Shown here one piece after another: positions 1 to 64,000 of a stretch of 64,000 nucleotides of DNA. The first letter of the stretch is position 1; every line of letters begins with the position of its first letter. Source of the stretch: Somniosus microcephalus (Eukaryota). The position numbers were made by a program, and so were the translations under genes. Location: assembly GCA_052327205.1 (NCBI GenBank), contig CM126210.1, forward strand, positions 60,450,001 to 60,514,000, given 5' to 3'. The notes beneath the pieces are model-generated. The model did no database searches. It was not told the origin of the DNA and saw only the letters and a program-made list of their open reading frames with translations.

Positions 1-495
1 CTCTGTGTGTGTCAGTTATAGAAAGCTCAGTGCTTTATTTGTTCTCTATCTGTGTGTGTCAGTTATAGAAAGCTCAGTGCTTTATTTGTTCTCTATCTGT
101 GTGTGTCAGTTATAGAAAGCTCAGTGTTTTATTTGTTCTCTGTCTGTGTGTGTGTCAGTTATAGAAAGCTCAGTGTTTTATTTGTTCTCTATCTGTGTGT
201 GTCAGTTATAGAAAGCTCAGTGTTTTATTTGTTCTCTGTCTGTGTGTGTGTCAGTTATAGAAAGCTCAGTGTTTTATTCGTTCTCTATGTGTGTGTGTCA
301 GTTATAGAAAGCTCAGTGCTTTATTTGTTCTCTATCTGTGTGTGTCAGTTATAGAAAGCTCAGTGTTTTATTCGTTCTCTATCTGTGTGTGTCAGTTATA
401 GAAAGCGCAGTGTTTTATTTGTTCTCTATCTGTGTGTGTGTCAGTTATAGAAAGCTCAGTGTTTTATTTGTTCTGTGTGTGTCAGTTATAGAAAG
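1..495. repeat. Minisatellite, 47-49 bp unit (cagttatagaaagctcagtgttttatttgttctctatctgtgtgtgt)
   Basis: Unit recurs at 13, 60, 107, 156, 203, 252, 299, 346, 393, 442 and 483. ORFs 52..354 and 338..526 are repeat artefacts. Confidence 0.97.
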
Positions 496-903
496 ATGTA
501 AAAAGTCACACAACACCAGGTTATAGTCCAACAGCTTTATTTGAAATCACAAGCTTTCGGAGCGCTGCTCCTTCTTCAGGTGAAGTGGAGAAATGCATAA
601 AGACACAGCTTATATAGTCAGAGAATCATGTCAGATGTTTACAGGTAACCTTTCCAACTGCCATTAATCACACCTCGGCAGAGAGATAATCACAGCAGTC
701 AAAGGTGTGAATGGTGTCCAAACAGGTCAGGTCAGCCTATCGCATCAGGCAACGGAACCCTGTGTGAGAACCTCTCTGGATATGTCGAGGGCATCCTGAA
801 ACCCATCGTACAGGGAACCCCCAGCTTCTGTCGCGACACTACAGACTTCTTACAGAAGCTCAGCACCCACGGACCAGTTGAACCAGGAACACTCCTCGCC
901 ACG

Positions 904-2271
904 ATGGACGTCTCGGCACTCTACACCAGTATCCCCCACGATGACGGCATCGCTGCGACAGCCTCAGTACTCAACACCAACAACAGCCAATCTCCAGACG
1001 CCATCCTACAACTCATCCGCTTCATCCTTGACCACAATGTCTTCACCTTCGACAACCAGTTCTTTACCCAAACACACGGAACAGCCATGGGGACCAAATT
1101 CGCACCCCAATACGCAAACATCTTCATGCACAAGTTCGAGCAAGACTTCTTCGCTGCACAGGATCTCCAACCAACGCTATACACCAGATACATCGACGAC
1201 ATTTTCTTCCTATGGACCCACGGCGAAGAATCACTGAAAAGATTACACGATAACATCAACAAGTTCCATCCCACCATCAAACTCACCATGGACTACTCCT
1301 CAGAATCAATCTCATTCCTGGACACACGAATCTCCATCAAAGACGGACACCTCAGCACTTCACTCTACCGCAAGCCCACGGACAACCTCACGATGCTTCA
1401 CTTCTCCAGCTTCCACCCTAACCACGTTAAAGAAGCCATCCCCTATGGACAAGCCCTGCGAATACACAGGATCTGCTCAGACGAGGAGGAACGCGATGGA
1501 CACCTACAGACACTGAAAGACGCCCTTGTAAGAACGGGATATGACGCTCGACTCGTCGATCGACAGTTCCGACGGGCCACAGCGAAAAATCGCATAGACC
1601 TCCTCAGAAGACAAACACGGGACACAACCAACAGAGTACCCTTCGTCGTCCAGTACTTCCCCGGAGCGGAGAAACTACGCCATGTTCTTCGCAGCCTTCA
1701 ACATGTCATCGATGATGACGAACACCTCGCTAAGGCCATCCCCACGCCTCCACTACTCGCTTTCAAACAGCCGCCTAACCTCAAACAGACCATCGTTCGC
1801 AGCAAATTACCCAGCTTTCAGGAGAACAGCGACCACGACACCACACAACCCTGCCACAGCAACCTCTGCAAGACATGCCAGATCATCAACACAGATACCA
1901 TCATCACACGTGAGGACACCACCCACCAGGTACATGGTACATACTCATGTGACTCGGCCAACGTTGTCTACCTCATACGTTGCAGGAAAGGATGCCCCGG
2001 AGCATGGTACATCGGCGAGACCATGCAGACACTGCGACAACGGATGAACGGACACCGCGCAACAATCACCAGGCAGGAGTGTTCCCTCCCAGTCGGGGAA
2101 CACTTCAGCAGTCAAGGACATTCAGCCTCCGATCTTCGGGTAAGCATTCTCCAAGGTGGCCTTCGAGACACACGACAACGCAAAATCGTCGAGCAGAAAC
2201 TGATAGCCAAGTTCCGCACCCATGAGGACGGCCTCAACAGAGATCTTGGGTTCATGTCACGCTACATGTAA
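904..2271 (+). CDS. Penelope reverse transcriptase/GIY-YIG endonuclease (N-terminally truncated, otherwise open)
   Basis: Uninterrupted 455-aa ORF with RT and GIY-YIG motifs. Confidence 0.9.
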   Translation: MDVSALYTSIPHDDGIAATASVLNTNNSQSPDAILQLIRFILDHNVFTFDNQFFTQTHGTAMGTKFAPQYANIFMHKFEQDFFAAQDLQPTLYTRYIDDIFFLWTHGEESLKRLHDNINKFHPTIKLTMDYSSESISFLDTRISIKDGHLSTSLYRKPTDNLTMLHFSSFHPNHVKEAIPYGQALRIHRICSDEEERDGHLQTLKDALVRTGYDARLVDRQFRRATAKNRIDLLRRQTRDTTNRVPFVVQYFPGAEKLRHVLRSLQHVIDDDEHLAKAIPTPPLLAFKQPPNLKQTIVRSKLPSFQENSDHDTTQPCHSNLCKTCQIINTDTIITREDTTHQVHGTYSCDSANVVYLIRCRKGCPGAWYIGETMQTLRQRMNGHRATITRQECSLPVGEHFSSQGHSASDLRVSILQGGLRDTRQRKIVEQKLIAKFRTHEDGLNRDLGFMSRYM

Positions 2272-2622
2272 CCCCACCTGATGCAGGGTCATCCAGACTC
2301 GAGTCGACATTGGCTTGTTCTCTCTACACAGATGCGGCCGGACCTGCTGTGATTTCCAGCCAAAAAAAAAAAAATGTTTTTTGTCTTTTTTTGTTTTTCA
2401 TACAGACCCCAGCATCTGCAATATTTGACCCCTTGTGACCCCACCTCATTGTTCTTTGATGTAATGTTTCCCTGACTGACCTGTTTGGACACCATTCACA
2501 CCTTTGACTGCTGTGATTATCTCTCTGCCGAGGTGTGATTAATGGCAGTTGGAAAGGTTACCTGTAAACATCTGACATGATTCTCTGACTATATAAGCTG
2601 TGTCTTTATGCATTTCTCCACT

Positions 2623-2659
2623 TCACCTGAAGAAGGAGCAGCGCTCCGAAAGCTTGTGA
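2623..2659 (+). ncRNA. Minimal type I hammerhead ribozyme motif in PLE terminal repeat (mirror copy 547-583 on - strand)
   Basis: TCAC-CTGAAGA-AGGAGC-AGC-GCTCC-GAAA-GC-TT-GTGA: stem I TCAC/GTGA, core CUGANGA and GAAA, stem II GGAGC/GCTCC, palindromic AAGCTT stem III. Confidence 0.7.
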
Positions 2660-2747
2660 TTTCAAATAAAGCTGTTGGACTATAACCTGGTGTTGTGTGA
2701 CTTTTTACATTTGTCCACCCCAGTCCAACTCCGGCATCTCCACACCA

Positions 2748-2975
2748 CAGTTATAGAAAGCTCAGTGTTTTATTTGTTCTCTGTGTGTGTCAGTTATAGA
2801 AAGCTCAGTGTTTTATTTGTTCTCTGTCTGTGTGTGTATCAGTTATAGAAAGCTCAGTGCTTTATTCGTTCTATATCTGAGTGTCCGTTACAGAAAGCTC
2901 AGTGATTTATTTGTTCTATATCTGAGTGTCCGTTATAGAAACTCAGTGCTTTATTCGTTCTATATCTATTGTTCA
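2748..2975. repeat. Continuation of the 47-bp minisatellite
   Basis: Same unit, increasingly degenerate. Confidence 0.95.
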
Positions 2976-3092
2976 GTTAGTGGGAGTTTAACATTATGAT
3001 GGGACATTTGAAGACCACCTCAATGAAGCTGGAAGTTAAGGTGAATGTTTAATGTATCTTTTTCTTTTGCAGCCTATCCTAACTGAATCAAT

Positions 3093-3218
3093 ATGAAGAC
3101 CACTCTCCTGTCTCTCGTACTGCTCTTCTACCTGTTTTCTTCTTGTCAGGGAGACTGCAAGGCCGAGTGTCTCACCTGTAACAAACTCTTCTACCAGCAT
3201 CGGCACTTCAACATACTG
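3093..3218 (+). CDS. PNOC: Prepronociceptin first coding exon (signal peptide + Cys motif)
   Basis: Acceptor ttttgcag ends at 3072. Encodes MKTTLLSLVLLFYLFSSCQGDCKAECLTC...FNIL; GT donor at 3219, phase 0. Opioid-precursor CxxxCxxC motif. Confidence 0.92.
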
Positions 3219-3339
3219 GTGCGTCTCAGAAACCCTGTCTCCATTTTACAGTCTTACATGCCAGTTTTTATCAGTATGTGCCCTTGCACTTTGTCTGCTG
3301 TTTTCCCTGGTGGTATTAACCTGATCTGCGAATCATTCT

Positions 3340-3602
3340 GTAAGGAACTGTAGGGTTGGAGGGGGTGGATGTGGAGAAACTGTTTCTATTTGTGGTTGAG
3401 TCCAGAACAAGGGGGCATAAATATAAGCTAGTCACTAACCAATCCAATAAAGAATTTAGGAGGGAATTCTTTATACATACACAGGGAGTGGTGCAAATGT
3501 GGAACTCCGTGCCGCAAGGTGTGGTTGAATCAGAGAGCATTTTATTTAGTTAAGGGAAGGCTTGATGCTTAAATGAGGGAGAAGGGAATAGAGCGATATG
3601 AG
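3340..3602 (+). mobile_element. CR1 LINE 3' fragment
   Basis: SRTRGHKYKL...FF..VV.MWNS C-terminal motif. Confidence 0.85.
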
Positions 3603-3629
3603 CACTTTCCAGAATTGAATCGAAAGTGA

Positions 3630-3882
3630 AATGTGGCAGCAAATTTGCGCACAGCAAGGTCCCACAAACAACAAGATAAATGATGAATCAACTCCCCTGC
3701 TATCTTCCTATACTGCCATGGGTTCTTTTACGTCCACCTGAGGGGGCAGACAGGACCTCGGTTAAACGTCTCATCAGAAAGACGGCACCTCCGACAGTGC
3801 AGCACTCCCTTAGTATGGCACTGGAGTGTCAGCCTAGATTTTTGTCCTCAAGTGCCTGGAGTGGGACTTGAACCCACTCAGA
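3630..3882 (-). mobile_element. DeuSINE (SacSINE1-like) fragment
   Basis: Reverse complement of the SINE core seen at 5095-5560. Confidence 0.8.
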
Positions 3883-4444
3883 ACATGTTCCAACCCACCT
3901 CCTCTTCAAGTGTGGACCTGTCTTCACCTGCATGAGGCTGGATCCAGGGGCCGATGATGCCCCTTATCTGGAATATAAACCAGTACAATGGGGGCAGCTG
4001 CGTCATGAGCGGCGCATCAACTGAGATGAAGATAACACTTCCGCACTTTTACTTCCTTTGCCAGTTTCTCCCTTCCTCTCCTGAAGGTACTGATTCATTG
4101 CTGAGGTGCGGTGGGTGTGTGGTATTCATGCAGGTGGCCATCACACAGTGAGTGCCAGCATGGAGACCATCGCAGCTGAGCTCCATGCGCATGTGCTTCC
4201 AGCAGGGCTCACTGAACAATGACCAGGAGCCGGAGCCCTGGCACATTCTCTCCTACTGCTCCTCTGGTGGAGGTCAACCGACTCGGCACGAGTCAGGGTT
4301 CACACTGGGGACCTCGCGGGTCCGTGTAGCTCTGGCGGCGCCGTCTGGGGACCCCCTCAGTCCGACGAGCAGACTATCAAAAGGCCCGTTTTTGGTTTAT
4401 GAAAGTGAAGGCCAGGAAAACACTAGCGGGTCCATCACGCCTGA

Positions 4445-4690
4445 CCCATACTCATGATGGCCAGAGCATCAGGACTAAACACTTCCCCCCACACCCCTCG
4501 CAGCCATGTAATCTCGTGGGGGAAGCAAAAGGACAGAGAAAAACCTAGGGCGACTAAGGGAAAAAAACTCTGGAAAATTCCTCCATGACCCCCTCAGGTG
4601 ATCGAAACCAGTCCAGGAGATCACACGGACCGTGTGTTATCTGTAAAGCCACTTACTTCCTATATGATGCGATCTCTGCCCTGTCAGGAA
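4445..4690 (-). repeat. Dispersed repeat (probably a LINE 3' UTR); related copies at 9795-10050 and 16320-16410
   Basis: Shared ggaaaattcctc..ccc..ggtgat.gaaac.agtccaggaga block and shared gatggc..gagcatca block. Confidence 0.55.
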
Positions 4691-5094
4691 CCAGTCACAC
4701 TCCCTGTTGAAGATCTGCAGAGAGTCAGCACTCACCACACCGTACTGGTTACTAGGCTGTCTGCTGCTCCTAGTGAAGGGATGGAGAAGATTCAACGGCA
4801 GGCAGTGCACAGAGCTGCTATGAAGAAAATACTTTCATTTAGAAAGTATGTTAGCAGGAATGGGCTGTACAACGTACACTAGCACCAACCACTGGCAGGA
4901 AGCTAGGACTGCAGGACTGGCAGTGGGATTTTGGATTCGGAATGAAAAATATGGCACTCTGCTCCATCACACAACTCATCACAGTGATTGGTGAGAGCGT
5001 GATCAGCTCCATCAGAGAGTCAGATCTGGAATTGTTCACGGACGTCTCATCAATAACGAGCTACGCTGTCACATGGAATACTGAAACGTGTCAT

Positions 5095-5562
5095 CCGTGG
5101 CTCAGTTGGTAGCACCCTCGTCTCCGAGTCAGAAGGTTGTGGGTTCAAGTCCCACCCCAGAGACTTGAGCATAAAAAATCTAGGCTGACACTCCCAGTGC
5201 AGTACTGAGGGAGTGCTGCACTGTCAGAGGTGCCGTCTTTCGGATGAGACATTAAATTGAGGCCCCGTCTGCACTCTCAGGTGGATGTAAACGATCCCAA
5301 GGCACAATTTCGAATGAGAACAGGGGAGTTATCCCCAATGACCTGGCCAATATTTATCCCTCAATCAGCATCACTAAAACAGATTATCTGGTCATTATCA
5401 CACTGCTGTTTGTAGGAGCTTGCTGTGCGCAAATTGGCTGCTGCGTTTCCTACATTACAACAGTGACTAAACTTGGAAAGTACTTCATTGGCTGTAAAGC
5501 GCTTTGGGACATCCGGTGATCATGAAAGGTGCTATAGAAATGCAAGTCTTGCTTTTTTTCTT
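5095..5562 (+). mobile_element. tRNA-derived DeuSINE (SacSINE1-like), full length
   Basis: A-box tggctcagttgg, B-box ggttcaagtc, conserved core, L2-type tail gctatagaaatgcaagtc. Confidence 0.88.
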
Positions 5563-5579
5563 TTAACTCTTTGCGATCT

Positions 5580-6332
5580 GCAGAGAGTCTTGGGCAGACT
5601 CCATCTGGAGTACTGTGTTCAGTTCTGGGCACCGAACCTCAGGAAGGATTTGGAGGGGGTGCAGCGCCCTATAACCAGAATTATACCAGGGCTAATAGAG
5701 TTAAATTATGAGGACAGGTTGCATAAACTTGGCTTGTATTCCCTTGCGTTTAGAAGATTGAAGGGTAATCTAATTGAGGTGTTTAAAATAATAGTTTATC
5801 TCTATCTACCTTATCAAAACCTATTTCCTCTTGTGAGGGAATCCAGAACAAGGGGGCATAATCTTAAAATTAAAGCCAGGTCATTTAGGAGTGAAATTAG
5901 GAAGCAATTTTTCACAGAGTAGCGGAAATCTGGAACTCTCTCCTCTAAAAAGCTGTTGAGGCTGGGGGTCAATTGGAGCTTTCCAGACTGAGATCGATAG
6001 ACTTTTGTTAGGTAAGGGTATCAAGGGATATGGAGCAAAGGCGAGTAAATGGAGTTGAGGTGTAGATCAGCTATGCTCTAATTGAATGGCAGAATAGGCC
6101 AGAGAGGCTGAATGGCCGCCTCCTGTTCCTATGATATCTTAGTTTTTACAGTGATAAAGATACCCCTGATGTAAGTATTTACAGTAATAAAGACTGAGAT
6201 CGATAGATTTTTGCTGGGTAAGGGTATCAAGGGATATGGAACAAAGGTGGGTAAATGGGGTTGAGGTACAGATCAGCCAAGATCTAATTGAATAGGCTCA
6301 AGGGACTGAATGGCCTCCTCCTGTTCCTATGT
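5580..6332 (+). mobile_element. CR1 3' fragment with duplicated tail
   Basis: HLEYCVQFWAP..LGLYSL..RTRGH motifs. Tail occurs twice (about 5985-6130 and 6192-6331). Confidence 0.88.
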
Positions 6333-6431
6333 AAGAAGGCAGACATGTAGATTGATAAAAACAAATGATTTAATAAAAAGGAAGAATCAGAAGTACACTC
6401 CATCACTGAATAACCTGCTCTGTTGTTTTAG

Positions 6432-7004
6432 GTCTGCATTCTAGAGTGCGAAGGGAAAGTTGTATCCTCTGTTATTTGGGAAGACTGCAGAAAAATCGCC
6501 TCTGCATCACCAATGCTACCTCTGGACGTGAGCACATCTCAAGCCAGAAGCCTGCCTTTTGGTATTGCTGGAAGCAATGGGAGACTCAACTCGGTAAACA
6601 TTCATGGCTCTCTCCAAACAGTGAAGAACATGTCGCCCATTGGCAGCACAGAAGACATCTATGATGATGGAGCCGAAGCCACATTTGAGGTGGACAACAG
6701 TCGACAAGATACAGAGATGCCATCAGACCAGAGCTCCTTTGGTTTCCAAGCAGAGCCACTGGCTTCCAAAAGATATGGAGGGTTTATGAAGGGGAAACAC
6801 AATTTCAGAAACGTTGCTGAGGACAAGAGAAGTTTCCAGAAGAGATACGGCGGCTTCATGGGTGTCAGGAAATCGGCCAGGAACTGGAGCAATCTGAGCA
6901 GACAGACCAATCAGAAAAGATATAGCAAATTCCTGAGGCAGTACCTTGGGTTGACAACACGTTCTACTGAGTATGACAGTTTATCAGGCCACTTGGCTGT
7001 GTAA
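6432..7004 (+). CDS. PNOC: Prepronociceptin main coding exon
   Basis: Acceptor ttttag|GTC; VCILECEGK..W..C completes the six-Cys motif. Encodes KR-YGGFMKGKHNFRNVAED-KR, KR-YGGFMGVRKSARNWSNLSRQTNQ-KR (nociceptin-like RKSAR) and KR-YSKFLRQYLGL (NocII-like). Adjacent to FBXO16 as in other vertebrates. Confidence 0.95.
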   Translation, partial: VCILECEGKVVSSVIWEDCRKIASASPMLPLDVSTSQARSLPFGIAGSNGRLNSVNIHGSLQTVKNMSPIGSTEDIYDDGAEATFEVDNSRQDTEMPSDQSSFGFQAEPLASKRYGGFMKGKHNFRNVAEDKRSFQKRYGGFMGVRKSARNWSNLSRQTNQKRYSKFLRQYLGLTTRSTEYDSLSGHLAV

Positions 7005-7444
7005 ATTTGGGATTGTGAGACTTGGTAGAGCTAATGCCTAGGTTAGTTTATAGGGGAGTCAGCCTTAACATTAGTCATTTACTGCTTTGTGATACTGACA
7101 CACCTAACTCACAGGTAAATGTAAAGTCATGACCGGTACATACAACACACTCTGATGGCTCACATGCTTCAAAGGAAAAATTAACATTTTGTTTTTGCCC
7201 AGTTCCTCGGCCATTTAAAGAATCTTCGTCATCTGCAAAAAGTGTCGCGCGGGGCATTGGACCAGATTGGTGGACGGAGGTGCATGAATTGATGTGGTGG
7301 TAAACGTAAGGATGTTAATTCACCACTGATTGCATCTGTCTAACCCTGAAAGATCGCGTCACGAAACGTTGACCAGTTGGACCTTCAATGCTGCTACTCT
7401 GAAACATATCTGGTGTTCAACTAGACAGACACTCGGGGGAGTTC

Positions 7445-7700
7445 CATAGAATCTTAGAATGATACAGCACAGAAGGAGGCTATTCGGACCATCATGCCTG
7501 TGCCAGCTCTTTGAAAGAGCTATCCAATTGGTCCCTGCTCATTCCCCAAAGCCCTGCAATTTTTTCCCCTTCAAGTATTTATCAATTCCCTTTTGAAAGT
7601 TATTATTGAATCTACTTCTACCATCCTTTCAGACAGTGCATTCCAGATCACAACAACTCGCTGCGTAAAATAATTTCTCCTCATCTCACCTCTGGCTCTT
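7445..7700 (-). mobile_element. CR1 3' fragment
   Basis: FTQRVV..WNAL motif and CR1 tail. Confidence 0.85.
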
Positions 7701-7793
7701 TTCTTGGAATTAATCTGAAGTTTCCTGGTATGGCTAAAACAACCCTTTAAAATAGGGTGACCATATTTTCTAAACCGAATCCGGGGACACACG

Positions 7794-7926
7794 CAATGTT
7801 CCCTTTAATTTTTTTGGATGCATAGCCCCTTTAAGGGGCTGTGCGGCCCATTCAAAATACCATGCATGCGCAGTTTTTCCTATTTAGAAGCCGGCTGCGT
7901 GGGAGTGCAGCTTAAAGGAAACATTG
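7794..7926. mobile_element. Small MITE nested in the hAT element
   Basis: TIRs caatgttccctttaa / ttaaaggaaacattg. Confidence 0.65.
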
Positions 7927-8034
7927 CACACAAGGTGGGAGCACAGCAAAAGTAGCCAGGATGGAAAATGTAGGTTGCGTAGCATAGCGAGGCAAAACAT
8001 TTTAGCAGCCTATATTTTAACAGTTGCGCATATG

Positions 8035-8070
<36 letters not shown>

Positions 8071-8131
8071 GCAGATGTGATGTCACACTACTGAACCGCA
8101 TTCAGACAATTCAAGAACGTCAGTTTCTCGT

Positions 8132-8181
<50 letters not shown>

Positions 8182-8419
8182 CCCAAATCATTTATTTTTC
8201 ACAGATTTATCAATGATTGCTGTGCTATCTCCACGTTTCAAGAAAACCGGCATGACGACTTTGTTGCTTCTGCTAGTGGAATGTGCGTAGAGATTAACCT
8301 CCGTCAACCGTCACTAGTCTCTGACGGTTTGCCCATATTCCTATCTTTAATTTGCACACTGATGACCACACCGTATAACCAAGCAGCATCCACCCGTTAG
8401 TTCCAAGGCTTTTTCTGTA

Positions 8420-9060
8420 CACTGACTGACACCCAGCTCTACCTCTCCATTGCCTCTCTCAACATTTCCATTGCTCGTCTGACATCCAATCCTGGATGAG
8501 CCAAAAATTCCTCCAGTTAAACATGGGGAACACCTAAGCCGCTGTTTTCAGCCCCACCACAAACTCCGTTCCTTGGCCACCAGTTCCTTCTCTGTTCCCT
8601 GGCCACTATCTCAGGTTAAACCAAATGGTTTGCCACCGCAGCGTCCCTGAACTGAGCTTCCAACTCCATAATCCTCTCCATCACAAAGATTGCCCACTTC
8701 CACCTTCGTAACATTGCCCATCTCTGCTCCTGCTTCAGCCCACCTTCCCTCCTATAGCTGAGGGTTTTCAGCTTTCAGAATTTTCTCCACTGTATGTATG
8801 ATGGAAATCCCAATGTGTTCTCACCAACAACATGTGGAAGGATCTCACAGACTTGGTTGTCATAAAGATTAAGACCATCTGTTCAACTGCCTCTCCCACA
8901 CCCCCCAATCTCCTTGTCCACCAAGCCAAACCTCTCCCAAGGCTCCCCTGTGCCCTAGCCCTGAACCCATGTCTCTATTTTCTCCCTTACCTCCTGCTCA
9001 TTCTGTGAATGAGCCCAACTTCCTGGCTCCCTTGACCCCATTCCCACTAAACTGTTGTCC
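8420..9060 (+). mobile_element. Degenerate L2 LINE fragments
   Basis: DTQLYLS..CSSDIQSWMS..FLQLN-like translation. Confidence 0.6.
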
Positions 9061-12000
9061 ACTATTGCACTACTAGTGTTTATTTCAGTATCACTGAACA
9101 GAAGCTAAAAACAAAGACGAAAGGGCCTAAAAAGTGAATCTGTGGGCGGTAAAGATTGATTAAATAAAATAAAAAACCTACATATGTTAGAAATTTGAAA
9201 CAATAACAAACCGCTCAATCAAAACCTATGAAAATAAATTACATTTTTGGGACCAGAATTCTTTAGAACTCGGGGTTGAATAAAGCACCTCAATTAGTAA
9301 GAACACAACAAATCCAAGTACTTAAAAGATACTGGTTAAATAAACTTGCTTTCTTAAATTTGGCGTGCATTCTTTGCTCCATTCTTGCTCTGCTCTTTCA
9401 CAAATACACCACCCACGCGCCCTCTGTCTCTCACCGGATAATCCCACCTCTGCCCGCACTTTATTTGTCTACTTTATTTATGATGTAGATGCAACTCAAT
9501 TTCCCCCTGCTTTGATTGATCAGTTCCACCATCAATCATCAGTCACCCCGGTTTGATGAGATGGTGGGCGGTGCCACCAGCACGTGATGACCAAGGTTGT
9601 TGACGGTAAACATCAGCTGGACCTGTGATAATTATAATCACTGAACATTTTATTTGGGGATGAATTTCCTGAACCGGGGACTCTTCCAGGGACATTGTTT
9701 GGCTGGGGACACAGTACCATATCTGGGGACTGTCCCCAGAAAACAGGGATGTATGGGCACCCTACTTTAAAAGCCCATGGTCATATGAACCAAAATATCA
9801 GACAGGAAAAGACCAACTGGTCTATCCAGCCTGTCCCATACAGCTGTGATGCCTTATGCTTTATGATTAAGACATTCCCTACCCACTAGGTGCTATGTAA
9901 TCTCCTGGGAGTGGTGAAAGACCAAATAAAAACGCAAGGCCAATTAGGGGGAAAAAGCTAGAAAATTCCTCTCCGATCCCTCTAGGTGATTGAAACTAGT
10001 CCAGGAGACCACACTGTCCATGACTTCTATTACTTGGTACCTACCTCTTGTATAACCTTGGGCCAAAATGAACAAATGTGGTTTAGCTAAAGTCTGGGGC
10101 AGTGAGACATGGCTAAAGCTCTTACTGTGTGCACGGGTGAGATATAATCATTAAAGCTTTGGCCTTCCCTGTTGAGCACCAGAATACAAGAATGACAGCA
10201 TTGCATTGTAGTCGTAACTAAACCGAGTAAAATCGTGCAAGGCCTCCTTACTCTCCAGTGACCACTTGAGTCTCCAATCAATTCTACTTTTCATTCCCAA
10301 TTGTTTGGATCAGGAGTTTTAAAAGACTAACACTCCTCCTACACTCTAAGGCAGTCACTCAACACTCCTCGGTCGTTAGCACCAGTGACAAAAATATCAT
10401 TACTACCGAAAGCCTCAAATTACTATTTGGCCTGGTTTACCTGCTCTTGAGTATATGTGGACACGTAGGGGTAGAATTTCTGCTGTGTTCTTCCAATTTT
10501 CGACTATGTTTGGTGAAAAATTGGCTGAAAACCCCCAAAAACAGTGTTAAAGGCCATTTATGCCATTTCACCAGCTGCCGCCAAGGTTATGGCAGGAGAT
10601 CGAGTGAACTTCTCCCCCACCACACAATTTTCTTATTAAAGAGGCTATTCATTTGTTGCCTTTTGCTGTCTCGCCGATCAGTCAATTAAAAGCTCCATTT
10701 CTTTGAGGGTCACCCACACAAAAATCCCAGGAACAGATCTCCCTACGCCAGGGGTAGTTAATGATGACCCATGACCTACCTCAGATCAATAGGGTTCATG
10801 AGAATGACAGTCTTTGCAATTACCTTTTTTTGTCTGTAACAAGGTATTTTTGCAGTTATTTTACCAGACAAACATATGGCGGAATACAATTGGACTTATG
10901 TTGAGAAACCCATAATGCACACACCCAGTGGGTTTGTAGTTTCCATTTTGTTGATCTCACTCACTATTTTGCAAAGTCCCACTGCTCCTCCCCCTCCTCA
11001 GATAACCTTCAAAAGAAACCCAAGAGAAACAGCACTGGTGTTTTAGAATTACTGGCTACATTCTGTCCCCGTTACAGCAGTAAACTAGTCACCGGGGTTA
11101 GAAGGACATCAAGAAAGTATAGGACAAGGAAAGCCTATCAAACCCATTCCTACGACAGGCCACATATAATTCTCCATATCACATGCTGCACTCAACCAAC
11201 AACACCAATGACTTGCATTTATATAGCGACTTTAACGTAGAAAAATGTCCCAAAGAGCTTCACAGAGGCGTCATATTTTTTTAAAAGACCTACTGCACCC
11301 TTACAGCTCCGACTAGTTACATTCCACGGGTGATCGCTCTGTGCTAATAGAGCTAATAGCGGCAACAATCTGGCCCTAGAAAAGAATGAAAAGATCAGAT
11401 GATGGTTACAAACATGTAGGAGATGACTTGAACCTCTTTGCCTAAATTACAGCCCTGTAATTGCTCCCAGGTATCTAGTATTCTAGATATGAACCATCTG
11501 GCCTCTCACCTGTAACCACTCTAGTGAAGCCATTACTTTCTGTGTTTTGTCATTAAATTCACTGCTTTGTCAAATATACCTAAACAAAAGTAGTTAATTT
11601 TCTTGCTCTTGCAATAGATGAGCCCTCCACGATTAGGCACATTACACCTTAGTGTGTGTGATCCTCAATAGTTAAGGCTGACTTCCCTTTCAATAGATAG
11701 TACTTGTGTTTAGTTTAGCTGCTGCATGCACTGTAACCAGTGATATCATTTCTGAAACTGCTTTTTTCAGCTCGGCAGCCACAGTAGCCTGTATTTATGG
11801 ATTTGATTAAAACAGACTTGTTGTTGGTTCAGCCAGCTTGACTGCCTGCAGTTCCGTAGCACTTAGCATGACCAATAAAGAGAACCTGCTTTCATTGTCA
11901 CAACTGCAAAATGTTTGTAACGTTGTTTGTATATTTGACCACAATTTTCAACATGATAAACTGTACATAGGAAACTATGAATAAATTAGTTTACTATTTA

Positions 12001-12799
12001 TTTAGTCTCAGTGTTGCAGGCAGATAATGGCTTATCCAGATTTGCTCCTGTGCATTCATTGTTTCTGCACTTTCAGCCTTGTTAGCCAGTCTTAATTCAG
12101 AATCAAAGCATGTTCCAGGCATCCTGGAACGCTCTCACTGACAGAACCCCTTGCTCTATATCTACATCTCTCTCTTTTTCTCCCTCGGTCTTTCAGCAAA
12201 CACCTTAAACTACACTCGTGGACCTCCCGTGACATTGCTCCTCTCATAGATGGCCTTCAATGGAAAATGTACCAAAGTCACTTATCATGCGACTGACAGA
12301 GTTTAAAAATATTACATGTTACTGATCCTAAAACCGCCCACCAGCCCCTGCTCACTACTGAATGGTTTTCCATCCATTCATTTATACGGGTGGTAAATTG
12401 TGGGATTCAAAAGTGGAAACACCCCACATGTCTTCCACATACTATATACTTGTAATACTGTTTCATCACCGATTTACAAAACTCACTTCAGGTGCAAATA
12501 ACTTTTGTTCATTCTTCCCTCCCTGAAAAGCTCTTATTCTCAGTTATTAATATTACAAATTATTATTCGCTCTGCCTAGATTGCAGTACAGTACCCACCA
12601 CTTATAGCGAGTGTGTTGGTGTTAACGCAATTTGCCCGCTATACGCGATGGTGAATGGAAGAACCAAAAATCCAACATAACCAATATATTTTTTTAAACC
12701 AAGCTTGATGCAAAACCCCTGAAGACTCCACTTAGTAAACTGCCTCTCCTAACTGTTAACAGTTGCATCCAGAGTCTCGTCAGTCAGGTAATCGCACCT

Positions 12800-13650
12800 T
12801 AACCAGGTATGAACAGCTATTGAAACTACTTGAAGACCCGAGAAATTAATCCTGGAATAGTAGGAGGATTTGGCTGTGGAGAGGGCGAGGCAGTATTAAT
12901 TGAGCTGGTCCAGCCACATCTGGTTATAGACAACAGGCCAGTTATATAACATGTGCGCTGGGGGTCTGCACGCATCAGGTTTGAGGGTCTGGACATGAGA
13001 ACTGTAACGAGGGTGGGAGACTTGATAGAGATTAGGGTGTCAAAATAGGAACCAAGGTGAAGGACTACAGGAGGGGACATTGGGAGTTAGCGAGTGTGTC
13101 GGTGAGAGAGATGGTGGGAGTTTTTTTTTCCAGGTGCGGAGATTGAAGATGGAGCAGGTAGGGAGATAGGGATGTTGAGGGAGATGAGGAATTGATCTAA
13201 ATCTTGGAGTTGGTGCTGTTGGGTGGATGGTAATGGGGTGTGGTGGAAGATGTAGTCGAGTGAGGTGGCTATGGTGAGGTTGAAGGAGTCGCTGCCCGTG
13301 AGCCAGTCTTTGGCCAGGCCCAGGTTGTTGATAGACAATCCAAGATGAAGTCATGGGAGCCTGCACTCACAAGGGAACCAGCGTGCTGGGAGGACAACAT
13401 GGAGCAGGCTGGTGGTTGGAGAACAGCGTGTTGGGAAAGCAGGCAGTGGCAAAGGAAAGAGGGGTAGGAAGGAAGTTACAGAGGAACTGCATTGGGTGAG
13501 ATACTCTCTGGGAGAGGGAGATGAGGTTGCTCTGGCACAGCCAGCAGTGGGTCCTGTGGATTCCGTGGGTAAGGTCAGATAGAGGGAAGCTCTGAGCACT
13601 CAAGCTGGAATGCAAGAGAGACATGAGGTCAGTGGGGGACCTGAGAAATA
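12800..13650 (-). mobile_element. Degenerate L2-like LINE fragment (endonuclease region)
   Basis: Remnant C-rich LINE-like reading frames (PTH.H...LDL..TR). Confidence 0.5.
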
Positions 13651-13799
13651 GGGGAAGGAATAATCTTATTCAAGGAACGTGTGTCTTATAAGCAGGCTCA
13701 GAACTCCCGTTACCAAAGTTGAGAGTTAGCATGCAGACCCCATTTATGTCATTTTATTTAATCATTTTATTTTCCTGTTACCCTTTGCTGAGATGAGAT

Positions 13800-14330
13800 A
13801 ACAACAACAACAACTTGCATTTATATAGTGCCTTTAATGTTGGAAAGCACCCCAAAGCGCTTCACAGGAGCGTAATTATAGACACAAATTGACACCGAGG
13901 CATAGGAGGAGTGATTAAAAGCTTGGTCAATGATGTGGGTTTAAGGAGAATCTTAAAGGAGCAGAGAGGTTTAGGGAGGGAATTCCAGAGCTTAGGGCCT
14001 GTATGGCTGAAGGCACGGTCGCCAATGATGGGGTGAAGGGAGTGGGGAATGCACAAAAGGCCAGAATTGGAGGAACTCACAGTTCCAGGAGGATTGTAGG
14101 GCTGAAGAAGGTTACAGAGATAGGGAGGGGCAAGGCAATGGAGGAATTTCAACATGTGGATGAGAATTTTAAATCGTTGCCGGACTGGGAGCCAATGTAG
14201 GTCAGCGAGCACAAGGGTAATAGGTGAACGGGACTTGGTGTGAGTTAGGATATAGGCAGCAGAGGTTTGGATGAGTTAAAGTTTGTGGAGGGTTGAAGAT
14301 GGGGGGCCAGGCAGGAGAGCATTGGAATAG
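13800..14330 (-). mobile_element. L2 LINE 3' end
   Basis: LADLHWLPV..R.FKIL, GDRAFS..GPKLWNSLP; tail ctatataaatgcaagttgttgttg. Confidence 0.88.
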
Positions 14331-14426
14331 GATCTCAACATAAAAAAAACCTGAGACCTTCTTGGTTTGTGTGACTCAGGCACTCCCTGAATAAATTCAC
14401 TGAATGATCGGGGCAGCGAGGTAGCA

Positions 14427-14588
14427 GGGGCTCGATTTTCCAATTGGCGTTCTGGGCACACAACCTCGACCACCAATAAGGCACTGCGAGAAAATCGCAC
14501 GAGGAGTCCATGATTATCTGTCCACCGAAGACGGATGTCGTGAAATTGAACGTACGTGGCCGGCGATTTCCCTACAGACCTTGCAGGC
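14427..14588. mobile_element. Short Harbinger-like MITE
   Basis: Imperfect TIRs ggggctcgattttc / gaaaatctacccc. Confidence 0.45.
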
Positions 14589-14706
14589 GCGACCAGAAAA
14601 TCTACCCCTCGGATGTTAAGAATTTATTTGTCAGATCAGTTTTGTAATGAATAGGAATTTAAATATTTTGTTAAATTCTGTGCATTTTGCAGGAAATAAA
14701 ACAATG

Positions 14707-15414
14707 GCCCGTAATTTCCGATAGGAGGCTTCCTGCGTGTGGATGCCTCCTATCGGAAAAAAAATCTACGCTCTTACCTGAGGGCTCCCGAGGTCCGGAC
14801 ACTTCCGATGCTGGGCCTGTCCACAGTCGAAATGCGCAGGGCCCACGTATCCCAGGGGCGCATGAGGTTCGCAAGTGTCCCTGGGGTCACGTGGGCCAGG
14901 TGAGCCAATAGGAGAAGGTAATCTCCCTTCATACTTTTGACAGATAGAACTGTCAAAAGTATGAATGGGGATCACCCCAAAAACACATCAAAATATTAAA
15001 TAAATTTTTTAAAAACCATCATGTTTTTAAAATGAGTTAAAATTACATTAAATTAAGTATTTTAAACAAAAATTTAATCTTTTGAAAAAAATAATTTACG
15101 TTTTTTACGGGGCTAAAAATAAACATACCTTTTTCAAAAGTATTTTAAAATTATAAATGAGTGAAAAAAAATTATTTTTTTAACTTTTTTCAACTCTTAT
15201 GCTGGTAAAAATGTTTTCAGCAGGTGAAGGTTGTGCAGAAAGCGGAACTCTCCACCCGCAGAGGCCCTTCTCCAGGGCAGGTATCCGATCTGTCAAGAAT
15301 CGGAAATGCCGGTTTTCAGCGCATGCGCTTTGCATGCCTAAAACCGGCATTTCTGATGTCCCTACGGGTGTGTACACAGCTCGTACACACCCGTAGGCAT
15401 CGGAAAATACGGCA
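14707..15414. mobile_element. MITE with GC-rich arms and AT-rich centre (Harbinger-like), same family as 19797-20560
   Basis: TIRs ggcccgtaatttccgat / atcggaaaatacggcac. Internal blocks shared with 19797-20560 (gtatcccaggggcgca, gggctaaaaataaac, gcgcatgcgc). Confidence 0.75.
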
Positions 15415-15840
15415 CATTTTCTTGTACCTATCAACCGTATCAAGCGCTCACAGGCCAGTGTAACATGGGTTAGATCAACTTACAACTCTACTTACAATAG
15501 CCCCAAACTCTAACTCAGCCTCCAGCCAGACCATCACTTTCCCCACATACAGCTCCATTGTCACATTTCCATAGCTTCATATACACGCCCATTAAATTAA
15601 TGTCAATCCATGCAAAAAATGAAAAGCAACCTTTACAATGCAGACTATTGTTCAATGGGAACCAGTTTCAAACTTCTGAAACCTATATCAATTAGAAGTC
15701 CTTAACAGTCTTCAGAATGTTAACGTTTTCCAGTGAAAGGACAATATTTCAACCTGCTCCACCAGCCCAATCCCTAAACGAGCAAAGAAATACTGGGGAT
15801 TCTTAATGACCTTATCTTCAGAACTCTGATGAGCTAATAA

Positions 15841-16298
15841 AGAAAGAAAGAAAGAAAGACTTGCATTTATACAGCACCTTTCACAACCTCAGGACGTCCC
15901 AAAGCACTTTACAGCCAATGAAGTACTTTTGAAGTGTAGTCACTGTTGTAACGTAGGAAACGCGGCAGTCAATTTGTGCACAACAAGCTCCCACAAACAG
16001 CAATGCAATAATAACCAGATAATCTGTTTTTAGTGACACTGATTGAGGGCTAAATATTGGCCAGGACACCAGGGATAACTCCCCTGCTCTTCTTCAAAAT
16101 AGTGTCACGGGATCGTTTACATCCACCTGAGGTTTAACTTCTCATCCGAAGGACTGCACCTCTGACAATGCAGCACTCCCTCAGTACTGCAACTGGAGTG
16201 TCGGCCTAGATTTTTGTGCTTAAGTCTCTGGAGAGGAACTTGAACCCACAAACTTCTGACTCAGAGGTGAGAGTGCTACCAACTGAGTCACAGCTGAC
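15841..16298 (-). mobile_element. DeuSINE (SacSINE1-like), full length
   Basis: Reverse complement of 5095-5562; (aaag)n tail. Confidence 0.88.
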
Positions 16299-17394
16299 AT
16301 GTCCTTCACCATCATGAGATCATACAAACATATGAAATTGACAGACAGGAAAAGACTAGCTGGCCCATCAAGCCTGCCCTATAACTCACGATGGCTGGAG
16401 CATCATGACTGTATCAGCACCAGTGACTGCAGACAACTCAGGACAACTCCAACACAAAAGGTTCATGGACCTTAGGTAAAGTTACTATTTGTCAGTGGAA
16501 ATATTTACTCTAACTCACCATTGACTGAACAATATGAGAAATTCCCCAAATTCTTATTAAATGTTTCCCATGAAAGTCCAAAGTACGAAATGGACTTGTA
16601 TTTAGAAAGTCGCAAGCATCTAAGTAAGTTGGACTTAAAGATTTACAATATCCTCTGTCTTTGATATGAACTTAATTACACCTATCCAGCCATCCTTGTT
16701 GGAAGCGGATGTGTGTGGAGTTTGGATGAGGGCAGGATTGACCAGGAATTTGATGCCCCCCTAGTTGAACAGTGCACTGCCATTCACTGTCAAACATGAG
16801 AATGGCCACCTTGCTCATTTATCAGAGGGTGTGAGCAAGGACTCACGCTTTCAGGAGAGGAGAAAGCAAATAAATAAAAAATATAAATTTAAAATAAAAA
16901 TACAAAACATAGAAAATGTTTAAAACAATAATATAAAAGTTAGAAATACATCAGAAGGAATGAGTAGGAAATAAGTATGAGGGAAAAAAGTAAGAGTAGA
17001 AACAATATTTTAAAATATTTTTTCAAATATAGCATTTAAATTACAGTAAAGATATTCCCAATATCTTAGTACTTACAGTAAGATACTCCTGATATCATAT
17101 TACTTACAGTGATAATGATACTTACAATCGCTTACGACTTACAGTAAGAGATAATCTTGATGGAGTTCGATGTGGGGAAGTGTAAGGTCATCCACTTTGG
17201 ATCCAAGAAAGACAAATCAAGTATTTTCTTAATGGTGAGAGACTAGGAGCTGTGAAAAAGCAAAGGGATTTGTGTGTCCGGGTACAGAAATCACTAAAAG
17301 CTAGTGCATAGGTACAGAAAGTGATCAAAATGGCGAATGGAATGTTGACTTTTATCTCAAGGGGGTCGAATACAAAGATTCCATGATATCTTCA

Positions 17395-18112
17395 TTGTAA
17401 CAGTGATAGATACTCCCAATATCTTAGTATTTACAGTAATAACAATACTCCCGATATCTTAGTATTTAAAGTAATAACGATACTCCCAATATCTTAGTAT
17501 TTAAAGTAATAACGATACTCCCAATATCTTAGTATTTACAGTAATAACGATACTCCCAATATCTTAGTATTTACAGTAATAACGATACTCCCAATATCTT
17601 AGTATTTAAAGTAATAACGATACTCCCAATATCTTAGTATTTAAAGTAATAACAATACTCCCAATAGCTTAGTATTTAAAGTAATAACGATACTCCCAAT
17701 ATCTTAGTATTTAAAGTAATAACGATACTCCTGATATCTTAGTATTTAAAGTAATAACAATACTCCCAATATCTTAGTATTTAAAGTAATAACAATACTC
17801 CCAATATCTTAGTATTTAAAGTAATAACGATACTCCTGATATCTTAGTATTTAAAGTAATAACAATACTCCCGATATCTTAGTATTTAAAGTAATAACGA
17901 TACTCCTGACATCTTAGTATTTACAGTATAAACACTATACTGTACTAATTACACATTTGCAGTACTAAAGATGCTCTTGATATCTCAGTATTTACAGAAA
18001 GATACTCCTGATCTTAGTACTTACGCTCCTGATATCTTAGTATTTAGAGTAATAAAGATACTCCCAGTATCTTAGTATTTATAGTAATAGACACTCCCGA
18101 TATTTTAGTATT
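17395..18112. repeat. 35-bp minisatellite (gatactcccaatatcttagtatttaaagtaataac)
   Basis: 35-bp period (e.g. 17479, 17514). Degenerate units also at 17040-17158, separated by a CR1 fragment at 17160-17377. Confidence 0.95.
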
Positions 18113-18524
18113 CATACAGTTCTACAGCATCATTGGGGGTTGAGCTGAAATCTTTAAAAGCAGGCATCACCGGACTCAATGGCGTTTGAAGGGTTAACTA
18201 ATCTGGAAGCTGGGATATTAATGGGAATAGCATTTTTGAATGTTTTTCTTTTAATTGTAACGTAGATACACTCCTCCAAAGTTACATATTTTCTTCTTTT
18301 ATTATTTCTTCAATGTACTCACCAAACCACTGATCTTTCATAGCAAACATTAAAATTACACTAAAATGTACAACTTGTTTTTTTTCTGAAGACTATATCA
18401 ATAGATTTTAATACAAAATAAATTTCAACAATTGTGACAAAAATAAAGTTAGTTCAACGTTTAAAAATAATGAGTACAAAGAAATTAGAAAGATTAGCCC
18501 ACTTCCAGTTCCACTTTTACATTT

Positions 18525-18745
18525 CATAGAACCATAGGATCTTGCATCACAGAAGGAGGCTATTCAGCCCATCGTGCCTGTGCCGGCTCTCAGGTAGAGC
18601 TATCCAATTAGTCCCACCCCCCTGCTCTTTCCCCATAGCCCTGCGATTTTCTCTCCTTCAATTATTTATCCAATTCCCTTTTGAAAGTTCATATTGAATC
18701 TGCTTCCACCACCCTTTCAGGCAGAGCATTCCAGATCATAATAAC
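18525..18745 (-). mobile_element. CR1 3' tail
   Basis: Similar to 7445-7700 and 37675-37900. Confidence 0.85.
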
Positions 18746-19563
18746 TTGCTGCATTCATTATATTATTCAAACCAAATGCAAATCAAAGCACAGCACATGT
18801 GCTCCTCAGTCTGTACCCAGCACTCAAATGTTTTACAGTATGGGACACAGTACAGAGTGACACCTTGGACAATGAAAGCCAACGGTTTGCAGAGTTCCTC
18901 AGTCTCTGAAGATTCATCAAGTGTTTCTAATATTTGTGAAAGATGTACAAGCCTGACCACTGATAAAGATAAGTGATCTTTATGCTTGATGTTTCAATCA
19001 GTTCAGTTCTTGCATAGTTTTTCTATCTCCACTTATATAAGTGTCAACTGTGGCTCAGTGGGTAGCACTCTCACCTGTGAGTCAGGAAATTATGGGTTCA
19101 AGTCTCACTCCAGAAACCTGAGCACAAAATCTAGGCCAACACTCCACTGCAGCACTGGGGAATGCTGCACTGTTGAAGGTAGTGACCTCAATTTTAATAG
19201 CCCTGAGGAGGCGGGTTGGAAGCAAAAATCAGAAAAAATGGCTTCAGACCTCCATCCCGACCCTACCCGATTTTTGTGAGTGTCTGTTCAACCGCTCCCA
19301 AGCTGATCCGACTGGAAACAGGTAGTTAAGGCAGTTAAGAGCCTGTTAACTGCCTTGCTAATCCTATTTTGATGGTTTCCCATTTTCGTGCTTCTGGCTC
19401 CTGTTTCCTGTCTTGTCAGAAACAGGCTAGCTGCAAGGAGACGGGTTGCTGGAGGACATGATTTATATTAATTGGTGCAGCACTTTAAAAACACTCCTGT
19501 AACATGGCTGACATTCAAATGCAACAACCTTGTTGTTGGATGTTTGGGTAAGATTTTGCAAAT

Positions 19564-21238
19564 TGTACGAAAGGCTGATATTTAAAGATATTTAGTAGAC
19601 GAGAATCAAATACAGTATGTATAAATTCAAGTGTAGCCATTGACCAAATAATATTACCCATAATTATGCCTGGGTAACTAGAACTTGTTCAAAATGTAGC
19701 TGCACAGTCAAAAGCAGTTTTGACTAAGTTTTGATAACAAACAGCCACAGACTGCAAGTGAAGGTCAAATCATTAAATTGCTAAGAAAAACATATTGGCC
19801 CAGAAATTCGGGTCGGGGGCTTCCCGCGGGTGCAAGCCCCCGATCTGCACTTACCTTGCGCGCCGGCCGTTGAGCTGTGGGCCCGCGTGGGATTCCGATC
19901 CTGGGCCTGGTCCAGCTGCCGGCGCGCAGTGCTTGCGTATCCCAGGGGCGCAGTTAGTTCGATGCGTCCCCTGGGATCACGTGGGCCATGGGCAGCCAAT
20001 CGGAGCAGGGAAAAGCCCATTCATAAGTCTGACAGGAAGAGCTGTCAAGACTTATAAATACTACGGCCCCAAAATAGCATTAAACATTCAAATAATTTTT
20101 TAAAATACATCACATTTTTAAAATAAACTATAAATTACATGAAATAACTATTTTAAACAATAATTTAAATTTTTGGAAAAAATAATTTTATATTCTAACG
20201 GGCTAAAAATAAACTTACCTTGCTTTAAAGTATTTAAAAATAATAAACCTGTGGAAATTTTTTTTAAATTTTAATTAATTCACCACTTACCTTGTAAAAA
20301 GCAGGCCTTACGCCTGCTTTTTACATTTCTAAATCCTGCAGGCTTACGATCCCAGAGAAACCTGTAAAAAAAACGTACGTTTGATGCGCACGCGCATCCT
20401 CCCCCACGCACGTGTTCGACCTCTGAACCCCTGCTTTCAGAGGAACGGAAGTGCCAGTTTCCCGCGCATGCGCAGTGCATGCAGGAAACCGGCACTTTCA
20501 TCGGGCCTATGGGTGAGTACCCCGTGCGTACTCACCCGTGGAGACCCGAATTTCTGGGCCTGTTAGAACTTAGAATTTGCTTAACAAAACTAACTGCAAC
20601 AATATTTGAAGAATAATTAGTATAAATTTCCAATAAATGAGAGAGATCATGGAAGTTAAGGTATTTATCTGGTGAGATAGTCTGGATACATCAAGACTAG
20701 TGAAACAGCGCTGAAACGATCTGGGCCCTTGGTATAGAAAGGCCTTGTACAGCTTGAGGCATGAAATGAAAGAGATATGGCAAATTCCAATGGGGTGAAA
20801 AGCTATAAACAAGATAACACGACAGCAGAACGGAGTTAATGGAAATGTTTAGGAAAAGGAGTGGCCAGGTTACTAGCCTTAACCTGAGTGACAATTGTAT
20901 TTTGACCATTAGAACCAATTAAAAAAGGTGATTTTGTTAAAGTCCATATATGGACACTGGCCAACCAAACTGTTGATAAGGAATGGGTTAAAACCTCGAT
21001 ATTCAAAGAACAGTTTCACACAGACGTAAAGCGAGGACAAAGGAACAGACTTAAGACGACATCATCTGTGTCCGAGAGGTTCCAGGGACCAAGGGCTGTG
21101 AGCTACTCATTAAAGCTATCGCCTAATATTAAGTATATTACACTGTATGCTTAATAAATCTTGATCTATTGCTCAAACGTACTGGCTGCTGCCTATTGGT
21201 GTCTTGTCCAAGAACTCAGAGATCGTAAAGATCTTACA
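19564..21238 (+). mobile_element. Solo LTR (about 910 bp net) interrupted by a MITE
   Basis: Termini TGTACGA...TCTTACA, 4-bp TSD AAAT (19560-19563 and 21239-21242), AATAAA near 21153. Confidence 0.7.
19797..20560. mobile_element. MITE (Harbinger-like)
   Basis: Perfect 18-bp TIRs ggcccagaaattcgggtc / gacccgaatttctgggcc. Confidence 0.88.
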
Positions 21239-23364
21239 AAATCTACTGACCTTGAGTGTTCAAGCTGACAGCCATCTGCAGTGTGACCTGATAGGAATAA
21301 TTTCAGGCTACTTCTAGTGTGCGCTTGCAAGCTTCTTGCCTCAAGTGAAATCTATAGCTACGGGATGGGAAACATTTATATCCTCTCATCCTGGTCGTCA
21401 GATTTGGAGGAAGAGCAGCTGCGGCAGCACCACAACCAGCCACAACAGCAGCACCAGCACCAGGAGCGCCAACCTCCTCCTCACTCACCTGATGATGCAC
21501 AGGCAGAGAGCCTCAGCGCAGGGCTGCACCTCGCCGCAGGAGATACCCCCAACACAGGGTTTACAGGCAGAGGATCAGCTTCCTCAGCATGACTGAGCAG
21601 CAGTGCCAAAGGTGGCTGAGACTTTTGAGAGACATAGTCGCTGCCATCTGCGCAGTGCTGCACCAACACCTGAAGCCTAGAGTGGCGTGTGGATGCACTC
21701 ATCCATGCCAGATTCGCGTAAGCTTACGCTTCAACCACAGGTGGCTGGCACATGGAGATGAATATAAGTCCGGCATTCTCAAAACCCCAGGCATCATCTG
21801 TCTGCTAAAGCGCTCAGTGTCACCACCAACATGGCATTCACCCTGAGCCCTCACTCTTGAACTTCAATTTCCCAGAACAGAGGCCACACTTTAGGTGATC
21901 CTAGCGGATCATTAAACCTTTTTCGACACTGAACCCATGTGCATCTGCGCACAGACCTCGAACTCACCTCCTCAGCAATTTGCAGCCAAGCTGCCTTGGT
22001 TTGCTGAGGAGGCCTCCTCCTTCCATTTCCAGGGAAGAGGACCTCCTGACATCATCTAACTCCCTCCACAAGAGCATGGAGGGAGCCCTCATTGAACCTG
22101 GCTGCAGCTTTAGTTTTTGGGGCTGCTATTCCTGCACCAGCCAGCACCTTTAAGAGAAAAAAGCATTAATTTTACCAAGCCAATGATTGGAACACATATT
22201 TTTCATTTCTTAGTCACATACTACATTGATATTTTAAAAATCCTAAATGTCTTTCTGGAATAATATGACCAGCAATTTCATTCAATTATTTGTGTTCACA
22301 CCAGCCACTGTCAACTCCCTTTTCTAGATAATACAGCACCAAGCCATTCCAGTTACATTTTTTGCAAAAGGGACATGGCCCCTTTAAATTTTTACTCCAA
22401 AAATGCATCATCAGACACGAGAAACTGACATGCTCCAAGTAATTGCCTGGAGGGACCCGCACATCGGCCGTAACGAGGCCAATCAAGCAAAAATCGGAAC
22501 TGCGGGCCGGCGGCATCCGGGAGTGGGTCCGAAAGCTGCCGAGCAGCGGGCCCGCCCTCAACCTGCCTCCTCTATAAAAATCAAGCCCACCGTCTTTCAG
22601 ATGAGACTTTAAACCAAGTCCTCTGCCCTCTCAGGTGAAGGTAAGAAGATCCCACAGCATTATATATCCTGGCCAACATTTATCCCATAACCAACATCAC
22701 TAAAAAACAGATTATCTGGTCATTATCAAATTGGCTGCTGTGTTTCCTAGTGATTTTAAAAGTACTTAATTGGCTGTTAAGTGCCTTGGGATGCCCTGAG
22801 GTTGTGAAAGGTGCTGTATAAATGTAAGTCCTTTCTTTCAAGCCATTACACGTGAACCAGAAACAGCCCTGAGGCCATTATTGTTTCAGCGCAATCTGGC
22901 TCTGCTGTTGTTTTTTTGATATGATTTGGGAGCCGCTATTTATTGAAAGGTTTTATCCAGATTCTCTGTAAGCATTGACTGCCCCCCTATGCATTCCGCA
23001 TTTGCTCGACCTTCATGAATAGTTCGAATTTTTCAGGGTTTCTTTTGTGGTGGGGGTATCTTTGGGGCAAAGGTGTCCCCCCCTTTTTCTCTTATTTTAT
23101 AATCGTGCAACGGCCTCACTGCTTGCAGTTTACTCTTTCAGTGGTCAGTGCTCCTAACTGAAGAGCTTTGGTCAGCAGTCCAAAACGTTAGCTCCTTATC
23201 CGAACTGTTGGTACCTAACGATCTCTGGTACAGTAGTGATCAGTCAGTATTCTCCCAGTGATTGACTGGAGAATAACATTGCCAACAGCGTATGTTCCTC
23301 AGGAGACAGCCTGGGTTCACCTGGGATACAGGTGAACATAGAACAAATCTCAACAAGCTACAGT

Positions 23365-23710
23365 CGAGTTAAGTTATCCAGAGGCTTAGACGAAGAATCC
23401 TGGGAATGCAAATTCAAATCCCATCATGCATTTGTGAGAATTTGAAATCAATTAAAAAAAATAAAAAATGACCATGAAGCTGTCGGATAGTCGTAAAAAC
23501 CCAATTGGTTCACTAGTGTCCCTTAGGGAAGGAAACCTGCTGTCCTTACCTGGTCTGAGCCTATATGTGACTCCAGTCCCACACCAACCTGGTTGACTCT
23601 TAATTGCCTACTGAAGTGGCCCAGCAAGCCCCTCAGTTGTGGTAACTAGGGATAGGCAATAAGTGCTGGCCTTGCCAGCAACGCACACATCCCGAGAATG
23701 AATTTTTTTT
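23365..23710 (+). mobile_element. tRNA-derived SINE sharing 5' body and 3' tail with the LINE at 44333-47468
   Basis: B-box-like ttcaaatccc, core ggttcacta.tgtcc.ttagggaaggaaa..ccttacctggtctg, tail actagggat.ggcaataa.tgctggccttgccag, terminal T8. Confidence 0.85.
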
Positions 23711-24126
23711 AAGTGATTTTGCTGGGGGGGGTGGGTTTAACCACAATTTTTTCTCCTCCCCACAAGGAACTGTCTCATACTAGGTATGATTTCATGCGCA
23801 CCAGCTCCCTTCTGGTAACTTGCCTGAGTGAGCAGCAGCAGACTATGCCGACTGAGGCCAATCTGGTGGCCATGTGCCTCATTTTCCAGTGGGGCAGGGG
23901 CGTCATAAAAATGATCAGGAGTGGCAACCCTAGCTGAACATCTCCACTCCCCATTCTGGGGTTACCGAGCCAATTGTAGGGCCAGGCTAAGACCAGCTAG
24001 TTCAGAACCGATGGGACATTGAGCCTGAAACCTCCCTGCTTTTGTAGTTCTTTCAAGGTGTAAGAGGTTTACTAATTATTTTGCTTGTGGAAGAACGAGA
24101 AGAAATATAAACTAAAAGGTACAATT

Positions 24127-25370
24127 CTAGAATCATAGAATGGTTACAGCACAGAAGTAGGCCATTTGGCCCGTTGAGTCCGTACCGGCTCTTTGCAAGA
24201 GCACTTCAGCTAGTCCCACTCCCACGCCCTTTCCCCATAACCCTGCAAAATTTTTTCCTTCAGGTACTTATCCAATTCCCTTTTGAAAGCCACGATTGAA
24301 TCTGCCTCCACCACCCTTTCAGGCAGTGAATTCCAGATCCTAACCACTCGCTGCGTAAAAAGGTTTTTCCTCATGTCACCTTTGGTTCTTCTGCCAATCA
24401 CCTTAAATCTGTGTCCTCTGGTTGTTGACCCTTCCGCCAATGGGAACAGTTTCTCTCTATCTACTCTGTCCAGACCCCTCATGATTTTGAACACCTCTAT
24501 CAAATCTCCTCTCAACCTGCTCTGCTCCAAGGGGAACAACCCCAGCTTCTCCGGTCTATCAATGTAACTGAAGTCCCTCAGTCCTGCAATCATTCTCGTA
24601 AAGCTTTTCTGCACCCTCTCTAAGACCTTCACATCCTTCCGAAAGTGTGCTTCCCAGAATTGGACAAAGTACTGCAGTTTGAGCCGAACCAGTGTTTTAT
24701 ACAGGTTTATCATAATTTCCATACTTTTGTACTCTATACCTCTATTTATGAAGCCCAGGATCCTGTAAGCCTTTTTAACTGCTTTCTCAACCTGCCCTGC
24801 CACCTTCAACGATTTGTGCACACATACCCCAGGTCTCTCTGTTAGTGTACCCACTTCAGGATTGTACCATTTAGTTTATATGTCCTCTCCTCGTTCTTTC
24901 TACAAAAATGTATCACTTCACAGTTTCCTGCGTTAAATTTCATCTGCCACATGTCCGCCCACTTCACCAGCCTGTCTATGGCTTCCTGAAGTCTATCACT
25001 CCTCCTCACCGTTCATTATACTTCCAAGTTTTGTGTCAGCTGCAAATTTTGCAATTGTGCCCTGTACACCCACGTCTAAGTCATTAATATATATCAAGAA
25101 AAGCAGTGGTCCTAGAACCGACCCCTGGAGAACACCACTGTATACCTTCCTCCAGTCCGAAAAATAACCGTTCACCACTACTCTCTGTTTCCTATCACTT
25201 AGCCAATTCCGTATCCATGCTGCCACTGTCCCTTTTATTCCATGGGCTTCAACTTTGCTGGCAAGCCTATTATGTAGCACTTTGTCAAACGCCTTTTGGA
25301 AATCCATGTAACTACGTCAACAGCATCACCCTTAGCAACCCTCTCTGTTATCTCATCAAAGAACTCAGTT
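24127..25370 (-). mobile_element. CR1 LINE, 5'-truncated
   Basis: ORFs 24996..25307 ([22 protein letters not shown]) and 24210..24854. Confidence 0.95.
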
Positions 25371-26305
25371 GGGAACAGTAGCATAGTGGTTATGTTACTG
25401 GACTAGTAATCCCACCACGGCAGCTGGGGAATTTAATATTCAGTTAAGTAAATAACTCTGGAATAAAAAGCTAGTATCAGTAATGGTGACTTTCAGATTG
25501 TCGCAAAACACATCTGGTTCACTAATGTCCTTTAGGAAGGAAATATGCCATCCTTACCTGGTCTGGCCTACATGTGACTCCAGACCCACAGCAATGTGGT
25601 AGACTCTTAACTACCCTCTGAAATGGCCTAGCAAGCCACTCAGTTGTGAAAAACAATAATTAAAAAACCAGATGGACCACCCGGCATTGACCTTGGCACC
25701 GGCTACGGACATGACAACGGCACACCCAGTCCATTCGACCCTGCAAAGTCCTCACCAACATCTGGGCACTTGTGCCAAAATTGGGAGAGCTGTCCCACAG
25801 ACTAGTTAAGCAACAGCCTGACATGGTCATACTCACAGAATCATACCTTTCAGCCAATGTCCCAAACTCCTTCATCACCATCCCAGGGTATGTCCTGTCC
25901 CACCGGCACAGTGATATGCAGTCGAGAAGGAGTGGCCCTAGGAGTCCTCAACATTGACTCCAGATGAAGTCTCATGGCTTCAGGTGAAGCATGGGCAAGG
26001 AAACCTCCTGCAGATTACTGCCCTTCCTCATCTGATGAATCAATACTCCTCCATGCTGAACACCACTTGGAAGAAGCACTGAGAGTAGCAAGGGCACAGA
26101 ATGTACTCTGGGTGGGGGACTTCAATGTCCATCAGCAAGAGTGGCTCGGTAGCACCACTACTGGCCAAGTCCTGAAGCACATAGCTGCGACATGTGGTGA
26201 GAGAACCAACACGAGGGAAAAACCTACTTGACCAATCCTCACCAATCTACCTGTCGCAGATGCATCTGTCCAGTGACCACCACACAGTCGTCATGGAGAC
26301 GAAGT
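25371..26305 (+). mobile_element. 5' part of tRNA-headed single-ORF LINE (second copy)
   Basis: A-box TAGCATAGTGG at 25379, SINE-like body, then APE domain (LVPKLGELSHRL..VILTESYL, WVGDFNVH). Colinear with 46470-47468 (-). Confidence 0.88.
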
Positions 26306-26792
26306 CTCATTGAAACATACACGATTCTGAAGGGGATTGACAGGGTAGATGCTGAGAGGTTGTTTCCCCTGGCTGGAGTGTCTAGAACTGGAGGGCATAG
26401 TCTCAGGATAAGGGGTAGGCCATTTAAGACTGAGATGAGGGGAAATTTCTTCACTCAGAGGGTTGTGAATCTTTGGAATTCTCTGCCCCAGAGGGCTGTG
26501 AATGCTGAGTCTTTGAGTATATTCAAGGCTGAGATAGATAGATTTTTGGACTCTAGGGGAATCAAGGGATATGGAGATCGGGCAAGAAATAGGATCTGGA
26601 ATGCACTGCCTGTGAGGGTGGTGGAGGCAGATTCAATCGTGGCTTTCAAAAGGGAATTGGATAAGTACCTGAAGGAAAAAATTTTGCAGGGCTACGGAGA
26701 AAGGGGGTGGTGGGGTTTGGGAGCTCTTGCAGAAAGCCGGCACGGGCTTGATGGGCCGAATGGCCTCCTTCAGTGCTGTAACCATTCTATGA
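26306..26792 (+). mobile_element. Two fused CR1 3' fragments
   Basis: FFTQRVVNLWNSLP followed by a second IWNALP..FKRELDK segment and the CR1 tail. Confidence 0.85.
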
Positions 26793-26829
26793 TAATCAAT
26801 AAATCATTCAACAATCGTGATTCAAACCA

Positions 26830-26835
26830 TTTATT
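26830..26835 (-). terminator. Candidate FBXO16 polyadenylation signal
   Basis: AATAAA on - strand about 770 nt after the stop codon, at the end of unique sequence. Confidence 0.4.
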
Positions 26836-27600
26836 TGAGATAGTATATTAGGAAGTCTGGTCAACTGATTTTACAGCAATCATTTGTACTCCACTCCAAT
26901 CCATGAATCATAATGTCACCACACAGCAAATCAGGGGATAGAGCCAATGTAGCTTTTCTTAAATCCAGTATGGCTTTTGCTTTTGAGATGTTTTCTAGAT
27001 GTGTAGATGCACGATCATTGTGGGTGGGAGGAAGGAATTGTGAATTTAAGTTTTGAAAAAAATTAAAAAGTGTTCCTGTGAACTTTTTCTTCCTCTTGAA
27101 GTTTCCCCACACCGGGATCTCAGACCTCAGCTAACTTCACACAGAATCCACTGCTAGGAGTTGCATTCATCTTCTGATTTCACTCCCTATCTGGGGGTTA
27201 GCTCTTCTCTTCCTTTGTACACTGTCCTAACACATCAGAAAAGGTGCAAAGCTCAATACTGGGTGGGGCGAGAGAAGCAAACAATATTGCATTCAATGGT
27301 TCAGGCTATTAGCAGTGATTTTAATATATTTCTTCAGTGACTTGAGACACAATATAAAAATGCCTTTAATTCTCATTTTTGTCTCTTGCTTTCACCAAAA
27401 TGAAACAGGAATTATAATCATTTAACCCAACCACTCAAAGTGTTGCAGTTCATGCTATGATTAAAGGAGGTGTTGACACAGCAATCCAGCAGTGCCTTCA
27501 GTGTAGTCCTACTCCAGTTCACCCACTCCTCGCCGTTCTGCACTAACTGGCTCAGCCCGCTGGTGGGGTTACTGTCTCTGCTCCAGATGGCTTCTTCCTC

Positions 27601-27668
27601 TCATTCTTCATCAGACCCTCTCTCTGACGTGGGGACTTGCCACGGCTGACTCTCAAAGAATGGGCAGG
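27601..27668 (-). CDS. FBXO16: F-box only protein 16, last coding exon
   Basis: Acceptor cccgcag; phase 1 matches the previous exon. Encodes (S)CPFFESQPWQVPTSERGSDEE*. Confidence 0.8.
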
Positions 27669-28373
27669 CTGCGGGGGTGGGAATCGGGAGCAGAGAACAT
27701 AGCAAGATGGTTATTTGTTTTTTTCCCTCGGGTGCGTTATTCTCTTCCTCTTCAAACTATAAAGTGAGCGATTGCGGGACACGTCACTCTCCAGTGAGAA
27801 TAACGCTACAGTCGGACGAGCACTGATCTCCTTGGATCAGGAGGCACATTTTCCCACTGCAGTTATTGCTTCATGGCCTGGAACTCGGGCAGAACTAAAA
27901 GGTATGCATGTGTCTCACAAGTAACTAGATAGTTTATACTGAACACATGGAGTGACTAAGGGCTCATTTGCAGTGGTTTATGGATAAATTCAGCACTTCC
28001 GTTTAGCCCTAAGGCAATGCATGATACATACGTTTGTACTTAAGACTCTCTGTCCCTTCTGCCTAATCTAAACCGTGATCTGCACTAATCCTGTGCATGC
28101 CAGTGCCACATCATTCATCACCGAATCTTTTCTGCAACAGCCATTTCAACAGATTGTTTATTATAAATGCTTCAGAAAAGGCCAAAAACATAGTCAGCAA
28201 TGTGCACACTGGCCAGCTACCATGTGACAACCTGACAGTATACCAAGCCTCCATACACAGTGCACGGATATCATTAGGATAGTGAATCACTTCAGTATAA
28301 AACTAGTTACAGTTTTGTTGTAAGAAAGCACAGTAGAGGAAACGTGCTTCTCTGCAGAGAGGAAACATCTCAA

Positions 28374-28812
28374 GAGTCAGAAGGTTGTCGGTTCGAGCCC
28401 CACTCCAGAGACTTGAGCCCATAATCTAGGCTGACACTCCCAGTACAGCACTGAGGGAGTGCTGCACCATCGGAAGTGTCGTCTTTCAGATGAGACATTA
28501 AACCGAGGCCCCATCTGCCCTCTCAGGTGGACGTAAAAGATCCCAAAGCACTATTTGAAGAACAGCAAGGGAGTTCTCCCCGGTGTCCTGGCCAATATTT
28601 ATCCCTCAACCAACATCACTAAAAACAGATTGCCTGATCATTTTTCTTATTGCTGTTTGTGGGACCTGATTAAGTGCAAATTGGCTGCCACATTTGCCTA
28701 TTTAATAACAGTGACTACACTTCAAAAGTACTTCATTGGCTGTAAAGTGCTTTGGAATGTCCTGAGAATGTGAAAGGCGCTATATAAATGCAAGATCTTT
28801 CTTTTCTTTCTA
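28374..28812 (+). mobile_element. DeuSINE (SacSINE1-like)
   Basis: B-box, core and L2-type tail. Confidence 0.88.
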
Positions 28813-28920
28813 TTTCTGCGGCCACTAAACCGTTTATAGATTGCTTAATTTGCTATTACCAGCAATGCTCAGACAGTATTAAAAAGGTGAATAATGCAGA
28901 TGACTGGCATTGTTACTCAC

Positions 28921-29146
28921 AAGGAACGGTCCTCTGAGTTCGCAGGGAGGCTTTCTGTCCCCTCTTGCTCAATGCTGGTATCGCAGGTCGAACTGGCCCT
29001 GGTCGAATCCCGGCGTTCCAGTCAGAGCTCCGGGTTAGTGCCTTGGCTTCCTCCTTGGAAACAAAATCTCCCACTGGACCATGACTTGCCCAGACTGGGC
29101 GCACTTGACGTTTCTGACTTAAGTTGAAGTCAAGAGACATGCACAT
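28921..29146 (-). CDS. FBXO16: FBXO16 coding exon
   Basis: ctcag|ATG ... CCT T|gtgagt. Encodes MCMSLDFNL...WNAGIRPGPVRP...; phases fit both neighbours. Confidence 0.82.
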
Positions 29147-29389
29147 CTGAGCACAAATCAAAGCCAAGAAACAATCAGAAGTGTTTGAAAATAGATAGAG
29201 GAAGGTTGCAACAAATAAGGCTGATGGCAGGCTGGTTCCACAGAGATAATGCATCATTAGACAGATGGGACAAGGTAGACTCATTATGCACTTGATATGG
29301 TTGGCAGAAAGGAGATAAAACACCTGGCTGATCGGAACTGGGGCACCAGTGTGGGCACTGTACCCCTGCATTAGGGTTGGCAAAAAAAT

Positions 29390-31222
29390 CTGTCTGCCCC
29401 CTCAGTTGGACGTAAAAGATCCCACAGCACTATTGGAAGAAGAGCAGGGAGTTCTCCCCAGTGTCCCAGCCAATATTAACCCTCAACCAACATCATTAAA
29501 ACAGATTATTGATTTTTATGAAGAGGTAACAGAGAGAGTAGACAAGGGTAATGCAATAGATGTCATTTATCTAGATTTTCAAAAGGCCTTCGATAAGATA
29601 CCACCTAATCGACTAATGAATAAGATCAGAGAATGCGGAGTCAGGGTACAAGTAGCAGAATGGATAGCTAGCTGGCTTCAAGACAAAAAGCAGAGAGTAG
29701 GGGTAAAGGGTAGCTATTCACAGTGGCAGAAGATAGGTAGTGGTGTTCCACAAGGATCAGTGCTGGGACCACTGTTGTTCACAATTTATATTAACGATTT
29801 AGACTTTGAAATCAAAAACACAATTTCTAAATTTGCAGAGGACACCAAATTGGGGGGGATAGTCAATACAGGAAACTTTCTGGTATCCGGCACGGACGGG
29901 ACCGAGCTGGTGCCGGTATATCAACATTGCCGGAGAATCGAGCGCTATAGTTAAAACATACGGAGCTCCAACAAACCCTGTTGCTTAGCAACAGCTTCAA
30001 AACGATCAGCACAGCTTGCGTCTCTGTAGCTTAGCAACAGCTTCAGTTAGACGCTTGCACAGCCAGAAATGAGTAAAAAAAAACTAAAAGTAAACAAAGT
30101 TATCTGAACCGACTCCTGAATTTTGCCGGTTAACCGACATTTCCGGTTATTTAGTGGCCGGTTAATCGAAAGTTTCCTGTACTGAGGAGGACTGCAACAA
30201 ATTACAGGAGGACATTAATAAACTTGTAGAATGGGCACATAATTGGCAAATGAATTTCAACACAGATAAATGTGAGGTTTTACATTTTGGTAGGAAGAAT
30301 AGGGAGATCACTTATTACTTGGAGGGTGTGAGTCTGGGTGGGGTAGAGGAGCAAAGGGATCTTGGAGTACAAATACACACATTGCTAAAAGTAGCGACAG
30401 AGGTTAACAAGGCCATAAAAAAAGCAAACCAAGCACTAGGGTTTATTTCTAGAGGAATAGAATTGAAAAGTAGTGAAGTTATGCTAAACCTGTATCTAAC
30501 CTTGGTTGGATCACACTTGGAGTACTGCATACAATTCTGGTAGCCATATTATGAAAAGGATATAGAGGCACTGGAGAGGGTGCAGAGAAGGATGATACCA
30601 GATTTGCGAGGGTATACCTATCAGGAAAGGATGAACAGGCTGGGTCTCTTTTCTCCTGAAAAAAGAGGGCTGAGGGGTGACCTAATTACGAAAGGTTTTG
30701 ATTAGAGTAGATAGAGAGAGAGTGTTTCCAGTTGTGCGGAAGAGCATAACTAGAGGCCATCAATATAAGATAGCCACTAAGAAATCAAATAGGGAATTCA
30801 GAAGAAACTTCTTTACCCAGAGGGTGGTGAGAATGTGGAACTCGCTACCACAGGGAGTAGTTGAGGCAAATAGTATAGATGCATTTAAGAGACTAGATAA
30901 GCATATGAGGGAGAAGGGAATAGAGAGTTATGCTGATAGAGTTAGATGAGGAAAGTCCGAAGGAAGCTCATGTGGAGCATTAACACCGGCATAGACTGGT
31001 TGGGCCAAATGGCCTGTTTCTGTGCCGTATATCCTATGTAATCCTCTAAGATTATCTGGTCATTATCTCATTGCTGTTTGTGGGAGCTTGATGTGTGCAA
31101 ATTGGCTGCTGTGTTTCCCTACATTACAACAGTGACTGCACTTCAAAAGTACTTCATTGGCTGTAAAAAGCTTTGGGATATCCTGAGGTCATAGAAGGTG
31201 CTATATAAATGCAAGTTCCTTC
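29390..31222 (+). mobile_element. DeuSINE fragment interrupted by a CR1 (about 29510-31048)
   Basis: SINE resumes at agattatctggtc after the CR1 tail; agattat is duplicated at the junctions. CR1 RT motifs in ORFs 29349.., 30250.. and 30698.. Confidence 0.88.
29869..30179. mobile_element. Tc1/mariner-superfamily (Tigger/pogo-like) MITE inside the CR1
   Basis: TIRs CAGGAAACTTTC / GAAAGTTTCCTG with TA TSD. CR1 rejoins as gtcaata|ctgaggag. Confidence 0.85.
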
Positions 31223-31380
31223 GCTCACCCTCTCACCGTATCAACTCCACCCACCCACTCACCTTTAAATCTTTTTTCTCTCCAGAAATGGATCTAATTA
31301 CCACTTGAAATCATCTGCTCCACAGAAACCTTTAGTAAAAGGCTAAAGATTTATAGGATATGGAAAAACCAGGGTGTAAA

Positions 31381-31818
31381 AGAAAGACTTGCATTTATAT
31401 AGCGCCTTTCACAACCACTGGACGTCTCAAAGCACTTTACAGCCAATTAAGTACTTTTGGAGTGTAGTCACTGTTCCTTGTGAATATATGCTTGCGCCAC
31501 CCTCCTCATTCACTTTTAAGGACTTGTAAAGAGTGGGCAGGCATAGCCAATTTGCATACAGCAAGCTCCCACAAACAGCAATGTGATAATAACCAGATAA
31601 TCTGTTTTTGTTATGTTGATTGAGGGATAACTTCCCTGCTCTTCTTCGAAATAGTGCCATGGGATCTTTTACATCCACCTGAGAGAGCAGACGGAGCCTC
31701 GGTTTAACATCTCATCCGAAAGATAGCACCTCCAACAGTGCAGCACTCCCTCAGCACTGCACTGGAGTGTCAGCCTAGATTTTTGTGCTCAAGTCCCTGG
31801 AGCGGGACTTAAACCCAC

Positions 31819-31860
<42 letters not shown>
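31381..31860 (-). mobile_element. DeuSINE (SacSINE1-like) with an internal foreign insert
   Basis: Reverse-complement SINE; non-SINE segment at 31476-31544. Confidence 0.88.
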
Positions 31861-31986
31861 TGGCTTTCCTGGAAATTTATTCTCCAAATCTATTACCTTT
31901 TGTCAAAAAAGTTCTGCCTGGCTTCCCTTCTTACCCCTGAACTCCTATTATTTGAACTTGTGTCTCCTGGTATTTCAGCCCTTAAC

Positions 31987-32521
31987 TGTAGTGCACAATT
32001 TTTCATCAATAAAATAAAACCTAGCTGTTATCCCCATTATTACAGAGGCGCAGTAAAGGAGAACTGTCACTAGGTGGCATAGAAGCACCAATTCTGACGT
32101 GTTTAACAGCTGACAGAGCAAATGGTGGGATGGGAGCTTCGTTTGGTTCAGCCAGGCGAAGGGGCTTATGCGACTGGGTAATTCGTTGGTAGGGGTGGAA
32201 TTAGAGTCCACCATAGCAACAAGGGAATTACTGCTTGTTATAGTCCCCAGTTGTGTACTCTATGTTGTTTGTAACCTGGATTTTATTCTCCACAGATACA
32301 GTGATTTTGTTTAATAGTGCATGTTTTAGCCAGTGTATGTTAGGCCAAATAAATATAAGTTTGATTTTTCACCGAAGCATTCCTCTCCGTTACTTATTCC
32401 ATTTACACTCTGAATAATAATTCCCGGGTATAGAACTTTCGTAAGGTGGGGGTGATTCGAACCGTCCGTCTAGCAATTGGGCTAGGATCAAAAACCGCTT
32501 ACATCTCTTGGCGACTATACA
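31987..32521 (+). mobile_element. Candidate solo LTR
   Basis: TGTAGT...ACTATACA ends, AATAAA at about 32348, near-TSD taac/tcac. Confidence 0.3.
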
Positions 32522-32949
32522 TCACTGTACTAAGCTTCTCCACTACATCCTAGCACTGCAAGTGGCCTCCAGGAGTGGGCAAAATACCTTCACACCACCC
32601 GCCTAAATACAGGCCTGTTGGATAATCATCTGGCATTGTGTTCACATTGGGAGTACTCCAGATCATGTTTGAGGCTTGTTCCTTCTACATCCTCCTGTTC
32701 CTTGTGAATATATGCTTGTTCCACCCTCCTCAGAGTCTGGGGTGTTTTCCAGTATATTTCATTCACTTTTAAGGACTTGCAAAGAGTGGGTGGACAGGCA
32801 CTGCCAGCTGGTGTTGATGAATGGTCCGATGCCCACAGGTATCAGTGACAGAACACGGTCCCTTTGGTAGGAACATTCCTATGTGTGCTGCAAGATTTTG
32901 CATGGCATGTAAATGGTTTCCAAATCATTGCTTTAGAATTTGCTTGATT

Positions 32950-33588
32950 GATAACTAATGGAATGTTGGCCTTTATCTCAGGGGGCTGTAATACAAAGGT
33001 GAGGAAAGTGATGCTTCAGTTGTACAGAGCCTTGTACAGGCCCCATTTGGAGCACTGTGTTCAGTTCTGGGCAACACACCTCAGGAAGAATATATTGGCC
33101 TTGGAGGGGATGCAGCGCAGCATTAGCTGAATGATACCAGGGCTAAAAGGGTTAAATTTTGAGGACTGGTTGCATAAACTTGGCTTCTATTCCCTTGAGT
33201 TTAGAAGATTGAAGGGTGATCTATTGAGGTGTTTAAAATGATAAAGGGATTCAATAGGGTAAAGAGAAAGAGAAACAATTTCCTCTGGTGGGGGAATCCA
33301 GAACAAGGGGCATAACCTTAAAATTAAAGCCAAGCCATTTAGAAATGAGGAAGCACTTCTTCATAAAAAAGGTTGTGGAAATCTAGAACTCTCTCCCCCA
33401 AAAGGCTGTGGATGTTGGAGGGTCCACAGAAATTGTCAAGACTGAGATCGATAGATTTTTGTTGGGTAAGGGTATAAGGTATATGGAGGAAAGGCGGGTA
33501 AACGGAGTTCAGGTACAAATCAGCCATGGTCTAACTGAATGGCAGAACAGGCTCGAGAGGCTGAATGGCCTACTCCTGCTTCTATGAT
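32950..33588 (+). mobile_element. CR1 3' fragment
   Basis: RPHLEHCVQFW motif and CR1 tail. Confidence 0.88.
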
Positions 33589-35435
33589 GATTATTCCCAA
33601 CAATTGTGCAAAATGTATTATTGCCCAAAACTCACTCCTGCTCTGTGTCTGTCCGCCGCCATTTTGACTGGGGCCTTTGGACAGGCAGCCAAGGTTTCCA
33701 CCGGAAACAGGAGGGAGCCTCACTCTACAATGCGAATCAAGATCTTAGGACATCAATAGGGCCCCAGTGCAATTTTCAAGTCCCAATGGGCAGAGGGCGT
33801 GCTGCGTCCTGTGGCATTGCACATAGAGCAGCCTTAGAAGCAGTCTGTAAAGGGACTGCTGGTGGCCGCTCCAAAAATGGGGCAGGTAGGAGCATTATTG
33901 CAAAAATCGACCAGCCTGATGCCTGACCCTTCGCAGGCTGTACCCCCCGGGGTGAAAACATCCCCCCTGCCCTCCTTAACCTAACTCCTCCGAGGAGCCA
34001 CTAGATTTCCCTCTTCCTCTGATTAGAATCCAGGGGCAGCTCCCTGCGAATATAACAATGGGGTGACCATCAATATGGTTCAGGCCTCTGGGTGGTGGGC
34101 TCACTCTGGCCCCCTTTCACCCGCATCAAAATCATGTCTCCCCCCTCCCGCCACACCACGGTGTTTTATTGTTAAAAATTACAGCAAGATGTGCTTTGAA
34201 ATTTACCATTGGATGAAGTCCTGGGAAAAATTGTACATCCAAATTAAAAAAAGAGAAAAACAAAAATGGGGACATCATTACTCAATGAGAGGTGTTGAAT
34301 TAGTGGGGATGGGGAGGGGAGAATCAGAGAAATCTGGGAGTAACAGCAGACTCAACACTTACCACATCCAATCATTGTGGAGCAGCAATCAACAAAGGAA
34401 ACAGAATGGTCAGTCACATTGTCAAAGCAGAGTACAAGTCTGACGCTGACATATGGTGCTCTGGTGCTGCACCTTGACCAGCTCTGGTCACCGAGGTGGG
34501 AGGGAAATGCCTGGACCCTAAAAACCATGCAGAGAAGGGCCCGAGGCCAATTCCTACTGTCAGAGAACTGAGTAATGAGGAAAGGTTAGAAGGACTCAGA
34601 CTCCTTCTGCTTAAAAGGAGGTGAATGACGGAGGCTGATACAGGCACGCAAGATACTAAGTGGAATAGAAAAGGTGGATCAAGTTAAACTGTGACTACAG
34701 GACAGGGACACCTGTACTTGTACTGGTGATCTTTAGTTCCTTTCTTTGCTCAGACAGCACCAGTGGGACTTACAAAGCTCTGAGACTCAACAAAACTGGA
34801 GTTGGAAGAGGAGCTGGTGCTGCCATTTTGGTCTCACCTCGAGGATTACCTCTTGAGAACTAGAACTTGAGGCCTCTTTGGGTTGACGACGCAGGGATGT
34901 TATTCTTGCCTGAAGGACTGCCTCCCGACAAACTATAATGGCCCTCTGCTTAGTTTGGAGCAGGCAACTTTTGGAATTGCGAGGTCTCAGGTAGATAAGA
35001 GTCGAGGAAGGGCCCAGGACAATCAGTGCAGCTCTGATAATTGGGTCCCACCTCCCGCTGCAAACCACAGAAAGTCTTCCTTGATCAACTGACAATAAAA
35101 ATCCCACGGCCACAAACTCATCAACAAAATGTAAATAGTGAAAGGCTGATCCTAAGAATACCATAAATTTGGGAACAGTGACCGTGAAACAGACATCATC
35201 ATGGAGGACACCAAGGGAATGAAACTGCTCTTTGCTGAAAGTTGGAATCGGGCGACAGCGACTCGGCAGCCCGTATTACATCGCGCACAATTTTGTTTTT
35301 CATTTAACTCAATGAGCACGGTATAAAGCAGGCCGCGACTTCACTATCGGCCATTTTGCCCTTTCTCCAAAGACCAATTTCACCCTCTTCAAGTTCCTTA
35401 AAGAAAGTTGAGGAAGGAAGTATTAGCAAGCCTAC

Positions 35436-35538
35436 CAGTGATTTCACTTTCCTCATTTTGTAGTTTACTGATGGATGCTTCTTTCTTTCATGTCCCTGTC
35501 GGCTAAGGTCAGGGGTGGCTCCGCCTCCCTTCCTTTTC
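35436..35538 (-). CDS. FBXO16: FBXO16 coding exon
   Basis: ttccag|G ... CTG|gtagg. KRKGGGATPDLSRQGHERKKHPSVNYKMRKVKSL resembles the TPDFSRQ..RKAQSM segment of mammalian FBXO16. Confidence 0.88.
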
Positions 35539-36292
35539 CTGGAAAAATATAGCAGCCCCCACCCAAAAATAATGATATTAATTCAAGACACGACATACAG
35601 AATGAATAGAGAATAATGCACAGCGACAGGTGAGATAGGCACAGGCCCAACCCATTACCTGCAGTAAGGTGCGAGGGAAGTTACTCGGAGGCTATGTGAC
35701 AGGTTACACGAATAAACCACAATAATCCCCACTAACATGTCAAACATCAAACCGAACATAAAAAGGAATAGCCTACTCTGTTCAATTAAAAATCGATCCA
35801 TAAATAATAAAATACAATAAAAGATAACTTATTGTTTTATACATAAATTGTTAGTTTTGTCAGTTTTTTTAATTTGGGGGTCTGTGGTATAGTTTGACCC
35901 AAAATAAAGCTATTTATAGCTTTCATAGATCGAGTGAACTCATTTTACTTTTATTTAAATCTTTTCCACACTCTCCTCAATAAAAAGATTATTCCCAAGG
36001 TCTCAGTTAGATTCCCATTCGGAAAGGTACTGGGCTCCAGTATTCTTCTCCTCACTGTTCTTGGGTGCTGCACCTCACCTGAGCTGAACCCACTGGCATT
36101 TGCAGGTTCAGGCCATTTACGTGACTCCAATGTGGTCCAGCCGCCCACCATCGCCCTGTACCTAGAATCAGGGGCAGAAAGGCAGTGGTGGCAATGGGAA
36201 ACCCAACCCCAAAGACTTGATGGCCCCTGTGGAAAAAGAAAAGCACATTTCCCTTTCTTGACCTTGCTGCCTGGCCCTCATACAACTTCCGA

Positions 36293-36965
36293 TGTGAAGG
36301 GGGCCAGGAGCAGGAGCCTGTGGCAGCCTCTTCAGGCCCCATGTGAAGGGGGCCAGGAGCAGCAGCAGGAGCCTGTGGCAGCTTCTTCAGGCCCCATGTG
36401 AAGGGGGCCAGGAGCAGGAGCCTGTGACAGCTTCTTCAGGCCCCATGTGAAGGGGGCCAGGAGCAGGAGCCTGTGACAGCTTCTTCAGGCCCCATGTGAA
36501 GGGGGCCAGGAGCAGGAGCCTGTGGCAGCCTCTTCAGGCCCCATGTGAAGGGGGCCAGGAGCAGGAGCCTGTGGCAGCTTCTTCAGGCCCCATGTGAAGG
36601 GGGCCAGGAGCAGGAGCCTGTGACAGCTTCTTCAGGCCCCATGTGAAGGGGGCCAGGAGCAGGAGCCTGTGACAGCTTCTTCAGGGGCCATGTGAAGGGG
36701 GCCAGGAGCAGGAGCCTGTGGCAGCCTCTTCAGGCCCCATGTGAAGGGGGCCAGGAGCAGGAGCCTGTGACAGCTTCTTCAGGCCCCATCTGAAGGGGGC
36801 CAGGAGCAGGAGCCTGTGACAGCTTCTTCAGGCCCCATGTGAAGGGGGCCAGGAGCAGGAGCCTGTGACAGCCTCTTCAGGGGCCAGGAGCAGGAGCCTG
36901 TGACAGCTTCTACAGGCCCCATGTGAAGGGGGCCAGGAGCAGGAGCCTGTGACAGCCTCTTCAGG
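36293..36965. repeat. 49-bp GC-rich minisatellite (tgtgaagggggccaggagcaggagcctgtgacagcttcttcaggcccca)
   Basis: 49-bp period (e.g. 36397, 36446), about 13-14 units, within an FBXO16 intron. Confidence 0.97.
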
Positions 36966-37304
36966 CTTCATTCTTCTAGTTATCCCTCTGGTGAACCTTC
37001 AGGAACACATGGTAGGGCTGGGAATGCCCCATTTACGTGCCCGGCCCTTTGCCTGCCACCCAGAGAAAGCTCCCGAAACCCCAGGACAACGTGAAAGGGG
37101 TGGAGACTCGGCAACAGACATCCCCGCCCCTTTTCGTCGGGGAAATTAATCTTTCCCTGGGCCCATTGAGAGCGACATCAGGGCCCTGGAATCCACTGAC
37201 GCGTCGCGGCAACAGCTAGAGAACTGGGGTGTTGGGACACCAACAAGCCCCTCCCGAGTGATTTGCGCTCCCTTCCCCAAACCCCCAAAAACAGGTTTCC
37301 TTAC

Positions 37305-37519
37305 GCTTGCCCGGCTTGCTCAGTGGGGTCACAGTTGTCCAGGTAGTTGAAGCGTATGGTGTCTGTCGGGTGCCGGTCTGACCCGCGCCAGGGCGGGAGC
37401 TCGTGCCACGCTTTCCCAGGCAGGGATCGAGTTGCTGTTGTCTTGGGCTGCTTCTGGTCCGCGGGATCCTTCGGTAACGGATGGACTTCCGCCACAATAA
37501 ACTCGTCTTTGGGCAGAGT
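37305..37519 (-). CDS. FBXO16: FBXO16 coding exon
   Basis: cccag|ACT ... GC|gtaag. Encodes TLPKDEFIVAEV...LPPWRGSDRHPTDTIRFNYLDN. Confidence 0.92.
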
Positions 37520-37674
37520 CTGGGAACAGGAGGAACGCTGAATAAAGAGACTGTGGAGTCAGTCCCACAGGTTGTTAAGCTTGACCTTGGAAAGGGGGCG
37601 GCGGGTGTCAAGGAAGAACTCCACAACCCGCACAAGACCCTCGAATCTAGTATGAGGTTTAAAAATAGAGAAGC

Positions 37675-38260
37675 GTAGAATCTTACAGCACAGAAGGAGG
37701 CCATTCGACCCATCGTGCCTGTGCTGGCTCTTTAAAAGAGCTATCCAATTAGTCCCACTTGCCCTGCTCTTTCCCCATAGCACTGCAAATTTCTCGTTTT
37801 CAAGTATTTATCCAATTCCCCTTTGAAAGTTATTATTGAATCTACTTCCACCACCCTTTAAGGCAGTGCATTCCAGATCATAACAACTCACAGCATAAAA
37901 ACTATTATCCTCATCTTCCCTCTGGCTCTTTTGCCAATTACCTTAAATCTGTTTCCTCTGGTTACTGACCCTCTACTGGAAACAGTTTATCCTTATTTAC
38001 TCTATGAAAACCCCTCATAATTTTGAACACCTCAATTAAATCTCCCCTTAACCTTCTCTGCTCTGAGGAGAACAACCCCAGCTTCTCTAATCTCTCCATG
38101 TAACTGAAGGCCCTCATCCTTGGTGCCATTCTAGTAAATCTCCTCTGTCCCCTCTCCAAGGCTTTGACATCCTTCCTAAAGTGTGGTGTCCAGAATTGGT
38201 CACAATATTCCAACTGAGCCTAACCTGTGTTTTATAAAGGTTTAGCATACCTTCTTTGCT
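37675..38260 (-). mobile_element. CR1 3' fragment
   Basis: ORF 37962..38213 EYC.QFW..LEKLGLFS..RGDLIEVFKI. Confidence 0.9.
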
Positions 38261-38717
38261 GCTCTGCATTCAAGGCCATTCTGTGTTCAAATAATAACTG
38301 GTTAATAGTTTTAACATATGTAAGCCAAAAGACTTATTGTCCACATGCATTGAATGGATGACACTGGCGAGCCAATACTGTGGTGTGTCTGTGCATACAG
38401 TGACAGTGAGAACTGGATTCTAGTATTGCTGCATTGTTTGGAGCCTTGACACCTCGCCAGAGATTAAGAGTAACTCTCAAAGCAGTTTATTTGTATTCCA
38501 CAAAAATAAAGTACTTTGTTAACTAACTTCAAATCATTAATAAGTTGAAGGAGTGGATTTACAGTTTTTTTTCTAAATGTCTCCATTTTCTTTCTACCAT
38601 GTGTCCTCCAACCCCCAGATGTGAGTAGACTGTGGACTTGCTGCTGTACACACCGAGGCTACTCTACCAATAGTTGCTGGGAGATTGTTAGGAGCAGCCT
38701 GGAATGACTTTTGTCCT

Positions 38718-39026
38718 GTTTGGGATTGATACAGGGCTATGGGGAAAGAGTGAGGCAGTGGGATTAGTTTGGGATTGATACAGGGCAATGGGAAGAGAGC
38801 GGGGCAGTGGGATTTGTTTTGGATTGATACAGGGCTATGGGGAGAGAGCGGGGCAGTGGGATGTGTTTGGGATTGATTCAGGGAAATGGGGAGAGACCGG
38901 GGCAATGGGATTAGTTTGGGATTGATACAGGGCTATGGGGAGAGAGCAGGGCAGTGGGATTTGTTTTGGATTGATACAGGATTATGGGGAGAGAGCAGGG
39001 CAGTGAGATTTGTTTTGGATTGCTCT
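38718..39026 (+). repeat. 49-bp minisatellite derived from the CR1 3' tail
   Basis: About 6 units of ggattgatacagggctatggggagagagcggggcagtgggatttgtttt. Confidence 0.9.
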
Positions 39027-39515
39027 AGCAATGAGCCTCCTTCTGTGATGTAAACTTCTATGGAAACTTGACCTTATGCTTGAAGCATACAAGGTAATGT
39101 GCCATAGGGAAACATTGAAATATTCTACCCTTGGGGTTATGCATTGGAAAGAGTACGGCCTACCCACTGTGTCCTCCAGATCTCTCCAAAGCAGCAGAAA
39201 ACACCATGCTAGGTGCAAGCTTTCAGCTCAGTGGTAACATTCCCGCCTCTAAGTCAGAAGGTGCAGGGTTCGTACCCCGCTCCAGACAGTCCCGGCGAGT
39301 GGGGACCAGAGCTCCGGCTCTGAACTCTGGGTTGACATCCAACGGGATCCTCGCATCCAGTGGGTGTGGGTGCCCCTCCGTCCCCTCACCATGTGGGTTG
39401 TGGGAGCCCATAAAACCCTACCACTATATAGGATTAACATCCCAATCAGCTGCTATAAAGATGGTTACAGCCATAGAAGCAGTGTTCACATCGCCATCCT
39501 GTCACACTGTTAATC

Positions 39516-39632
39516 ATGGTGTGGAGATGCCGGAGTTGGACTGAGGTGGACAAATGTAAGAAGTCACACAACACCAGGTTATAGTCCAACAGCTTGAAAT
39601 CACAAGCTTTCAGAGCGCTGCTCCTTCGTCAG
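39516..39632 (-). mobile_element. Penelope 3'-end fragment (family of 496-2747)
   Basis: Reverse complement of about 2627-2747. Confidence 0.9.
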
Positions 39633-40832
39633 CCTGCAAATCCTTCCACTACTTCACACTATTCTCCAAGGGAAGAGTGTGAAGAAATATGTGACAGGTC
39701 AGATAGCGTAGGCCAAAATTACTAATCAAATTTATTGTAAGATAAAGATTAGACAGAAGCAAGCATGAATCAGAAGAGAAATGGTACTTTATCCCATCCA
39801 TTCCGAAGTCTTAGCAGTTCTCTTTAGTAACTTGATCATGAGTTGTGATGGAAAGCTTTAACTGAGGAATGAGCCCTTGTAGGCTCTGTCAGTCCTTAAT
39901 TGGTATAAGGACACAGTGAAATAGGAAACTGAAGACCTTGAGGCATCAGTCTCTTTGCTTACCTCCAAACTAGCATAACAAAGATAATTATGCCACCCTT
40001 CCCAATTAATCAACAGCAACAACAATTTGCATTTCTTTAGCACCTTTAACATAGTAAAACATCCCAAGGCACTTAATCAAAACTGACCACCTTTGAAATA
40101 CAGCTTGCAGTGGCAGAGCAGAGACATAAGGAATCCACAGGTGTAAACAACTTCAACCCAGCACTGAGCCTCACCAGACAAGTTATGATTTACTTAGAAT
40201 CATGTCCTGGACAATTTGTTTATGTGTTTACCCCTTATGACTGAGAATTCAATCATATCTTTTTAACAATGCAGTTATCTGGACCAATTTAAAACTGTAA
40301 TTAATATACACTATTCCCAGGGGAATGTATCATGATTTGCTAGCTGGCTCTCGAGTTAAGACAAGGGAACCACAGCAGTTTTCAGACATTTTCCATTTTA
40401 ATCATTCCAGTGCCCAGACCAAGTTACAAATTCAACAAAAACAAAAGACTGGGCTAGTCTTAGGATCTGTCACAGGGACAAACACTTCAATTTAAAAATT
40501 GCAAATTTATTGCTCCACAAAATAATAAACTATGCATTAATTCTTATAATTAATTCTTATAATATATGATCGCCATGTTTTTAAGCTCATTCGTTTTTAT
40601 ATTGTGTACTTTGCTCTCTGAGAGAATGAACAGTTTTGAGACCTGTATCAGTACTGCATACAGTGATATGACAGCTGGTCATTCTTTCCTTAGAAACACC
40701 TCTACACCTTTTCCTAGGTTTTCAGGTACAGGGTATGTTACCTTTCCCAATACTGGAAATATAAGCACAGTTACAGCTATCAAACTAGTGAATGCAATAA
40801 ACTGCTGATGTATATAGGGATATGTTACTAAC

Positions 40833-40997
40833 CTTTGGTTTGGTGACATTCAGTTCCTTCACCATCTCAATGTAGTGCCTCTTCCAGATTCTTTGCTCGT
40901 AGGGAGTGGGTGAGAAGCTGATGTACCAGCCCAGTCTCAGGCATTTGGGCATCCAGAGTTGGTCCAGTTCAGCCAAACCCTTCCAGTGCCAGCTCAC
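40833..40997 (-). CDS. FBXO16: FBXO16 coding exon
   Basis: cag|GTG ... AAG|gttagt. Encodes VSWHWKGLAELDQLWMPKCLRLGWYISFSPTPYEQRIWKRHYIEMVKELNVTKPK. Confidence 0.95.
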
Positions 40998-41620
40998 CTG
41001 CGGCACAGCAGAAAGGACACAGCTCATTTTCAGCGAGATCTGAGGAGCGGCAATACTAACAACGTACACGTGCAAGTCTGTGGCCGGAATTTTCCAGCGG
41101 CCGTGCGTGCAGATTTGGAGGCGGGTTAGCAGTAAAATTTGCAGAAGATGGGAGCGGGTCAGGAACATGCCGTGATCCGGCCTCCTCGCGCCTTTAACTC
41201 GGGCGCGTTTGCCAGCGCTCCACACACCCGAATGGCAGAGGCAGGCAACCTAATTAATCTCATTAATTCCTTGTGGTGAGACCCTTAACAGGGATTTTAA
41301 GCAGATCTTTTGAATTGCACTGGATGACCACAGAAATCACGCAGCTCGGGAACCACGTTTATCAACCTGAAGCAGAAGCTCAGTGGCCATTGATCGATGT
41401 CATTAATGCAGAGCATGGAAATCCCAATAAATACTCCCACATGACACCTGATTACTTGCCGACTTCATTTTGAGCACAGATTTAGGTGTCTACAGTTTGC
41501 AAGTCTATTCTGCAACCTCGGAAGCCACTCTCACCACATTGCTAGTAACTATAACGACAGTGACAGATTGCTGCTCTGATCTCCACTTGACCTGCCATCT
41601 ATTACATAAAGCATGGATGG

Positions 41621-42782
41621 ATGGATACTGTCTCACCTTGGTCCTCAGAATCAGACCAGGATGAGCCCCAACACCAGCAGCAGCAACAACACCAACAACC
41701 TTCTCCTCAACGACGTGATGCTCCACAGGACAGAGGGCATCAGCGCTGCACCACGCCGGAGGTGATACCAGCAACACAGTGTACAGTATATAGACAGAGG
41801 ATGAGCTTCCACAAAATGACTGAGCAGCAGTGCCAAAGAAGGCTCAGGCTATCATGCCAGGTCGTTGCAGACATTTGCAGCTTGCTGGAGCAGGACCTGC
41901 AGCCTTGCCAGTGGATGTCAAAGTCACCAGTGCCCTCAACCTCTTCGCCTCAGGCTCCATCCAGGGATCTGCAGCAGATATTTACGGCATCTCGCAGTTG
42001 GCCGCCCACAGATGCATTACACAGGTGACGCTATGTTTGACAAGTCAGCCAATTATGTCAACTTTGCCACTGATGAAGCCAGTGTTACTGAGCCGGCGCT
42101 TGGCTTTGCCACTCTGGCAGGCTTCCCACGGGTACAGGGCATCATCGACTGCACACATATGGCCATCAGGGCACCCCCACATCACCCAGGAGTGTTTGTG
42201 AACCACAAGGACTTCCACTTCCTCAATGTGCAGCTTGTCTGCAACCATAGATCATGATGCATGTATGCACCAAAATCCCTGGCAGCTGTCATGACTCTTT
42301 CATTCTGCGCCAGTCCACTCTCTCTCAGCTCTTCGCACCGCAAAACACACTTACCGACTGGCTGCTTGGAGACAAGGGCTATCCACTGAAGACATGGCTT
42401 ATGACACCCTTGAGGAGGCCAAGCAGTGAGGCTCAGGAGCGCTATAATGAAAGCCACATGTCCACCAGATGTGTCATAGAGCAAACAATTGGCATGCTGA
42501 AGATACGCTTCAGATGCCTTGACAGATCTGGAGGAGTCCTTCAGTACTCACCAGCCAGGATCTCCAGAATTGTCGTTGTCTGTTGCACGCTGCACAACAT
42601 AGTGCAGTAATGAGGATTACAGCTGCATGAAGAACAAGGCCTCTTCAGAGGAGGAGGAGCATCAGCTGGAAGACGAGGAGGAGGAGGAGCAGGAGGAGCC
42701 TGAGGTCCATATGCCAGCAGCACCGGAGCACATTGCTGCCTGGGAGGCCAGGGATGGTTTCATCATGGCAAGATTTACTTAA
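41621..42782 (+). pseudogene. Harbinger DDE transposase (HARBI1-like), frameshifted
   Basis: Motifs [54 protein letters not shown] spread over several frames. Confidence 0.92.
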
Positions 42783-44332
42783 CTTCCTGCATTACACCCA
42801 TATGGCACGGAGCAGTCCCGTGCAATAAAGTTTTAAGTAGGTTCACGGATTCCCAGGCCGCCTGCCTTTTCTGTGGCCTGGAGGAGTCCGTGCTCCATGT
42901 ATATATGGAGTGTGAGAGGTTGCAGCCCCTCTTCCACTATTTTAAGGGGCTGCTCCTCGATTTCTGGCTGCACTTCAGTCCCATGCTCTTTGGTCACCCG
43001 GAGCGGGCAGATCGGGGGGCCTCCACGTAGGACTGCTCCTGGGCATGGCCAAAGTGGCCATCAACTGGTCCAGGCAGTGGGTGGTCGAGGGGGTCATTCT
43101 GACTGCCTCTCTTCTGCGGCTACGTTCCCGTCCGGGTGGCCCTGGAGATGGAGCATGCGGTGTCCGCCAGCACGCTCGAGGCCTTCTGCGACCAGTGGGC
43201 ACCACAGAGGCTGGAGTGCATTATCACCATCAGTAATGGAATTTAAATTTAATTTATTAAGTTTCCTTTAATGTATTTTTGTTAATTTACAGTTTATTTG
43301 TTCGTACCCAAAAGCATACATCCATATGACTGCCACATGCCGTGCCAGGTTCCCCCACCACCCACCCTGCAACAACACCATAAAGCATACCTACAATGAC
43401 CAAGCCATTCCTTTCACACTGACCCCATTGCTGGAGGTAACGTTATGTCTCACCATTCACTCCAACTCACTTCCAAAGTAGCAGACAAAAATGTGCATGA
43501 ACGGAAAGTAGTTAAAATAAATAGTTTTATACGTGTCATAACAGTAGCGGAACCTTAACAATAACACTTCTTTAAACACCCATGTGCTTACCCTTGTGCA
43601 TCTACTTCTGTGTCATTTTTTGTTTATGCGTGCTTCTACGAAGTGCAACCCCTGTGGCTTCATCAGAGGTAGAGGCAGCCTGCTCACTTCCCTGCTGCGA
43701 CTGCGTAGACACTTTTGGCAGATGTACTCTGGGCTTTGGAGCCTCTGATGGCCCCGCCAAAGTTTGCTGCTCCTGAGACTGTGCAGAGGCAGACTCGGCC
43801 ATCGCGATCTGAGGAGGCATCTGGGGCTTTGACGGTGGGGGGCGGGGCAACAGGGGAGAAGTATGAGCAGTTTGAGAGGAGCCCCCACTTCCATGTCCCC
43901 TCTCACCATCATCCCTCTCATGGGCCACCTGCACTTCCCTGCCATGAGGACCCAAATCTACGTTTACATCCCTCCTAGAGAGAAGGTCTATGAGCCTCTG
44001 CCATCTGTTGTCCATAGATAGCATATGCTCATGAGTGGCGTATTAGCTGCTCCATGCAGGTGGCCATCCTTTCCATGGAAGAGCATACCGTCCCCGTCAC
44101 CTACAATATGGCGGTGCTCATGTTGGAGATGGACTCGTCCGTTTCCTGCACATTTGCAGACATCACAGCCACAAAACCTGACAGAGCCTCCTGCAACTCC
44201 AGGATCATCCTCTTTCTCGATGGCCCCTGAGGTGCAGCTGAGCAGAGCTGGGAGTTTTCCTGCGCCCTCCGGCGAGGAGTCTCCACTGCTGTCCCTGTCT
44301 CCACGATCTGCTTTTGCTCACTTGTGACTTTT

Positions 44333-47300
44333 AAAAAATTCGTTTTTATGGGATCTGGGTGTCACTGGCAAGGCCAGCATTTATTGCCCATCCCTAGTTG
44401 TCTTTGAGAAGGTGGTGGTGAGCCGCCTTCTTGAACTGCAGACCGTGTGGTGAAGGTACTCCCACAGTGCTGTTAGGTAGGGAGTTCCAGGATTTTGACC
44501 CAGCGATGATGAAGGATCGGCGATATACTTCTAAGTCAGAATGGTGTGTGACTTGGAGGGGAGCTTGGAGGTGGTGGTGTTCCCATGCACCTGCTGCCCT
44601 TGTCCTTCTAGGTAGAAGAGGTCGCGCATTTGGGAATTGCTGCCGAAGAAGCCTTGGCGAGTTGCTGCAGTGCATCTTGTAGATGGTGCACGCTGCAGCC
44701 ACGGTATGCCGGTGGTGGAGGGAGTGAATGTTTAAGGTGGTGGATGGGGTGCCAATCAAACGGGCTGCTTTATCCTGGATGGTGTTGAGCTTCTTGAGTG
44801 TTGTTGGAGCTGCACTCATCCAGGCAAGTGGAGAGTATTCCATCACACTCCTTACTTGTGTCTTGTAGGTGGAAAGGCTTTGGGGAGTCAGGAGGTGAGA
44901 CACTCGCCGCAGAATACCTAGCCTCTGACCTGCTCTTGTTGCCATAGTATTTATGTGGCTGCTCCAGTTAAGTTTCTGGTTAATGGTGACCCCCAGGATG
45001 TTGATAGTGGGGGATTCGCCGATGGTAATGCCATTGAATGTCAAGGGGAGATGGTTAGACTCTCGCTTGTTGGAGATAGTCATTGCCTGGCACTTCTGTG
45101 GCGTGAATGTTACCTGCCACTTATCAGCCCAAGCCTGCACATTGTCCAGGTCTTGTTGCATGCGGGCATGGACTGCTTCATTATCTGAGGAGTTGTGAAT
45201 GGCACTGAACACTGTGCAGTCATCAGCGAACATCCCCATTTCTGACCTCATGTTGGAGGGAAGGTCATTGATAAAGCAGCTGAAGATGGTTGGGCCTAGG
45301 ACACTGCCCCGAGGAACTTCTGCAGCAATGTCCTGGGGCTGTGATGATTGACCTTCAACCACCACAACCATCTTCCTTTGTGCTAGGTATGACTCCAGCC
45401 AGTGGAGCATTTTCCCCATTATTCCCATTGACTTCAGTTTTACTGGGGCTCCTTGATGCCACACTCGGTCAAATGCTGCCTTGATGTCAAGGGCAGTCAC
45501 TTTCACCTCACCTCTGGCATTCAGCTCCTTTGTCCATGTTTGGACCAAGGCTGTAATGAGGTCGGGAGCCGAGTGGTCTTGGCAGAACCCAAACTGGGCA
45601 TCAGTGAGCAGGTGCCGCTTGATAGCACTGTCGATGACACCTTCCATCACTTTGCTGATGATTGAGAGTAGACTGATGGGGCGGTAATTGGCTGGGTTGG
45701 ATTTGTCCTGCTTTTTGTGGACAGGACATACCTGGGCAGTTTTCCACATTGTCGGATAGCTGCCAGTGTTGTAGCTGTACTGGAACAGCTTGGCTAGAGG
45801 TGCGGCTAGTTCTGGAGCACAAGTCTTCAGCACGACAGCCGGGATGCATAGCCTTTGTTGTATCCAGTGCGCTCAGCCGTTTCTTGATATCACGTGGAGT
45901 GAATCAAATTGGCTGAAGACTGGCTTCTGTGACGTTGGGGACCTGGGGAGTATGCCGATATGGATCATCCACTCGGCACTTCTGGCTGCAAACGCTTCAG
46001 CCTTGTCTTTTGCACTCACGTGCTGAGCTCCACCATCATTGAGGATGGGGATATTTTTGGAGCCTCCTCCTCCCGTTAGTTGTTTAATGGTCCACCACCA
46101 TTCACGACTGGATGTGGCAGGACTGCAGAGCTTTGATCTGATCCGTTGATTGTGGGATTGCTTAGCCCTGTCTATAGCATGCTGTTTCCGCGTTTTAGCA
46201 TGCATGTAGTCCTGCGTTGCAGCTTCCCCAGGTTGGCACATCATTTTTAGAAGAGCATGCCTGGTGCTGCTCCTGGCATGCTCTTCTACACTCGTTGTTG
46301 AACCAGGGTTGGTGGTAATGGTAGAGTGAGGGATATGCTGGGCCATGAGGTTACAGATTGTGGTGGAATACAATTCTGCTGCTGCCCCACATCTGTTCTG
46401 AATCTATCCCATTTAGCACGGTGGTAGTGTCAGACAACACGATGGAGGGTGTTCGCAGTGTGAAGACGGGACTTCGTCTCCACAATGACTGTGCGGTGGT
46501 CACTGCTGCCATGGACAGATGCATCTGCGACAGGTAGATTGGTGAAGACGAGGTCAAGTCGGTTTTTCCCTCATGTTGGTTCTCTCACCAGGCCCAGACT
46601 GGCAGTTATGTCCTTCAGGACTCGGCCAGCAGTGGTGCTACCGAGCCATTCTTGGTGATGGACATTGAAGGCCCCCACCCAGGGTACATTCTGTGCCCCT
46701 GCTACTCTCAGTGCTTCTTCCAAGTGGTGTTCAACATGGCGGAGTACTGATTCATCAGCTGACGGAGGGCAGTAGGTGGTAATCAGCAGGCGGTTTCCTT
46801 GCCCATGCTTGACCTGAAGCCATGAGGCTTCATGGGGTTCGGAGTCAATGTTGAAGACTCCCAGGGCCACTCCTTCCCAACTGTATACCACTCCGCCACC
46901 ACCCCTGGCGGGTCTGTCCTGCCGGTGGGACAGGACACACCAGGGATGGTGATGGAGGAGTTTGGGACATTGGCATGATTCTGTTGCTTGACTAGTCTAT
47001 GGGACAGCTCTCCCAATTTTGGCACAAGTCCCCCAATATTGGTGAGGAAGACTTTGCAGGGTTGACGTGTCTGGTGCCGAGGTCAATGCCAGGTGGTCCG
47101 TCCGGTTTTATTCTTATTATTTTGTTTCATAGCAGTTAGTTACAACTGATTGACTTGCTAGGCCATTTCAGAGGGTAGTTAAGAGACAACCACATTGGTG
47201 TGGGTTTGGAGTCACATATAGGCCAGACCAGGTAAGGACAGCCAATTTCCTTCCCTAAAGGACATTAGTGAACCAGATGGGTTTTTATGACAATCTGGTA

Positions 47301-47468
47301 GTTGCATGGTTACCATTACTGATACTAGCTTTTTAATCCAGATTTATTTAATTAACTGAATTTAAATTCCTCAGCTGCTGTGGTGGGATTTGAACTCACA
47401 TCTCTGGATCATTAATCCAGGCCTCTGGATTACTAGCCCAGTGACATTACCACTATGCTACCATTCCC
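44333..47468 (-). mobile_element. Single-ORF APE-RT non-LTR retrotransposon with tRNA-type 5' head (clade unresolved, CR1/L2-group-like)
   Basis: A-box 47450-47460, B-box 47387-47395. Frameshifted APE fragments at 46351-47040. RT ORF 44394..45833 (NYRPISLL, LDIKAAFDRVWH, PRGSVLGP, FADD). Terminal T6 at 44333-44338. Confidence 0.92.
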
Positions 47469-48339
47469 TGTTGACAACACTACTCTATCTTACATAGGAC
47501 CCACCAAGGTGTGCGTATCTGCGCTGGTACTGGGTGTGCTTTGGTCTGGTGACAGTGCACCCTCAGAGGCTGGAGGCTGCTCTGAGGAGTCGTCTTCCTC
47601 CTCCGGCTGGACATGCGGGGGGTACTCTTGATGGACCTATGGGAGAGTAAAGAGATGATTTAGAAATGTTATATTAATGATGGGTAATGTTACCTTTATG
47701 CACATGATGAACATTCACTGGCTGCTGACATCAGTCACCATATGAGTGATTGCTGTATGCCTTGTGGCTGTATGAGATGTACCAGGTTGCTGAGAGATCC
47801 CCCTCTCTCTGTCTCCAACCGCCAGCAGTTCCACAACATTTGACAACTCCAGGGCGATCTCCTCTGCTGGAGTTAAAGTGGTGAATGACGGAGGGCTACC
47901 TCCGGTTCTCTCCCTCTCCCTGTTGTGCGCTTGTTTCGCCTGCAAGGAGGGAAAGAAGAGAAGTTTAAGTGAGAGTGATGGCATGAGTGTAAAAATGTGT
48001 GGGTTTCATCTGTAGAGGGTGACTATGAGGGAATGTGGTGCCAATGCCAAATGGCCTCCTTGTGTGGTGTTACTTGGTATGATTGCATTAGGATGAGGGT
48101 GTATGTGAGAGGTGGTTAGTCAAAGGGGGATGTGAGTATGTGCACAGAGAGGGATGGGTGGCCGTGCAAGGTATGTTGGTGTGAGTAATAACAACAGAAA
48201 ATGCTGGAAAAACTCAGCAGGTCAGGCAACATCCGTGGAGAGAAATTTGAGTTGACGTTTCGGGTTTGACCCTTCTTCAAAACTGGAGAGAAAAGGAACT
48301 GGATCGAAGGCAGGGCTGCGATCGGACCCTTTCTCCCGC

Positions 48340-50328
48340 TTGCAGAATTCCCATTCTACCTGGACCCCTCCCCCTGGCCTCTTACCCTCTCTAGATCTTT
48401 TCATCGCTAACTGCCGACGTGACATCGGCCGTCTCCATTTCTCTGCTCCCCTCACTCACTCCAACCTACCTCCCTCTGAACTTGCAGCACTCCATTCTCT
48501 TAGATCCAACCCTGACATTGTCATTAAACCTGCTGACAAGGGTGGTGCTGTTGTTGTTTGGCGTACTGACCTCTACCTAGCGGAAGCTGAACGCCAACTC
48601 TCCGACACCTCCTCCTACCTCCACCTGGACCATGACCCCACTACCGAACATCAAACCACCGTTTCCAAGACTGTCACTGACCTCATCTCCTCTGGAGATC
48701 TTCCCCCCGCTGCCACCAACCTCATAGTTCCCCAACCCCGCACAGCCCGCTTCTACCTCCTTCCCAAGATCCACAAACAGGACTGCCCTGGTAGACCCAT
48801 CGTTTCAGCCTGTTCTTGCCCTACGGAACTTATCTCTTCCTATCTTGACTCTATCTTTTCTCCCCTTGTCCAGTCTCTTCCCACCTACATCCGCGACTCT
48901 TCGGACGCCCTCCGCCACTTTAACAGTTTCCAGTTTCCTGGCCCCAACCGCTTCCTTTTCACCATGGACGTACAATCCCTCTACACCTCCATCCCCCACC
49001 CGGATGGCCTGAGGGCACTCCGCTTCTTCCTTGAACAGAGGCCCGACCAGTCCCCATCCACCACGACCCTCCTCCGCCTGGCTGAACTTGTTCTCACATT
49101 GAACAACTTCTCCTTTAACTCCACTCATTTCCTCCAAATCAAAGGTGTTGCCATGGGTACCCGCATGGGTCCTAGCTATGCCTGCCTTTTCGTGGGCTAT
49201 GTGGAACAATCTTTGTTCCAGTCCTACTCGGGTCCCCTCCCTCACCTCTTTTTCCGATACATTGATGACTGTATCGGTGCCGTTTCCTGCTCTCGCCCCG
49301 AACTTGACAATTTCATTCACTTTGCCTCCAATTTCCACCCTTCCCTCACCTTCACATGGTCCATCTCTGACTCTTCCCTTCCCTTCCTCGACTTCTCCGT
49401 CTCCATCTCTGGGGATAGGTTATCGACCAATATTTACTACAAGCCCACTGACTCCCACAGCTACCTGGACTACACTTCCTCCCACCCCGCTTCCTGTAAG
49501 GACTCTATTCCATTCTCCCAGTTTCTCCGCCTCCGCCGTATCTGCTCCGACGATGCCACCTTCCACACCAGTGCTTCAGACATGTCTTCCTTTTTCCGCA
49601 ACCGAGGATTCCCCTCTACCGTGGTTGACACTGCCCTCGACCGCGTCAGTTCTATCTCCCGCACCTCTGCCCTCACCCCTGCCCCTCCCTCCCGGAACCA
49701 CGATAGGGTTCCCCTTGTCCTCACCTTTCACCCCACCAGCCTCCACATTCAACGGATCATCCTCCGGCATTTCCGCTACCTCCAAAGTGATCCCACCACC
49801 AAACGTATCTTCCCCTCCCCTCCCCTTTCAGCATTCCGCAGGGACCGCTCTCTCCGAGACGCCCTAGTCCACTCCTCTATCACCCCAAACAGCCCTTCCC
49901 CTTCGCCTGGCACCTTCCCGTGCAAGCGGAGGAGATGTAACACCTGCCCCTATACCTCCCCCCTCCCCACTGTCCAGGGCCCCAAACACCCCTTCCAGGT
50001 GAAACAGTGATTTACTTGTACTTCTTGCAATCTAGTATACTGTATTCGCTGCTCACGATGCGGTCTCCTCTACATTGGGGAGACCAAACGCAGATTGGGT
50101 GACCGCTTTGCGGAACACCTCCGTTCAGTCCGTAAGGGTGACCCCGAGCTTCCGGTCGCCTGTCATTTCAATTCACCGCTCCATTCCCACTCGGACCTCA
50201 CCGTCCTTGGCCTCTTGTACTGTTCCACGGAAGCTCAACGTAAACTCGAGGAACAGCACCTCATCTTCCGATTAGGCACTCTGCAGCCTTCCGGTCTCAA
50301 TATCGAGTTCAACAATTTCAGATCATAA
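48340..50328 (+). pseudogene. Penelope RT/GIY-YIG ORF with a single nonsense codon
   Basis: IKPADKGG, LPKIHK, GVAMGT, RYIDD; TGA at 50008-50010. Confidence 0.9.
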
Positions 50329-50562
50329 CCTCGGCCCCTATTTCATTTTTACTTATATTTTTCCACTCCTTTCCTCCCCCCCCCCCTTTCCTTTTGTTTC
50401 TCTCTCACACCTGGCAGCTATCTTTTGCCCTGCCAGTACACTTTACACCTAATCCCAGCCTATTACCATCTCGTCTAGCTTCTAATCTCTTTTACTTCTT
50501 TTGGTTCTTTTATTCTTTTGTCCGATCGCAACCCTGCCTTCGATCCAGTTCCTTTTCTCTCC

Positions 50563-50597
50563 AGTTTTGAAGAAGGGTCAAACCCGAAACGTCAACT
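50563..50597 (+). ncRNA. Minimal type I hammerhead ribozyme motif (mirror copy 48250-48284 on - strand)
   Basis: AGTT-TTGAAGA-AGGGT-CAA-ACCC-GAAA-CG-TC-AACT; U instead of C at the first core position. Confidence 0.65.
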
Positions 50598-51451
50598 CAA
50601 ATTTCTCTCCACGGATGTTGCCTGACCTGCTGAGTTTTTCCAGCATTTTCTGTTGTTATTTCGGATTTCCAACATCTGCAGTATTTTGCTATCGTATTGG
50701 TGTGAGTAATGATGTGCAGGAGCAGGCTTGGGAAGGCAGAGTGATGGGGATGTGGTGACGGGCACAGCAGGATGAAGTTGAGTGTGGCTTTGCACTCACC
50801 TTTCCTGATCTCATGAGATCATTGAAGCACTTCTGGCACTGCACCCAGGTTCGCCTCACCACATCCCTGCTGTTCACCTCCCCAGCAATTTGGAGCCAGG
50901 CTCTTTTTGTCTCTTGGGGAGGTCTCTTCTGCCCATCAGCAGCGAAGAGGACCTCCCTGTGTGCTCTGACTCCCTCTACAAGAATAGGTAGGAAGTCATC
51001 TGAAAACCTGGGTGCAGCCCTCTGTCTTTGTGAAGTCATGTTTTGAAGTGTAAGCAATGAGAAGATCCTGCAATATCCTCCCTGCACACTCCTAGATGAA
51101 CCTTCAAATGCTGGAAATGAGTCATCGATTACATCATCAGACCAGCACCATTTAATAGGGCCGGGAAATGTGCACGTCTGCCTTAATAGGCGCCATTAAC
51201 TGAAAGTCGCCCTGAGGAGCGGGATCATCAAAACGTGGTTCTGACCCGTCACGCAGCCCGCATGCACCCGACCCGACTCGGTAAGGAAAATTCCGGCCTG
51301 TGTGTTCATCAGTCTCATTGTGTGGAAGCAGCCACAAGCAGCCCACACCACAAAACAGTTCCACAGGATAGTGACTACCTGATCATCTGGGGCCACTCTG
51401 CACTGCACTCACATTGCATTAAAGGAATGTCACTGTAACAGAACAGGTACC

Positions 51452-51865
51452 AGCCTTGGCTCAGTTAGTAGCACTCTCACCTCTGAGTCAGAAGGTTGTG
51501 AGTTCAACTCCCATTCCAGAGACTTGGGCGGACACTCCCAGTGCAGTACTCAGAGAGTGTTGCACTGTTAGAGGGGCTGTCTTTCAGAAGAGACGTTAAA
51601 CCATGGTTCCGTCTGCTCTCTCAGGTGCACTATTCGAAGAAGAGCAGGGGAGTTCCTCCCGGTGTCCTGGCCAATATTTATTCCTCAATCAACAACTAAA
51701 AACAGATTGTCATTGTCTCATTGCTGTTTGCGGGATCTTGCTTGTGCGCAAATTGGCTGCTGCGTTTCGCTGCATCTCAACAGTGACTACACTTCAAAAA
51801 GTAATTCATTGTCTGTAAAGGGCTTTGGGACATCCTGAGGTGGTGACAGATGCTGTATAAAGGTG
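51452..51865 (+). mobile_element. DeuSINE (SacSINE1-like)
   Basis: A/B boxes, core and tail. Confidence 0.85.
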
Positions 51866-52467
51866 CGATGAATGCCAGTATTGCCAGCGTCAGCCACACC
51901 CCGAGAACAAGTTGTCTGAGAGTGCTGAATTTATGGTTTCTGTTCGGCAGATATTCACCACGTTATCTTCATAGAATTATACAGCACAGAAGGAGGCCAT
52001 TCAGTCCATTGTGCCTGTGCCAGCTCTTTGAAAGAGCCATCCAGTTCTTTCTTTCTTTAACTGGTAGAAATGGGCTGTATGAGTCCAAAGTTAGCATGTA
52101 AGGTCAAAGTGTTGTTCTGACTTCAGGAATAATCAAAATATATTCACATTTTCATCAAATGATGGATTAATCCTAGACATAATGGCCCTGAAGATGGCCC
52201 CTTGGAGCTGCTCCCGCTCCACGCCGCCGTACTGCAGGAATCCCCACCACTTGGTTTGTGTGCTGATACATGATTGAGGTATCCTCAACTACATCAAGCT
52301 ACACAGACAGCACAGTAAGTACTACAACATTCTCCCATTCTGCAGAAGCACCTGCCCACTCCACAAACTATTAGTTTGTTTAACTAGTTTTACTATTAAA
52401 AGGAACCAACGAGAGATTTTTTTTAATTTGTGAAAACACCACCATAAACCTTCTGTCTTGATGTTAC

Positions 52468-52674
52468 CTGTGCACAGCGGCAAAGGCTCCTTGGATCCAA
52501 GAAGGAGAAGATGTACAAAGCCAGCACTCTGGGAAGGAAACAAGTGAAGTCCAGAGCCTCCGCAGGAACTCTGCTATGCAAATGTTGCTCACAGAATTTC
52601 AACTGAGAGACAGAACATCTTTCAAACAGGTCGAGAAGAATCTTGCGACGCTGTGAGTCAGTCCACTTGTCAAA
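52468..52674 (-). CDS. FBXO16: FBXO16 F-box-containing exon
   Basis: ttcag|TTT ... CAG|gtaac. Encodes FDKWTDSQRR..AEALDFT..LPRVL.LYIFSFLDPRSLCRCAQ. Confidence 0.95.
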
Positions 52675-52811
52675 CTGAACAAGGAAGCAAGAGAAAGTAA
52701 AAACACAGTCAATCCCACTCATCACCAATGTGGTAACATCAGTTTTCCCTAATGATGCCATCCACATTGCTATCACCAAAATATCTATTATATATTAAAA
52801 ATAGTGAGCCG

Positions 52812-53250
52812 TCACTCTCCCCCTCCCCTCTCTTCCCTTCCCCTCCACTTCCCCCTCTCCCCTCCCACCCTACCCTTCCTCTCCCCCTCCAATCTTCCTC
52901 TCCTCTTCACATTTCTCTCATCTTCCATTCTTCTCCATCCCCTTTATCATCCATCTTTCCCCTCCCCTCCCTTCTTCCCTCTCCCCTTCTCCTCCCTCCC
53001 CTGTACTCCTCATTCCCCTTAATTCTCCCTTCAAACCCACTGCACCTCCCCCTCTCCTCACCCGCCCCTCCAACCTCCTTTCCTCCTCTTCTCCCCTTTC
53101 CTCATTTCCCCCTCTGCTCTTCTCTTTGACCCCTCCTTGCCTCTCCCCATCCTCACTCTCTCCACTCCTCTCTCCTTTCCCCTCCCCTCTCCTTCCCCTT
53201 CTCTCCTCCACCCTCCTCTCCTCTGCCCTCATCTTTTACTCCTCCGCTAC
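52812..53250. repeat. Polypyrimidine low-complexity tract
   Basis: About 440 bp almost entirely C/T on the + strand. Confidence 0.9.
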
Positions 53251-54784
53251 TCTTGTATGCAAAGCCACAGGAGATCAACTAGTAACTTCTTGAAGATAAA
53301 ATCATTGGAAAAAATTTATAAATGTAATCATAATTTGATATTGGCACCAAGGCTCGCTCTGGAAATTAATTCTGGTGAGTTAATAGTTTTTTTTGTTTGT
53401 TAATTTTCTGTTTTGTAGATAAGCCTTCTTACCCCTTCCTCTTCCTGCTGTCCCCATGTAATGCATAACCTGCAGCTGAGAGGACGGGTTAGCATGAAAG
53501 AAGCCATTCAGAGGTGTGTGCAGTGACAAATACATTCATGTGGTGTACCTCACTTAATTGGCAATCAACAACATGCACGTCCATGAGAAGATTAATAAAG
53601 ACAAAGCACAACAATCCCGAGGGCTCACTCGACAGAGAAATACACCGTGTGCTGTAGTACTGTGCCATGGTGACTAAGAAAGTCCCAATTTTGATCCCTG
53701 GTCTAAACCAAGTTAGCGGAGCTCTGCTGGGAGGCTGTGGGTTGCTGCAATTGGTTTCAGTGTCCCGAGTGAGGAAGTGGAGAAAGAATGACTGGCAGTC
53801 GCTATCTGCTGGAAGTGTGTGTACATTGGGTACTGAGTGAGTCTCACTGCCTAATAGACCTCCAACACTCACTATCCAAGCGCACCCAGCCACTTGGGAG
53901 TGGTACATGAGGAATGTGTCTGCTTTTGGAACCATAGCCCAGCTTGAGTCAATGCCAGTGGGAGAGGAGAAGGTAAAGGTGAACCACAGTTCTACATCAC
54001 ACGGCAGGACATATTATGGCATAAAGAGATAGGACATTCTGAGGAGTGTATTGTACAACATTGCTAAATCTTCAATAAAACAGAAATGCATCTCGCAAAA
54101 GCCGAACGTGTGTTTTACGATGGCCGAGGATAAAGCGATGAATTTATCAGCTAGGGTTTCAGTTCATACCCATTTTAATAGCCTTCTATTGCTGCACCAC
54201 ATTCTGGGAAAACAGGTATTAGGATCTGCACCTACAATTAGATACAATGGACTGGCTCAGACTTGTAATATCACCTGGGGAGGGGGGTGGGCGGCCTTAC
54301 ATATGTGTCAGGACCAGCTCCACATGCAGCCAATACTGAACAAATCAAAAGCCCAGCAAGCCCCCACATTCAATTGCTAGTCTGTGCTGAGTTAAACAAT
54401 CTCAGCCAGGGCATGACAGGCATGCTACAAATGGCACTGGTGTTCCAAGGATAGGAGGGGGAAAAAAATCAGCCAGGGTTCATACTACTGAACTTACTGA
54501 CCCTGGACAGAGAATGTGTCTGTCTGGATGTGGTGACTGGCCATGACTGCGAGCGCCACCCGCCGCCCCCCCCCCCCCCAAGCTGAATGGCCCACCAACA
54601 GTTGATGTTCAGACTCACGCATGAAGATGGCCATTTGGCTGAGGGCCATTATCAACCATGGAAAAGTACCCCAGTGTGATTCATCTCCAGGAAAGCCCTT
54701 ACTAAACTCTTGCAAAAGACCCACCACTTGCTCCCTCAACTACTTCTTGACCCAGCTCTTGACCACTCACCTATATTTGTGTCA

Positions 54785-54997
54785 GCTGTGGCTCAGTTGG
54801 TAGCACTCTCGCCTCCGCGTCAGAAGGTTGTGGCTTCAGGTCCCACTCCAGAAACATGAGCACAAAATATAACTTCACGCTCTGGTGCAGTACTGAGGGA
54901 GTGCTGCATTGTCGGAGCTGCCATCTTTCGGATGAGACGCTAAGCCAAGGCCCCGCCTGCTCCCTCAGGTGGACGTAAAAGATCCCATGGTGCTATT
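54785..54997 (+). mobile_element. DeuSINE 5' half
   Basis: tggctcagttggtagcactctc...gatcccatgg, truncated by a CR1. Confidence 0.85.
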
Positions 54998-56628
54998 TTT
55001 GATCCAAGGGAAAGTGACAAGTTGGACCCAAAATTGGCTCAGTGGCAGGAAGCAAAGGGTAATGGACGACGGGTGTTTTTGTGACTGGAAGGCTGTTTCC
55101 AGTGGGGTTCTGCAGGGCTCAGTACCAGGTCCTTTGCTTTTTGTGGTATATATCAATGATCTAGACTTCAATTTAGGGGGCATGATTAAGAAGTTTGCAG
55201 ATGATACAAGAACTGGCATGTAGTTGATAGTGAGGAAGAAAGCTGTAGACTGCAGAAAGATATCAATGGACTGGTCAGGTGGGTGGAAAAGTGGCAAATG
55301 GAATTCAATCCGGAGAAGTAAGAGGTAATGCATTTGAGGAGGGCTAACAAGGCAAGGGAATACACAATAAATAGTAGGATACTGAGAAGTGTAGAGGAAC
55401 AGAGGGACCTTGGAGTGCATGTCCACAGATCCCTGAAGGTAGCAAGACAGGTAGATAAGGTGGTTAAGAAGGCATACAGAATACTTTCTTTTATTAGCTG
55501 AGGCATAGAATATAAGAGCAGGAAGGTTGTGCTTGAACTGTATAAAACACTAGCTCGGCCACAACTAGAGTACTGTGTGCAGTTCTGGTCACCACATTAC
55601 AGGAAAGATGTGATTGCATGAGAGAGGGTACAGAGGAGATTTACAAGGATGTTGCCAGGACTGGAGAATTTTAGCAATGAGGAAAGATTGGATAGGCTGG
55701 GGTTGTTTTTTTTTTGGAACAGAGGAGGCTGAGGGGAGACTTTATTGAGGTGTATAAAATTAGAACGCGAATGCTGCCAATGATCCGGAAGCATTCTGCG
55801 CATGTGCGCTGCCGGTTCGTCATGGGAGTGGGTTCGTTAAATTTTTTTTTACAAAGCCGGGAAGGGAGCGGGCTGCTGAGAAAAAGCTGGGAAGGGAGCG
55901 GGCTGCTGAGAAAAAGCCGGGAAGGGAGCGGGCTGGTGAGAAAAAGCCGGGAATGGAGCGGGCTGGTGAGAAAAAGCCGGGAAGGGAGCGGGCTGGTGAG
56001 AAAAAGCCGGGAAGGGAGCGGGCTGGTGAGAAAAAGCCGGGAAGGGAGCGGGCTGGTGAGAAAAAGCCGGGAAGGGAGCGGGCTGGTGAGAAAAAGCCGG
56101 GAAGGGAGCGGGCTGGTGAGAAAAAGCCGGGAAGGGAGCAATCTCGTTAGCGTGATGGTTTTTTAAAAAGCAGAAACATCATGCTTCTGGTTATTGGAGA
56201 CCGTACTGGTTGTTGGAGTGCGCAGTATGCTTCTGCGCAGCTGCCAGTTCATTGGCAATAGTCACTTCAACAAAATTATGAGGGGCCTAGATAGAGTGGA
56301 TAGAAGGACCTATTTCCCTTAGCAGAGAGGTCAATAACCAGGGGGCATAGAGTTAAAGTAATTGGTAGAAGAATGAGAGGGGAGTTGAGGAGAACTTTTT
56401 TCACCCAGAGGGTGGTGGGGTCTGGAACTCACTGCCTGAAAGGGTGGTAGGGATAGAAACCCTCATCAAATTCAAAAAGTACTTGGATATGCACTTGAAG
56501 TGCTGTAACCTACAAGGCTATGGACCAAGTGCTGGAAAGTGGGATTAGGCTGGGTAGGGCTTTTTCGGCCGGCACAGACACGGTGGACCAAATGACCTCC
56601 TTCTGTGCCATAAATTTCTATGATTCTC
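54998..56628 (+). mobile_element. CR1, 5'-truncated, interrupted at about 55761-56272
   Basis: QGSV.GP..FADDT motifs; CR1 sequence gtgtataaaatt|atgagggg rejoins across the insert. Confidence 0.9.
55853..56139. repeat. 30-bp minisatellite (gaagggagcgggctggtgagaaaaagccgg)
   Basis: About 9.5 near-identical units, which explain the repetitive ORFs 55671.., 55714.. and 55953.. Confidence 0.97.
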
Positions 56629-57069
56629 TGAGTTCCTTGACCCAATGTTTAGACATTGTCAACCCCTTCCTTTCTTTATACTGTCATTTCCCCTTTCATA
56701 ACTACCACCATCAACCATCTCCCTAAAATCCACCCTCTCCCTAAAAACCCCACCCTCTACCCCTCCATCTTCTCCAACTACCACCCCAACTCTAACCTCC
56801 CATCCTTTCTAAGGCCATCAAACACATTATTGCCTCCCAACTCCACATCCACCTCTTTGCACCACTCCCTGTTCAAATCCTTTTTCTACTTCTGCAATGC
56901 TCACAGAAAAAATGATTACCCTGGTCAAAGTCGCCCATGATATCCTGAATGACTATCTAAGTGGCACACTGTCCTTCTGCATCCTCTTCCTGGCCTTTGA
57001 TACGCCCGACCAGACTCCACCTAACTGCCTTTTTTCTGTGGTCCACCATATGGCTCCACTCCCACTATC

Positions 57070-60000
57070 ACATAAGAACATAAGAAATAGGAGCAGGAGT
57101 AGGCCATTCGGCCCTTCGAGCCTGCTCCGCCATTCAATGAGATCATGGCTGATCTACTGCCTCAACTTCATTCATCGGTCTTATCGCCATATCCTTTGAT
57201 GCCCTTACTAGTCAGAAATCTATCGACTTCTGTCTTGAATATACCCAATGACTGAGCCTCCACAGCCCTCTGGGGTAGAGAATTCCAAAGATTCACCACT
57301 CTCTGTGTGAAGAAATTTCTTCTCATCTCAGTCCTGAATGGCCTACCCTTTATCCTGAGGCTGTGGCCCCTGGTTCTAGACTCCCCAGCCAAGACAAACA
57401 TTCTCCCAGCATCCATCCTATCAAAACCCTGTAATAATTTTGTATGCTTCAGTGAGGTCCCCTCTCATTCTTCTGAATTCAAGAGAATACAGGCCTAGTT
57501 TACTCAATCTCTTCTCATATGACAGTGCCGCCATCCCAGGAATCAATCTCGTGAACCTTTGTTGCACTCCCTTTATGGCAAGTATATCCTTCCTTAGGTA
57601 AGGAGACCAAAATTGTACACAGTACTCCAAGTGTGGTCTCACCAAGGCCCTATATAATTGGAGTAAGACTTCTTTACTCCTGTACTCAAAACCTCTTGTA
57701 ATGAAGGCCAGCATACCATTTGCCTTCCTAATGGCTTATTGCACCTGCACATTCACTTTCAGTGACTCATGTACAAGGACACCCAGGTCCCTTTGAGCAT
57801 CTGCATTCCCCAATCTTTCACCATTTAGGAAATACTCTGCCTTTCTGTTTTTTCTACCAAAGTGGATAACTTCACATTTATCCACATTATATTCCATCTG
57901 CCATGTTCTCGCCCACTCACTGAGCCTGTCGAGATCCCCTTGAAGCCTCTTAACATCCTCTTCGCAACTGACACTGCCAACTAGCTTTGTATCATCAGCA
58001 AATTTGGAAATGTTACATTTAGTCCCCTCATCCAAATCATTGATATAGATTGTGAATAGCTGGGGCCCAAGCACCGATCCTGCGGTACCCCACTAGTCAT
58101 AGCCTGCCATCCTGAAAAAGACCCATTTGTCCCAACTCTTTGTTTTCTGTCTGTTAACCAATTCTCAATCCATGCTAGTATATTACCCCCAATTCCATGT
58201 GCCCTAATTTTGTTCCCCTTGTGTGGGAACTTATCAAAGGCCTTCTGAAAATCCAGATACACCACATCTACCGGTTCCCCTTTGTCTACTCCACTAGTTA
58301 GATCCTCAAAGAACTCCAATAGATTTGTCAAACAGGATTTCCCTTTCATAAATCCATGTTGACTCTGCCCAATCTTACTATTAGTTTCTAAGTGCCCAGT
58401 TATTGCATTCTTTATAATAGATTCCAGCATTTTCCCAACTACTGATGTGAGGCTTACAGGTCTGTAGTTCCCCATGTTCTCTCTCCCTCCTTTCTTAATT
58501 AGCGGGGTTACATTTGCTGTCCTCCAATCTGCAGGAACCATTCCAGAATCTATAGGATTTTGGAAGATGACAACCAATGCGTCCACTATTCCAATGGCCA
58601 CCCCTTTCAAACCCCTAGGATGTAGGTCATCCGGTCCTTGGGATTTATCGACTTTTAGTCCCATTAATTTTGCTAGTACTGTTTTTTTACTAATAATAAT
58701 TTCTTTAAGTTCCTCATTCTCGTCACACCCTTGGTTTTCTCGTATTTCTGGGAGGTTTTTTGTGTCTTCCTCTGTGAAGACAGAAACAAAGTATTTATTT
58801 AATTTCTCTGCCATTTCCTCATTCCCCATTATAAGTTCTCCCATCTCTGACTGTAAAGGACCTACATTTACTTTCGCCAGTCTTTTCCTTTTCACATACC
58901 TATAGAAGCTTTTACAATCCGTTTTTATATTTTTCGCTAGTTTGTGCTCATATTCCATTTTCCCTTTCTTTATCAATTTCTTGGTCCCCCTTTGCTGATT
59001 TCTAAAAGGATCCAAATCCTCAGGCTGACCGCTTTTTCTGGCAACTTTATAAGCTTCCTTCTTTGACTTAATACTTGCTTTAATTTCTTTTGTTAGCCAT
59101 GGTTGGATCACTTTTCCTTTTGGGTTTTTATGCCCGAGAGGAATACATGTTTGTTGCAAATTATGCATTGTTTCCTTGAATGTTAGCCATTGTATGTCCA
59201 CCTTCATACCTTTTAGTGTAGTCTCCCAATCTACTATGGCCAACTTGTCCCTCATACCCTTGTAGTTTCCTCTGTTTAGATTGAAGACCTTAGTTTCAGA
59301 TTGGACTACATTACTCTCAAACTTAATATAAAATTCAATCATATTATGGTCACTTGTCCCTAAAGGCCCCTTTACCACAAGATTATTGATTAGCCCTTTC
59401 TCATTACACAGTACCAGATCCAGAATAGCCTGTTCCCTGGTTGGTTCCTCCACATACTGATCCAGGAAACCATCTCGCATGCATTCCAAGATTTCGACCT
59501 TCACACCATTAGTGGTAATTTGATTTGACCAGTCAATATGTAGATTAAAGTCCCCCATGATTACCGTATTGCCCTTGTTACATGCACTTCTAATCTCTTG
59601 ATTGATACTGTGCCCTACATTACCATTACTGTTTGGTGGCCTATACACAACTCCCACCAATGTTTTCCACCCTTTGTTGTTTCTTAGCTCCACCCAAGCT
59701 GATTCCAGTTCTACATCACGATCTGCCGAGCCAAGATCTTTTATCTCTAACGTACTGATCTCATCCCTTATTAACAGCGCTACGCCACCTCCTTTTCCTT
59801 TTTGTCTGTCCTTCCTAAATGTTGAGTACCCTGGAACATTCAGATCCCAGCTTTGGTTACCCTGCAACCATGTCTCTGTAATGACAATTACATCATACCC
59901 ATTTACTTCTATTAGTGCCATTAATTCATCCACCTTGTTGCGAATGCTACGTGCATTTAGATAAAGTGCCTTCAACTTTGCCTGTTTAATATTTTTCTGC

Positions 60001-61430
60001 ACTTTGACCCTCTTTACTGTTGGCCTTTGTTTCTGCTCCCTACTAGTTTTGCTGACTAATTTTCTAACTTGCACTTCCAGCTTTGTTTCTCTCCATTCTG
60101 GGCCCACACTTAGGTTCCCAGCCCCCTGACAAACTAGTTTAAATCCTGCCCAACAGCACTAGCAAACCCCCCTGCGAGGATGTTGGTCCCGTTTCTGCCG
60201 GAGGTGTAACCCATCCAGCTTGTACAGGTCCCACCTTCCCCAGAATCGGTCCCAATGCCTCAGGAATTTAAATCCCTCCCTCCTACACCATCGCTCCAGC
60301 CACACATTCATCTGGTCTATTCTCCTATTTCTGCTCTTGCTAGCATGTGGCACTGGGAGTAATCCTGAGATTACTACCTTTGAGGTTCTGCTTTTTCATT
60401 TATTTCCTAGCTCCCTACATTCTGCTTGCAGGACCTCGTCCCTCTTTCTACCTATGTCGTTGGTACCGATATGGACCACGACCTCTGGCTGTTCACCCTC
60501 CCCCTTCAGAATATCCTGCAGCTGCTCAGTGACATCCTTGACCCTGGCACCAGGGAGGCAACATACCATCCTGAAGTCACGTCTGCGGCCACAGAAATGT
60601 CTATCTGTTCCCCTTATGATAGAATCCCCTATCACTATTGCTCTCCCACTCTTTTTCCTCCCCTCCTGTGCAGCTGAGCCACTAGTAGTGCCATGGACTT
60701 GGCTCTTGCTGCATTCCCCTGAGAAACCATCTCCCCCAGCAGTATCCAAAATGGAAAATCTGTTGGAGAGGGAGATGGACCCAGGGGACTCCTGCACTAT
60801 CTTCCTAGTTCTTTTACTCTGTCTGGCGGTCACCCATTCCCTGTCTGCCTGTGCACTCTTTACCTGCGGTGTGACCGCCTCATTAAACGTGCTATCCACG
60901 AAGATCTCAGCCTCGCGGATGCTCCACAGTGACTCCAGCCGCAGCTCCAGCTCCGAAACACGGATTTCGAGTAGCTGCAGCTGGAGACACTTCCTGCACA
61001 CGTGTTCGCCCTGGACACCGAAAGTGTCCCTGACTTCCCACATAGCACAGGAGGAGCACTCCACACTGCTGAGCTGCCCTGCCATGTCCTACCCTTAATT
61101 TACTCCCTTTACTTCCTTTAAATTAAATAATATTAAATACACTAGGGACCTTACTTCACTTTAAACACTACTTACTCTAAACTAGAGACCTTACTTTTAC
61201 TTTAACAACTGGACTGTAGAAATACTCACCAGGTCCTACTTACCAATCAGCTCCTTCCCTTGTGCCGACGACACTTTTAATCTCTAACATCACTTTCGAA
61301 TGTTGCCTGTTGAGGTCCGCTCTCACTGCTGCTCCCAATAGCTCGGTCTGGGCCTCGAGCTTTATTTCCTCGCTCCTCCTTCGCCTGTTCCCTCACAGGT
61401 CGGTCCACTCTCACTGCTGCTCCCAATATC
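57070..61430 (-). mobile_element. Near full-length CR1 LINE (ORF1 + ORF2)
   Basis: ORF1 61085-60159 (CxxC..CxxC zipper + GDS SGNH esterase-like, one stop). ORF2 60107-57168 (NARSI, TETWL, GDFN, SDH, RT motifs; several frameshifts). Tail ttcttatgttcttatg. Confidence 0.96.
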
Positions 61431-62699
61431 ACCTGTTCCAATGTACCTATTCATGCCCCACGTTTTCAGTCACCTCCCCATCCCTTCAGTCACCGACTCT
61501 AACTCTTTTTCTAATCCCTGCTCAGTGTCAGTCTCACCCCCCGCCTCCCTCCATGGCTTCAGTCACCTCCCTAATCTTTGGGACGTCCTGAGGTCATGAA
61601 GGGCATTGTATAAATGCAAGTCTTTCTTTTTGCTTTGCTGATTAATTGGATAGCTCTTTCAAAGAGCTGGTGCAGGTATGATGGGCCGAATGGCCTCCTG
61701 TGCTGTATCATTCTATGATTCTCCTAGACCCTGCTCAGTGTCAGTCTCACCACCCCCTCCACACCTTCAATCATCTCCTCTAACTCCTAGCTCCTGCTCA
61801 GACAGTCTCCCTCATTGCCCCAGCTGTGAAGTGCCGAAGGACGTTTTGCTATATTAAAGGTAAGTGCAAGTTATTGTTGAATCAAGTAACTTCCAATTGA
61901 ATCAGGGAGGAAATGATTTGTGCAATTACAAGAGAAACGAGGGATGAGTTAAGACTTGTAAAATGGCAGAGAAGGGCACAGTCAATGATAGGCTGCAATC
62001 CTTCAGCAGAAGATAATGAATTTTTGAGAGCTTATGCGAAGTCTATGAGACTGGGCAAGGAAAAAAACGGAACTAGAATGATTAGCCAAATTTATTTACC
62101 GGCCCACTCTAGTACTGGTATATTTACTTATTTATTTATCCAGCTGTGCTGATTAAGAAATCGTTGCTTATTTTTGTTATCCAGTACATTCCTTGGTGTA
62201 GTGTGACACAGGCCAGATACAGCTTCCTCCTGTGTTGCTCATACAAGGTACCTCATCCTCAACCTTAGGCAAGAACAATCTACTGTTCCCATGTAACATC
62301 TCCAATTCCCTCACATCTGTCTTTGTGGTCTCTCATTTGGAGAATGGCAATTACACGTGAATTCCTGTGGGTACTTTTCGGCTACAGCCTGCCTGAACTT
62401 ATTCCTGTTGGGATTTTTAACATACAAGGGGCAGAGAGAATAAAAGAGACAAACACAGAGATGTGGCAAGAGATAGAAAGGCACACATGATACAGGGACA
62501 GAGGTGGTGAAAGTGGTCTATGCTGATAGTGAATTTGCAGCCCAGTTTACACTGTGCCTGAAGTCAATGGAAAAGGAAATCAGGCACAGTGTAAAATGGG
62601 AGGCCAATTCAGCCCATTCCGTGCTACTGGCGTGGACTAATTTCACCCACAAAGACCCCAAATTTCCTTGGGGCTGGTGGGGACCTCGCAATGTCACTG

Positions 62700-63910
62700 C
62701 AGTGGTACATGCGCCCACCAGTGACATGTGCTGCTGCCCCAACCTAACATCATTGTGCTTCTCTAAGAGATTCAGAAGAAGCAGTGGTGTTTCCAGAGAG
62801 GTCCGTCTCCCAGGAGGTGCGGCAGATGACAGGGGTTGCGGTGAAGTCCACTACCGACATAAACAGCAACGCCAGGGATGCAGACTTTGCTGTAGACTTA
62901 ATCTAGGATAAGTTGATGTTTGCTCCTTGGAAGCACAGACTGCAGCCCTGGAAGCCCAGGGGCAGGCTTTACAGAGCGCTGAATTCTGGTCTTTAGATTT
63001 CCCATCTCGCTGATGAGTGGCCATCTTGAATCTGGGCCCAGGATAGCAGCATATGCCAGGCTTCTGGATTAGCCCCTCATGGGCCTAGTCAAAGAGTACG
63101 TAGGAGGCAGGACCAGCCTGGCCAGACAGTCACATGAGAGATGCAGCCCACAGCAGGCTATTCCCAAGACTCAGCTATCATGAGATGAGGTTTCACCTCA
63201 GTCCCAAAGGGCTCTTGTTCCAAGCATGGGGCCAACCACCTCTCATGACACTGGCCCTCAGGTTGCACCTAGAATAAGCACAAGTACAGGCCATAGGAAA
63301 GCATGTCTAGGCACTCAGGGGAAGTACGGTGAGTAGGAGTAGGGCCTTATATGACACGAGTACTCAATAATCATAATAAAACACATGGTAATGTTTTCAC
63401 TTGCTCGTTTATTTAATGAAGACATTTGGCTAAATAAGGTCTGGTTGGGGTGAAGTGTTTAGGGTTGTTAGTGAGACCCAATGACAGATGATTTCACATA
63501 GAAGGCTTGGAGAAGCCGTGAAGGCTGGGGAGCTGTTATGATGGATGTGTAGTCAGGGGACTGCTGTTAATCCTTTGAGAATGTCTTACTAATCGTCGAC
63601 GTATGAATTTCCCTGGCACCTGAGACTGTAGCCTCCTCTGAGTCAGGATTACTGGAGTCAGTAGTGAATTTGGGGCAGGGAGGGAGAGTGAGTCGTCTAA
63701 AAGGTAGAGAGTTTTTGGGTCAGTGAATATTTGGAAGCATTGGAGCATTGAAAGGCTAAACAAGCAGTGTGAAGGGTGGGCCCTGGGCACTTGGGGAAAG
63801 TGAATAATCACAGGGCAGTAACATTGATGAGACAATGGACATGTGTACTGCAGAGATGGAGGAATATTACAATTTTGCTCACATCTTGGACCTAGATGCA
63901 TAGGTAGCAC
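62700..63910. mobile_element. Possible highly degenerate Harbinger remnant (convergent gene ends)
   Basis: + strand PQVAPRIST resembles the Myb-gene end at about 43630. Opposed polyA signals at about 63376 (+) and 63408 (-). Confidence 0.3.
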
Positions 63911-64000
63911 AGCTATGTTTAATTAGAAAAATTATATTTTTTAACTTTAACAAAATAAAGATAATGATGATCAATGAGAAACTTCCAAAATTCAATTGAT

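Follow-up and report, generated by a model that had tools for sequence, protein, structure and literature searches.

tRNA-headed Zenon LINEs of Somniosus microcephalus and SINEs made of their two ends: a probable case of repeated internal deletion

Genes and repeats of the window

The window, by which we mean the whole analysed stretch, comprises 64,000 nucleotides of Somniosus microcephalus contig CM126210.1 (assembly GCA_052327205.1, positions 60,450,001 to 60,514,000 of the forward strand). An exon of an opioid neuropeptide precursor with YGGF motifs lies at 6432-7004 on the plus strand (Pfam Opiods_neuropep), which we take to be nociceptin-like, and an F-box exon lies at 52423-52794 on the minus strand, its host gene probably spanning part of the window. 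Between 41820 and 51195, a Zenon LINE and a Penelope-like RT element with a 584-aa open frame (48256-50010) are situated between a weak match to DDE_Tnp_4 and a match to Myb/SANT, and both are probably nested inside a Harbinger-like DNA transposon. A second element, presumably also Penelope-like, has a 540-aa open frame at 649-2271 on the plus strand and is young, since its relatives are diverged by about 1%. ARAGORN found no tRNA genes in the window. The repeats, the opioid-precursor exon and the likeness of the LINE to published elements of sharks and rays indicate a cartilaginous fish.

A SINE copy of the subfamily that we call B occupies 23357-23710 on the plus strand and is composed of a decayed tRNA-like head, a leader and a LINE 3' tail. 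The sequence-only reading had described the element as starting at 23365 and as the leader of a LINE joined to the 3' end of that LINE and ending in T8. Two BLAST blocks, one on each side of a joint at 23640/23641, bear out this composition, and the element is real, but alignment to the B leader profile places its start nearer to 23357. The head remnant (23357-23422, from the alignment to the B profile) has lost its A box through gaps of 11 and 7 nt and retains a decayed B box at 23410-23421. The leader common to SINE and headed LINE follows at 23423-23640, as delimited by BLAST and the B-profile alignment; within the window, SINE positions 23471-23640 correspond to minus-strand LINE leader positions 47310-47142 (170 nt, 82.9% identity, E 5e-45), and 23644-23714 correspond to the LINE end at 44399-44327 (73 nt, 80.8%, E 5e-13). 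Because the first match reaches far into the leader body beyond the tRNA-like part, generic tRNA similarity, which that reading had named as the observation that would overturn it, is ruled out. The LINE-derived tail spans 23641-23702, with the old ORF2 stop codon at 23647-23649, so that the joint lies six bases 5' of this codon. The tail contains AATAAG at 23658-23663, where most other copies have AATAAA, and the T8 run at 23703-23710 forms the 3' end of the SINE.

The LINE at 44330-47468 on the minus strand is a full-length, decayed Zenon copy of subfamily A, complete from head to tail and without ORF1. Its tRNA-like head is followed by roughly 330 nt of leader, a short linker and then an endonuclease-RT frame that is broken. 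The head (47382-47461) has an A-box-like motif at 47460-47450 and a B-box-like motif at 47397-47386, and scores 26.3 bits against the Rfam tRNA model (E 0.0024), which is below the gathering score of 29. According to BLAST within the window, the part of the leader common with the SINE is 47142-47381. The broken ORF2 (44394-47040) comprises pieces of the endonuclease and an open RT frame of 492 aa (45872-44394), with Pfam matches to RVT_1 (E 6.6e-34) and Exo_endo_phos_2 (E 6.6e-05). The copy differs from the family profile by 4.1% substitutions and 11 small deletions. With APE and RT in a single ORF, a poly-A tail and no ORF1, the parent LINE appears to be a Zenon element of the CR1 group, a name given because it matches published rows by eye over their first 400 nt. 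A second headed Zenon copy of A type, at 25371-26306 on the plus strand, has the head, the leader and the start of the endonuclease, and its 3' part is absent.

A comparison of the window SINE with the subfamily profiles gives 87.2% identity to B, 83.4% to A and 76.0% to C. At 11 sites that are diagnostic of LINE-A versus LINE-B, the SINE has nine B marks and one A mark, and the window LINE nine A marks and two B marks, which indicates that the two are relatives, not parent and child. The earlier statement that both partners are present in the window thus stands at the level of the family and fails at that of the subfamily, the SINE being of B type and the LINE of A type. Neither of them showed a target-site duplication. 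The SINE copy itself is probably dead, an ordinary decayed repeat.

Headed Zenon subfamilies and their SINEs

In the host genome of 6.45 Gb, a SINE query returned 6792 candidates, and leader and tail were both present in all 29 other loci that were fetched, of which 16 represent one duplicated insertion. A query running from the head into the endonuclease returned 10703 candidates, and the leader runs into ORF2 in 29 of 29 other loci. Fourteen of the 20 LINE copies that were extended are complete from head to tail; 11 of these 14 start with the same few bases, and four have flanking repeats of 19-34 nt, three of which resemble tandem repeats of the host. Evenly spaced samples at fixed round coordinates on large contigs, 798 kb in total, contained 13 leader-bearing elements, namely 11 that run from leader to tail, one headed LINE and one interrupted element, together with 12 LINE 3' ends; short forms thus outnumber headed LINEs 11:1 in this sample. 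Scaled by hand from the same 798 kb, the genome holds roughly 90,000 SINE copies (rough range 45,000-160,000) and about 100,000 LINE ends. By their anatomy the elements form a tRNA-derived SINE family (SINE2), short, non-coding and present in many copies, with a tRNA-related head that has A-box-like and B-box-like motifs and with a LINE-related 3' tail. As a separate observation, one SINE-B insertion was copied together with its flanks as part of a large duplicated unit, with near-identical loci on contigs C30, C62 and C76 (the 16 loci counted once are L003, L004, L009-L011, L014, L016-L022 and L027-L029).

This one genome contains three subfamilies of headed LINEs, which increase in age from A through B to C, and every subfamily is paired with a SINE of its own that bears the corresponding leader marks. 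Four classes (LINE-A, SINE-A, LINE-B and SINE-B) are separated among 128 leaders; one of the rows classed as LINE-A is in fact a SINE-A that has inserted into a LINE. The majority sequence of SINE-B differs from LINE-B at three sites and from LINE-A at 14. Subfamily B was found through recurring sites of difference between SINE and LINE and is an older LINE with a full head and its own linker. Subfamily C, whose similarity to the A reference is about 65-73%, was found through the tail motif of an old copy; its leader runs into the endonuclease in LINE-C copies, the head is visible in three of them (L399, L404, L420), and SINE-C copies were found in the genome beside headed or leader-bearing LINE-C copies. 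The old 3' fragment L109, used as a query, retrieved solely young A-type copies, at 71-74%, and no member of the subfamily to which it belongs; an old B-type leader likewise retrieved mostly young A-type copies. A further young branch of headed Zenon elements, A2 (L406, L408, L416, L421), has a divergence of about 2.5%, and its tRNA-like head carries a different insert.

The divergence of leaders from the majority of their class is 5.2% for LINE-A, a sample consisting of best hits, 9.0% for SINE-A (n=6), 12.5% for LINE-B, 9.3% for SINE-B, 13.5% for LINE-C (n=6) and 13.8% for SINE-C. The comparison of SINE and LINE divergence that the sequence-only reading had suggested therefore supports a SINE younger than its LINE for B only; in C the two are level, and SINE-A is more diverged than LINE-A. 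Because class-specific queries fetched the copies, class sizes are biased.

We also built the suggested phylogeny of the shared leader, using 50 of 146 rows (the longest eight per class and the window rows), and SINEs are intermixed with LINEs within the subfamilies. SINEs and LINEs are mixed in the C clade (support 100/100), in the A group (99/92) and, with weaker support, in the B group (82/74). When the leader tree was constrained, a single SINE clade was rejected with a delta lnL of 198 and a p-AU of 1.6e-67. The A, B and C labels were derived from the leader columns on which this tree is built; the labels SINE and LINE and the endonuclease tree are independent of them. The endonuclease tree, based on 29 of 34 candidate copies, tracks the leader type with five changes, compared to a minimum of four and a shuffled mean of 16.3, and hence leader and ORF have been inherited together in the LINE.

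The tail marks of each SINE match those of its own LINE clearly for A and C and weakly for B, for which three LINE-B tails are linked to a B leader. Tail site -13 is a T in 7/9 LINE-C tails, which were chosen by a motif, and in 12/14 SINE-C tails, and it is an A in 71/73 LINE-A and 7/7 SINE-A tails. Head-less relatives of the LINE, which had also been proposed as worth seeking, were looked for among 16 endonuclease-reaching Zenon copies selected without using the head. Ten of them have the leader or linker, six end early in unrelated flanks, and an alternative 5' UTR is present in none of the 16.

The position of the junction differs between subfamilies. B junctions retain a very variable 47-117 nt of tail in 34 usable rows (rows L134, L278, L279, L280 and L378, whose junctions had been miscalled, are omitted from the ranges), often falling 15 nt after the leader end with a tail of about 93 nt; the longest extend at most about 22 nt beyond the conserved leader end, into the LINE linker. 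The window copy has a tail of 53 nt, counted up to the terminal ATCCC. In C the junctions are concentrated at a single position: most lie some 26 nt short of the leader end and are followed by 55 nt of tail. The exact motif preceding the junction gave 19 matches, and the tail follows in 18 of them. In 33 of 38 B rows the SINE tail still contains ORF2 coding sequence, and 3/90 LINE ends, mostly young ones, lack at least 8 nt in the junction segment.

Deletions of more than 100 nt are present in 10 of 29 headed A copies, and they show no clustering at the SINE junction. Expressed per 10 kb, large deletions number 1.1 in Zenon and 0.9-1.1 in CR1 and Penelope copies. Because these controls give similar rates, we dropped the idea of an internal deletion peculiar to Zenon or of a special reverse-transcriptase jump; the distinctive point is that deleted Zenon copies retain a promoter-like head and a tail. 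In genome-wide samples, retroelement copies have about 0.6-1.6 deletions of 5-40 nt per kb and about one of more than 100 nt per 10 kb.

Transcription and translation signals

The tRNA-like head contains an internal duplication, and A-box-like and B-box-like motifs are found in the A, A2 and B family profiles. The sense strand of the 3298-nt A profile does not contain a single TTTT run. The expected number is 4.0 under a base shuffle (P 0.017), 1.5 under a dinucleotide shuffle (P 0.20) and 1.9 under a synonymous-codon shuffle (P 0.12), so the absence of TTTT is weakly significant and depends on the shuffle control. Eleven copies and the window LINE, which are not independent of one another, have four TTTT runs in total, and in five further retroelement frames of the window T runs are about as frequent as expected or more so. 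At the 3' end, AATAAA is kept in 71/79 LINE ends and 19/26 SINE ends, some 30 nt upstream of the conserved end of the tail. A run of at least four T precedes the A tail in 26/79 LINE ends and 8/26 SINE ends, and most ends have a single T. The head, the scarcity of TTTT and the AATAAA and T-run ends are compatible with Pol III transcription of both the SINE and the LINE, as far as signals in the DNA can indicate.

In all four subfamily profiles, the stretch from the last stop to the endonuclease motif lacks an in-frame ATG. The B and C profiles have in-frame stops eight codons 5' of the endonuclease motif, which we gave no weight because they may reflect CpG decay. Pseudoknot-free folding of the four subfamily profiles yielded no overall signal of a leader fold (z -0.6 to +0.4) and one compensatory pair, and gives no support to a conserved global RNA fold or an IRES-like leader structure.

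Origin of the SINEs

How did a SINE come to carry both ends of one LINE? We consider it probable, at roughly 0.75, that the window SINE stems from an older B-subfamily LINE copy that lost its coding middle and that internal deletion has produced SINEs repeatedly in this genome. The simplest account would have a headed LINE undergo such deletion at least three times. We infer that the tRNA-like head was passed down with the LINE. Ordinary internal deletions, of the kind that hit other retroelements too, would leave the internal promoter and the RT-bound 3' end, and the deleted unit would amplify directly as a SINE, no head-capture step being needed. Many SINE copies would act as sources and trim the useless end of ORF2, giving rise to the spread of junctions. 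For both the SINE and the full LINE, Pol III transcription is predicted, and ORF2 has a putative non-AUG start. More tentatively, and with the odds leaning somewhat against it, any clean deletion of the middle of a headed LINE might yield a working SINE, and this might have happened in each LINE generation. Of the two origins that the sequence-only reading had offered, internal deletion of the headed LINE is retained, as a repeated event, and capture is given up as the source of today's SINEs.

Capture here means that the LINE acquired the head and body of a SINE in a single ancient event and that the present SINEs descend from that SINE, their tail shared with the LINE by the usual partner route. 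The internal duplication in the tRNA-like head, which is common in SINE heads, favours such a history, as do the hagfish and coelacanth Zenon rows, in whose first 400 nt no head is visible by eye and which imply that the head was gained at some point. However, we regard this course of events as unlikely because the leader tree rejects a single SINE clade; moreover, SINE leaders match the contemporary LINE subfamily, and B junctions reach into the LINE linker. An ancient capture could explain the head, but not three matched pairs of SINE and LINE. Capture may still have occurred once in the distant past, giving the LINE its first head.

An equally improbable history would be a separate SINE lineage that swapped its 5' and 3' parts with the LINE by template switching or gene conversion and so underwent concerted evolution. 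Repeated swaps of both ends would give a similar tree, SINE-A is not younger than the sampled LINE-A, and module exchange between SINEs has been described in two papers (PMC5499810, PMC5786205). On the other hand, this history needs two swaps per generation, one of the leader and one of the tail, while the junctions differ between B and C, the endonuclease tree tracks the leader type and intermediate copies exist. Least probable is that the short forms are not a replicating SINE family and that each one is made anew, either when the reverse transcriptase jumps on LINE RNA or when an inserted copy later suffers a deletion. The variability of the B junctions (47-117 nt), the mere 3/90 LINE ends that lack at least 8 nt in the junction segment and the large deletions in 10/29 headed A copies are what such a process might leave behind, but it is hard to reconcile with the 11:1 excess of short forms over headed LINEs in 798 kb, with the recurrence of the C junction at one place, and with large deletions that are about as common in CR1 and Penelope as in Zenon and unclustered at the SINE junction.

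Recurrent internal deletion, the reading that we prefer, can be set against the published systems. Zenon LINEs of elasmobranchs have been described by Stuart et al. 2026 (PMC13343379), and they resemble the present LINE in having ORF2 only, no ORF1, a poly-A tail and a length of about 3.3 kb. In the supplement of that paper, seven consensus rows from sharks and rays, compared by eye over their first 400 nt, start with the same head and leader. In the main text the word tRNA does not occur and SINE occurs once, and the head, the derived SINEs and the succession of A, B and C are not seen in the passages compared. A tRNA-headed autonomous shark LINE was likewise absent from the literature titles and abstract beginnings surveyed. 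It appears, then, that the Zenon LINE is known and that we did not find its head and derived SINEs described.

A close parallel is Persaeus, a short, internally deleted derivative of lepidopteran Zenon (PMC6740152), which also combines the 5' and 3' ends of Zenon, has several origins and reaches a high copy number. Persaeus has no tRNA homology or Pol III promoter in the description given there, whereas the parent LINE here has a tRNA-like head, so that its deleted form, unlike Persaeus, has the anatomy of a SINE. Judged by its structure, the SINE behaves as a SIDE, with both LINE ends and several origins; unlike a SIDE it has a small-RNA head, and we do not class it as one. A body and a tail that derive from the 5' and 3' regions of a single LINE are also reported for Bov-tA and SINE2_Gav (Kojima 2018, PMC5786205) and for hagfish SINE1-1_EBu (PMC7245038). 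The published model for SINEs with a LINE-derived body, as given in part of PMC5786205, is deletion within a Pol II LINE followed by capture of a small-RNA head. The bipartite SINEs in that account, in which the head was added later to the deleted Pol II LINE, involve just RTE and Vingi; in contrast, the LINE here belongs to the CR1 group and is already headed at full length, and one deletion is therefore enough in place of the two published steps.

Other likenesses concern single features. Mammalian B2, Dip and Ves also have AATAAA in the 3' tail and a T run before the A tail, a run that about a third of the ends show here, and PMC8466645 reports that their Pol III transcripts are polyadenylated; here such polyadenylation would be a prediction from the sequence, and the arrangement is present on a coding LINE as well. 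CmiSINE and SacSINE1 are, like the present element, tRNA-headed SINEs of cartilaginous fishes, with CORE or Deu bodies and L2 tails according to the descriptions in PMC5499810 by which we compared them.

With a parent that was already headed, the birth of a SINE by one-step deletion would be recorded three times in one genome, and the family, rather than the window copy, is of interest as a dated and repeated case of such a birth. The headed LINE also bears on the question of whether a Pol III promoter can drive a coding retrotransposon of 3.3 kb. Beyond this genome, leader-to-tail joints were found in contigs of 4/4 runs, from four other organisms, and in two further organisms there are contigs that connect the leader with the endonuclease. 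Leader-bearing elements often lie beside or inside copies of their own family (L005, L053, L100, L132, L264), which may reflect a target preference.
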